This document shows, one piece after another, positions 1 to 64,000 of a stretch of 64,000 bases of DNA. The DNA is from Squalus acanthias. Taxonomy: Eukaryota. The first letter of the stretch is position 1; each line of letters opens with the position of its first letter. The notes under the pieces were generated by a model. That model was not told the origin of the DNA. It saw nothing but the letters and a program-made list of their open reading frames with translations, and made no database searches. A program made the position numbers and the translations under genes. Location: contig CM059440.1 in NCBI GenBank assembly GCA_030390025.1, positions 52,142,001-52,206,000 of the forward strand, given 5' to 3'.

Positions 1-2220
1 GTTTATTGTGATATACTTATTGGTCGTGCATTGTAAGAGAGGCAAACGCCTCACCAAGAACGAAAACACGGGAGAGTGGCGAGAACGTTACGGGCGCGTG
101 CACGATGAAAGCACCGCGTAAACAGACAAAATGGCGTCACTCCAGTTTTCCACGTGCGCCTCGGAAGTGTTGTAATCGATCGTGATTTTTCTCAGAAACT
201 GTAATTAAGTTTGGAACTCTACATGTTTAAGAGTTGGTTTTGATTATTTTGATTTGGTGTTGTTGAATATGATTGTTTGGTTGGTTTTTGTTTTCTTTTT
301 TCCTTGAATAAAAAATATGCATATGCAGGTGGTGCGAGAGGCATCGGCCTGGTTACACCTGGAAGGAAATACACGCGGTGTAAGTTAAAGGCAAATGCTG
401 CCTACGGTGTTATAAGAATGTAGTTTTCCTGGGAAATAAGGACGACACGGAGACCCTAGATAGTTTTTAAGTTATGGGAATTTTTGGATGTGGAGAATCG
501 AGATAATATTGCTCACCACAATATTTTTGATACGATAAGCGGAGTTATTCGCATCAACAGGAGGGACTGTAGAATTCGCAAAATTATCGCGATTTTATAA
601 AATAAGAAGGAGACATAAAGTTTCGTACAAACAGCTTTATTTCAGCAGAATGCTGTCAGGTTTCAAAGCGGACACAAACAGCCTGTAAAATGGCCGCCAC
701 GCCTCGTGGCAGAACGTTCTAGACTTTCAATGGGCAGACAAGATGGCGTTCCAATAAACATTTGTGCAAGATCGTACAGGACTCAGCACATTTGAGATAA
801 TTCACAAGACATGATGGGTTTGCATTTTATACATAAATACTGGAATCGGTCTCCCAGGTGCGAATAAGGGCTATTGTACCGAGCGATCAAGAACCCATCC
901 AAAGACATTAATATGCAAAATCCCCACGACTCTACGATGAGAGAGCCGTTTGCGGGTAGTTACAGAAAGCATTTGGAAGCCCCAAAACCCCTCCAGGGAG
1001 ACTACTAGCCGGTTCCACAATGGGAGAAGTATTAACGGGTACTCAGACAGTTACAAGTATCACCGAAACCCATTAAAAACGGAGATCACCCTATACAAGA
1101 AGTTTGAGCGCCAAAACCCTGACAAAAGATAGACATTAAGATTGGGCGGGAAAAGAGGAATTACAGCACTATAACTGTAAGGTACAACCGTCCATCTCTC
1201 TCTTGCTACTCTTGCTGCTGACTGCTGCCTCTGCTTCTTCTTGCGCTTGCTGCTTTGACTCGCTGGAAGGCTGTTGAACTTTTATTCTCTTGCCTGACGG
1301 CTCTGGACTCTGATCCGCTGGGATCAACCTCGTGGCTTGCCGCGAAGATCTGTGTAGAACTGGGCTGTGAGGCCTTGAAACGGGCGCACCATCCCGAGAA
1401 GTCGGTAAACGGTGTTGGAACCGAAGGCCCGAGAGGAGATGAGATGAGATGAGATGAGATGAGAAGAGAAGAAGACGACAATACGCATCGCCACGGTCAG
1501 TAAGCCCCGACCGCGCCTGTAAGTCGAATAAACACTTCCTTGCCCAAGAAGACCCTTCTTTGAGTTTTACAACTGGTGAGGGCACAGGAAGACTCTTTTT
1601 TGAGTAGTATCGGAACTCCGAGGACAACACAGATCTTCATGACAGCAGACGGTCCAGCCTGCTAGCCGGAGCAGAAACGAGTAAACAAGTGGGGTACAGA
1701 GACCCCTGATCAGCACGTGGATAGTCAGGTGCTGCGGTAAAAACATCCGAGCAGAGTTTCGGAATTCTCCGAGTTATCACGAGTGGTGAGCATGAGTCTC
1801 GATCCTACAAATCTAGATTAGGACAGGTATTGATAGGGGAGGGTTTAAGTTTTAAGGATAAGTATAATGTGTGTCCCCTTTTACGATGTGTCATGCGCTC
1901 CTCGTTTCCCTAAAATTAGTTACATAACTGTGTGTAAGATTGTACTGTCATTAATCTGTGCTTATGACATGTATCTCGTAATCTTGAATAATCTGCAATA
2001 AAGATTTTCCATTTCGCACTATTCAACCGGGTCTACTTGAGTCTTTCTCTGCATTATTGCTCTCGCACCTAAGTCCAGTGTCAGAACCGTAAGGGCGAGT
2101 GGGTCGAACCACTCACAGGTGTCTAGTGTTATCAGGCTGGCTGGAGACCAGAACAGGCAACAAGGCCTAACCCCGCACTAGCACCCAGGCTAAGCACAGA
2201 GCCGCAGGTCACCCCTTACA
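1..2220 (+). mobile_element. Long LTR-like segment (3' part), apparently inserted in CR1 ORF1
   Basis: CpG-rich non-coding sequence with GC box (~1144), TATA-like TATAA (~1170) and AATAAA (~1528, ~1997). It ends ...CCCCTTACA at 2220, where CR1 ORF1 resumes abruptly mid-frame (ATGCGTGGCTG = (N)AWLKSWCRREGF). The left end lies outside the window. Confidence 0.45.
1436..1460 (+). repeat. (GAGAT)5 microsatellite
   Basis: Directly visible tandem pentamer. Confidence 0.9.
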
Positions 2221-5200
2221 ATGCGTGGCTGAAGAGTTGGTGCAGGAGGGAGGGCTTTAGTTTCCTGGATCACTGAGTCTGCTTCTGGGGAAGGTGGGAC
2301 CTGTACAAGTCGGACGGGTTGCACCTGAACCAGAACAGGACCAACATCCTTGCGAGGAGGTTTTCTCGCACTGTTGGCAGGGGTTTTGGGGGGGGGGGGG
2401 GGAAAGGGGGGGTGGTTAAACTAACTTGTCAGGGGGAATGGGATACGGAGTGGAGCTATAGTAGCGGGTGATGCACAGCCAAATATAGAGGAAAAAACAA
2501 GTCAGCCTGGAAGGCAGAGCAAATATGTAACAGCACAAGGGAGTATGGCAAGGCTGTATGGCATTTATTTTAATGCAAGGAGTCTTGCGAGTAAGGCAGA
2601 TGAATTGAAGGTGTTGATGAACACATGGGAGTATGATATTGTTGCTATCACAGAGACATGGTTGAGGGAGGGGCAGGACTGGCAACTCAATATTCCAGGG
2701 TATAGAATCTTCAGGCGAGACAGAGGGGGTTGTAAAAGAGGAGGGGGTGTCGCAATATTAATCAAGGAGTCAATTACTGCTGTAAGGAGGGATGATATCT
2801 TAGCAGGTTCCTCTAATGAGGCCATATGGGTAGAACTTAAAAACAAAAAGGGGGCAAGCACTTTGCTAGGAGTGTACTACAGGCCCCCAAACAGTCAGGG
2901 GGAGATAGAGGAACAGATATGCAGACAAATCTCAGAAGTGTAGAAATAATAGGGTAATAATAGTAGGGGATTTCAACTTCCTCAATATTAACTGGGATAG
3001 TCAGAGTGTGAAAGACTTAGAGGGTGCGGAATTCTTAAAGTGCATCCAGGAGAGCTTTTTGAGCCAGCATGTAGAAAGTCCAACAACAGAGGGGCGGTAC
3101 TGGACCTAATTCTAGGGAATGTAGCCGGGCAAGTGGTAGAAGTGTCAGTCGGAGAGCATTTTGGTGAGAGTGATCATAATTCGGTGAGATTTAAGATAGT
3201 CACGGAAAAGGACAAAGATGGACCGGAAATAAAGGTTCTAAATTGGGGGAAGGCCGATTTTAATATGATAAGGCAGGATCTGGCCAAAGTGGACTGGGAT
3301 CAGCTACTTGTAGGAGAATCCACATCAGAGCAGTGGGAGTCTTTCAGAAAGGAAATAGAGAGAGTACAACGTCAACATTTATCCCGTAAAGGTCAAGGGT
3401 GGGACCAACAAGCCCAGGGAACCCTGGATGTCAAGGGATATACAAGAATGGATTAGGAAAAAATGGGAGGCTTTTGGCAGATACAAAGGACTAAAAACAG
3501 TGGAAGCCCTCGAGGAGTATAGAAAGTGTAGGTGGGTACTTAAAAAAGAAATTAGGAGAGCGAAGAGGGGGCATGAAAAAACAGTGGCGGCAAAATAAAG
3601 GAAAGTCCCAAAGTGTTTTATAAGTATATTAAGGGCAAGAGGATAACCAGGGAAAGAGTAGGGCCCATTAGGGACCAAAGTGGCAATCTGTGTGTAGAGC
3701 CGGGATGATGTGGGTGAGGTTTTAAATGAATATTTTGCATCTGTGTTCACTATGGAGAAGGACGATGTAGGCATAGAAATCAGGCAGGGGGATTGTGATA
3801 TACTTGAACAAATTAGTATTGAGAGGGAGGATGTACTAGCGGTTTTAGCGGGCTTAAAAGTGGATAAATCCCCAGGCCCAGACAAGATGTATCCCAGGCT
3901 GCTGTGTGAGGCAAGGGAGGAGATTGCAGGGGCTCTGACACAAATTTTCAGAACCTCTCTGGCCACAGGGGAGGTGCCAGAGGACTGGAGGACAGCTAAC
4001 GTAGTACCATTATTCAAGAAGGGTAGTAGGGATAAACCAGGAAATTACAGGCCAGTGAGCCTAACATCAGTGGTAGGGAAATTATTGGAAACATTCTGAG
4101 GGACAGAATTAGTCTCCACTTGGAGAGGCAAGGATTAATCAAGGATAGTCAGCATGGCTTTGTCAGGGGGAGATCATGTCTAACCAATTTAATTGAATTT
4201 TTCGGGGGGGTGACTACGTGTGTGGACGAGGGTAGTGCAGTTGATGTAGTCTACATGGACTTCAGTAAGGCTTTTGACAAAGTCCCGCATGGGAGACTGG
4301 TCAAGAAGGTAAGAGCCCATGGGATCCAGGGCAATTTGGCACATTGGATCCGAAATTGGCTTAGTGGCAGGAGGCAGAGGGTGATGGTCGAAGGTTGTTT
4401 TGGTGACTGGAAGCCTGTGTCCAGTGGTGTACCGCAGGGATCGGTGCTGGGTCCTTTGCTGTTTGTAGTGTACATTAATGATTTAGATATGAATGTAGGA
4501 GGTATGATCAGTAAGTTCGCAGATGACACGAAAATTGGTGGAGTGGTAAATAGCGAGGAGGGAAGCCTCAGGCTACAGGACGATGTAGACGGGTTGGTCA
4601 GATGAGCAGAACAGTGGCAAATTGAATTTAACCCTGAAAAGTGTGAGGTGATGCATTTTGGGAGGACTAACAAGGCAAGGGAATACACAATGAATGGTAG
4701 GACCCTAGGAAGGACAGAGGATCAGAGGGACCTTGGTGTGCACGTACATAGATCCCTGAAGGCAGCAGGACAGGTAGATAAGGTGGTTATAAAGGCATAT
4801 GGGATACCCGAGGCATAGAACATAAGAGCAGGGAGGTTATGATGGAGCTGTACAAAACACTAGTTAGGCCACAGCTGGAATACTGTGTGCAGTTCTGGTC
4901 GCCACACTATAGGAAGGATGTGATTGCATTGGAGAGGGTGCAGAAGAGATTCACCAGGATGTTACCTGGGCTGGAACGCTTCAGCTATGAAAAGAGACTG
5001 GACAGGCTGGGGTTGTTTTCCTTAGAGCAGAGAAGGCTGAGGTGGACCTGATTGAGGTGTACAAAATTATATGGGGCATAGATAGGGTAGATAGAAAGGA
5101 ACTTTTCCCCTTAGTAGAGGGGTCAATAACCAGGGGGCATAGTTTCAAGGTAAGGGGCAGGAGGTTTAGAGGGGATTTGAGGAAAAACTTTTTCATCCAG

Positions 5201-5423
5201 AGGGTGGTTGGAATCTGGAACTGACTGCCTGAAAGGGTGGTAGAGGCAGGAACCCTCAACATTCAAGAAGCATTTAGATGAGCACTTGAAATGCCATAGC
5301 ATACAAGGCTACGGACCGAGTGCTGGAAAATGGGATTAGAATAGATAGGGCTTGATGGCCGGCGCGGACATGATGGGCCGAAGGGCCTCTTTCTGTGCGT
5401 ATAACTCTGACTCTATGACTCTG
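2221..5423 (+). mobile_element. CR1 LINE (end of ORF1 esterase plus disrupted ORF2 endonuclease/RT), with 3' tail
   Basis: APE motifs (YFNARSL, AITETWL, GVYYRPPN) and RT motifs ([37 protein letters not shown]) split by stops and frameshifts; 3' tail ACTCTGACTCTATGACTCTGA. Confidence 0.95.
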
Positions 5424-5899
5424 AGTAAAATGCGATCTTTTGAATCCCCTTCAACAGACAGGCTGCGGTTTAATATCTCATGTAAATGAACCCACTAGTG
5501 ATGAAGTGGCACCTCGTCAGCACTGCACTAAAATGTCAGAAGAGTGTGCTCAATTTGTGATGTGGCGCATGAAACTATATCTTTTTGTAGGAAAGAGTGC
5601 GACTACTGAATGATGATGGAGTGGAGGGGGAGGAGGGGAGCGACAAAGACACAAGCCTGGAGGTTACGTGGGCAGCACTTCCACCTACCACTCAGGTCTG
5701 CCATTGACCCTGTCCCCAATCCAAGAGACTCCCACGGTCTCTGCTAAATCGATACAAGGAATGGCAAATCAAAATGAACCTGCAAAGTGCTGCTCAGTAC
5801 CCAAAACTCCTTCACACAACGTTGAATCTCTCTAGAAGTCTCTCCCTCTCTCTCTCAGAATGCGTAGTTCCAAAATGCCACCAACAATAAAAGACAGGA

Positions 5900-6228
5900 A
5901 GAGGCCCCCTTTAAATAGCGCCCCCCCCAGCCCCACAGCGATTGATAGCGTTCCAGTCTTCTGGTCGTTGGAAGCGCCAGGCGGTAAGGCAGGGGGCGCC
6001 ACTCAATTTCCGCTACGGGGCGCCCCAAGGGCGTTGCACCATGGAATGACGTCACAATCTGCGCGCGCAGGTGGTCGCAGCGGTAAGTTTTAGCGCCGCC
6101 GCACAATCTCAAGTTAAGTTCTCGAGCGGCGCAAACATCGCTGCGCCCGGGCGTTAGCGGCTTTGCGCCCCATTAGCGCCCTCTTAAGGCGCTAACGGGT
6201 GGCGCAACCAAGTGAATTTTTACCCCAG
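5900..6228. mobile_element. GC-rich MITE-like fragment
   Basis: CpG-rich block ending AATTTTTACCCC, resembling the termini of the TIR elements elsewhere in the window; no left TIR found. Confidence 0.35.
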
Positions 6229-6584
6229 GGTCTTTTAAATATTCACAGTGGCTGCCACACCAGGAGCAGCAGTGCCTCACCTCACTGAGGCACAACTTGG
6301 AGCAGAACCAAAGGCTTAAAATTGGCCAAAGATAAGGGAATTGAGGCAGCTTGAAGTTAAATCAATCCCAAAGGATTCTTGAGTAGCGCAGGAATGTTCA
6401 CGCAAATTGATTTGGACGTAATGGGACTGTGGGCCGAAGGAACAACTGCGACCTCTGGAGCTCAATTTGCCAGAGAAGGTATCAGAGTTCCATACCAAAT
6501 TTTCTCCCTCTCTCTGCCAAGCCCACCCCCACAACATGCAATTCTGCTTACCACTTTGGAATTTCTACCCTTTACAAACCATCT

Positions 6585-6860
6585 GCTCTCAGGTGAATGT
6601 AAAAGATCCCACAGCACTATTTGGAGGAAGAGCAGGGGGAGTTCTCCCCGGTGTCCTAGGGCCAATATTGACCCATCAATCAACATCACTAAAACAGATT
6701 ATCTGGTCATTATCACATTGCTGTTTGTGGGAGCTTGCTGTGCGCAAATTGGCTGCTGCATTTCAACAGTGACTACACTTCAAAAAGTGCTTCATTGGCT
6801 GTAAAGCACGCTAGGACATCCCAAAAGGCGCTATATAAATGAAAGTCTTTCTCTTCTCTC
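6585..6860 (+). mobile_element. Deu-type SINE, 3' part
   Basis: Matches the body and tail of the full copy at 12791-13230. Confidence 0.8.
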
Positions 6861-7084
6861 GTGATGCTTAACCACATGACATTTGTCCACTATTTACAAA
6901 TGTTATTGAATTTACCTCAATCACCAACCACCCCTCTCCATAAAATACTTCACACTTTTTTTTTATACATCATATTCTCATCTCACTATAAATAAAACAC
7001 AAACGAATAGAAAGAAAGATTTAAAGGTAAGTAATGGATGGAAGCATCCGACACCGAGCCCAGTGGCCGGGACCCCGGTACCCC

Positions 7085-7200
7085 ACTTACCTCACACGAA
7101 CGAACGCTCGCGCTCACTCTCGCTCTCTCTCTCCGCGCTCTCTCCTGCACTACACCCACCACCGCTCTCTTAAACTGTCGGCCTGCAGCGTCATCCCGAG
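7085..7200 (-). promoter_or_regulatory. Candidate CpG-rich promoter and non-coding first exon with donor site
   Basis: GAG|GTAAGT donor at 7091/7090 on the minus strand, TTTAAGAGAGCGG just upstream, and a 14-mer shared with the gene A promoter. Confidence 0.35.
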
Positions 7201-7319
7201 AAGATAGATGCGCCAGATACCGCCCCCACAAGCAGAGAGCAGGAGTGTCAGGGAATGGTTAAAGCTAAGACAGACCTGCCCTAATCGAAAGTCATACATT
7301 ACCACAGGTTCTTTAGAAA

Positions 7320-7465
7320 AAAAGACAGACCTGCATTTATATAGCGCTTTCACGACCACCGGACGTCTCGAAGCACTTTACAGCCACTTTTTTTTTGGAG
7401 TGGAGTCACTGTTGTAATGTGGGGAAACGAGGCAGCCAATTTGTGCACAGCAAGCTCCCACAAAC
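7320..7465 (-). mobile_element. Deu-type SINE 3' fragment
   Basis: Reverse complement of the SINE tail (GCATTTATATAGCGC...CAAGCTCCCACAAAC). Confidence 0.75.
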
Positions 7466-7519
7466 ACCCCCTTTAGGATTGTACCCTTTAGTTTATATTG
7501 CCTCTCCTCATTCTACCAA

Positions 7520-7940
7520 AATATATAAGGCCAGATCTAGGTTAGATACCAGGAGATGGTTCTATTCCCAGAGAGTAGTGGACCTCTGGAACAGGCTGCT
7601 GTCACGCGCGGTGGACTCTGATTCGCTGAATTCCTTCCAGCGAGAGCTGGACCTGTTTCTGGCTGGGGCGGAGATCACCTCTTACAGAAGGTAGGCACTG
7701 CAGGGAATTCAGGGCCAAAGTGATCTCCTGGACTAGTTTCATCACCTAGATGGGTTGGAGAGGAATTTCCCAGATTTTTTCCCCCAAATTGGCCTGGGTT
7801 TTTATGTTTTTTTGCCTCTCCCAGGAGATCACATGGTTTCGGGTGGGGTGGAGAGTGTATATATTGTGATACACAAGGTATCGCAATTGTGTGGGACAGG
7901 CAGGATGGACCAGAGGGTCTTTACCTGTCCGTCATTGTAC
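7520..7940 (+). mobile_element. CR1-like 3' fragment
   Basis: Encodes RLDTRRWFYSQRVVDLWN, the CR1 ORF2 C-terminal motif, followed by a 3' UTR and short tandem tail. Confidence 0.75.
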
Positions 7941-8010
7941 GTATGTCGTATGTTCGTATGAGGAAGGATGGGAGAAGACTCGAGTGGAACATGAACCCCG
8001 GCATGGACTG

Positions 8011-8548
8011 TGAAAGGGCGAAAGAAGATGTCTGGGGGTTGGTGTGTAGTGGTGGTGCATGGTGGGGATTTAGCTCTGTGCCGGGGGTGGTCGGGAGAGG
8101 CGGTGTATAGCATTACCTCACATAATCGCGTAACTGGGCTGGCTACAAGATATAATCAAAAACATAGAAATGCAAATGTTGCAAGACAAAGGGGATGCTC
8201 AAGATGTGTAACCATCCTAGAAACCAGACGGCCTAACAATATCCCAAGGACATTAAGTAGATCAGGAAGCAGACACAAAGTCAACGATTCTTGGGACTGG
8301 GACAAAGGGCCAGTAAACAAATGCTGACGAGATAAAAACTGATGTTATAACGCAGAACATTCTAGAAGGTAGGCGGGAACAATGTATAGCACATCAAACT
8401 GTATGTACAAATATCTACTAACTGCTGTAACAATTCGGAGAAGCTTGACGAAGGCACAAGCAGGCTGTCTCCCCACCGGTGCGAATAAAGGCTGTTTGGA
8501 CTCTCGATCTCGGACTTGTGTTGAGTGATTTGAAATTACTCCACAACA
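8011..8548 (+). mobile_element. Solo LTR (538 bp) with 5-bp TSD GACTG
   Basis: Begins TGAAAG and ends CAACA. GACTG flanks both sides (8006-8010 and 8549-8553) and AATAAA is at 8484-8489. It interrupts a CR1-type 3' tail that resumes exactly after the TSD. Confidence 0.85.
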
Positions 8549-8594
8549 GACTGGTTGGGCCAAATGGCCTGTTTCTGTGCTGTATATTCTATTT

Positions 8595-9560
8595 AATGGC
8601 TGTTTCTCGGACTGGAGGGAGGTGTACAGTGGAGTTCCCCCGGGTTCAGTACTAGGACCACTGCTGTTTATGATAGACATTAATGACTTGGACTTGGGGG
8701 TATAGGGCACAATTTCAACATTTGCAGATGATACAAAACTTGGAAGTGTAGTAAACAATCAGGAGGATAGTAATAGACTTAAAAAGGACACAGACAGGCT
8801 GGTGGAATGGGTGGACTCACGGCAGATGAAATTCAACACACAAAAGATACATTTTGGTAGGAAGAATGAGGAGAGACAATAGCTGGGGGACCAGCAAGGC
8901 CCAGACAATGCGAATTGGCTGCTAGCCACGACAGCCAGGATACTGCGGGTGCGCAAACCGCGCATACACGGACTGTTTCTCCCGAGTCACCAGCAGCAAT
9001 GTTTCAGAGACCAATCACCCATTCCGATAGATAGCGGGAGGGCTGGGAACCCTACACCACCCTTTGTGTAAAGAAATTCCTCCTAAATTCTTTTTTTGAT
9101 CAGTTAGTGGCTATCTTATATTGATATCCCATTGTTCTTGACTCACCCACAAGTGGAAGCAATTTTTCCACATCTACCCTATCATAGGAACAGGAGGAGG
9201 CCATTCAGCCCATCGAGCCTATTCCGCCATTCAATTCGATCTTGGCTGATCAGCACCTCAAATCCATTTGCTCCATAATCCTTTAGATGTTTACCGAATA
9301 AAAATCTATCAATCTCAGTGTTTAAAATTTCAGTTGACCCAGCATTCACAGTCTTTTGGGAGAACAAGTTCCAGATCCACCACCCTTTGTGTGGAAAAAG
9401 TGCTTCCTGATTTCACTCCTAAATGGCCTGGCTCTAAATTTAAGATTGTGCCTCTTGTTCTGGATTCCCCCATCCTCGTGAATCTTTTTTGGCACTTTCT
9501 TCAATGCTTTTTGTAGTATGGAGACCAGAACTGCACAGAATTCTCCAAGTGTGGTCTAAC
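8595..9560. mobile_element. Degraded CR1 RT/3' fragments in both orientations
   Basis: [10 protein letters not shown] and FADDTK on the + strand (8595-8880); CR1 3'-end sequence on the minus strand (~9060-9560). Confidence 0.7.
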
Positions 9561-10774
9561 CAAGGTTCTATCTACATTTAACATTACCCCCCGCCCCTTC
9601 TGTATTCTATTCCTCTAGTCCCAGTACTTTGTTCTCTTTATGGCCTCTCCCTGAATTTCTGTCAATGTTGCTCTGCTCCTCTCTAATTCTCTCTGAATTT
9701 CTGTAATCCATTCTGCTCTGCTTCCACTGGCTAATTCTTTCTGTCTCTCTCTGAATTTCTGTCTGCTTTTCTCTTTCTTCATGTGTAAGGCATGTACCCA
9801 GGAATTTAGGAAGATTTGTGCACGAAAATGTTATCAGTTATACAAGAACAAACAGCGGCTTTGTTTACTCTGTTGTAAAAGATGGGGCTGATAACACGAT
9901 GGTGCGTCCTTCCTGGGGAAAATGAGGTGTGGCGCCTTCCAAATACCTGAGGTGCTTGGCTTGTGTAAATATGGTGGTGAGTCAGAGCGGGCTGGGCACC
10001 AGTGCACAAGTTGTGCCCGAGGCTCAATAGGCTCCTGATTTCTTTTTTTAATTATGCAGCTGGTGTGCCTGAGCAGCGCCACAACTGCACAGCGCAACCG
10101 AACGGGCATTGGAGGAGAGGTCACCGTGGAAAACTCTAAAAACAACCTGCCCTCCTCCCCCGTCACCACCATCCCAATCCCGGCCACCCTGGCAACAACG
10201 CCCCGGTGCTCCTGAAACTGGCTCCGGGGAATTGCCCCAGCACACAGAGCAGCAGGCAGTCCTTCACTGGTGCTGCCATCCCGCAGTGTAGCTCGGCCAC
10301 TCCTGGAGCAGTGCGGGTGATTCCGTTTCGAAGCCACATTACCTGCCCCCTTGTTGTAGCCCCGAGCTCACTCTTATCGGCTGTTAATAGTAAATATTGC
10401 TCCGTTCCACTCCTTCAACACTCTGATATTTAAATAGCAACTGTTCCTCCCAATTCCCGTCCAGGCTCCCACTGCTGATTTTTAAATTGATTTTTTGTCT
10501 GTTTATCCTGCGTGGGCAGGCTGCAATTTGAAATTAGCAGCAGGAGATGGAACCTAAATCAGGAGAGCTGCCATTTAACGATCACAGCAATAGTGGAGCA
10601 GAGCACATTACTGTCTGTCAACTGTTGTCTACTTCACTCCTCCAGGGCAGTGATATACAAGTGGCAAAGTGATGTAAGACTAGAATGGAGGATCAACTTT
10701 CACCCAAAATACAAACACGTGCAGAAGAAACAGGGTGGTTTGTGGTTGATTTGCATTTTATCCCCTACAGCTTT

Positions 10775-11625
10775 TTTTATGGGATGTGGGCGACACTGGC
10801 AAGGCCAGCATTTATTGTCCATCCCAGACTAGCAGCCATGTCCTTCAGGACTCAGCCAGCAGCGGTGCTACCGAGCCACTCTTGGTGATGGACATTGAAG
10901 TCCCCCACCCAGAGTACATTCTGTGCCCTTGCTACTCTCAGTGCTTCTTCGCAGTGCTGTTCAACATGGAGGAGTACTGCTTCATCAGCTGGGGGAGGGC
11001 GGTCATCAGCAGAGGGTTTCCTTGCCCTTGCTTGACCTGAAGCCATGAGACTTCATGGGGTCCGGAGTCAATGTTGAAGACTCCCAGGGCCACTCCTTCC
11101 CGACTGTATACCACTGTGCCACCACCCCTGGTGGGTCTGTCCTGCCGGGGGGACAGGACATACCCAGGAATGGTGATGGAGGAGTTTGAGATGTTGGCTG
11201 AAAGGTATGATTCTGTGAGTATGACTATGTCAGGCTATTGCTTGACTAGTCTGTGGGACAGCTCTCTCAATTTTGGCACAAGTCCCCAGATGTTGGTGAG
11301 GAGGACTTTGCAGGGTTGACTGGGCTGGGTGTGCCGTTGCCGTGTCCATAGCCGGTGGTGCCGAGGTCGATGCTGGATGGTCCGTCCGGTTTCATTTTTA
11401 TTATTTTGTTTCGTAGCGGTTTCTTACAACTGATTTCAGAGGGCAGTTAAGAGTCAACCACATTACTGTGTGTCTGGAGTCACATATAGGCCAGACCGGG
11501 TAAGGTCGGCAGATTTCCTTTCCTAAAGGACATTAATGAACTAGATGGGTTTTTATGACAATCCGACAGTTTCATGGTTACCATTACTGATACTAGCTTT
11601 TTTTACTCCAGATGTATTTAATTAA
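10775..11625 (-). mobile_element. Fragments of a second (non-canonical CR1/L2-group) LINE family and its tail
   Basis: Endonuclease motif VLWVGDFNVHHQEWLGS on the minus strand; GGCAATAAATGCTGGCCTTGCC-type tail near 10790-10830. Confidence 0.7.
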
Positions 11626-12049
11626 CTGGAGCTCAATTTGCCAGAGAGGGTGCAGAGTGTATCAGAGGTCCATGCCAAATTTTCTCTCTCTACCCCACCC
11701 CACCACAACAAGCAATTCTGCTTACCACTTTGGGATTTCTACCCTTTACAAACCAATACAGTATATGGGATGAGGCATGATAATTTGCCTCTTTCCCCCA
11801 GTCTATCCCACCAGGACACAGTGATTTTCTACCTTAACTGAGCAACAGAACACGCTACAGTAATGGCAAATTACTACAGGAGAAGGAGTGACTATGCATG
11901 CCCTATGCACATTAGTAACTGCATTTGGCTGCTCAGTGCTTCCTCGGTTTCTTATGGTCCTTACTGTCGTGGTTCCTGGTACTTGTCACTGAATTTTTTT
12001 TTTAAAAAGGCCACTGACCAAGTGATATTTCATCAATGATTTAGTTATA

Positions 12050-12465
12050 AGAATGACTTGTATTTATATAGCGCCTTTCACGACCACCAGATATCTCAAA
12101 GCACTTGACAGTCAATGAAATACTTTTGAAGTGGAGTCGCTGTTGTAATGTGAGAAAGTTAGTGATGGAGATAGAAACGCAGCAGCCAATTTGCACACAA
12201 GCAGCAATGTGATAATGACCAGATAACTCCCCTGCTCTTCTTCGAAATAGTGCCTTGGGATCTTTTACGTCCACCTGAGAGAACAGACGGGGCCTTGGTT
12301 TAACGTCTGATCCGAAAGACGGCACCTCCGACAGTGCAGCACTCCCTCAGCACTGCACTGGAGTGTCAGCCTGGATTTTTGTGTTCAAGTCTCTGGAGTG
12401 GGACTGTGAACCCACAACTTTCTGACTCAGAGGCAAGGGTGCTACACACTGAACCACAGCTGAGG
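12050..12465 (-). mobile_element. tRNA-derived Deu-type SINE
   Basis: Reverse complement of the 12791-13230 copy. Confidence 0.8.
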
Positions 12466-12790
12466 TATACTTCTCCTATCAGACTGTGTACAATATCAAA
12501 GGACAAGTCCAAAATGATGACAATAGCAACTGGTGTATTACTCAGCACATTGATTAAACCTCACATGCAATAGGCCCCCAGCAATGTCATCCTCTCTCCA
12601 AAGCTTGACCTGCAGGCCAGCTATCTTTTTCCCCTCCAAAAAACAGAGGGAGCAAGGTGAACAGCTTTATTTCATAATTCTGTATCTTATAGGCTACAAC
12701 AAGTAAACGATTAACCACCCCAGGACACAGCCCAACTGGGGATACCAATTCTGATTTGAAGTATTCCTGGAGATTTGATCACGTGACACA

Positions 12791-13230
12791 CGTGTGGCTC
12801 AGTTGGTAGCACCCGCGTCAGAAGGTCATGGGTTCAAGTCCCACCCCAGAGACTTGAGCGCAAGAATCTAGGCTGACACTCCCAGTGCAGTGCTGAGGGA
12901 GTGCCGCACTATCGGAGGTGCCGTCTTTCAGATGAGACGTTAAACCGAGGCCCCGTCTGCTCTCTCAGGTGGATGTATAAGATCCCGTGGCACTATTTTG
13001 AAAATGAGCAGGGGAGTTATCCCTGGTGTCCTGGCCAATATTTATCCCTCAATCAACATCACTAAAACAGATTATCTGGTATTATCACGTTGCTGTTTGT
13101 GGGAGCTTGCTGTGTACAAATTGGCTGCCACATTCCCAACAGTGACAACACTTCAAAAAGTGCTACATTGGCTGTAAAGCACTCTGGGATGTCCCGAAAG
13201 GCGCTATATAAATGAAAGTCTTTCTTTTCT
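12791..13230 (+). mobile_element. Full-length tRNA-derived SINE (SacSINE1/DeuSINE-like)
   Basis: A box TGGCTCAGTTGG, B box GGTTCAAGTCC, central GTCTTTCAGATGAGACGTTAAACCGAGG domain, tail GGCGCTATATAAATGAAAGTCTTTC; many further copies in the window. Confidence 0.85.
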
Positions 13231-13889
13231 CTCGTGATGCTTAACCACATGGCATTTGCCCACTATTTACAAATGTTACTGCATTTCCCTCAGAATCACC
13301 AACACCCCCCACCGTCCAATCCCCATCCGTCCTCCATATAATACTTGCAATCCCGGCTCCCAGTGGGGATTTGTGCCTCGCAGGGAGGGAGGGTCAGAGG
13401 ATTGGGGCTACAGTGCAGCAGCTCACATCCCCAACCTCTGCTCCCTTCCAGCGTGGCGTTCCTCCGGGAGCACAGAATCTGCTATTTACACAAGGCAAAG
13501 GACATTCTGCATGTTTATGCCGATGCCGCCATAACAAATGTTATTACATTCAGGAAGCTTTTTAATGCTCTTTCTTTCACTTATAATAATTCACTCATAA
13601 TAAATACATTTTTCAAGGCATTCACTCAATGCTTTCTCCTCAGGTCGAGGTATCCTAACTTAGCCATTTCCTATGCACACCTCATAACAGGGAAGACATT
13701 AGGATCTCTCTGAATGGGTGAATTAAGATGGGCTGATTGGCCTTCCTCATTCATAATCATCATGTGATAAGCAATATAGGGGAAGGATTCCTTGGTGTGC
13801 TGCATGCAAGAAAATTGTAATCGCATTCCCTTCCGACACCCTCCTCACGTTCCAGACAGGAAAAAGCTAAAAGCTTGTTGTCTAATAGG

Positions 13890-14282
13890 ATATGGTGGTA
13901 TAGTGGTTTTGTTACTGGACTAGTAATCCAGTAGGCTTGGGCTAATGCATCAGTGAGATGTGAGTTCAAATCTCATCATGATAGCTGGGGAATTTAAATT
14001 CAGTTGATTAAATAAAAATGGTTTGTTAAACTCTGCAATCCTGCCTCTGAAATTACTGGATTGTCATAAAAACCTGTCTAACTCACTAATGTCCTTTAGG
14101 AAAGGAAATCTGCTGTCCTTACCTGGTCTGGCCTATATCAGACCCACAGCAGACTAGTTGACTCTTAACTGCTCTCTGAAATGATTGCTCACTACCACCT
14201 TCTCTAGGGCAGTTAGGGATGGGCAATAAATGCTGCCCTTGCAGGTGATGCCCACATCTTATGAACGAATAAAAAAAAAAAA
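13890..14282 (+). mobile_element. Second tRNA-derived SINE family with LINE-shared tail and poly(A)
   Basis: A box TGGTATAGTGG, B box GAGTTCAAATC, tail GGGCAATAAATGCTG...CCCACATC...AATAAAAAA; a sister copy lies at 45885-46280. Confidence 0.75.
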
Positions 14283-17252
14283 TCCCTCTCACCTATAGCT
14301 TCCAACCTCTCTTTCTACTGCAGTCTTTCTTGCTTCTATTTTATCAATATTGCTATGTTCAGTGCTTCCCCAAATTTGCCTCTCTTGTTCCTTATTAACT
14401 GTAAATTCACTGTGGTGCAAACTCTTCCTCCTCCCGGCATCTCCATTGTGTTGAAATCAAGATTGGTTTCACTGTTTTCCAACACTAATTCTTTCCCCAG
14501 GCCTCAAACCTGTCGAACTCCTCACGAACTTCAGCCTTCTCTTCTGCCCACAATCTAAAAAGGACACTTTTATTGGTATTTTACCTCCAATTTTCTCCTC
14601 TCCTGAAGGTGGTAACTCAAGTGTTGTATGGTGCACAGGTGCCAACAGCTGTCTAGTTCATCACTCAGAGTCCAATCTTCAGTTCTGAGGCTGAGTGTAA
14701 ACCCTTTACAGATGTTGATGAACCTGCCATGTGTTTTTGTGAATTTGTTTCAGATTTCCAGCATTTGCAGCTCTTTCTCTTTTTACCCTTTCTTCATGTC
14801 TAAGCCTAGACAGCGAGATGTTTGGACATTGAGGGTATCCACCTGACCTGAATCACGATCCTCATTTAACATCCACACACACACACTCTTTCCAGCACGG
14901 GTGACGGGCAGTGATCAGGAATGGGAAACCTGACTGACGTCTTGCAGCCAGAGCCAAATGTAGAGCCCCACTACTGGCCTTGCTCAGATCAGCTAACTCA
15001 GCATAGACCTGGCATCATCCTAGTCAGTACTAAATTGTTCATTTTAAATCCGAGATTGATAGATTTCTGTTAACCAGGGGTATTAAGGGATGTGGGGCAA
15101 AGGCGGGTATATGGAGTTAGGTCACAAATCAGCCATGATCTCATTGAATGGCGGAACAGGCTCGAGGGGCCTGTTTGAATATTTAAACTGAACCTTGCTC
15201 TAACACTGTGATATTTTAATTGGAGTACTATGCTGATTCCTCCTAATGTTTTAAGCAGCTCTGGATGGCCAGTGTGGAGATCCAGCACCACTAATAATGT
15301 AAAGGAGGATGGAAATTTGGATTACATAGAATATACAGCACGAAACAGGCCATTCGGCCCAACCAGTCATTGCCGGCGTTTATGCTCCACTCGAGCCTCC
15401 TCCTGTCTTTCCTCATCTAACTCTATCAGCATAACCCTCTATTCCCTTCTCCCTCATATGCTTATCCAGCCTCCCCTTAAATGTATCTATACTATTCGCT
15501 TCAACCACTCCCTGTGGTGGCGAGTTCCACATTCTCACCACTCTCTGGGTAAAGAAGATTCTTCTGAATTCCCCATTTGATTTCAATGAGATCATGGCTG
15601 ATCTGTGACCAAAAATGTTGGCAGTGAGGATCCCAGTATTTTTCTTTTCCATGATTAGCTGCTGTGAGTTCTACACCATGTATTGTTAGAAATTGGGATT
15701 CATTGAGTTACATCGAGTCTACAGCACAGAAACAGGCCATTCGGCCCAACTGCTCTATGCCGGCTTTTATGCTCCATGCGAGACTCCTCCCACCAGAGGA
15801 TTTGAAGAATTATATTCATCACTGCGTGAGGATATGATTGTATGTTGGCCTCAGTCTGTGCTGCTTCAGGAGACAGATTTAACTGCAAAATGTATTCAGT
15901 TTCAAGGTTTAAATTCCATGAACCAAAGCTTGGAGTGGACAGTGCCAAAAACAGAGGGAATTAAAAAAAAAATGGGAATATTCAACCACAACACACAAGA
16001 AAGTGGAACCAAGACAGGAAAGTAGTAGAGTGGGCAGTGCAGGGAATTGGTTTCTTTCACACCATGACCAGTCCCCCCCCTTGCTCCCATCACGTGGTTC
16101 TTTCTCTCCTTCCGTTCTTTCATAAACTTCTCCCATCGGCTCTCCCTGGTCTGTAACTTCAGTTGCTGAGGATCCTTTTTGTGAGAATAGGTGCTCGTAT
16201 CGTGATTTATTTTGAGCCAAGTTGTTCTCGTGCCTTCTCCCAAGTTGTCAGCTTAAGAACATAAGAAATAGGAGCAGGAGTCGGACACACAGCCCTTCGA
16301 GCCATTCAATATCACGGCCGATCTTCTACATCAACTTCACATTCCCACCCGATCCCCATATCCCTTGGTTCCTTTAGTGTCCAGAAATCTATACTTAACG
16401 ACTGAGCATCCACAGCCCTCTGGGGTAGAGAATTCCAAAGAGTCACAAATTTCCAAATAAGTGCACCCTTTGTGTGGCTTGTATCGAAGAGGACGAAACA
16501 AGCTTGACTTTAGGTTGAACTTTTTGTTGGTTCCAGTCGTGGTTCTGGGGAACCGGTATGGAGTAACCACTTTAGTCTGGGTAGGGTTAGTAGTGCTGGG
16601 GGGTTTGCATCTTATAGGTGCATCAGAGTGCCATTTCACCCTTAAATTTATAAGTTTCTTAATTTAAAGTCAGTTCTGTGAAGTGTTACAATGCAATCTT
16701 TTTAAAACAGTACTCTGCACTAGTGCCATTCCTAGCACACCCACTTTTACCCAAAAATAGGATCTGGGAGTAGCAATGGGTTAGAGCATGGTTCTTTTGG
16801 AGGTCAACTGATGGTACAGCTGACAGAACCAGTATATAACAGCCATACTAAGGCCCCAGGTTCAATTCCTAATTGGAGTAACGTGCTACAATTCCCTTAG
16901 TGCCCCAGACTGACGGGGAAGAATCAGACTCGGATGCGGTTTCTAGCTACCAGTGTTTACTGTGTGTGGAACACTGATCGACATAACACCCTCAGTCAGT
17001 GTCTCAGTTCAGACAATTGCCAGGAAATTCTTTGGGGTTTTTCAGCCCCCCCGCACACAGTGCCGCCTTAACTTCAGCAGCAGTCAGTTTACGTAGGAAA
17101 ACAGGGTTTCCAAAGTTCTAACGGTGGAGCGGGAGAAGGCCCGAAGAAATTCACAGCGCAAGTGTTAAACTAGAGGAGGACAGGGTGCTAAAATAACTAA
17201 AGCAATTCTTGGAGACAATGACAAAAGAAGAAAATAGAATTAAATACAAAGC

Positions 17253-17258
17253 TTTATT
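17253..17258 (-). promoter_or_regulatory. Polyadenylation signal of gene A
   Basis: AATAAA on the minus strand ~270 nt after the stop codon. Confidence 0.55.
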
Positions 17259-17528
17259 GCATTAAGCTGTCCTGGTCCAGCAGAAGATGGACAAAAAACA
17301 CTGTTATATTAAATAAATAAGAGTTTGGAAGTTACAAATGAGAAAAGGGACCAATCAGATGGCACTTCTTATTCTGCGTGTTGATATTTAGTAGCGAGGG
17401 TTAAGGAGACGTGTCCACATTTGCACAAGGCTGCGAATAGCAGTAACCCACGATGTTGCGACAGTAAATATCGGTTTTCACGGCTGAAGGGGCAGCGTCC
17501 AATCACATGCATTTTCTTGAATGATCCA

Positions 17529-17686
17529 TCACGTAATGCCGTGTTCATTTTGTTTCTCTCCATTTGCCAGTGAAACACGTTTCTTGCACACGGCTATGAC
17601 TAGAATTACAATTATAAATTCAATAGCAAGGACAGTGACTGCAAGCATCCAGCGATTTCTTGTTGGAACGTGATCAGTTTTCAATT
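17529..17686 (-). CDS. Gene A exon 4: transmembrane segment and short cytoplasmic tail
   Basis: Acceptor tttcccacAG, phase 1; ELKTDHVPTRNR-WMLAVTVLAIEFIIVILVIAVC-KKRVSLANGEKQNEHGIT*; hydrophobic stretch followed by a basic stop-transfer KKR. Confidence 0.85.
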
Positions 17687-17929
17687 CTGTGGGAAAAAAA
17701 AGAAAACTATTGATCATTACGGCTTGGCTTCAGTGCTAATAGTTTAAAATACAACCACCATAAAAGCACAACCGCATTTAAGAATGTAATTGTATGGTGA
17801 AAGTATTTTTAAACATTGGCTAACACAGTAGTAGCCTAAACCAGAAACAAAGTGCATTGATATAGCACCTTTAATGTAGAAAAACATCCCAAGGTGCTTC
17901 ACAGTAGCGTAATCAGCCAAAAAAAACCC

Positions 17930-18325
17930 ACATATTTATACAGCGCCTTTCACAATCCCAAAGCACTTTACAGCCAATGAAGTACTTTAAGTGGTCACTG
18001 TTGTAATTCAGGAAACGCAGCAGTGAATTTGCACACAGCAAGCTCCCACAAACAGTAATTAGATAATGACCAGATAATCTGTTTTTTTAAAGTGATGTTG
18101 GTTGAAGGATAATAATAGTCAGGACACCGGGGAGAACTCCCCTGCTCTTCGTAATACTGCCATGGGATCTTTTACATCCACCTGAGAGCAGACGGTGCCT
18201 CGGTTTAACGTCTCATTTGAAAGGCGGCACCTCCGACAGTGCAGCACTCCCTCAGTATTGTGCTGGAGTGTCAGCCTAGATTTTTGTGCTCAAGTCTCTG
18301 GAGTTGGGCTTGAACCCACAACATT
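17930..18325 (-). mobile_element. Deu-type SINE in gene A intron 3
   Basis: Homologous to the 12791-13230 copy. Confidence 0.8.
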
Positions 18326-18344
18326 CTCCTACCTGATGCAAGGC

Positions 18345-18765
18345 TGACACCTAAAAAGAGAGATATTAGAAGGGGTGACTAAAAGCTTGGTCAAAGAGGA
18401 GGATTTTAAGGAAAGTTTTAAAAAAGGGAGGAGAAAAGAGAGAGGTTTAGGGAGGGAATTCTGGAGCGCAAGCTATAGATGGCTGCCAGTGGCAGGGCGA
18501 TGGCAGTAGGGAATTCACAAGATGCCAGAGTTGGAGCAATGCAGAGGTCTCAGAGGGTTGTAGGGCTAGAGAAGGGTACAGAGAGATTAGGAGGGACGAG
18601 GCCATGAAGGGTCTTAACCACAAGGATAAGAATTTTTAATTTGAGGCGTTGGTAGCCAGGAGCTAATGTAGGCCAGCGAGCACAGGGGGAGGGTTAGCAG
18701 TTCGTAGTGCAGGATAGGAGAAGGGCAGCAGAGATTTGGATGAGCTGAAGTTTACATAGCGTGGA
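18345..18765 (-). mobile_element. L2-type LINE 3' fragment (degraded)
   Basis: Similar to 23930-24215 and to the 3' end of the L2 RT at 51890-52795. Confidence 0.55.
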
Positions 18766-19209
18766 GGGTACAATACAGCATAGAGAGAAAACTTCTTATA
18801 TCCTCTCCAAGGAGCGAGGGAGACATTAAGGAGAGTCTTCCCAAATATGGGAGCAGTATCCAAGTCACAAAAGGACTCGAGCTATAGAGAGTTAAAGGTA
18901 TTTGGTGAGAAGTGTTTGGCACAAACGAGGAAACAGCTTTTGAGCAGCCGAGCAATGCAGCAGCTCCATTTGTGGTCTTGGGAGATAGTGAGGCCAAGAA
19001 CATTGATAAGTCAAGAAGTGTAGGCCCATGAAAGTTAAAAAGGTGCAGCGGTTTATACTTGTGGAACCAGAGACTGGAACAGAAGTTTCTGAAGAACTGA
19101 AAGAAGATTTCCTTTACTTCAAATGGCATGGAGATCAAGATGTCGTGATTCAGCATTGTATCGCAAGACAACTGGAGGTTATGAGTACTGAGTGTAGGAC
19201 ACAACTTAC

Positions 19210-19494
19210 CTACAGAAAGACCAAATGTTCGAGAAACTGATTGGTGTAGAACATCATTTCTTAATCTGAATGTGTAGTTCGAACTCCTATTGGTGTCATT
19301 GATTTGCAGAATACTCTGCAGGGAGTATAGACCATCTCCACTTTGTTGGTACGAAGTCTCAGACAGTGTGGAAATATCCTCATTTTCTTCATTGTACCAG
19401 GAAACAGTAGCCTCAGGTTAACCTTGGGACTCGAATCTGAACACTGTCCAGGATGGTGTTAATTGGATAAAAAAGTCAGGTTCCTTGTAGTATG
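19210..19494 (-). CDS. Gene A exon 3: B7-type IgC domain, cysteine-free, with in-frame TAA
   Basis: Acceptor ctacAG, donor G|GTAAGT; AYYKEPDFFIQLTPSWTVFRFESQG*PEATVSWYNEENEDISTLSETSYQQSGDGLYSLQSILQINDTNRSSNYTFRLRNDVLHQSVSRTFGLSV. Clearly paralogous to 46549-46830. Confidence 0.85.
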
Positions 19495-20079
19495 CTGTAG
19501 ATTAAAAAAAGGGTCATTAGAAACAAGAAATAAACTTGATAAAAATAATGCCAACTAGGAATTTTGTTCCAGTTAATAACTAATTGAATAATGCAATAAA
19601 AGCTTTAAATGCTCAAAAACAACAAATCAAAGTACAAACAGAATAGTAGATATTGCTGTTTGTGATCAATTTGGAGATATTCAAATCATTGTACCAAGTG
19701 ATCAAGTTGAAGGTGAAAATCCCACAATATCCTGCTGGCAGCTGTTCAGCCAAAATCATACGTAACCCTTGATGGTAAATATCAGTGGGCTTTTCACCTG
19801 CGAGGCCATCACAGTTCAGCCCGATCCTAGAGCCGTCCACAGGCAGGGCTTGCTGAATAGCAAACGGGAGTGCCAACCCTAACCGAGGTGTGTCGATTGC
19901 ACCAATAGCACTGCTCCAGCGGAGAGGAGTTAAACCAGCACATTCTGGACATCAAACATGGTCTGTACGGCTCAGGCACTCAATGGCGAGACTCACTGAG
20001 CCATCAGGGGAGGCCAAGAAGCATGACTTTAATTTGCAGCACTGACAGAACAAAAATGAAAACTGAAAGAAGCATGTAC

Positions 20080-20430
20080 CTGCAAATATTAGAGACACAA
20101 TGCCCTGGCCATTTCCTTTTGCGTTCCTGACTAAGCACAGGTACTGTCCAGCATCCTCTGGTCTCACTCTGTCCAGCTTCACCGAAACGTTCCCTTGTTT
20201 TAATTCCTCTGGGAATAAGCTTGTCCTCCCCGAATACCGAGGGCTTTGGCGACTCAGTTGCTCTTTTCCATAATAACTATAAACAACTTCCTCCGTCTCG
20301 ACACGGTGCCAACTGATGAACAGCAGATACAGTGACGATTCACCCTGAGCTGTAAAGCTGCAACTCAGCACCGTGTACTGGCCGTAGACAGCAGTCACTG
20401 GTGCTTCTGGGGTGTGGACTTGAAACTGAG
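20080..20430 (-). CDS. Gene A exon 2: IgV domain (B7/CD276-like)
   Basis: Acceptor ttcacAG, donor G|GTACAT, 351 nt, phase 1-1. V-set motifs VLSCSF, ISW, YSGRTSLFPEELKQGNVSVKLDRVRPEDAGQYLC. Confidence 0.92.
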
Positions 20431-20704
20431 CTGTGAATTCAAACAAATAGATTAGTAACAGCATTGTTCCAAGAGATTTAATCTTGACTCTTCAGAATAT
20501 TTTACTTTAAAAGGATGATTAATACGAGATTTAATCTTGAACACAGGAAAGCACTAAGTAGTAATTATCCCCACAGCTGTATTTTCTCTTCTCCAGAAGG
20601 GTTGATATTTCCTGGGTTGATATTTTCTGTGATCTATTGAAATAGAAAAAGTTTTGTTCCCTCACCTCACAAAATGGACATCAAAAAAAGTAACTGCAGC
20701 AACA

Positions 20705-22320
20705 TGATCAGTAAACACCACAAAATAATGGGACTAAAAGACAACAGGTCCCCTGGACCAGATGGCCTACATCCCAGGGTCTTAAAAGAAGTGGCTGCAG
20801 AGATAGTGGATACATTGGTTGTAATCTACCAAAATTCCCTGGACTCTGGAGAGGTCCCAGCGGATTGGAAAACCGCAAATGTAAAACCCCTATTCAAGAA
20901 AGGAGGGAGACAGAAAGCAGGAAACTATAGACCAGTTAGCCTAACATCTGTCGTTGGGAAAATGCTGGAGTCCTTCATGAAGGAAGCATTAGCAGGGCAT
21001 TTGGAAAATCAATGCAGTCAAGCAGAGTCAGCATGGTTTTATGAAAGGGAAATCATGTTTAACAAATTTGCTGGAGTTCTTTGAGGATGTAACGAGCAGG
21101 GTGGATAAGGGTGAGCCAGTGGATGTGGTGTATTTGGATTTCCTGAAGGCATTCGATAAGGTGCCACGTAAAAGGTTACTGCATAAGGTAAGAGCTCACG
21201 GAGCTGGGGGTAATATATTAGCATGGATAGAGAATTGGTTAATTAACAGAAAACAGAGAGTCAGGATAAATGGGTCATTTTCCAGTTGGCAAACGGTAAC
21301 TAGTGGGGTGCCACAGGAATCAGTGCTGGGGCCTCAACTATTTACAATCTACATTAATGACTTGGATGAAGGGACCGAGTGTACTGTAGCTAAGTTTGCG
21401 GATGATACAAAGAAGGATGGGAAAGCAAGTTGTACAGAGGACTCAAAGAATCTGCAAAGGGATATAGACAGGCTAAGTGAGTGGGCAAACATTTGGCAGA
21501 TGGAGTATAATGTGGGAAAGTGCAAGGTTATCCACTTTGCCAGGAAAAATAAAAAAGCAAATTATTTTTTAAATGGAGACAGATTACAAAATGCTACAGT
21601 TCAGAGGGACCTGGGGGTCCTTGTGCATGAAACACAAAAAGTTAGCATGCAGGTGCAGCAAGTAATCAAAAAGGCAAATGGAATGTTGGCCTTTATTGCA
21701 AGGGGGTTGGAGTATAAAAGCAGAGAAGTCCTGCTACAACTGTACAGGGTATTGGTGAGACCACACCTTGAGTACTGCATACAGTTTTGGTCTCCTTATT
21801 TAAGGAAGGATATACTTGCATTGGAGGCAGTTCAGAGACGATTCACACAGTTGATTCCAGAGATGAGGGGGTTGACTTATGAAGAAAGGTTGAGCAGGTT
21901 GGGCCTATACTCATTGGAATTTAGATGAATGAGAGGTGATCTTATTGAAACATACAAGATACTGAGTGGGCTCGACAGGGTAGATGCAGAGAGGATGTTT
22001 CCCCTCGTGGGGAAATCTAGAACTCAGGGGCATAGTTTCAGAATAAATGGTCACCATTTTAGAAGTGAGATGAGGAGGAATTTCTTCTCAGAGGGTCGTA
22101 AATCTGTGGAATTCTCTGCCCCAGAGAGCCGTGGAGGCTGGGTCATTAAATACATTTAAGGTGGAGATACAGATTTTTACAAGATAAGGGAGTGAAGGGA
22201 TATGGGGAGCGGGCAGGGAAGTGGCTTTGAGCCCAAGATCAGCCATGATCTTATTGAATGGCGGAGCAGGCTCGAGGGGCCAAGTGGCCTATTCCTGCTC
22301 CCATTTCTTCTGTTCTTATG
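20705..22320 (+). mobile_element. 5'-truncated CR1 in gene A intron 1 (antisense to the gene)
   Basis: RT motifs with a frameshift and stop; canonical 3' end ...CTCCCATTTCTTCTGTTCTTATG. Confidence 0.93.
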
Positions 22321-22439
22321 TAAATAGACAGGGGCTATTTCTTTGAAATATTATTTTCAGCTCCATGAACAATGTTTACTTGGGAATTATCCATCTTGCC
22401 CATTAAACTGACCCAACATTACAAGTGAAACCCTTCGGT

Positions 22440-22555
22440 CCCAGACCTGAAACGTTAACTCTTGCTTTTCTCTCCACAGATGCTGCCTGACTTGCTGAGT
22501 ATTTCCAGCATTTTCTGTTATTTCAGATTTGCAGCATCCGCAGTATTTTGCTATT
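22440..22555 (+). mobile_element. Penelope terminal-repeat remnant
   Basis: CCTGAAACGTTAACTC...GATGCTGCCTGAC...CAGCATCCGCAGTATTTTGC, the same sequence as 39938-40045. Confidence 0.7.
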
Positions 22556-22673
22556 ACAAGTGAAAGTACTGTTATTGCTTTGGGCCATTGCTCAGTGGTG
22601 AAAAGACCACCTCAAACTGTGTGGATCGTTCATTCTAATGTGTGCAAGGAAACAGTTACATTTAAAGACTTAC

Positions 22674-22728
22674 CTCGAGCCAAACTGAATTGAACAGCCA
22701 CCAAAACAGCGAGCAGACTTCTCACCAT
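22674..22728 (-). CDS. Gene A exon 1: signal peptide
   Basis: ATG at 22728 in context AGTATGG; MVRSLLAVLVAVQFSLAR followed by G|GTAAGT, phase 1. Confidence 0.85.
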
Positions 22729-22931
22729 ACTTTGCTCTCCTCGACAGCTGTCAAAACGAAACAAGACAAGACGACGATCAGTGAAAATCGTTTCTTTATC
22801 GGTTTCCACAGCTGCTAAAGACCCGCATCTTATGGAGCATTCCGGCGGCACCCGGGACAGAGCTCGATGACCGAGATCTGAACCCTCGGGGCTCCGCTCT
22901 CTCTATGGGACGGCGTCCGCAGCCCGCTCTC

Positions 22932-23290
22932 TTTTATAGATTTTGCCTGCGAAAGGCTGACCGCTGGGAAGGCCCCAGACACCGCACGCAAGCAACAATT
23001 TGCATAGCCACTGAATCCGCTCCAGTTGGTATCGGGATGACGCTGGGACGCTCCGGTTTGTATTTTTTTCAAAGAAAAAAAAAAAAATTGTGTGGTATTG
23101 TTTGGGGGTATTTGTACTGTATTTACTGTGATGGATGAATGTAATGGTTTTACTATGTAATTGGTATTATTGGTTTGAATAAAAGATTCACTGCACGTAA
23201 GCAACAATTTGCATAGCCACTGAATCCGCTCCAGTTGGTATCGGGATGACGCTGGGACGCTCCGGTTTGTATTTTCTTCAAGAAAAAAAC
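22932..23290 (-). promoter_or_regulatory. Gene A promoter: TATA, kappaB-like site, duplicated octamer and CRE half-site module
   Basis: TATAAAA at 22938-22932; GGGGCCTTCCC at 22976-22966; ATTTGCAT at 22998-23005 and 23207-23214; TGACG at 23038; ~95-bp direct repeat (22984-23080 / 23193-23290). Confidence 0.55.
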
Positions 23291-23454
23291 CGAGAAAAAA
23301 AGCAACTTGCATTTATACACCGCCTTAAACGTCGTAAAACGTCCTAAGGCACTTCACAGGAGCGTTATGAGTCAAAAAATTTGACACCGAGCCACATGAG
23401 GAGAAATTAGGGCAGGTGACCAAAAGCTTGATCAAAGAGGTAGGTTTTAAAGAA

Positions 23455-23920
23455 AGACTTGCATTTCGACAGCGCCTTTCACAACCACCAGACGTCCCAA
23501 AGCACTTTACAGCCAATGAAGTACTTTTTGAAGTGGAGTCACTGTGGCAATGTGGGGAAAACGGTCGCCAGTTTGCGCACAGCAAGCTCCCACAAACAGC
23601 AATGTGAAAATGAACAGATAATCTGTTTTTTTTTTAAGTGATGCTGGTCGAGGGATATATATTTGCCCAGGACATCAGGGAGAACTCCGCAACCTTCTTC
23701 AAAATATTGCCATGGGATCTTTTACATCCACAGGAGAAAGCAGACGGGACCTCAGTTTAACGTCTCACGCAAAAGACAGCACCTCCAACAGTGCAGCACT
23801 CCCTCAGCACTGCACTGGAACGTCAGCCTAGATTTATGTGCTCAAGTCCCTGGAGTGGGACTTAAACCCACAACCCTCTGACTCAGAGGCAAGTGTGCTG
23901 CCAACTGAGCCACAGCTGAC
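23455..23920 (-). mobile_element. Deu-type SINE
   Basis: Full-length copy, also duplicated at 60665-61130. Confidence 0.85.
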
Positions 23921-23929
23921 ACTCTCTTT

Positions 23930-24215
23930 AAGAAGCGTCTTAAAGGAGGAAAGAGAGGTAGAGGGGCAGGGAGGTTTTGGGGGGGAATTCCAGAGCTTAG
24001 GACCTAGGCAACAGAAGGCACGGCCACCAATGGTGGAGCAGTTATAATCAGGAATGCTCAAGAGAGCAGAATTAGAGGAGCGCAGATATCTTGAGTGATT
24101 GTGGGGCTAGAGGAGATTACAGAGATAGGGAGGGGCGAGGCCCTGGAGGAATTTGAAAACAAGGATGAGAATTTTGAAATTGAAGTGTTGCTTAACCGGG
24201 AGCCAGTGTTGGTCA
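23930..24215 (-). mobile_element. L2 3' fragment
   Basis: Encodes STIGGRAFCCLGPKLWNS...SFKTLLK, a typical L2 C-terminus. Confidence 0.75.
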
Positions 24216-24639
24216 GCGATGTAGGAAGAGGGCGAAGAGGCAACACTTTGGGATGGAGAAATGTGAAGGACGAAGCAATCAGGCGAGACGGCAGTTGGAG
24301 TCGGAGAGAGAGGGAGGAGTTGACGGTTAGTGTTGGGAGGAGGTGCCAGGAAGCAGCATCAGGGACCAGGTGGATTTTGGGGTTGGGGGAGAGGTGGTAG
24401 GAGGTGCCAGTCAGGCAGCAGAAAAACAATTTAAAAAATACAACTTCCTGGGAGGGAGAGAGCAACTTCCGAACGGACCTGAGTGACTCAGTTCAGAGGA
24501 CGACTTTGGGAGTGAGACACATGGCAAGAATCAGCCAGCCTGTCAGCGGGAAAGAGAAAAATATGATTTTAAAAAAGCAAGTTTAACTGTGACAGAAAAT
24601 CATTACAGACAGGACAGAAATGGAAAAAATAGAAAAACA

Positions 24640-24955
24640 CTCACATTTCTACAGTGTCTTTCACGACCACCTGACGTCCCAAAGCACTTTACAGCCAATG
24701 AAATACTTTTGAAATGTAGTCACTGTTGTAATGTAGGAAACGCGGCAGCCAATTTGCACACAGCAAGCTCCCACAAACAGCAATGTGATAATGACCAGAT
24801 CATCTGTTTTTTAGTGATGTTGGTTGAGGGATAAATATTGGCCAAATATTACCGGGGATAACTCCCCTGCTCTTCTTCGAAATAGTGCCGTGGGATCTTT
24901 TAAGTCCAATTGAGAGAGCAGACGGGACCTCGGTTTAATGTCTCATCCGAAAGTG
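24640..24955 (-). mobile_element. Deu-type SINE fragment
   Basis: Homologous to the other copies. Confidence 0.8.
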
Positions 24956-26819
24956 ACAGGAAAATGTCCGGAGAAGTAAGTGTTACATTTACAAGAAACA
25001 TGTCACATGACTTTTAGTATGCTCAGGATCAAAAAGAGTGAGACCACTTGTAAACCCAATTAAACTTGTGAGGCTGTCTTTATTCTTAAGAATGAGATGA
25101 AGTAGAGTCTGTATGAGAATCGCAAAAAAAAGGAAGCAAAATTATTTGAAAGGGGTGAAACATGAGATAGAAATGGAATGCATTCCAGGGAGCAGCAGAT
25201 TGCACAACACAAGACATTTGTATCACGATCATCGTAAACCCCGCCTTTGGTGTTTGTTGCTTTTCTTGGATTTTGTATAACCCACTGGCCTTTGAAATGT
25301 AATATAGACGTATACCGATTGTTGATTCTCATTCAGTACTTGCAGTGGTTAATTCTTCAGGGAAGAAACTCTCAGCAATGCAGTGTGGAGGGTACATCAG
25401 TGTTTTCATCTGTTAGCAAAGAAGTGGACGCTCAAAGAAATAAAAGCACCCCCTTGAAGTCTGCAGTTCGAATATCACAAAACATACTGGTACATAGGAA
25501 CGATTTGAAGGCTGCAATGTCATCTCAGAGTTATACACCACTCAAGCTTCACTCTGGGAGTTTATGGCATCATCTGAACCCCTCTATGAGTTTACTGCCA
25601 TGTAATCACTTCCAGCTCTCCACTACCTAACATGTGCTGGACACAGGACCTCCCCAGTGCCTCAGTCTCCAAGCACTTTTTGTAGCGCTGAGCTGTGCAA
25701 ATTAAAGAAGCCCCCAGGGTTGATAGTTTCGAGGTCTTGCTGAAACAGTCAACAGGAATGGATGCAACTGACCTCAGCTTCCTGGGCAATCGGAGCAAAA
25801 GAGAAACAGCCGAGATTCCCATTCCTGATCCCTCCTGCAGTGCCTGCAGATGCCCGATAAGGGTAGCGTTGGGCTTACCCCGCAGTCGAATAGTTTACCG
25901 ACACTCGCGGCACAAAAAGAATAGGCACTTGGACAACAACAACCTGCATTTCTGTAGTGCCCCTCACATACAGGGTCGGCCGTGGCTCAGTGGGTAGCAC
26001 TCTTGTGTCTGGGTCAGAAGGTTGTGGGTTCCAAGTCCCTCTCAGAGACTTGAGCACAAAAACTTAGGCTGATGCTTTGATGCTGCACTGACACTGCCTT
26101 CATTTGGAAACCTTTTTAGCTGATTGCTTGTGCGCGCTCCTCCCTCTTCCTCTCGCTCTCTCACGCGCTCGCTCTCTTCCTCGGCTCATTTCCTTGTAGC
26201 ACGTTCTGCTGCTGGGTCGGCCTGCTGGCCAAATTGAGGCCATGCGGTCGGCTTTTATCAATTTACAGAAAGGCCCACATCTTGTTCTGGTCTGAATTGG
26301 GCAAAGGCGGCTTGAATTGGGTTGTGGGCTTGAGCCTGTTTTAAGCAGCCGGGCCTGGGAGAGGAGTAAAAGCTGCTCCCTAATTGTGTGTATTTTGAGG
26401 CAGGAAGGAGCAGCGTTTTTACAGCAGTGAGTGAGTGGGTGAGCGAGGTAAGGAAGGGTGGAGCTAATGGAGTTTTGAAGGTTGAGGCAAGGGGAAGGCA
26501 ATGAAGGGTAGGGCTTGTAGTTTGTGTGTGTGGGGAAGCCTGAGGATCAAGAGAGCAAGGTGGGGAAGGGGGGAAAGGAATATTAAAGGAAACATAAGCT
26601 AGTCGACAGGACTGCAAGCCTTTAGGTAAAGGGAAAGCCAATCAGCAGATGCCTACCCTACTACTCTGAAAATGCCCGATCGTGCCATGAAGGAATGCTC
26701 TGTTTTATAAGGGTAGAAGAATAAATCTGAAAGAGTATTTTAAATATAGACTAAAAGAGCATTATGAGGCTTTGTGGTTCCATTATTCTGAAAGGAATTT
26801 AAGGATGATATTTTTTAAT

Positions 26820-27480
26820 CAGTATTTGCAGTGCATCTTGTAGATGGTACACACTGCAGCCACGGTACGCTGGTGGTGGAGGGAGTGACTGTTTAAGGTG
26901 GTGGATGGGGTGCCAATCAAGCGGGCTGTTTGTCCTGGATGGTGTCGAGCTTCGTGAGTGTTGTTGGAGCTGCACTCATCCAGGCAAGTGGTGAGTATTC
27001 CATCACACTCCTTGTAGATGGTAGAAAGGCTTTGGGGAGTCAGGAGGTGAGACACATGCCGCAGAATACCTAGCCTCTGACCTGCTCTTGTTGCCACAGT
27101 ATTTATGTGGCTGGACCAGTTAAGTTTCTGGTCAATGGTGACCCCCAGGATGTTGATGGTGGGGGATTCAGCGATGGTAATGCCATTGAATGTCAAGGGG
27201 CGGTGGTTAGACTCTCGCTTCTTGGAGATAGTCATTGCCTGGCACTTCCGTGGTGCGAATGTTACCTGCCACTTATCAGCCAAAGCCTGAACGTCGTCTA
27301 GGTCATGTTGCATGCAGGCATGGATTGCTTCATTATCTGAGGAGTTGTGAATGGCACTGTACACTGTGCAGTCATCAGCGAACATCCCCACTTCTGACCT
27401 TATGTTGGAGGGAAGGTCATTGATGAAGCAGCTGAAGATGGCAGTTAGGGATGGGCAATAAATGCTGTCCTTACCAGACT
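26820..27480 (-). mobile_element. Second LINE family, RT C-terminal fragment
   Basis: MFADDCTVY...WQVTFAPRKCQAM...ILGVTIDQKLNWSSHI. Confidence 0.85.
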
Positions 27481-27481
27481 G

Positions 27482-30400
27482 AGTAAAAGAGCTAGGAAGG
27501 TAGTGCAGGAGTCCCCTGGGTCCATCTCCCTCTCCAACAGATTTTCCGTTTTGGATACTGCTGGGGGAGATGGTTTCTCAGGGGAATGCAGAAGAGCCAA
27601 GTCGGTGGCACTACGAGTGGCTCAGCTGCACAGGAGGGGAGGAAAAGAGTGGGAGAGCAATAGTGATAGGGGATTCTATTGTAAGGGGAACAGATAGACG
27701 TTTCTGTGGCCACAGATGTGACTCCAGGATGGTATGTTGTCTCCCTGGTGCCAGGGTCAAGGATGTCACTGAGCGCCTGCAGGACATTCTGAAGGGGGCT
27801 GGTGAACAGCCAGAGGTCATGGTCCATATCGGTACCAACGACATAGGTAGAAAGAGGGATGAGGTCCTGCAAGCAGAATATAGGGAGCTAGGAAATAAAT
27901 TAAAAAGCAGGACCTCAAAGGTAGTAATCTCAGGATTACTCCCAGGGCCACGTGCTAGCGAGAGCAGAAATAGGAGAATAGACCAGATGAATGCATGGCT
28001 GGAGAGATGATGTGGGAGGGAGTGATTTAAATTCCTGAGGCATTGGGACCGATTCTGGGGAAGGCGGGACCTGTACAAACTGGACGGGTTACACCTCGGC
28101 AGAACCGGGACCAATATCCTCGCAGGGGGGTTTGCTAGTGCTGTTGGGAATGATTTAAACTAGTTTGTCAGGGGGCTGGGAACCTAAGTGTGGGCCCAGA
28201 ATGGAGAGAAACAAAGCTGGAAGTTCAAGTTAGAAAAGTAGTCAGCAAAACTAGTAGGGAGCAGAAACAAAGGCCAATAGTAAAGAGGGTCAAAGTGCAG
28301 AAAAATATTAAACAGGCAAAGTTGAAGGCACTTTATCTAAATGCACGTAGCATTCGCAACAAGGTGGATGAAATTAATGACACTAATAGAAGTAAATGGA
28401 TATGATGTCATTGCCATTACAGAGACATGGCTGCAGGGTAACCAAAGCTGGGAACTGAATGTTCCAGGGTACTCAACATTTAGGAAGGACAGACAAAAAG
28501 GAAAAGGAGGTGGCGTAGCGCTGTTAATAAGGGATGAGATCGGTACAGTAGAGATAAAAGATCTTGGCTCGGCAGATCGTGATGTAGAACTGAAATCAGT
28601 TTGGGTGGAGCTAAGAAACAGCAAAGGGCGGAAAACATTGGTGGGAGTTGTGTATAGGCCACCAAACAGTAGTGGTAATGTAGGGCACAGTATCAATCAA
28701 GAAATTAGAAGTGCATGTAACAAGGGCAATACGGTAATCATGGGGAACTTTAATCTACATATGGACTGGGCAAATCAAATTACCACTAATGGTGTGGGGG
28801 ACGAATTCTTGGAATACATGCGAGATGGTTTCCTGGATCAGTATGTAGAGGAACCAACCAGGGAACAGGCTATTCTGGATCTGGTACTGTGTAATGAGAA
28901 TGGGCTAATCAATAATCTTGTGGTAAAGGGGCCTTTCGGGACAAGTGACCAGAATATGATTGAATTTTACATTAATTTTGAGAGTGATGTAGTCCAATCT
29001 GAAACTAAGGTCGTCAATCTAAACAGAGGAAACTACAAGGGTATGAGGGACAAGTTGGCCATGGTAGATTGGGAGACTACACTAAAAGGTATGAAGGTGG
29101 ACATACAATGGCTAACATTCAAGAAAATAATGCATAATTTGCAACAAACATATATTCCTCTCAGGCGTAAAAACCCAAAAGGAAAAGTGATCCAACCATG
29201 GCTAACAAAAGAAATTAAAGCTAGTATTAAGTCAAAGAAGGAAGCTTATAAAGTTGCCAGAAAAAGCAGTCAGCCTGAGGATTGGGATCTTTTTAGAAAT
29301 CAGCAAAGGGGGACCAAGAAATTGATAAAGAAAGGGAAAATGGATTATGACCACAAACTAGCGAAAAAACAGATTGGCCCGAAAATTAAACCTAATACGC
29401 AAGAGTACGCATTGTGTACTCTCGCGTATTAGATCCCGAATTGCTGGTTTCCTGCATGCACTGCGCATGTGCGGGAAACCGGCACTTCGTGAATTGAAAA
29501 GGGGGCGGTTCCTAAGAGAACCGCGTGCGCACCACAGGCGGTGCGCACGCAGTGCACTTAGTTTTTTTTTCAGCTTTGAACGCCCAGGTAAGTGGTGAAG
29601 ATTTTACACATAAAGAAAGCAGGCGTAGGACCCCCTTTTAACAAGGTAAGTAGTTAATTAAGTGTTATTTTAAATTTTTTCAACAGGTTTATCTTTTTTA
29701 GAACCTTTAAAGAATGGTAAGTTTATTTTTATAACTTTTAAAAAGATTTTAAATTTTTTCAAAAAATTAATTTTTTGTTTAAAGTGGTTAATTTATTTAA
29801 CTATACTTATTTTATTAATGTGATGGCTTTTTTAAAATTTAATTGAGGTTTAGCTGTTCTTTTGGGGGTTTGTAGTATTCATAGCTTTGACAGCTCTTGC
29901 CGTCAAAACTATGAATGAAAGATGGTGTGCTGCCATTGGCTCTAACTGAATCACGTGATCATAGAGCTCGCACAAACTAATTGCGCCTCTGGGTCACGCA
30001 AGCACTGCACGGTTCCAACAGAGAGAGCCTTTGAAACTAAAGTTCGTGTGGGCCCGGAGCAAAAAGGTAGGCGCGGAGTGCGATATCGCGGGGAATCCTT
30101 ACCCCCGCGGGAACCATCCATGTTTAATTTCTGGGCCATTGTAAAAGCTTCTATAGGTATGTGAAAAGGAAAAGACTGGCGAAGGTAAATGTAGGTCCTT
30201 TACAGTCAGAGACGGGAGAATTTATAATGGGCAATGAGGAAATGGCAGAGAAATTAAATAAATACTTTGTTTCTGTCTTCACGGAGGAAGACACAAAAAA
30301 CCTCCCAGAAATACGAGAAAACCAAGGATGTGGCGAGAATGAGGAACATAAAGAAATTATTATTAGTAAAAAAACAGTACTAGCAAAATTAATGGGACTA

Positions 30401-31985
30401 AAAGTCGATAAATCCCAAGGACCAGATGACCTACATCCTTGGGTTTTGAAAGAGGTGGCCATCGGGATAGTGGACGCATTGGTTGTCATCTTCCAAAATT
30501 CTATAGATTCTGGAATGGTTCCTGCAGATTGGAGGATAGCAAATGTAACCCCGCTATTTAAGAAAGGAGGGAGAGAGAAAACGGGGAATTACAGACCTGT
30601 TAGCCTCACATCAGTAGTTGAGAAAATGCTGGAATCTATTATAAAGGATGCAATAACTGGGCACTTAGAAACTAATTGGGCAGAGTCAACATGGATTTAT
30701 GAAAGGGAAATCCTGTTTAACAAAGCTATTGGAGTTCTTTGAGGATGTAACTAGTGGAGTAGACAAAGGGGAACCGGTAGATGTGGTGTATTTGGATTTT
30801 CAGAAGGCCTTCGATAAAGTCCCACACAAGGGGTTGGTGAACAAAATTAGGGCACATGGAATTGGGGGTAATATATGAGCATGGATTGAGAATTGGTTAA
30901 CAGACAGAAAACAAAGAGTAGGGATAAACGGGTCTTTTTCAGGATGGCAGGCAGTGACTAGTGGGGTACCGCAAGGATCGGTGCTTGGGCCCCAGCTCTT
31001 CACAATCTATATCAATGATTTGGATGAGGGGACTAAATGTCACATTTCCAAATTTGCTGATGATACAAAGCTAGGTGGCAGTGTCAGTCGTGAAGAGGAT
31101 GTGAAGAGGCTTCAAGGGGATCTCGACAGGCTCAGTGAGTGGGTGAGAATATGGCAGATGGAATATAATGTGGATAAATGTGAAGTTATCCACTTTGGTA
31201 GAAAAAAAAGAAAGGCAGAGTATTTCCTAAATGGTGAAAGATTGGGGAATGCAGATGCTCAAAAGGGACCTGTGTGTCCTTATACGTGAGTCACTGAAAG
31301 TGACTGTGCAGGTGCAGCAAGCCATTAGGAAGACAAATGGTATGCTGGTCTTCATTACAAGAGGATTTGAGTACAAGAGTAAAGAAGTCTAACTCCAATT
31401 ATATAGGGCCTTGCTGAGACCACACCTGGAGTACTGTGTACAATTTTGGTCTCCTTACCTAAGGAAGGATATACTTGCCATAGAGGGAGTGCAACAAATG
31501 TTCACGAGATTGATTCCTGGGATGGCGGGACTGTCGCATGAGAAGAGATTGAGTAAACTAGGCCTGTATTCTCTTGAATTCAGAAGAATGAGAGGGGATC
31601 TCATTGAAGCATACAAAATTATTACAGGGCTTGATAGGGTGGATGCTGGCAGAATGTTTCCCTTGGCTGGGGAGTCTAGAACCAGGAGCCACAGCCTTAG
31701 GATAAAGGGCAGGCCATTCAGGACTGAGATGAGAAGACATTTCTTCACACAGAGGGTGGTGAATCTTTGGAATTCTCTACCCCAGAGGGCTGTGGAGGCT
31801 TAGTCATTGGGTATATTCAAAACAGAAGTCGATAAATTTCTGACTAGTAAGGGCATCAAGGGATATGGCGTTAGCGCCGGTGAATGGAGTTGAGGCAGAA
31901 GATCAGCCATGATCTCATTGAATGGCGGAGCAGGCTCGAAGGGCCGAATGGCCGACTTCTGCTCCTATTTCTTATGTTCTTATGG
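27482..31985 (+). mobile_element. CR1 LINE (ORF1 esterase and disrupted ORF2), interrupted by a MITE; probable 5' UTR at ~26100-26640
   Basis: ORF1 SGNH motifs VIGDSIV and HIGTND; ORF2 APE and RT motifs; tail TTCTTATGTTCTTATG. Confidence 0.93.
29376..30137. mobile_element. Non-autonomous TIR transposon (PIF/Harbinger-like MITE), 762 bp
   Basis: TIRs GGCCCGAAAATTAAAC / GTTTAATTTCTGGGCC; 3-bp TSD ATT at 29373-29375 and 30138-30140; excision restores the CR1 peptide KTDCKSFY. Confidence 0.88.
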
Positions 31986-31989
31986 TTGG

Positions 31990-32925
31990 GCCTAGGACAC
32001 TGCCCTGAAGAACTCCTGCAGCGATGTCCTGGGGCTGTGATGATTGACCTTCAATCACCACAGCCATCTTCCTTTGTGCTAGGTATGACTCCAGCCAGTG
32101 GAGAGTTTTCCCCCCCGATTCCCATTGACTTCAGTTTTACTAGGGCTCCTTGATGCCACACTCAGTCAAATGCTGCCTTGATGTCAAGGGCAGTCACTCT
32201 CACCTCACCTCTGGAATTCAGCTCCTTTGTCCATGTTTGGACCAAGGCTGTAATGAGGTCGGGAGCAGAGTGGTGTTGGCGGAACCCAAACTGGGCATCA
32301 GTGAGCAGGTTATTGGTGAATAAGTGCCGCTTGATAGCAATGTCGATGACACCTTCCATCACTTTGCTGATGATTGAGAGTAGACTGATGGGGCGGTAAT
32401 TGGCCGGATTGGATTTGTCCTGCTTTTTGTGGACAGGACATACCTGGGCAGTATTCCACATAGTCAAATAGATGCCAGTGTTGTAGCTGTACTGCAACAG
32501 CTTGGCTAGAGGCACGGCTAATTCTGGAGCACAAGTCTTCAGCACGATAGCCGGGATGTTGTCGGGGCCCATAGCCTTTGCTGTATCCAGTGCGCTGAGC
32601 CGTTCCTTGATATCACGTGGAGTGAATCGAATTGGCTGAAGACTGGCTTCTGTGATGGTGGGGACCTCAGGAGGAGGCCGATATGGATCATCCACTCGGC
32701 ACTTCTGGTTGAAGATGGTTGCAAACGCTTCAGCCTTGTCTGTTGCACTCACGTGCTGGGCTCCACCATCATTGAGGATGGGGATATTCATGGGGCCTCC
32801 TCCTCCCGTTAGTTGTTTAATGGTCCACCACCATTCACGACTAGATGTGGTAGGACTGTAGAGCTTTGATCTGATCCATTGATTGTGGGATTGCTTAGCC
32901 CTGTCTATAGCATGCTGCTTCCGCA
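31990..32925 (-). mobile_element. Second LINE family, RT N-terminal fragment
   Basis: KAMGPDNIP, NYRPISLLS, QFGFRQHHS, LDIKAAFD. Confidence 0.85.
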
Positions 32926-34472
32926 TTGTGGTAAGAATAAAGGTGAGGCTATTAGCGCTCACCGTTATAGAGTAAATTGGATAGCAACTTCCAGCCTCCG
33001 CACATGCGCAATTAAACACAGAAATCCTGAAGTTGCTGTCTGGTTTGCCCTGCTCCTCCACAAGCTTCGCTACACTGGCACCTCGCTGAGAGATTCGGCA
33101 TTCAAACAATGAATGGCGTGAAGTTGCAATACTAACCCACTAAATACACCAGAAAGTGTTAGGGCTGGTGCATTCAGGTGTAAGTTAATTTTTAACAGCA
33201 TAATAAGTCTTAATTACTGCCAAACAACCACTCTGCACCTGAAAATTTATGTTTACAAGTATGGAGTCTCATTCTTTCAGATTTTAATTATTGTTGGAGA
33301 TTTAAAAAAAAATTTAAATTACATTTTTTTTACTTTTTCTTTCTGAATCTTTTATCTCTCTCTTAATCCCATCCTTTTCCCCCCTCTTAATTTTGCTTGC
33401 TGTGCATAATTTTACATTGAATTAAATATTCTAACTTACACTTCCTGGTTTAGACTCTGCGGGCTGGATTTTCATTGACCCATGGAGTCGGGTTTGGAGG
33501 CGCGTGGGGGGTTAAAGTTGCAGATTCAGGTGTCCCGACCCCATCCCGCCTCCATGCCAGTTTCGCTGGCGGCGGATACCCGACCTGTGCTGGGACCCGA
33601 CTTCCCAAGGTGGGAAGGGGATTAGTGACAATTAACTGCCTGTTAACAGGTAGTTAACAGGCAGTTTTTTGTCCAATCCCTATTTTGAAGGCTGAAATGT
33701 TGGCTTCCCGACAGGTGCGAACCATGCCAAGTTAGCGAGGCGGACCGTGGGTCTGCAGGGGTTGGAGGGGTCGATATGTCCGGTGGGCAGGTGAGTGATG
33801 GGTGCATGTGTGCAGAGGTAAGTGTGTAAGGTAAGTGTAAAGTGTGGAAAAATGTTTTACTTACCTTAACTTCCTCCTGCAGGTGTCAGCCCTTCAGTTC
33901 TCGGGAGTCAGAAATCTCACCGGCACAGAAAGCAGAAAGGCCATGGTGCTGTCAAAAGTTTCAGCCTCTGTTTTCTGTGCTGGAATGATTTCTAACTCAG
34001 CCTGAGAGGAAGGACTCAAGTTAGAAGACAATTTGTCAGTGTTTGACAGCTTCAAAAGCTCTTGACAGATGAAATGTCAATCTGTGACGTCACCTGTTGC
34101 CGGGTGGCCCTTAATTGGCCTGCTGAGCTCACTGGGCGGGCTCAACAAGGTCAATCAAGGGAAAATACAGTGGGTTGGCCAAAAGTCGATGGAGGCGGGA
34201 CTACAACCCAAAAAGTAGGATTCCCGACCCCATCACGACCCCAGTATCAAAATCCAGCCCTGCGTGTCTCAGTGAGGATTCTTCAATCTGATTGGTTGAG
34301 GAGACACGATGTTGCTTGACCTGTTCACACACGCCCCACATCTCCTGTAGAGGGCGCCGTGCTGTTTCAGACACCCGATGACCGTAAGTTGCCACTCAAA
34401 AGCCCACGAAAAGTTTGTGGGCAGCTGCAAGTGTAATGAACGGCGAGCGCCACTGAGAGCAAATTCCACGCC
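32925..34472. mobile_element. Older MITE-like element hosting a nested MITE
   Basis: Shares CGCACATGCGCA...AAGTTGCTGTC with 48797-49182; right end AAATTCCACGCC; left end not found. Confidence 0.5.
33461..34260. mobile_element. Harbinger-like MITE, 800 bp
   Basis: Perfect 12-bp TIRs GGGCTGGATTTT / AAAATCCAGCCC; 3-bp TSD TGC at 33458-33460 and 34261-34263. Confidence 0.88.
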
Positions 34473-34532
34473 AGTGTATTTAATGTTGGATTAATTTAAG
34501 AAATACAGTAAAAAAAAAACAACACCCGATCT

Positions 34533-37500
34533 CATAGAAACATAGAAGATAGGAGCAGGAGTAGGCCATTCGGCCCTTCGAGCCTGCTCCGCCATTCAAT
34601 GCGATCATGGCTGATCATCCAAATTCAGTACCCTGTCTCTGCTTTCTCCCCATATCCCTTGATCCCCTCAGCCTTAAGAAATATATCTAACTCCTTCTTG
34701 AATATATTTAATGAATTGGACTCAACTGTCTTCAGTGGTAGAGAATTCCACAGGTTCACCACTCTCTGGGTGAAGAAATTCCTCCTCATCTCAGTCCTAA
34801 ATGGCTTACCCCTTATCTTTAGACTGTGACCCCTGGTTCTGGACTCCCCCGCCATCGGGAACATCCTTCCTGCATCTAGTCTGTCTAGTCCTGTTAGAAT
34901 TTTATAAGTTTCAATGAGATCCCCTCTCATTCTTCTAAACTCTAGCGAATACAAGTCCAATGGACCCAATCTCTCTTCATACGTCATTCCTGCCATCCCA
35001 GGTATCAGTCTGGTGAATCTTCGCTGCACTCCCTCCATGGCAAGAACATCCTTCCTCAGATAAGGTGACCAAAACTGCACACAATACTCAAGGTGTGGTC
35101 TCACCAAGGCCCTGTACAACTGCAGCAAGACATCCTTGCTCCTGTACTTGAATCCTCTCTCTATGAAGGTCAACATACCATTTGCCTTCTTAACCGCCTG
35201 CTGCACCTGCATGCTTACCTTCAGCGATTGGTGCACAAGGACATCCAGGTCTCGTTACACTTCCCCTTTTCCCAATCTATTGCCATTCAGATAATAATCT
35301 GCCTTCCTGTTTTTGCCACCAAAGTGGATAACCTTGCATTTATCCACATTATACTGCATCTGCTATGCATCTGCCCAATCACCCAACCTGTCCAAATCAT
35401 ACTGGAGTTTCTCTGCATCCTCCTCACAGCACACACGCCCACCCAGCTTTGTGTCGTCTGCAAACTTGGAGATATTACATCTAGTTCCCTCGTCTAGATC
35501 ATTTATATATATTGTGAATAACTGGGGTCCTAGCACCGATCCCTGCGGTACCCCACTAGTCACTGCCTCCCACTCGGAAAAAGACCCGTTTATTCCAACT
35601 CTTTGCTTCCTGTCTGCCAACCAGTTCTCTATCCAAGTCAGTACCTTACCCCCAATCCCATGTGCTTTAACTTTGCATGCTAATCTCTTATGCGGGACCT
35701 TATCGAAAGCCTTCTGAAAGTCCAAATACACCACATCCACTGGTTCTCCCTTATCTATTCTACCAGTTACATCCTCAAAAAATTCCAGTAGATTAGTCAA
35801 GCATGATTTACCTTTTGTAAATCCATGTTGACTTTGTCCGATCCTGTCACTGTTTTCCAAGTGCTCTGCTATTACATCTTTTACAATGGACTCTAGCATT
35901 TTCCCCACTACCAATGTCAGGCTTACCAGTCTATAATTCCGCGTTTTCTCTCTACCACCTTTTTTAAATAGTGGGGTTACATTAGCTACTCTCCAATCCA
36001 TGGGAACTGTTCCAGAGTCTATAGAATTTTGGAAGATGACCAGCAATGCATCTACTATTTCTAGGGCCACTTCCTTAAGTACCCTAGAATGTAGATTATC
36101 AGGCCCTGGGGATTTATCGGCCTTCAATCCCGTCAATTTCCCTAACACCATTTCCCTACAAATACTGATTTCATTCAGTTCCTCCCTTTCATTAGACCCT
36201 ATGTTCCCCGACATCTCTGGGAGGTTATTTGTGTCCTCCTTTGTGAAGACAGAACCAAAGTATGTATTTAATTGGACTGCCATTTCTTTGTTCCCCATTA
36301 TAAATTCCCCTGATTCTGACTGCAAGGGACCTATGCTTGACTTCACCAATCTTTTTCTCTTCACATATCTATAGAAGCTTTTACAGTCAGTTTTTATGTT
36401 CCCTGAAAGCTTACTCTCATACTCTATTTTCCCCCTCTTAATTAATCCCTTTGTCCTCCTTTGTTGAATCCTAAACTGCTCCCAATCCTCAGGTTTGCTG
36501 CTTTTTCTGGCCAATTTATATGTCCTCCCCTTGGATCTTATGCTATCCCTAATTTCCCTTGTTAGCCACGGTTGAGTCACCTTTTTTGTTTTATTTTTAT
36601 GCCAAACAGGGATGAACAAATTCTGTAGTTCATCCATGTGATCTTTAAATGTTTGCCATTGCCAATCCACTGTCAACCCTTTAAGTAACATTCCCCAATC
36701 CATCCTAGCCAACTCGCGCCTCATGCCATCGTAGTTTCCTTTATTTAAATTCAGGACCCTAGTCTCTGAGTCAACTACTTCACTCTCCATCTTAATGAAG
36801 AATTCTATCATATTATGATCGCTCCTCCCCAAAGGGCCTCGCACAACAAGATTGCTAATTAATCCTTTCTCATTACATAATACCCAGTCTAAGATGGCCT
36901 GATCTCTAGTTGGTTCCTCGACATTTTGGTCCAGGAAACCATCTCGTATGCACGCTAAGAATTCCTCCTCCACAGTATTGTTACTAATTTGATTAGCCCA
37001 ATCAATATGCAGATTAAAGTCACCCATGATAACTGCTGTACCCTCATTGCACGCATCTCTAATTTCCCATTTAATGCTATCCCCAACCTTAGCATTACTG
37101 TTGGGGGGCCTGTATACAACTCCCACTAACATTTCTGCCCCATGGTATTTTTCAGCTCTACCCATACAGATTCCACATCATCAGAGCTAATATCCTTCCT
37201 TACTATTGTATTAATCTCCTCTTTAACCAGCAATGCTACCCCACCTCCTTTTCCTTTTTGCCTGTCCTTCCTGAATATTGAATACCCCTGGATGTTGAAT
37301 TCCCAGCCTTGGTCACCCTGGAGCCATGTCTCTGTAATCCCAATTATATCATATCCATTTACATCTATTTGCGCAGCTAATTCATCCACCTTATTACGAA
37401 TGCTCCTCGCATTAAGACACAGAGCCTTCAGGCTTGTTTTTTTTAACACTCTTAGACCATTTAGAATTTCTGTTTACTGTGGCCATGTTTGATTTACACC

Positions 37501-38700
37501 CTTGATTTCTCTGCCTTCCACTTTTGCTTTTCTCCTTCCTGTCTTTTGTTTCTATCCTTGCTTCCCTTTCCTCTGTCTCCCTGCACAGGTTCTCAACCCC
37601 CTGCTTTTTAGTTTAAACCCTCCCCAACAGCACTAGCAAACACTTCCCCTAGGACATCGGTCCCGGTTCTGCCCAGGTGCAAACCATCCAGTTTGTACTG
37701 GTCCCACCTCCCCCAGAACCGGTTCCAAAGTCCCAGGAATTTGAATCCCTCCCCCTTGCACCATTCTTCTAGCCACGTATTCATCGGAAATATCCTTCTA
37801 TTTCTACTCTGACTAGTACGTGGCACTGGTAGCAATCCTGAGATTACTACCTTTGAGGTCCTATTTTTTAATTTACCTCCTAACTCCCTATATTCAGCGT
37901 TTAAGACCTCATCCCGTTTTTTACCTATATCGTTGGTACCTAAATGCACCATGACAACTGGCTGTTCACCCTCCCCCTCCAGAATGCCCTGCAGCCGCTC
38001 CGAGATATCCTTGACCCTTGCACCAGGGAGGCAACCTACGATCCTGGAGTCTCGTTTGCGGCTGCAGAAACGCCTATCTATTCCCCTTACAATAGAATCA
38101 CTATAGCTCTCCCACTCTTTTTCCTCCCCTCCTGTGCAGCAGAACCACTCATGGTGCCAGGAAGTTGGTTGCTGCTGCCTTCCCTCGATAAGCCATCCCC
38201 CTCAACAATATCCAAAGTGGTATATCTGTTTGAGATGGGGATGGCCACAGGGGACCCCTGCACTACCTGCCTGTGCCTACTACTCTGCCTGGTGGTCACC
38301 CATTCCCTTCCTGCCTGTGCAGCCTTTACCTGCGGTGTGACCAACTCATTAAACGTGATATCCACGACATCCTCAGCATCGCGAATGCTCCAGTATGCAA
38401 TGCGGTCTGCCAGTAGCTGCAGCTGGATACACTTCCTGTACACATGGTCGTCAGGGACACAGGAAGTGTCCCTGATTTCCCACATAGCACAGGAGGAGCA
38501 TACCACGGGGCCGAGCTGTGCTTCCATGACTTACCCTTTAATTAATTTAAATTAAATTAAATCAAATCAATACCACCAATTACACTACAATTAAATGTTA
38601 TACTCAAGGGCCCTTGTTTACTAGCACTCCCCGCTACACAACAGAGACCTTAGAAACTATAACCACAAAATTAAGACCTGCTAAACTCAGATGCTAAGCA
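34533..38700 (-). mobile_element. Near-full-length CR1 (ORF1 zinc-finger/esterase and ORF2 with few frameshifts)
   Basis: ORF1 CSSCAMW...HLGTND at 38527-37608; ORF2 pieces 37449-37126, 37165-35363 and 35236-34625; tail TTCTATGTTTCTATG. Confidence 0.95.
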
Positions 38701-38899
38701 GAGGCAAGCCTGGGTTAATACCTACTTGGGAGACCTCCTGGGAATACCAGGTGCAGTAGGCTTTTCTTGCCAGCAGAGGCTGCTCTCAGCTCTGCACATT
38801 CACACTGCCTTCAATCACCAACCTTTCTGCTGCTTGCTCCTGCACTCACTCTCTCTTTCTCGCTCTCTTTCTCTTTCCTTTGCTGCACATTCTCTTGCT

Positions 38900-40050
38900 G
38901 GCAGACATAGGGAAGGGGGCCGAGATAGAGTGGCATTGTCAGAACAGATGCGGCGAAGATGGAGAAACTGGGAGAATGGAATAGAATCCTTTCAGGAAGC
39001 GGGGAGAGTATATGGGTTTGTAGTGGATGTTGGTCAATAGCCTATCCCCAGAAATGGAGACAGAGAAGTCGAGGAAGGGAAGGGAAGAGCCGTAGATGGA
39101 CCATGTGAAGGTGAGGGAAGGGTGGAAATTGGAAGCCAAGTGAATGAAATTTTCCAGTTCAGGGTGAGAGCAGGAAATGGCACCAATACAGTCATCGTTC
39201 TGACGATGCCACCTTCCATACTAGTGCTTCCGATATGTCTTCCTTTTTCCTCAACCGAGGATTCACCTCTACCGTGGTTGACATGGCCCTTGACCGTGTC
39301 CGTTCCATTTCCCGCACTTCTGCTCTCACCCCTTCCCCTCCCTCCCAGAACCACGATGGGGTTCCCCTTGTCTTCACCTTTCACCCCACCAGCCTCCACA
39401 TTCAACGGATCATCCTGCGTCATTTCTGCCACCTTCAGTGTGATCCCACCACCAAACACATCTTCCCCTCCCCTCCCCTTTCAGCATTCTGAAGGGACCG
39501 CTCCCTCCACAACACCCTGGTCCACTCCTCTATCACCCCCAACATCCCTTCCCCTTCGCTCAACGTAAGCTCGAGGAACAGCACCTCATCTTTCGATTAA
39601 GCACTTTACAGCCTTCTGGACTTAACATCGAGTTCAACAATTTCAGACTATAACGTCAACCCCTATATATTTTTTTCCAATTTTTCTCACATGGTAGCTG
39701 TTGATGATTCTACCATTGCCATTTACATCTCATCTAGTCATCTTTTGTTTCTTAACTTGTCCCATTACCTTCTCCTTTTGCCTTGCATCATCATCCCTTT
39801 TGTCAGTCAATCTCTCCTGCCTTCCAGCCTATCACAGTCCCTCCCTTTGTTCTTTCCTCCCCTCCTCCCTTTCCCTGCCCCTGCTTAAAAATCTGTTACG
39901 TTTGTAACCTTTTCCAGTTCTGACGAAGGGTCTTCGGCCTGAAACGTTAACTCTGTTTCTCTCTCCTCGATGCTGCCTGACCTGCTGAGTGTTTCTAGCA
40001 TTTTCTGTTGTTATTTCAGATTTCCAGCATCCACAGTATTTTGCTATTGA
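38900..40050 (+). mobile_element. Penelope-like element remnant with an inverted 5' piece and terminal repeat
   Basis: Minus-strand RT piece LPFLDFSVSISGDRLLTNIHYKP; plus-strand MSSFFLNRGF...VPLVFTFHP; terminal repeat carrying a hammerhead core. Confidence 0.8.
39916..39952 (+). ncRNA. Minimal type I hammerhead ribozyme (Penelope-associated)
   Basis: AGTT-CTGACGA-AGGGTCTTCGGCCT-GAAA-CG-TT-AACT: intact CUGANGA and GAAA core, stem I AGUU/AACU, stem II AGG/CCU, palindromic ACGU stem III. Confidence 0.65.
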
Positions 40051-40069
40051 ACTGTGTTAAGCCCTGCCG

Positions 40070-41070
40070 ACACCTCAAAAGGCTTTTGATAATTAAACTC
40101 AAAGCTGAGGGGGTTCAGGGTAAACTTTGGGAATGGAGAAGTAACTGGCTGAAGGATAGGAAACAGTAAGTGTTCATCAGAGGAGCTGGGTCAGATTGGA
40201 GGGGAGTACTGTGTCAGGTGCCTCAGGGTTGGTGCTGGGAGCACTATTATTTCCAATTTACGTAAATGACCTGGATTCAGAAACTCGATGCAAAGTGGTC
40301 AGATTTATGGGTGATACCAAACTAGGAGAAGCAGTGGATTTGGAAGAGGCAGCTTAGAAATTACAGGGTGAGATGGACAACATATGCAAGTGGGCAGAAC
40401 AATGGCAGAAGAAACATAATGCAGACAAAAGCTACACACAGGAAGGAAAGATAGACAACATGTATACTGCATGAATGGTGTTGAAATTGCTAAGAATGAA
40501 ACTGAAAGAGAACATGGAGTCTTGCTAGACTCTACGATAAATATGTCCAACCAAGGCAGAGCGGTTAGCAGCAAAGCTGACCCAATGTTGAATTATACAG
40601 CCCAAAAATGGTAGAATATAATGAAGAGGGAGGAGCGATCAAAATTTATACTGTCTTTTTTCACCCAAACCTTGAATACTGCATCCCATTCTGGTCACCC
40701 TGAAGCAAGAGACAGCCAAATGCTGAAGGTGGTGCAGAGAAGAGCCACAAGACTGATTCTCAGGTGTCAGGGCTCTGAACTGAGGGGAAAGACTGGGTTT
40801 TTTCCCCACCTAGAAAGAGGCAGCTGAAAGATGATCTCAGAGGCATATAGATATTGCTACAGGTATAGAAAAAGTTAACCCAGAATGTGACTTTAAATTA
40901 AGTTGCCGAAGTAGATCTAGAGGACACAGGTTCAGGCTAGTAAAAGGTAGTTTTAGGACAGGTATCAGGAAACTCATCTTCATTGTGATCAACATGTGGA
41001 ATAAACTTCCAGAGAAAGTGGAGGTAAAATCTCCTAGAATCGCTTAAAACAATTGGATGGTACAATGGGA
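40070..41070 (+). mobile_element. Old, highly decayed CR1 RT/3' fragment
   Basis: Decayed KAFD, VPQG-VLG, DTKLG and VQRRATRLI motifs. Confidence 0.65.
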
Positions 41071-42189
41071 GTTGCTGTATAAACCGTATTTAACAGATTC
41101 AAGGACCCATGAGTCAGTGACACAATGACAGATGTTTGTTGATATTTGCCGGGCACTTAGACTACAAGTAGGTGATATAGGTCAAAATGCTCACAAGCAG
41201 AAGGCCCACTGAAGACATACAAATACCCCTCATGTAGTTTGCAGCGCTGGGACTCAATGTGCTCTGCTCATGTTGTTACAAGGTATAATGAATACCCAGT
41301 TATGCCTTGGGTAAAAGTCACAGTAAGGGTTGTCTGCACCCACTGGCTTGTGCCCAGGCCCGTATCCACCTCCAAGTGTCTCCCCAAATTTGACTCAAAT
41401 CTTCTACCCTTAACCTTTGCTGGGGTCCCCTTCTTATACCATGACTTTCAATTCAAATCTACGACGTTCCCTTGGACCCATCACTCAACGTTCCTTTCCC
41501 TCTCCATAGGGTCTCTCATGTCACCTGACCTGACCCAGTCCTTCCTTTTTATAATTTTCCACAGCAGATAAGCTATTGTCAAGAACTTTGGTTCTGCATG
41601 TAGGCCCCTTCTCTGTGTCTGGTTTCTATGGTTCAGCAGATCCCTAACCCCACATTCATCTGTCTTGTAATTCTCAAACCATTATAACCTCGTGATCCTA
41701 CACTACCCTTTCAAGACACTATTGTTTAGCTATGTGTATATCGTGATAGAATGTTTCTTCTTCAGTCAAGCTAGCCATTATTTTCCCCATCTACCCTTCT
41801 AAGTTAGTTACTTTGGCCTGTAATCTAATTATGATTTTATATATACACATGCATGTAGACAAAGGTATTAATATGCAAATTAACTATCTCACATCCAACA
41901 AAATTGTAACTGCCTCTCACCTATAGTGTCCAACCTTTCTTTTTACTGCAGTCTTTCTCGCTTCTATTTTATCAATACTGCTATGCTCAGCACTTCCTTG
42001 AACTCACCTCTCTTGTTCCTCATTAACTGCAAATTCGCTGGCATACAAACTCTTCCTTCTCCTGGCATTGCGTTGAAACCAAGATTAATTTCAGTGTTTT
42101 CCAACTCTAACTAGTTATCTGGAGTTCAAAACCCACCACGAGACACTTCCCCACATGGAGGGAGAGAAATCAAGCTGCATCACTGGCAT

Positions 42190-43720
42190 TTTGTTTTTTA
42201 TTCATTCATGAGATATGGGCATCACGGGCAAGGCCAGCATTTATTGCCCATCCCTAATTGCCCTGGAGAAGCTGGTGGTGAGCCGTCTGCTTGAACCGCT
42301 GCAGTGTGTGTGGTGAAAGTACTCCCACAGTGCTGTTAGGGAGGGAGTTCCAGGGTTTTGACCCAGCGACGATGCAGGAACGGCCGAAATATTTCCAAGT
42401 CAGGATGCTGTGTGACTTGGAGGGGAACTTGGAGGTGGTGGTGTTCCCATGCGCCTGCTGCCCTTGTCCTTCTAGTTGGAAGAGGTCATAGAAACATAGA
42501 AGATAGGAGTTGGAAGAGGTCATAGAAACATAGAAGATAGGAGTTGGAAGAGGTCATAGAAACATAGAAGATAGGAGCAGGAGTAGGCCATTCTGCCCCT
42601 CGAGCCTGCTCCACCATTCAATGCGATCATGGCTGATCATCCAAATTCAGTACCCTGTCCCTGCTTTCTCCCCATATCCCTTGATCCCCTTAGCCTTAAG
42701 AAATACATCTAACTCCTTCTTGAATATATTTAATGAATTGACCTCAACTGCCTTCTGTGGTAGAGAATTCCACAGGTTCACCACTCTCTGGGTGAAGAAA
42801 TTCCTCCTCATCGCAGTCCGAAATGACTTACCCCTTATCCTTAGACTTTGACCCCTGGTTCTGGACTCCCCCGCCATCGGGAACATCCTACCTGCATCTA
42901 GTCTGTCTAGTCCTGTTAGAATTTTATAAGTTTCAATGAGATCCCCTCTCATTCTTCTAAACTCTAGCGAATATATGCCTAATCGACCCAACCTCTCTTC
43001 ATACGTCATTCCTGCCATCCCAGGTATCAGTTTGGTGAATCTTCGCTGCACTCCCTCCATGGCAAGAACATCCTTCCTCAGATAAGGCGACCAAAACTGC
43101 ACACAATACTCAAGGTGTGGTCTCACCAAGGCCCTGTACAACTGCAGCAAGACATCCTTGCTCCTGTACTTGAATCCTCTCGCTATGAAGGCCAACATAC
43201 CATTTGCCTTCTTAACCGCCTGCTGCACCTGCATGCTTACCTTCAGCGACTGGTGCACAAGGACACCCAGGTCTTGTTGCATTTCCCCTTTTCCCAATCT
43301 GTTGCCGTTCAGATAATAATCTGCCTTCCTGTTTATACCACCAAAGTGGATAACCTCGCATTTATCCACATTATACTGCATCTGCCCAATCACCCAACCT
43401 GTCCAAATCATCCTGGAGTTTCTCTACATCCTCCTCACAGCACACACGCCCACCCAGCTTTGTGTCATCTGCAAACTTGGAGATATTACATCTAGTTCCC
43501 TCGTCTAGATCATTAATATATATTGAGTTTGGGAGGTGCTGCTGAAGAAGCCTTGGCCAGTTGCTGCAGTGCATCTTGTAGATGGTACACACTGCAGCCA
43601 CGGTATGCCAGTGGTGGAGTGAATGTGTAAGGTGGTGGATGGGGTGCCAATCAAGTGGGCTGCTCTGACCTGGATGGTGTCACGCTTCTTGAGTGTTGTT
43701 GGAGCTGCACTCATCCAGGT
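42190..43720 (-). mobile_element. Second-family LINE 3' end (42190-42487 and 43525-43720) interrupted by a CR1 3' fragment (42488-43524)
   Basis: The CR1 part is nearly identical to 34533-35515, and the host sequence resumes after it. Confidence 0.88.
42474..42575. repeat. Three perfect 34-bp tandem units spanning a target/CR1-tail junction
   Basis: AGTTGGAAGAGGTCATAGAAACATAGAAGATAGG x3. Confidence 0.95.
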
Positions 43721-44319
43721 AAGTGGAAGTAATGAGGGGATAAACGATAGTGTGAATGCTTACTACTAAAAAGTACAACATCTTCAATCTTAGTCTTTCC
43801 ATCCCAGACTTGTCTCAAAATAGAAGTTTTACGAACAATCGCTGCTTAAATTTCACTATTAAAAATCAATTTACATCTACATCACTGTTCCCTAGATAGT
43901 CACAAAAAGAATCACAAGGGGGGTAGTGTAGAAATGACTTTGAATTATCCTTTGTATGAGTGTTATGGTGCTATCAAATGCAGTAGTGGATTTGTGTGTT
44001 TCTACTCATTCACGGATCCAAGACAAACTCATTGCAGGCTTTATTTTTTAATTCACAGGGAAATTGCATCACATCCAGAAGTACAGGTAGCAGGCTGTGT
44101 CTGGAAGAATTCCAGATATTTCAATTTTCTATCCAAACTACAATTTTACAATCAGAATCTCCAATTATTCATACCAACTGCTTGTGCTCTCATTCAAGTT
44201 TTATCCATGAGCTAAATAAATGGAGAGTGCATCCCACGTACCAACCACACATCAGGAGTCTCCACTTACTTTTAAAATTGTTTCTGGTCTCTATGTAAAA
44301 CAACATAGCTAAATGTCAT

Positions 44320-44366
44320 TTATAAATATATATTATTTCTGTATAACACGAGAGCTGGAAAAATCC
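44320..44366 (-). CDS. Gene B probable terminal coding exon
   Basis: Strong polypyrimidine tract and cacaccAG; phase 1 gives GIFPALVLYRNNIYL* (an alternative in-frame AG gives a start at 44354); AATAAA at 44045-44040. Confidence 0.45.
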
Positions 44367-44554
44367 CTGGTGTGAAAAAAGTGACAAAAATGCGAGTCAC
44401 CCTGCCACAGAAAATAAATTTTGCACCTTCACTAATTTCTTCTCCCTTCAGAAGCTTATAGATCCACCACTGACAACTGCAAGATGGAGCAAATATGGAG
44501 AAAAAGTTAATAACTTCTTCAAGTTCATTAATTAATATAAAAAATAATGCTTAC

Positions 44555-44680
44555 CTGTTGTGAAAACAAACAGAAGAACTGATAAATACTGAGGTGTGAT
44601 AAAACAGACACTCTCAAACCAATTCAAGAGCAGCATAGGTCGAGGTGCCTGGGAACAGGTCCCCTTCCTGCCCTCCTGTT
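44555..44680 (-). CDS. Gene B exon: stalk and hydrophobic segment
   Basis: Acceptor catttccAG, donor AG|GTAAGC, 126 nt, phase 1-1; EQEGRKGTCSQAPRPMLLLNWFESVCFITPQYLSVLLFVFTT. Confidence 0.65.
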
Positions 44681-45884
44681 CTGGAAATGCATTTTTATTT
44701 TCCCCATTCTATATTGTATGAGTGAATTATCATAAGGAAAAAGAAAGAGCATTAAAAAGCATCCAGAAAGAAGCAACATTTGTTAAGGTGGCATTGGCAA
44801 AAAAAACTGCCTTTTGCCTTGTAGAAATGCCAAATTCTGTGCTCCCGGCAGGAAAGCCACACTGAAAGGGATCAGAAGTTGGGGGAGGAGAGATACTGCA
44901 CTGTAGCCCCAATTCTCTGATCGCCCCCTCCCACAAATTGAACTTTCCAAGTGTTTTTCGTCAGCTCAATTGCTACAGCACTGTGAAGAGCTGTTATACC
45001 ATTAAGTCACAGCAATGAATATCCCCCCCTGCTGAAACAGGTACGATCCACCCATGGACAGTTTGTTGAAAGACATATCGGCCCGTATTTTGCGAGGCCC
45101 ACGGGTGCGTACGAGGTGCCCAGGAGTCCTCAGGATGAAAGCACTAACTCTCCGTGCGCGCAGAGACTGAAGGCAAGTGCGCATCTCTTTTGCTGGTCGG
45201 AGGCTTCTGTTCGCAGGAAGCCTCTGATCGGGATTTCAGGCCCATCAGGTCATGAAGTATAGTTTTGGTGGATCGTATTTCTACCCAAATCATTTTTCTT
45301 GTAAACCAATGCTAGAATTAGAATTATGATCAGCAATCCAGTTGTTATCAGGGGAGCAAGCACCATCCATCGCTTTCTTGTAAAATCAGTTTGAATTTCT
45401 GTAAAATAAAAGTTACAGCAATGCTTTCAGTGCTAGTTTGAATTTCTTTGACAATACATTTTAAATGAACAATTTGACTTCAAAAATGCTAATTATATGA
45501 TGCATAAAATGTGACATTGAATAAGCTGGTACTAAATTAGAAGTTACAGATGTGGCTGAAAAGGATCAAATATACTTTGTGTGACTAAGTTAGAACTCAA
45601 TTTGTACATCAAATGGGAGGTTAGCAGTGGAAAACATTTCGGGGAGGATTTAGCCCCCCTCTGTTCTGGAGTAGAGTTAAAATGGAGGTGGTGTGCTCAC
45701 TGCCCCATTCTCAATCCACTGGCATTTTGCTGGGGCCTTCTGCTGGGTGCCCCAGGCAACCACCTGAATCAGGTGCACGCCTCATTAGCCTATGCAAATC
45801 GGGGTCCTGTGAAATACATTCTCACTGGCTTTTTAAACCTGCTTATACATTTTAGGTAATTTACCCGACTGTTTACTACAGGAA

Positions 45885-46280
45885 TGGTAGCATTGTGGTT
45901 GTTACTGGACTAGTAATCCAGAGGCCTGGACTAATGATCCAGAGACATGAGTTCAAATCCCACTCATGGCAGCTGGGGAATTTAAATTCAGTTAATTAAA
46001 TAAATCTGGAATAAAAAGCTAGTATCAGTACTGGCGACAATGAAGCTACCAGATTGTCATAAAAACCCATTTGGTTCACTAATGTCCTTCAGGGAAGGAT
46101 ATCTGCCGTCCTTACCTGGTTTGGCCTATACTCCAGACCCACAGCAATGTGGTTGACTCTTAACAGCCCTCTGAAATGGCCTAGCAAGCCACTCAGCTGC
46201 CAAGAAGGTGGCTCATCAAGGGCAATTAGGGATGGGCAATAAATGCCAGCGATGCCCACATCCCATGAATGAATAAAAAT
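45885..46280 (+). mobile_element. tRNA-derived SINE (second family)
   Basis: Homologous to 13890-14282. Confidence 0.75.
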
Positions 46281-46548
46281 CATTTTGAACTGACACCTTG
46301 GCAGAGTGTCTGCTCAGTAAAACTCGGTGATACAGAAGCAGCCCAAAAAAGGTAAATTATTTGTGTGGCCAGGTGAAGGAGCACTTCTCCCGGCTCCACA
46401 AGAATGATGTGGGCCACTGTCACTACCTCTCCACCCTGCTTCCCATGATCACAACCCCCCTCATGTCAGCTGCCAGATAGTTAATATCTAGGCCTTCTCC
46501 TATTTGGGGAAAAGATTCACTGCATAGGATCCAAATCAATTAACTTAC

Positions 46549-46830
46549 CCAACGAAAGAAATGTCCTGGAAAGGGACTGCTGCAGAACATCATTCCTTAA
46601 TCTAAATGTGTAGTTTGAACTCCTACTGGTATCATTGGTTTGCAGAATACTCCGCAGTGAATACAGTCCATCTTCATGAAGTTGGCACAAGGTCTCAGAC
46701 AGGGCAGAAATATCCTGGTGTTTTTCATTGTACCAGAAAACAGTAGCTTTGGGGAAACCTTGGGATTCAAAGGCGAAAACTGTTCCATCTGGTGTTCGTT
46801 TGATTATTAGGCTGGGTTCTGTGTAGTACG
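46549..46830 (-). CDS. Gene B IgC exon (B7-type, canonical Cys replaced by Phe)
   Basis: Acceptor ttcctcAG, donor G|GTAAGT, 282 nt open; AYYTEPSL...VFAFESQGFPKATVFWYN...GLYSLRSIL...NYTFRLRNDVLQQSLS. Confidence 0.9.
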
Positions 46831-47865
46831 CTGAGGAATTTAAAAAAAAGTAGTCAATAGACAAAGGAAATAAAATTCATCAAATACCATCCAAGGTTTT
46901 AATTCCTGCTACCATTTTGGGGGGTGGGGGGGTGAGGAAATTGAAAAGCAACAATTTTCTCCTAAAGGCAGTAACTCATGCCAGAGCATGGTTCCACAAA
47001 CACCAGCAGTCCTCCAGTACATCACACAAGTCGTCATTCTTCCCATGTCATCTTAGATGGAATGTTTGCAGGCAAATTGACCATTACATCAGAGCCCAAT
47101 CCAGTCCTCACAGGACAGCTACTTCACGTAGCTTCCAGCAGGGATCAATGGCTGGCAATCAAAAGCAGGAACCCTACCAGAGTTTTCTCTTCCTAGTTCA
47201 TGGGCAGAGGCCAAATGAAGTGTTGCCCTGGTTAAGGTCAGGTAACCTGGGAACAAACTAGCTAAAATCAAACCAGATACTCCCGGCTCTGTATATAGTA
47301 AGAATATAGCAACTACTCCAGCTAATCAAATTAGTAGGTCCATGTGTCCAGTGGCTTTTCAATACTTAAAAAACCCAAGATTTAGCTTCTGCCTTATCTT
47401 ACAATGATACGTCAATCATAGTAAGCATACAAGTGCCACGTGTCAGTGTACTTAAATAAGTCAGCTTGTTGGATGGAACCTGGAGGTTGTTTCCAGTGTT
47501 TTTAATACTATTGTCTAAAAATCTATATATACACACACTCAGTCGTGGATGCTCAGTCGTTGAGTATATTCAACAGATCAATAGATTTTTGGATACTAAG
47601 GAAATCAAAGGATATGGGGATAGTGCGGGAAAGTGGAGTAGAAGTAGAAGATCAGCCATGATCTTATTGAAGGGCAGAGCAGGCTCGAAGGCATCGCCTT
47701 GTTTAAGGTTGCTCCGCTACACTATTGATTTAATAAAAACAAACACTCAAAAATAGCAACTGATTTCAATTGCGTGAAAAGGACTTATACTGAAATCATA
47801 CATTAAACATTTTAATCTACAACACTGGAAGAAAAAAAAAAGTCAAGATGCAAATTAAAACATAC

Positions 47866-48204
47866 CGGCAAAATTTAGAGACACGATTCCTGTACTAATT
47901 TCTATTGGAGTGCTGATAAAGCACTTGTACTGCCCAGCATCCTTTGGTCTGACTCCTTCTAATTTTAGGGAAGCATTTCCCAATTTAAACTCCTCTGGGA
48001 AAAGGCTCGCTCTCCCCGAATACTGCCGACTCTGCCGATCTTCGCTGCTGTTGGAACTGAAGATCACCTCTTTGGTCTCGACACGTTGCCAGATGATGAT
48101 GATCTGGTCTAAGGAGTCACCAATGAGGAAGTGACACGGCAGGACTGTATTTTGACCATGGATGGCGAGTACAGCTTCTTCCCAAACACTTACTTGTTGT
48201 TGAT
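47866..48204 (-). CDS. Gene B IgV exon (B7/CD276-like)
   Basis: Acceptor ttttacAG, donor G|GTATGT, 339 nt open; DQQQVSVWEEAVLAIHGQNTVLPCHF...IIIWQRVETKEV...YSGRASLFPEEFKLGNASLKLEGVRPKDAGQYKCFIS. Confidence 0.92.
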
Positions 48205-48796
48205 CTGTAAAATTGCAGATGGATTAACTACTCTTTTCATAGACAAATAATATATTTCAATCCATCACATTAAAAAAATACCATTCCTGCGGTATCTACT
48301 CCATCAAAGCAAGTGTTAGAGTTGAACATCCGTCCGCCTTTGCAGAATTTAATTGGCCAGTGTAAACAGGGCAGAATTCCAATGTGTAGGTTCTGCCCCA
48401 AATTTCTGGCCAAGGGTAGAAAAATCAGGCTTTCTGCCCTCTCCCTGTCCCAGGAATTTCAGGGCCTTAATCTTGCAGAAAGATCATGCCTCACTTTTGC
48501 AATTTGGAAAATGCACAGCATCAATGGGAGACATTTGTCAGACCTCGACAGCAAAATACTATCAGCTATATTACTAATACAGGTCTTGAATTCATGCTCA
48601 GCACCAAGCAGACTTCCCAGCATTAACCATTGCAAAACAAACATGTTTACCGCGCTGGTAAACCAGGACATTCTGGTTTGTATTTGTTCTTGTGCAGTAC
48701 TTTTTCCTCCTATCAGATGAACCCAGCCTTTAAAGTGCAGAAGGTTGCAAAAGTTACTAACAAGTTACTGAAATTGCAAGAGTTACTAGCAATAAT

Positions 48797-49182
48797 GGCC
48801 CGGATTTTGTAGTCAGTGGCTCGACCATCATTACGCTTACAGCTGCCCCCACAGACTTTGTGCAGGCTTTTGAGCAGCAACTTACAGTACTTAGAGATCA
48901 TTTTCAGCGTGGACTTATCATGCCATTAAAAATTCACTTACACATGAATGCACCAGCCCTAACTTTTTCTACCGTGTTTAGTGGACAAAAACTGCAACTT
49001 CACGCCCTTAATGCAGTGTCTCTCGGCGAGGTACCAGTGTAGCGCAACTTGTGGAGGAGCAACATCCCGATTTCTCCATTTAACTGCGCATGTGCGGAAT
49101 CCGAAAGTTGCTGTCCAATTTACTTCATAATAACGGTGAGCGCGGTTTGCCTCACGTTATTTTGACCGCAAAAATCTGGGCC
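48797..49182. mobile_element. MITE in gene B intron
   Basis: Imperfect TIRs GGCCCGGATTTTGTAGTCA / TGACCGCAAAAATCTGGGCC; TSD not perfect. Confidence 0.7.
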
Positions 49183-49275
49183 ATGTCTATGAAGCGAAAA
49201 TCCAAAAGATCACAACTTATTTTTAGCATTGCAAAGGCTTAGTTATCAAGTATATACAAAAGATTTTAAACTTAC

Positions 49276-49339
49276 CAGAAAACAACACTAATTTTATCAT
49301 CATCGTCAGAAAAGCAGAACTCTGAGAACGTTGAAGCAT
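49276..49339 (-). CDS. Gene B leader exon (coding part; the exon probably starts at the acceptor at 49354)
   Basis: MLQRSQSSAFLTMMIKLVLFS followed by G|GTAAGT, phase 1; upstream acceptor tttattcacAG implies a further 5' exon. Confidence 0.65.
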
Positions 49340-50181
49340 CTTATTAATCTGATTCTGTGAATAAAGTAATGAATTCAAAGTTATCATTCAGTTTGTTACA
49401 ATTTGCAGTTTCCCTTCCTCTCCTGAAGGTGGTGACTCTCCATTTCCCCCAGCAGTGGTTGCCCTGACACTTTACCCGAGTCCCCAATATTCATACGTGA
49501 GCCTCGACAATCGATATCAGCAGACGATCAAACATCACAGCCAAGCACAATCCCCTCCTCAACCAGCATCCATCCACATGATTTTCCACATACAGATCAC
49601 TAGATAGCAGTCAGGAGAAGGAAACCCTAACCCATATAATAATGCCCCTACTGTTAGCCTAGCTGAGATTAGCAAGATCTGTATAGGCCAGGAATTGAAG
49701 CAAATAGATTATTGGCTGGTATGAATGAGTTGTGGATACTTTACCAAGTCAACATTTTGTTAAATGCAATCCTTTGTACTTTAACAAAGGAAGTAACTCT
49801 TCTCCCCCATGTTAATTTTCCTCTCAATCTCCTTCCCTGAAGTTTGACTCTCTGCAGGGGTATGGTTCCACAGGACAGGTCCACCCAAGTGGCCATTATT
49901 CATGTATAAACCTCGACAGCCTGCTCAACCACAAAACCATCACAGTTCAGTCTGTTCCTGTACCCACCTGATGCACATACCTGCATCCTGCTGATGGTGG
50001 TTCCCGGAGAGGGAATCTTGACCAATTTTCTAACTAACCCAGAGGTCAACGATTACACCACTGGTACAGCCCAGCTGAGATTAACTAAATCAGCAGAGCC
50101 TGGAGATCTAAGGAGTATGATTTTTATTTGTAGCAGACAAAGAGCAAAGGAACAAAAATCAAAACAGTAATAAGCATGTAC

Positions 50182-50306
50182 CTGCGAATATTAGAGACAC
50201 AATGCCCTGGCCACTTCCTTTTGCATTACTGACAAGGCACATGCACTGTGTCTCACTCTGTCTAGCTTCACTGAAACGTTCCCTTGTTTTAACTCCTCTG
50301 GGAATA
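50182..50306 (-). pseudogene. Gene C: 3' remnant of IgV exon (paralog of gene A)
   Basis: Aligns to 20080-20217 with the same donor context. A 13-nt deletion removes the EDAG codons, and the 5' part is replaced by a CR1 starting ~50309. Confidence 0.85.
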
Positions 50307-50308
50307 TC

Positions 50309-51875
50309 AGAACATAAGAAATAGGAGCAGGAGTAGGCCATTTGGCCCTTCGAGCCTGCTCCGCCATTCAATAAGATCATGGCTGATCTTCTACCTCATC
50401 TCCATAGACCTCTGGGGTAGAGAATTCCAAAGATTCACTACCCTCAGAAGAAATTTCTCCTCATCTCAGTCCTAAATGGCCGACCCCTTATTCTGAGACT
50501 GTGATCCCTGGCTCCAGACTCCCCAGCCAGGGGAAACATCCTCCCTGCATCTACCCAGTCAAGCCCTGTATGAATTTTTTATGTTTCAATGAGATCACCT
50601 CTCATTCTTCTAAACTCTAGAGAATATAGGCCTAGTCTACTCAATCTCTCCTCATAGGATAATCCCCCCAGCCCAGGAATCAGTCTGGTGAACCTTTGTT
50701 GCACTTCCTCTATGGCAAGTATATCCTTCCTTAGGTAAGGAAACCAAAACTGTACACAATACTCCAGGTGTAGTCTCACCAGGGCCCTATATAATTGCAG
50801 TAAGACGTCTTTACTCTTATACTCAAATCCTCTTGTAATAAAGGCCAACATACCATTTGCTTTCCTAATTGCATGCTGTACCTGCATGTTAACTTTCAGT
50901 GATTTGTGTACAAGGACACCCAGGTCCCTCTGAACATCAACATTTCCCAATCTCTCGCTACTTAAAAAAACTCTGCTTTTCTGTTTTTCCTACCAAAGTG
51001 GCTAACTGCCACATTATATTCCATTTGCCATGTTCTTGCCCACTCACTTAAATCGGTCTATATCCCCTTGAAGCCTCCTTGCACCCTCCTCACAACATAC
51101 ATTCCCACCCAGCTTTGTATCATCAGCAAGCGTGGATATATTACATTTGGTCCCCTCATCCAAATCATTGATTTAGATTGTGAATAGCTGAGGCCCAAGC
51201 AGTGATCCTTGCAGTACCCCACTAGTTACAGCCTGCCAACCCGAAAAAGATCCGTTTATTTTCTACTGTTTTCTGTCAGTTAACCAATCCTCTATCCATG
51301 CTGCTATATTACTCCATGAGCCCTAATCTTGTAATAACCTTTTATGTGGCACCTTATCAAATGCCTTTTGGAAATCCAAATCTACTACATCCACTGGTTC
51401 CCCTTTATCTACCCTGCTGGTTACATCCTCAAAACTAATAAATTTGTCAAACACGATTTCCCTTTCATAAATCCACGTTGACTCTGTCTAATCATGTTAT
51501 GATTTTCTAAGTGCCCTGATACCACATCGTTAACAATGGATTCCAGTATTTTCCCGACGACTGATGTCAGGCTAACTGGCCTGCAGTTCTGTGTTTTTTC
51601 TCTCCCTCCTTTCTTGAATAGCGGTGTTACATTTGCAACCTTCCAATCTGCTGGGACCATTCTACAATCGAGGGAATTTTGGAAGATCAAAACCAATGCA
51701 TCCACTATCTCTTGAGCCACCTCTTTTAGAACCCTAGGATATAGGCCGTCAGGTCTGGAGGATTTGTCGGCTTTTAGTCCCATTAGTTTCTCTAGTACTT
51801 TTTCTCTACTATTTTAATTACGTTAAGTTCCTCACCCTCATTAGACCCTTGGTTCCCCACCATTTTTAGTATTCT
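50309..51875 (-). mobile_element. 5'-truncated, degraded CR1
   Basis: RT/C-terminal motifs and TTCTTATGTTCT tail. Confidence 0.9.
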
Positions 51876-51889
51876 TTTTGTGTCTTCTC

Positions 51890-52795
51890 CTCATCCTTCT
51901 TGACCTGTCTGCAGCCTTTGACACGGTTGACCACTCCATCCTTCAACGCCTCCACCATCGTCCAGCTGGGTGGGACTGCGCTCGCCTGCTTCCATTCGTG
52001 TCTATCTAATCGTAACCAGAGAATCACCGGCAACGGCTTCTCTTCCCGCTCCCGCATAGTTTGCTGGTGTCCCCCAAGGATCTTTCCTTGGCTGCCTCTT
52101 ATTTCTCATCTACATGTTGCCCTTGCTGACATCATGTGAAAACACAGCGTCAGTTTCCACATGTACGCTGACAACACCCAGCTCTACCTCACTACCTCTT
52201 CTCTTGACCCCTCCACGGTGTCTAAATTGTCAGACATACAATTCTGGATGAGCAAAAATTTTCTCCAATTAAATATTGGGAAGACCGAAGCCATTGTTTT
52301 TGGTCCCCGCCACAAACTCCGTTCCCTAGCCACTGACACCATCCCTCTCCCTAACATCTGTCTGAGGCCGAACCACACTGTTCACAACCTTGGTGTCATA
52401 TTTGACCCAGAAAAGAGCTCCCGACCACATATCCGCAGCATAACTAAGACCGCCTATTTCCACCTCCGTAACATCGCCCGTCTCCGCCCTTGCCTCAGCT
52501 CATCCGCTGCTGAAACCTTCATCCAGGCCTTTGTTACCTCTAGACTTGACTATTCCAATGCACTCCTGGCTGGCCTCCTACATTCCACTCTATGTAAATT
52601 TGGTCATCCAAAACTCAGCTGCCCGTGTCCTAACTCACACCAAGACCTGTTCGCCCATCACCCCTGTGCTCGCTGAACTACATTGGCTCCCAGTTAAGCA
52701 ACACCTCGATTTCAAAATGCTCATCCTTGTTTTCAAATCCCGCCATGGCCTCGACCCTTCCCATCTCTAATCTCCTTCAGCCCCACAACCCCCAC
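51890..52795 (+). mobile_element. L2-clade LINE RT fragment
   Basis: MYADNTQLY, NFLQLNIGKTE, SRLDYSNALL, IQNSAARVL, LHWLPV. Confidence 0.88.
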
Positions 52796-55700
52796 CTCGG
52801 TCCCTTCATCCAAGTCATTAATGTAGATTGTAAATAGTTGAGGTCCCAGCACCGATTCCTGCGGCACCCCACTAGTTACCGTTTGCCAACCGGAAAATGA
52901 CCCATTTATCCCGACTCTCTGCTTTCTGTTAGTTAGCCAATTCTCTGTCCTTGCTAATATATTACCCCCAACTCTGTGAGCTCTTATCTTATGCAGTACC
53001 CTTTTATGTGGCACCTTATCGAATGCCTTCTGGAAATCCAAAGACACCACATCCACTGGCTCACCCTTATCCACCCTGCTCGTTACATCCTCAAAGAACT
53101 CCAGCAAATTTGTTAAACATGATTTCCCTTTCATAAAACCATGCTGACTCTGCTTGACTGCATTATGATTTTCCAAATGCCCTGCTACTGCTTCCTTAAT
53201 GAAGGACTCCAGCATTTTCCCAATGACAGATGTTAGGCTAACTGGTCTATAGTTTCCTGCTTTCTGTCTCCCTCCTTTCTTAAATAGGGGTGTTACATTT
53301 GCGGTTTTCCAATCCGCTGGGACCTCTCCAGAATCCAGGGAATTTTGGTATATTGCAACCAATGCATCTCTGCAGCCACTTCTTTTAAGACCCTGGGATG
53401 CAGGCCATCTGGTCCAGGGAACTTGTTGTCTTTTAGTCCCATTATTTTACCAAGTACTTTTTCCTTAGTGATAATGATTGTCTTTAGTTCACCCCTCCCT
53501 GTGGCCACTTGATTATCCATTATTGGGATGTTGTTAGTGTCTTCTACTGTGAAGACAGATACAAAATATTTGTTCAGAGTCTCTGCCATTTCCCCGTTTC
53601 CCATTATTAATTCCCCAGTCTCATCCTCTAAGGGACCAACATTTACTTTAGCTACTCTCTTCCTTTTTATATGCCTGTAGAAGCTCTTACTATCTGTTTT
53701 AATATTTCTTGCCAGTTTACTCTCAATTCATCTTCTCTCTATTATTTTTTTAGTCATCCTTTGCTGGTTTTTTAAAAAATTGCCCAATCCTCTGGCCTCC
53801 CACCAATCTTGGCAACATTGTATGCCTTCGTTTTCAATTTGATACCATCCTTTACTTCCTTAGTTAGCCAGGGATGGTGCTCTCTTCTCAAAATCTCTCA
53901 CTGGAATATATTTTTGTTGAGAGTTATGAAATATCTCCTTAAATGTCCACCACTGCATTTCAACTGTCTTACCCTTTAATTTATTTTTCCAGTCCACTTT
54001 AGCCAGTTCTGCCCTCATGCCATTGTAATTGCCTTTGTTTAAGATCAGGACACTGGTTTGAGATACAACTTTCTCACCCTCCAACTGAATTTGAAATTCA
54101 ACCATGCTATGATCACTCTTTAACATAAGAACATAAGAAATAGGAGCAGGAGTAGGCCAATCGGCCCCTCGAGCCTGCTCCGCCATTCAATAAGATCATG
54201 GCTGATCTGATCCTAACCGCCAATCTACTATCTATCACAGAACCATCTCCTGCATCTAACAGAATTGCACACACAAAATAGGAGCAGAATCAGGCTACAC
54301 AGTCCCTGGGCCCGCTCCACTACCCACAGGGCCATGACCGATCCGAACCTAGACTCATGTCCAAATTCCTGCCCGCTCCCCGTAACCCTTAATGCCCTTT
54401 ACTTCTAGGAAACTGTCTATTTCTGTTTTAAATTTAATTAATGTTGTAGCTTCTACAGCTTTTTGTGGCAGCATATTCCATGGACCTACCACCCTCTGAG
54501 TGAAGTAGTTCCTCCTCATCTCAGTTTTGAAAGAGCAGCCCCTTATTCTAAGACTATGTCCCCTAGTTCTCGTCTCACCCGTCATCGGGAACATCCTCCC
54601 CGCATCCACCCGATCCAACCCCTTCACAATCTTATATGTTTCAATAAGATCGCCTCTCATTCTTCTGAACTCCAATGAGTAGAGTCCCAATCTACCCAAC
54701 CTCTCCTCATATGACCACCCCCTCATCCCCGGGATTAACCGAGTGAACCTTTTTTGCACTGCCTCGAGAGCAAGGATGTCTTTCCTTAAGTAAGGACACC
54801 AAAACTGTATGCAGTATTCCAGGTGCGGTCTCACCAATACCTTGTACAACTGAAGCAATACCTCCCTATTTTTATATTCTATCCCCCTAGCAATGAAAGC
54901 CAACATTCCATTTGCCTTCTTAATCACTTGCTGCACCTGCATACTAACCTTTTGAGTTTCGTGCACCAGGACCCCCAGATCCCTTTGCACTTCAGTACTC
55001 TCCAGTTTCTTGCCATTAAGATAATAAATTGCTCTAGGATTTTTCCTGCCAAAGTGCATCACCTCACACTTTCCAGTGTTGTATTCCATCTGCCAAATCT
55101 CTGCCCACTTACTTAGCCTGTCTATGTCCCCTTGCAGGTTTTTTATGTCCTCCTCACTCACTACTTTCCCTCCCATCTTTGTATCATCTGCAAATTTTGA
55201 TATGTTACACTTGGTCCCTTCCTCCAAATCGTTAATATAGATTGTGAAGAGTTGGGGACCCAGCACTGACCCCTGTGGAACACCACTAGTTACTGATTGC
55301 CAGTCTGAGAATGAACCATTTATCCCAACTCTTTGCTTTCTGTTAGATAGCCAATCCTCTATCCATGCCAGAATATTACCCCCAATCCCGTGATTTTTTA
55401 CCTTAAGCAATAATCTTTTGTGTGGCACCTTGTCAAATGCCTTTTGGAAGTCTAAATACACTACGTCCACTGGTTCCCCTTTATCCACTCTATATGTTAC
55501 TTCCTCAAAGAACTCCAGCAAATTTGTCAAACATGACTTCCCCTTCGTAAAACCATGCTGACTTTGTCCTATTAAATTATGATTATCCAAATGTCCTGTT
55601 ACTGTTTCCTTAATAATGGACTCCAAAATTTTACCTACCACAGATGTTAGGCTAACCGGTCTATAGTTACCAGCCTTCTGTCTACTGCCCTTTTTAAATA

Positions 55701-58700
55701 AGGGTGTTACATTAGCAGTTTTCCAGTCTGCCGGGACCTTAGCAGAATCCAGGGAGTTTTGAAAAATTATTACCAATGCATCTACAATCCCTACCGCCAC
55801 TTCCTTCAAGACTCTAGGATGTAAGCCATCAGGTCCAGGTGATTTATCCGCCTTGAGTCCCATTATTTTACCGAGTACCACTTCCTTAGTGATTTTGATC
55901 GTGTTTAGCTCCTCTCCCCCTATAGCCCCCTGTTTGTCCAGTGTTGGGATATTCTTAGTGTCTTCTACTGTAAAGACTGATACAAAATATTCATTCAGTG
56001 TTTTTGCCATCTCCATATTTCCCACCATTAATTTCCCGGTCTCATCCTCTAAGGGACCAACATTTACTTTAGCCACCCTTTTTCTTTTTATATAACTATA
56101 AAAACTCTTACTATCTGTTTTTATATTTTTTGCTAATTTACTTTCATAATCTATCTTCCCTTTCTTAATCAATCTTTTTGTTATTTTTTGCTGCCTTTTA
56201 AAGTTTTCCCAATCCTCCGTCCTCCCACTAGATTTCGCTACCTTATATGCCCTTGTTTTTAGTCGAATACTATCCTTAATTTCTTTACTTAGCCACGGAT
56301 GACTGTCCTTTCTTTTACACCCTTTTCTTTTCAGTGGAATATATTTTTTTTGGAAGTTGTAAAATAACTCCTTGAATGTACACCACTGATCATGTGTCGT
56401 CTTACCCTTTAATCTATTTTCCCAATCCACTCTACTCAATTCCGCTCGCATACCTTCATAGTCTCCTTTATTCAAGCTTAGCACGCTTGTTTGAGATCCA
56501 ACCTTCTCACCCTCTAATTGAATATGGAATTCAACCATGTTATGGTCACTCATTCCAAGGGGATCCTTTACTAGGACATTTTTAATTAATCCTGTCTCGT
56601 TACACAGGACCAGATCTAAGGTTGCTTGCCCCCTGGTCGGTTCAGTTACATACTGCTCAAGAAACCCATCCCTAATACACTCAATGAACTCATCCTCAAG
56701 GCAGCCCTGCCCCATTTGATTTGTCCAATTAATATGATAGTTAAAATCCCCCATAATTATAGATGTTCCCTTATTACATGCCTCAACTATTTCCTGATTG
56801 ATACTCCGTCCAACAGAGTTGCAACTGTTCGGAGGCCTATAGACTACGCCCACTAGTGTTTTTTTCCCCTTATTATTCCTTATCTCCACCCAAACTGTTT
56901 CATTATCATGATTTTTTGACCCAATATCATTACTCTGTATTACAGTGATTCCTTCCTTTATTAACATAGCCACCCCACCTCCCCTTCCTTCCTGCCTGTC
57001 CTTCCTGATCGTTAAATAACCTGGTATGTTTAATTCCCAGGCATTGTCACCCTGCAGCCATGTTTCTGTAATGGCCTTTCCTAGAGGATCCTTTACTATG
57101 AGATCATTTATTAATTCTGTCTCATTACACAGTACCAGATCCAAGATAGCCTGCTCCCTGGTTGGTTCCATTACATACTGTTCTAAGAAACCATCCCAGA
57201 TACACTCTATGAACTCCTCCTCAAGGCTACCATGGCCAATTTGATTTGTCCAATCAATATGGAGATTAAAATCACCCATGATTATTACCGTACCTTTTTT
57301 ACAGGCCTCCATTATTTGTTGATTTATACTCTGTCCAACAGTATTGCTACTGTTCGGGGGCCTGTAGACTACGCCCACCAGAGACTTTTTCCCCCTTATT
57401 TTTTTATCTCCACCCAAACCGATTCTACATCTTGATGTTCTGAGCCAATATCACTTCTCATCACTGCACTGATTTCATCCTTTACCAACAAAGCCACCCC
57501 ACCTCCCTTTCCTTTGTCTATCCTTCTGAATTGTCAAATACCCTGGAATATTCAGTTCCCAGCCCTGGTCACCTTGCAACCACGTCTCTGTAATGGCAAT
57601 CAGATCATACCCATTTGTATCTATTGCGCCGTCAACTCATCTATCTTGTTACGAATGCTGCGTGCATTCAGATATAGAGCTTTTAACTTTGTCTTTTTAC
57701 CATTTCTCATTGTTTTGGCCCCATTTTCTGTTGCACTCTTACTTTTAAACATTCTGTCCCTTCCTGTCATACTCTGGTTATTATTTCCCCCATCTCTATC
57801 CTGCTCTATTGTTTTCTCATTTCTCATTGACTTTTTTAATTCCCGCTCACCTGGACCCTCTCCCCCGCTATTTAGTTTAAAGCCCTTTTTACAGCCCTAG
57901 TTAATCGATTCGCCAGGACTCTAGCCCCAGCATGGTTCAAGTGAAGCCCGTCCAAATGGAACAGCTCCCTCTTATCCCAGTACTGGTGCCAGTGCCCCAC
58001 AAACCCGAAACCCATTTCTCCCACACCAGTCTTTGAGCCACTTGTTCATTTCTCTGATCTTATTTACCCTATGCAAATTCGCTCGTGGCTCAAGTAGTAA
58101 TCCAGAGATTACCACCTTTGTGGTTCTGCTTTTTAAATTTAGCCCCAGCTGCTCAAACTTTCACAGCAGAGCCTCTTTCTTTGTCCTACCTATGTCATTG
58201 GTACCTACGTGGACCATGACAATTGGATCTTCCCCCTCCCACTCCAAGTTCCTCTCCAGCCCAGAGGGGATGTCCTTAACCCTGGCACCGGGCAGGTAAC
58301 ACAGCCTTCGGGACTCACGCTCTCGGCTGCAGAGAACAGCATCTATTCCCGACTATAGTGTCCCCTATCACTACAACATTTCTTTTTACTCCCCCCACTT
58401 GAATGGCTCCCTGTACCACGGTGCTGTGGTCAGATTGCTCATCCTCCCTGCAGTCCCTGCCCTCGTCCACACAGGGAGCAAGAATCTCGTACCTGTTGGA
58501 CAAGGCAAAGGGCTGAGGCTCCTCCATCACTACCTCCTGGATCCCAAAACCTGCTTTGCTTGTAGTCACACCCTCCTGTCCCAGACCATGGGCCAAATTG
58601 GAAATAATTACTCTAGTGGGTGTGACTGCCTCCTGGAACTTAGTGTCCAGGTAACGCTCCCCCTCCCTAATGCGTCCGTGTCTGAAGCTCGGACTCCAGC

Positions 58701-58990
58701 TCATCAACTCTGAGCCGAAGTTCCTCGAGCAGCCAACATTTGCTGCAGATGTGGTCGCCATGGACCTCAATGGTATCCACCAGCTCCCACATGCAACAAC
58801 ACATTGCCTGGTCTCCCATCTCAATTAATTAATTATAAAATTTGGCACACATATCTTTTGATCTACACCAAGGCACTTAAATTTAGACACCCAAGTTTGG
58901 AAAAAAGAGAGAAATACTCGCCAACCAATTACTTACCTGCTTTCTGGTGACATCACACTGATTACTTTTTACTTCTTTACACTCACCGGT
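52796..58990 (-). mobile_element. Host CR1 (ORF1 at ~58824-57880; ORF2 split by a nested CR1 and cut off at the L2)
   Basis: ORF1 and ORF2 motifs; the host peptide DPLGK|SDHSMVEF is split across 57076 and 54121. Confidence 0.88.
54122..57075 (-). mobile_element. Young nested CR1 with uninterrupted ORF2 (slightly 5'-truncated)
   Basis: Open frame 57075-54355 with intact APE and RT (FADD) motifs; TSD CTTT at 54118-54121 and 57076-57079. Confidence 0.92.
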
Positions 58991-59574
58991 CCATTGTATC
59001 TCTCTCTCGCTCCCAGCCATTTAGTTCCCAACCTTGGCCACCTTGCAATCACATCTCTGTAATGGCTATTAGATCAAACCCATTTATCTCTATTTTGTGC
59101 CGCTAGTTTGTCTATCTTGCTACAAATTCTTCGTGCATTCAGATTAAGAGCCTTTAATTTACATTTTTTAACCATTATTCCTGCTTTGACCTTATTCTCT
59201 GCTGCACTGCTCTTTCCCTTCCTGTCACACTCTGCTTATTTTTACCCAAATCGCTACACTGCTCTATTGCCTTTTCATTTAGATTTCCCCTCACCTGACC
59301 GCTGTTTTAATTCAGATCCACTCTTTATCCTCTCGCCGCTGCTTTAATTCAGGTCAGCTCTCGGGCCGCTCTTTCAACAAACTGACCCACAGTCAACTTC
59401 TCACTAAAGTTTGTGCACAAGTTCGCAAAGTCTCGCTCTTTGCCTCCCACGCGACACACATGCGCCGCCACCGCATCCCGCATCTGATGGAGGCTTCCGT
59501 CAGCACCCGACACCGAGGGCAGTGACCGGGAACCGAACGCCAGGTGCCTCCGGCCCTGCCGGCCACCCCGCACC

Positions 59575-61959
59575 CAGACCTGAAACGTTAACTCTTGTTT
59601 CTCTCTCTCCACGGATGCTGCCTGACCTGTTGAGTATTTGCAGCATTTTCTGTTATTTCAGATTTGCAGCATCTGCAGTATTTTGCTATTACAAGTGAAA
59701 CTACTGTTATTGCTTTGGGCAATTGCTCAGTGGTGAAAAGACCACCTGAAACTGTGTAGATCGTTCATTCAAACGTGTGCAAGGAAAAAGTTACATTTAA
59801 AGACTTACCTTGAGCCAAACCGAATTCAACAGCCACCAAAACAGCCAGCAGACTTCTCACCATACTTTGCTCTCCTCGACAGCTGACGAGACAAGACCAG
59901 TGAAAATCATTTCTTTATCGTTTTCCACGGCTGCAAAAGACCCGCATCTTCTGGAAGCGGCAGCCGGGGCAGAGCTCGGTGACAGAACTCCCAACCTCAA
60001 GTGGGCGTCGCCTGCAGCCCGCTCTCTCTTTTTTGAGTCAAACATATTTATTTAAATATGGTAGTACTTGTTACAACTCAATTACATAATAAATCCATGA
60101 TATTCATTAGCCGCAATAAAACAAAGCCTTAAAAACAGCTTTAGGGTTAACAGTATAAATGCAGTGGTAAATTTTACAGATAAATCAATATTAACAGTAC
60201 AGGTACCCATAGTGAAAAACAATTTTACGCCAGTCCTATTGGCAATCTAGTGACTCCTCGTTTTTACTTGGTATTATCTAACCATGTAATATCATAGTCT
60301 TTATACACGGTCTTCAGCTTTTCCACGGAAAATGAACCACTTACTCAAAACCCGTGGAAGCTCCCTTTTATAGTCCCTACATCTTCCAAATTACCCCATA
60401 GAAATAAAGGAGGAAAAAAGAAAAAGAAGCCTGCGACCGCTCAGCTCGGTGCCGGGAGGCACATGCCTGACAAATTCGGTTTCCAGGTGCCTAGTGGGAC
60501 TGCGCGTGAGGTTTTTTTTAACCAGAAGAGGGTGCTATTTACGTTTTTTTAATTTAAAATTAAAAACATTTTATTGACAGTTAATGAAATTTACAGAGCT
60601 CACATGAGGAGAAATTAGGGCAGGTGACCAAAAGTTTGGTCAAAGAGGTAGTTATTAAAGAAAGAAAGACTTGCATTTCTATAGCGCCTTTCACAACCAC
60701 CAGACGTCCCAAAGCGCTTTACAGCCAATGAAGTACTTTTTGAAGTGGAGTCACTGTTGCAATGTGGGGAAAACAGCAGCCACTGCACACAGCAAGCTCG
60801 CACAAACAGCAATGTGAAAATGAACAGATAATCTGGGTTTTTTTTAAAGTGATGCCGGTCGAGGGATATATATTTGCCCAGGACACCAGGGAGAACTCCG
60901 CAACCTTCTTCGAAATATTGCCATGGGATCTTTTACATCCACAGGAGAAAGCAGACAGGACCTCAGTTTAACATCTCATACGAAAGACAGCACCTCCAAC
61001 AGTGCAGCACTCCCTCAGCACTGCACTGGAGCGTCAGCCTAGATTTATGTGCTCAAGTCCCTGGAATGGGTCTTGAACCCACAACCTTCTGACTCAGAGG
61101 CGAGTGTGCTGCCAACTGAGCCACAGCTGACACTCTCTTTAAGAAGTGTCTTAAAGGAGGAAAGAGAGGTAGAGAGGCAGGGAGGTTTTGGGAGGGAATT
61201 CCAGAGCTTCGGACCTAGGCAACAGAAGGCACGGCCACCAATGGTGGAGCGATTATAATCAGGGATGCTCAAGAGAGCAGAATTAGAGGAGCGCAGATAT
61301 CTCGGGGAGGGGGAGGGGGGGGGGGGGGGCGGCGGCGAGAGGAGATTACAGAGATAGGGAGGGGCGAGGCCCTGGAGGAATTTGAAAACAAGGATGAGAA
61401 TTTTGAAATTGAAACGTTGCTTAACCGGGAGCCAGTGTTGGTCAGTGATGTAGGAAGAGGGCGAAGAGGCAACACTTTGGGATGGAGAAATGTGAAGGAC
61501 GAAGCAATCAGGCGAGACGGCAGTTGGAGTCGGAGAGAGAGGGAGGAGTTGACGGTTAGTGTTGGGAGGAGGTGCCAGGAAGCAGCATCAGGGACCAGGT
61601 GGATTTTGGGGTTGGGGGAGAGGTGATAGGAGGTGCCAGTCAGGCAGCAGAAAAACAATTTAAAAAATACAACTTCCAGGGAGGGAGAGAGCAACTTCCG
61701 AACGGACCTGAGTGACTCAGTTCAGAGGACGACTTTTGGAGTGAGACACACGGCAAGATTGCACAACATAAGACATTTGTATCACGATCATCGTAAACCG
61801 TGCCTTTGGCGTTTGTTGGTTTTCTTGGATTTTGTATAACCCACTGGCCTTTGAAATGTAATATAGACGTATACCGATTGTTGATTCTCACTCAGTACTT
61901 GCAGTGGTTAATTCTTCAGGGAAGAAACTCTCAGCAATGCAGCGTGGAGGGTACATCAG
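59575..61959 (+). repeat. Segmental duplicate of the gene A 5' region (22440-25400)
   Basis: Colinear high identity including the PLE remnant, leader exon, SINE, L2 fragment and unique flank. Confidence 0.92.
59809..59863 (-). pseudogene. Gene C leader exon (intact copy of gene A exon 1)
   Basis: MVRSLLAVLVAVEFGLAQ followed by G|GTAAGT, phase 1. Confidence 0.8.
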
Positions 61960-64000
61960 GGGCTATCAGTGGAAGGGCAATGGCAGACATTTAGAGATCG
62001 CATGGATGAACTACAACAATTGTACATCCCGGTCTGGCGTAAAAATAAAAAAGGGAAGGTGGCTCAACCATGGCTAACAAGGGAAATCAGGGATAGTATT
62101 AAAACCAAGGAAGTTGCATACAAATTGGCCAGAAGTAGCAGCAAACCCGGGGACTGGGAGAACTTCAAAACTCAGCAGAGGAGGACGAAGGGTTTGATTA
62201 GGGCAGGGAAAATAAAATATGAAAGGAAGCTTGCAGAGAACATTAAAATGGACTGCAAAAGCTTCTATAAATATGTAAAAAGAAAGAGGTTAGTAAAAAC
62301 AAACGTAGGTCCCCTGCAGTCGGAAACAGGGGAAGTCGTAATGGGGAACAAGGAAATGGCAGATCAATTGAACAAGTACTTTGGTTCGGTGTTTACTGTG
62401 GAGGACACACACAACCTGTCGGAAATAAAAGGGGTCAGAGGATCTGGTAAGAGGGAGGAGCTGAGGGAAATCCTTATTAGTCGGGAAAAGGTATTGGGGA
62501 AATTGATGGGACTGAAGGCTGAAAAATCCCCGGGGCCTGATGGTCTGCATCCCAGAGTACTTAAGGAGGTGGCCTTGGAAATAGTGGATGCATTGACGAT
62601 CATTTTCCAACATTCCTTAGACTCTGGATCAGTTCCGATGGAGTGGAGGGTGGCCAATGTAACCCCTCTTTTTAAAAAAGGAGGGAGGGAGAAAGCAGGG
62701 AATTATAGACCGGTCAGCCTGACATCGGTCGTGGGTAAAATGATGGAAGCAATTATTAAAGATGTCATAACAGACCATTTGGAAAGTGGCGACATGATAG
62801 GTCCAAGTCAGCATGGATTTGTGAAAGGGAAATCATGCTTGACAAATCTTCTGGAATTTTTTGAGGATGTTTCCAATAGGGTGGACAGGGGGGAACCAGT
62901 AGATGTGGTGTATTTGGACTTTCAGAAGGCCTTCGACAAGGTCCCACACAAGAGATTGGTGAGCAAAGTTAAAGCACATGGGATTGGGGGTAATGTGTTG
63001 ACGTGGATTGAGAACTGGTTGGCACACAGGAAACAAAGAGTAGGAGTAAATGGGTACTTTTCAGAATGGCAGGCAGTGACCAGCGGGGTACCGCAGGGTT
63101 CGGTGCTGGGACCCCAGCTGTTTACATTATATATTAATGATTTGGACGAAGGGATTAAATGTAATATCTCCAAATTTGCGGATGACACTAAATTGGGAGG
63201 CAGTGTGAACAATGAGGAGGATGCTAGGAGGCTACAGAGTGACTTGGACAGGTTGGGTGAATGGGCAAATGTATGGCAGATGAAGTACAATGTGGATAAA
63301 TGTGAGGTTATCCACTTTGGTGGTAAAAATAGAGAGGCGGACTATTACCTGAATGGTGGCAGATTAGGGAAAGGGGACGTGCAACGAGACCTGGGCGTCA
63401 TGGTACATCAGTCACTGAAGGTGGGAATGCAAGTGCAGCAGGCAGTCAAGAAAGCAAACGGAATGATGGCCTTCATAGCAAGAGGATTTGAGTACAGGAG
63501 TAGGGAGGTGATGCTACAGTTGTACAGGGCCTTGGTGAGGCCACACCTGGAGTATTGTGCGCAGTTTTGGTCCCCTAACTTAAGGACATTCTTGCTATTG
63601 AGGGAGTGCAGCGAAGGTTCACTAGATTGATTCCTGGGATGGCCGGACTGACATATCAAGAAAGATTGGGTCAACTGAACTTGTATCCTCTGGAGTTCAG
63701 AAGAATGAGGGGGGATCTTATAGAGACATTTAAAATCCTGACTGGTTTAGACAAATTAGATGCGGGCAGAATGTTCCCAATGGTAGGGAAAACTAGAACC
63801 AGGGGTCACAGTCTAAGGATTAAGGGGAAGCCATTTAGGACTGAGCTGAGGAGGAACTTCTTCACCCAGAGAGTGGTGAATCTATGGAATTCTCTTCCAC
63901 AGAAGGTTGTTGAGGCCAGTTCGCTAAATATATTCAAAAGGGAGTTAGATATAACACTCACAACTAAGGGGATCAAGGGGTATGGCGAGAAAGCAGGAAT
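61960..64000 (+). mobile_element. 5'-truncated CR1 ORF2 (553-aa open stretch, frameshift near 63585), runs off the window
   Basis: Full RT motif set including KFADDTK. Confidence 0.95.

What the first reader, a model, noticed from the sequence alone, without database searches (positions are those of the whole stretch)
46549..46830. Disulfide-less IgC domain: both canonical cysteines replaced by Phe in both paralogs
Seen: the B-strand position reads F-E-S-Q-G-[F/*]-P (C-Q-A-E-G-Y-P in PD-L1) and the F-strand reads Y-T-F-R-L-R-N (Y-S-C-L-V-R-N in CD276). The codons are TTT at 46771-46769 and 46606-46604 in B, and TTC at 19435-19433 and 19270-19268 in A, each one base from TGY. The core Trp (WYN) is kept and the IgV disulfide is intact. 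Inference: a paired substitution retained in two diverged paralogs, with different synonymous codons, suggests selection for an aromatic core replacing the Ig disulfide. That could define an undescribed B7 subfamily. Gene B also has a lone Cys (SETLCQ) and a stalk Cys that could form alternative or inter-chain bonds.
Basis: partly seen in the sequence, partly recalled or inferred. Interest (0 to 1): 0.85.

Follow-up and report, generated by a model that had tools for sequence, protein, structure and literature searches.

The report
Shark B7-H3-like gene without IgC disulfide
Two neighbouring shark genes related to the immune checkpoint B7-H3 have a constant-type antibody-like domain in which the usual pair of bridging cysteines is replaced by phenylalanines, and this turns out to be an old, conserved trait of a whole fish gene lineage that land vertebrates appear to lack.

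Summary
Window 46549-46830 (-) is a phase-1/phase-1 IgC exon. Its B-strand and F-strand cysteine columns hold Phe (TTT 46771-46769, 46606-46604), and the core Trp is kept. Paralog A (19210-19494) has TTC at both columns.

The trait is not private to these two genes. It marks a clade labelled 'CD276 antigen-like' in databases. That clade is found in chimaera, sharks, rays, lungfish, bichir, sturgeon, gar, bowfin and teleosts, with no tetrapod among the named members. In the domains I compared, 167 were Cys/Cys, 131 had hydrophobic residues at both columns, and none was mixed.

The clade is sister to canonical CD276, which keeps the cysteines and sits beside it in the same fish species.

Gene B looks functional:
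- spliced RNA contigs confirm three exon junctions;
- dN/dS between A and B is 0.18 in the IgC exon;
- AlphaFold gives a seven-strand Ig fold at pLDDT 95.8, closest to B7-H3.

Gene A carries an in-frame TAA and is probably a pseudogene or null allele.

The parts
49276..49339 (-). Gene B exon 1: start codon (ATG 49339-49337) and signal peptide MLQRSQSSAFLTMMIKLVLFS, donor GT at 49275-49274, phase 1
   Evidence: Sequence. tblastn to Mustelus P0001 residues 1-27 (weak alone, E 0.23). Spliced contigs in runs X8 and X9 join 49276 to 48204.
47866..48204 (-). Gene B exon 2: IgV domain with intact Cys..Trp..Cys (VLPC, IIWQR, YKC)
   Evidence: Sequence. Best solved relative is CD276. Joints 48204>49276 and 46830>47866 with GT..AG ends on the minus strand.
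46549..46830 (-). Gene B exon 3: the IgC domain of the finding, 93 whole codons, no disulfide possible (a single Cys, C48)
   Evidence: Pfam C2-set_3 E 1.1e-6, 29 bits against a cut-off of 27. AlphaFold pLDDT 95.8. Foldseek best match is B7-H3.
46769..46771 (-). TTT, Phe20, in strand B at the column of the first canonical Cys
   Evidence: (PD-L1 alignment). Strand B is residues 15-24 in the model. Unchanged in the contigs of runs X8 and X9.
46604..46606 (-). TTT, Phe75, in strand F at the column of the second canonical Cys
   Evidence: Strand F is residues 71-79. Invariant in 25 of 25 rows of alignment A2. Unchanged in contigs of X8, X9 and X19.
46733..46735 (-). TGG, Trp32, the core tryptophan of strand C
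   Evidence: Invariant in 52 of 52 rows of alignment A1.
45250..45398 (-). Gene B exon 4: stalk, transmembrane helix, short tail, stop TGA at 45252-45250; acceptor AG at 45400-45399
   Evidence: Sequence. Contigs of X8 and X9 run from the IgC exon into 45399 and on to 45200 (X8) and 45278 (X9) without a further joint.
20080..20430 (-). Gene A IgV exon, open, Cys pair intact; an in-frame ATG at 20464-20462 lies just upstream
   Evidence: Sequence. CD276 is the best solved relative. tblastn.
19210..19494 (-). Gene A IgC exon: Phe/Phe (TTC 19435-19433, 19270-19268), no Cys, in-frame TAA at 19420-19418
   Evidence: 66 of 93 residues are identical to gene B, dN/dS 0.18.
17529..17686 (-). Gene A stalk/TM/tail exon, stop TGA at 17531-17529, Glu inside the TM helix
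   Evidence: Sequence. tblastn to Callorhinchus P0002 residues 236-286, E 8.5e-5.
50180..50361 (-). Frameshifted remnant of the 3' half of an A-type IgV exon, upstream of gene B
   Evidence: tblastn. 78.8% nucleotide identity over 212 nt to gene A's IgV, against 64% over 139 nt to gene B's. A LINE lies directly upstream.

Best explanation
Gene B (leader, IgV, IgC, TM/short tail; window 49339-45250, minus strand) encodes a type I membrane protein of the B7 family. It belongs to an old sister lineage of B7-H3/CD276 that fishes keep beside canonical CD276. In this lineage the IgC domain has no intradomain disulfide. The B-strand Cys is replaced by a large hydrophobic residue (Phe here; Tyr, Leu, Met or Val elsewhere). 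The F-strand Cys is replaced by an almost invariant Phe. Shown: the columns, the conservation, the expression and splicing, and a confident Ig fold prediction. Inferred: the two side chains fill the place of the cystine against the invariant Trp, so the domain folds and stays stable without a bridge. Also inferred: the loss happened once, before cartilaginous and bony fishes split, and Phe has since been held by structural constraint. The protein most likely acts as a cell-surface ligand like other B7 members, with the IgV domain as binding face and the IgC as a spacer. Its receptor is unknown. Gene A is an old tandem duplicate of another orthogroup in the same clade, disabled in this assembly by one nonsense codon.
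For: Columns. Clade-wide trait: in 311 IgC domains from 269 of the 275 sequences searched, 167 were Cys/Cys, 131 were non-Cys at both columns (Y/F 74, F/F 39, L/F 10, L/V 5, M/F 1, V/F 1, Y/L 1), 0 were mixed, and 13 were aligned at only one column. The set is redundant and was picked by similarity. Taxa: all named Cys-less members are fishes, from Callorhinchus to Danio, among the 30 of 54 representatives that I looked up. Separate lineage: on the ectodomain tree, with the two trait columns removed, the 21 Cys-less rows form one clade (96/95) sister to 12 canonical CD276 rows (83/97), with PD-L-like as outgroup. Amia, Albula, Acipenser, Megalops and Arapaima have both kinds. Function of B: spliced contigs with GT..AG joints at 46830>47866 (X8, X9, X20) and 48204>49276 (X8, X9), and IgC joined to TM (X8, X9). 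IgC dN 0.163, dS 0.909 between A and B. AlphaFold mean pLDDT 95.8 with seven strands; F20 lies in B, W32 in C, F75 in F. Foldseek best matches are mouse and human B7-H3 IgC, TM 0.83-0.85. Gene B pairs with Mustelus XP_078094432.1 (99/93) while gene A does not.
Against: The packing of Phe20, Phe75 and Trp32 was not measured, because the tools give no model coordinates. On the IgC-only tree (97 columns) canonical CD276 nests inside the Cys-less rows through unstarred branches, so monophyly rests on the two-domain tree. No VTCN1, HHLA2 or butyrophilin outgroups were in the trees. The RNA label of the runs is a guess by the tool, and in organism A the spliced contigs have depth of only 2-4. One contig of organism B (X8) carries a change that turns Arg11 of this exon into a stop, and gene A carries a stop too. 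The locus therefore tolerates null alleles. No binding partner or cell type is known.
Confidence: 0.8

Rival explanations
1. Both copies are decaying pseudogenes, and the lost cysteines are part of that decay.
For: Gene A has an in-frame TAA. An IgV remnant lies at 50180-50361. One organism-B contig has CGA>TGA at 46798.
Against: Gene B's four exons are open, with consensus splice sites used in RNA contigs. dN/dS is 0.18 in the IgC exon. The same replacement occurs in annotated genes across fishes. The fold prediction is confident.
Confidence: 0.05
2. These are simply the shark orthologs of CD276 (B7-H3), fast-evolving, and not a separate lineage.
For: CD276 is the best solved relative of all three Ig exons. 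NCBI names the Callorhinchus member 'CD276 antigen'. No cartilaginous-fish canonical CD276 appeared among the 120 hits listed of 406.
Against: Bony fishes carry both a canonical Cys-bearing CD276 and a Cys-less gene. Shark genes group with the Cys-less bony-fish genes, not outside both. The Cys-less clade also lacks the five-residue insert before strand B and the conserved CD276 TM/tail.
Confidence: 0.1
3. The lineage and its Cys-less C domain are already described, for instance as the teleost 'B7-H4' or 'B7-H3' of earlier surveys. The finding would then be known.
For: Zebrafish members carry VTCN1 (B7-H4) names, one under an old accession. PMC11599192 (passages) says that surveys of teleosts found B7H3 and B7H4 orthologs, citing Hansen 2009 and Quiniou 2024.
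Against: Seven full-text searches returned no paper on it. PMC3172298, a B7-H3 survey from teleosts to mammals, has 0 occurrences of cysteine or disulfide. Names given by sources are inconsistent, including zgc:172120 and si:dkey-71p21.13. The IgV exons score 61-66 bits to CD276 against 43-47 bits to VTCN1.
Confidence: 0.3
4. The domain is held together by another bond: the lone Cys48 makes an inter-chain disulfide (covalent dimer) that makes up for the lost bridge.
For: C48 lies in strand D (residues 44-50) of the model. It is shared by the B-type orthologs of Mustelus, Rhincodon and Chiloscyllium.
Against: Pristiophorus, the closest relative found (81% identity), has Tyr there. So does gene A, and most of the clade has no Cys in the domain. 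It cannot be the general solution.
Confidence: 0.1

Closest known systems
CD276 / B7-H3 (canonical; solved structures 4i0k, 9lme, 9ly5)
   Same: IgV-IgC-TM layout with one domain per exon and phase-1 introns. It is the best sequence match for every Ig exon and the best structural match. Shared motifs include the G-[YF]-P turn, W in strand C, and [LV]RN..L.Q after strand F.
   Different: Canonical CD276 keeps Cys in strands B and F, has a five-residue insert (SNL[RK]P) before strand B, and has a conserved TM/tail. It forms its own clade with members in ray-finned fishes and tetrapods.
PD-L1 (CD274) IgC domain
   Same: Same spacing from the B-strand residue to the G-[YF]-P turn. HMMER aligns F20 to its Cys.
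   Different: More distant (E 5.6e-5 for IgC; 45-50 bits for IgV). It keeps the disulfide and was used as outgroup.
Ig-fold domains that naturally lack the canonical disulfide (CD2 and CD58 domain 1, CD4 domain 3, intracellular I-set domains of titin and telokin). Recalled from general knowledge, not from any call.
   Same: An Ig sandwich kept stable by hydrophobic core packing in place of the cystine.
   Different: Those are V-like or I-set domains of other families. I know of no B7-family IgC domain described this way, and none turned up in my searches.
VTCN1 / B7-H4
   Same: Several teleost members of the clade carry this name in automatic annotation.
   Different: The solved VTCN1 IgV (4gos) scores 43-47 bits against 61-66 bits for CD276. 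No VTCN1 IgC or full-length sequence was available for a tree.

Membership tests
B7 family (IgV-IgC type I membrane ligands) | N-terminal IgV domain with canonical Cys-Trp-Cys, followed by an IgC domain | tested here: met
   IgV exons of B and A match CD276, PD-L1, BTN and VTCN1. The IgC exon matches Pfam C2-set_3 above its cut-off and folds as a seven-strand Ig domain.
B7 family (IgV-IgC type I membrane ligands) | One exon per domain with phase-1 introns; signal peptide, TM helix and short tail | tested here: met
   Exon ends read. Three junctions were seen in spliced contigs.
B7 family (IgV-IgC type I membrane ligands) | Binds a CD28-family or other immune receptor | not testable with these tools
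   No binding data. PMC11599192 (abstract) lists CD28-family receptors of fishes that are absent in human.
Canonical CD276 (B7-H3) orthogroup | IgC intradomain disulfide (Cys in strands B and F) | tested here: not met
   Phe/Phe at those columns. All 14 canonical CD276 sequences in A3 have both Cys.
Canonical CD276 (B7-H3) orthogroup | Falls inside the CD276 clade on a tree | tested here: not met
   The related database proteins form a sister clade (96/95) on the ectodomain tree. The window's IgC exons sit among the cartilaginous-fish and lungfish Cys-less rows.
Canonical CD276 (B7-H3) orthogroup | Conserved synteny with the CD276 locus | not tested
Fish 'CD276 antigen-like' Cys-less clade (unnamed) | Hydrophobic residue at the B-strand Cys column and Phe at the F-strand column, within YY.EP ... 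G[YF]P ... W ... GLY ... N[YF]TF.L.N | tested here: met
Fish 'CD276 antigen-like' Cys-less clade (unnamed) | Groups with clade members on a tree built without the trait columns | tested here: met
   Gene B's IgC pairs with Mustelus P0001 (99/93). Gene A sits in the same cluster, unresolved.
VTCN1 (B7-H4) orthogroup | Closest relative is VTCN1 | tested here: inconclusive
   For the IgV domain, CD276 outscores VTCN1 by 18-20 bits. No VTCN1 IgC or full-length sequence could be brought into a tree.

The most novel reading that the evidence does not exclude
An ancient B7-H3 paralog lineage without a formal name. It would have arisen before cartilaginous and bony fishes split, been kept in fishes including lungfish, and been lost in tetrapods. 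Its defining mark is an IgC domain whose disulfide was replaced once by an aromatic/hydrophobic pair and held so ever since. As a B7 ligand absent from tetrapods, it would be a candidate partner for one of the CD28-family receptors of fishes that are absent in human (CD28HL1-3, CD28X of PMC11599192).
Probability: 0.4. Interest if true: 0.6.

Novelty: new variant of a known kind. Interest (0 to 1): 0.5.

Why it matters
B7-H3 is a major cancer target whose receptor is still unknown. If it has a sister lineage that coexists with it in fishes and is absent in tetrapods, that gives comparative immunology a natural contrast. Which receptors share this distribution, and which surfaces stay conserved in both lineages? 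For protein science it offers a natural, long-tested example of a constant-type Ig domain of a cell-surface protein doing without its disulfide. The replacement rule is clear: an almost invariant Phe in strand F and a large hydrophobic residue in strand B. That is useful for designing cysteine-free Ig scaffolds. For annotation, it shows that the names now attached to these genes (CD276, VTCN1, butyrophilin) are inconsistent, and that one orthogroup name is needed.

Tried and rejected
Pseudogene decay of gene B: rejected (open exons, spliced contigs, dN/dS, orthologs).

Alternative intradomain disulfide: rejected from the sequence itself. Gene B's IgC has one Cys and gene A's has none.

It lies upstream of the acceptor used in RNA contigs.

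Synteny: not possible.

Measuring Phe-Phe-Trp contacts: not possible. No coordinates are exposed.

Earlier notes of this scan: nothing found.

Literature: seven searches gave nothing on a Cys-less B7 IgC. In PMC3172298 and PMC12151841 I saw only the passages found by term, plus the outline and abstract of the latter. In PMC11599192 I saw passages and the abstract. Hansen 2009 I never tried to fetch (it is known to me only as a reference in PMC11599192); Flajnik 2012 and Quiniou 2024 are not held. I saw nothing of any of the three. Supplements were not opened.

Whether cartilaginous fishes have a canonical CD276: open.

dS for the IgV exons is saturated (pS 0.79), so no ratio is given there.

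Full report
**The observation.** The minus strand of window 46549-46830 is an exon bounded by an AG acceptor and a GT donor, in phase 1 on both sides. In the coding frame it reads YYTEPS...FAFESQGFPKATVFWYN...SETLCQ...SSNYTFRLRNDVLQQ... without a stop.
- Phe20 is TTT at 46771-46769.
- Phe75 is TTT at 46606-46604.
- Trp32 is TGG at 46735-46733.
- The single Cys (C48) is at 46687-46685.

Paralog A (19210-19494) reads ...FRFESQG*PEATVSWYN...SSNYTFRLRNDVLHQ.... It has TTC at 19435-19433 and 19270-19268, no Cys, and a TAA at 19420-19418.

**Are the Phe on the Cys columns?** Four alignments bear on this.
- HMMER against solved structures aligns Phe75 to the Cys of CD276 (Y-S-C-L-V-R-N) and Phe20 to the Cys of PD-L1 (T-C-Q-A-E-G-Y-P).
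- The ungapped HMMER alignment to human CD276 puts Ala19 opposite the B-strand Cys. CD276 has one more residue before the G-Y-P turn. This is the one result against the assignment.
- MAFFT on 36 full-length relatives plus the window's exons puts Phe20 and Phe75 in the Cys columns of 12 canonical CD276 and 3 PD-L-like sequences.
- hhalign of a 25-row profile of the Cys-less genes against a 14-row profile of canonical CD276 (probability 100, E 2.7e-50) does the same.

Paralog A has Arg at position 19, so positions 18 and 20 are the inward-facing ones. With one Cys in B's domain and none in A's, no intradomain bridge is possible.

**What the genes are.** Pfam places the exon in C2-set_3 (E 1.1e-6, 29 bits, cut-off 27). 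CD276 is the best solved relative of the IgC exon and of both IgV exons. For the IgV exons the scores are 61.2 and 66.3 bits on chain 9lme_A, against 43.0 and 46.8 for VTCN1 and about 45-50 for PD-L1.

tblastn with relatives maps gene B as follows:
- leader 49339-49276,
- IgV 48204-47866,
- IgC 46830-46549,
- TM/tail 45398-45250.

Gene A maps as IgV 20430-20080, IgC 19494-19210 and TM/tail 17686-17529. A frameshifted remnant of an A-type IgV exon lies at 50180-50361, next to a LINE.

**The trait belongs to a clade, not to two paralogs.**
- *Search.* HMMER against 1.84 billion representatives with the IgC exon gave 54 hits at E up to 0.001. The best was 71% identical.
- *Names.* I looked up names for 30 of the 54.
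- *Taxa.* The Cys-less hits come from Mustelus, Callorhinchus, Heptranchias, Pristis, Hemitrygon, Hypanus, Amblyraja, Leucoraja, Protopterus, Erpetoichthys, Acipenser, Huso, Amia, Atractosteus, Megalops, Arapaima, Brienomyrus, Conger, Albula, Hemibagrus, Electrophorus, Umbra and Danio. Some have no name. None is from a tetrapod.
- *More members.* Further searches added Rhincodon, Chiloscyllium, Pristiophorus, Rhinoraja, Stegostoma and many cyprinids, characins and catfishes.
- *Counts.* A domain HMM run over all 274 stored proteins plus gene B's exon found 311 domains in 269 sequences. Of these, 167 were Cys/Cys and 131 had no Cys at either column (Y/F 74, F/F 39, L/F 10, L/V 5, M/F 1, V/F 1, Y/L 1). 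Thirteen were aligned at one column only, and none was mixed.

The set is redundant (isoforms, close species) and was gathered by similarity. The counts describe it and are not a census.

**A lineage apart from canonical CD276.** A search with a sturgeon CD276 found canonical CD276, with both Cys in the 14 sequences I fetched, in sturgeon, paddlefish, gar, bowfin, many teleosts, reptiles, birds and mammals. There were 406 hits at E up to 1e-10, of which 120 were listed. Amia, Albula, Acipenser, Megalops and Arapaima have both kinds.

A maximum-likelihood tree of the two Ig domains used 36 database proteins and 216 columns, with the two trait columns removed. It makes the 21 Cys-less rows one clade (96/95) sister to the 12 CD276 rows (83/97), rooted on three PD-L-like rows. 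My group table there labelled only 17 of the 21 rows. The other four lie inside the same clade.

On the IgC-only tree (97 columns) gene B's exon pairs with the Mustelus protein (99/93). Gene A's exon sits unresolved among cartilaginous-fish and lungfish rows. On that tree canonical CD276 nests inside the Cys-less rows through unstarred branches. The short domain alone therefore does not confirm monophyly. The duplication of A and B is older than the split of this shark from Mustelus.

The closest relative found is Pristiophorus japonicus (81% identity in the IgC exon). That suggests the window comes from a squalomorph shark. This is an inference, since run and organism names were coded.

**Is gene B alive?** Contigs of four runs that the tool guesses to be RNA were laid on 45200-49400.
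- *Junctions.* They join 46830 to 47866 (X8, X9, X20) and 48204 to 49276 (X8, X9), with CT..AC ends, which is GT..AG on the minus strand.
- *IgC to TM.* X8 and X9 run from the IgC exon into the TM exon at 45399/45398. There are twelve differing letters at the junction, which I read as one extra codon in organism B.
- *Exon ends.* An X19 contig starts exactly at 46549 and an X20 contig exactly at 47866, both without mismatches.
- *Phe codons.* Neither Phe codon differs in the contigs that cover them.
- *Depth.* Depths are low (2-4 in organism A, 11-64 in organism B). Contigs cannot measure expression.

Between A and B the IgC exon has dN 0.163 and dS 0.909, a ratio of 0.18. In the IgV exons synonymous sites are saturated.

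AlphaFold2 with a 52-row alignment folds the 93 residues at mean pLDDT 95.8 into strands 6-12, 15-24, 29-33, 44-50, 56-64, 71-79 and 84-92. Phe20 lies in B, Trp32 in C and Phe75 in F. Foldseek ranks mouse B7-H3 (4i0k) and human B7-H3 IgC (9ly5) first, followed by ICOS-L, butyrophilins and MHC class II. The alignment given to AlphaFold included canonical CD276, which may add to its confidence.

**Signs of dispensability.** Gene A's TAA is the only defect seen in its three exons. It is one base from TAC, the Tyr common at that place in the clade. I could not check it in reads. In run X8 the contig of gene B's ortholog has G>A at 46798, which turns CGA (Arg11) into TGA. X9, from the same organism, keeps CGA. 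The locus thus seems to carry null alleles and remnants, as expanding immune gene clusters often do.

**How it most likely works.** Shown: a B7-type membrane protein whose IgC domain has no cystine yet is conserved, expressed and predicted to fold. Inferred: the large hydrophobic pair fills the core against Trp32. After the first cysteine was lost, the unpaired partner was replaced too, and the new packing then became the constraint. That would explain why Phe in strand F hardly varies (125 of 131 Cys-less domains) while strand B accepts F, Y, L, M or V. The function is presumably that of a B7 ligand. The partner is unknown.

**Novelty.** The genes are in public annotation, but under shifting automatic names. 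Seven full-text searches found no paper that describes a Cys-less B7 IgC or names this lineage. The library does not hold two of the three papers most likely to show it (Flajnik 2012 and Quiniou 2024). The third, Hansen 2009, I did not try to fetch. I therefore rate the finding as a real and well-supported variant of a known kind. It is of moderate interest, with a fair chance that the lineage is formally undescribed.

Noticed in passing
window 50180-50361 (-): Frameshifted remnant of the 3' half of an IgV exon. It is closer to gene A (78.8% over 212 nt) than to gene B (64% over 139 nt), lies upstream of gene B, and abuts a LINE insertion.
   Followed up: partly
window 19418-19420 (-): In-frame TAA in gene A's IgC exon, one base from TAC. 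All other A exons are open. Pseudogene, null allele and assembly error could not be told apart, because no reads were laid here.
   Followed up: partly
window 46798: In run X8 (organism B) the spliced contig has G>A, turning Arg11 (CGA) of gene B's IgC into TGA. Run X9 of the same organism does not. The same X8 contig has small insertions and deletions in the TM/tail exon (45277-45341).
   Followed up: no
window 46520-46548 (-): Reading through the IgC donor gives GKLIDLDPMQ and then a stop. Annotated isoforms of Pristiophorus (P0201) and Chiloscyllium plagiosum (P0200) continue into the same GKLIDL. This is either a conserved intron-retaining soluble form or a shared annotation artefact. The laid contigs were spliced.
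   Followed up: no
window 17529-17686 (-): Gene A's transmembrane helix holds a Glu (LAIEFIIVIL). So do its relatives in Callorhinchus (P0002), Rhinoraja (P0202) and Rhincodon (P0199). A charged residue in a TM helix may point to a partner chain.
   Followed up: no
window 20462-20464 (-): An ATG lies in frame 31 bases upstream of gene A's IgV exon. It gives MLLLIYLFEFTA, which aligns with the signal peptides of relatives. The leader may be fused to the IgV exon in gene A.
   Followed up: no
window 54358-57450 (-) and 61912-63627 (+): Long open LINE reading frames of 1031 and 572 residues, judged reverse transcriptase from the printed translations alone. Much of the window is retrotransposon sequence.
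   Followed up: no
window about 45900-46330 and 47456-47737: Repeats in gene B's introns are covered by thousands of contigs in all four runs, and many reads run on into unlike sequence. They behave like abundant SINE-type elements carried in many transcripts.
   Followed up: no
proteins P0203, P0055, P0057, P0064, P0065: Annotated shorter products of clade members. P0203 of Chiloscyllium punctatum goes from the IgV straight to the TM, skipping the IgC. For the 228-residue isoforms of Pristis, Hypanus and Hemitrygon I did not check what they lack. The Cys-less domain may be optional in some transcripts.
   Followed up: no
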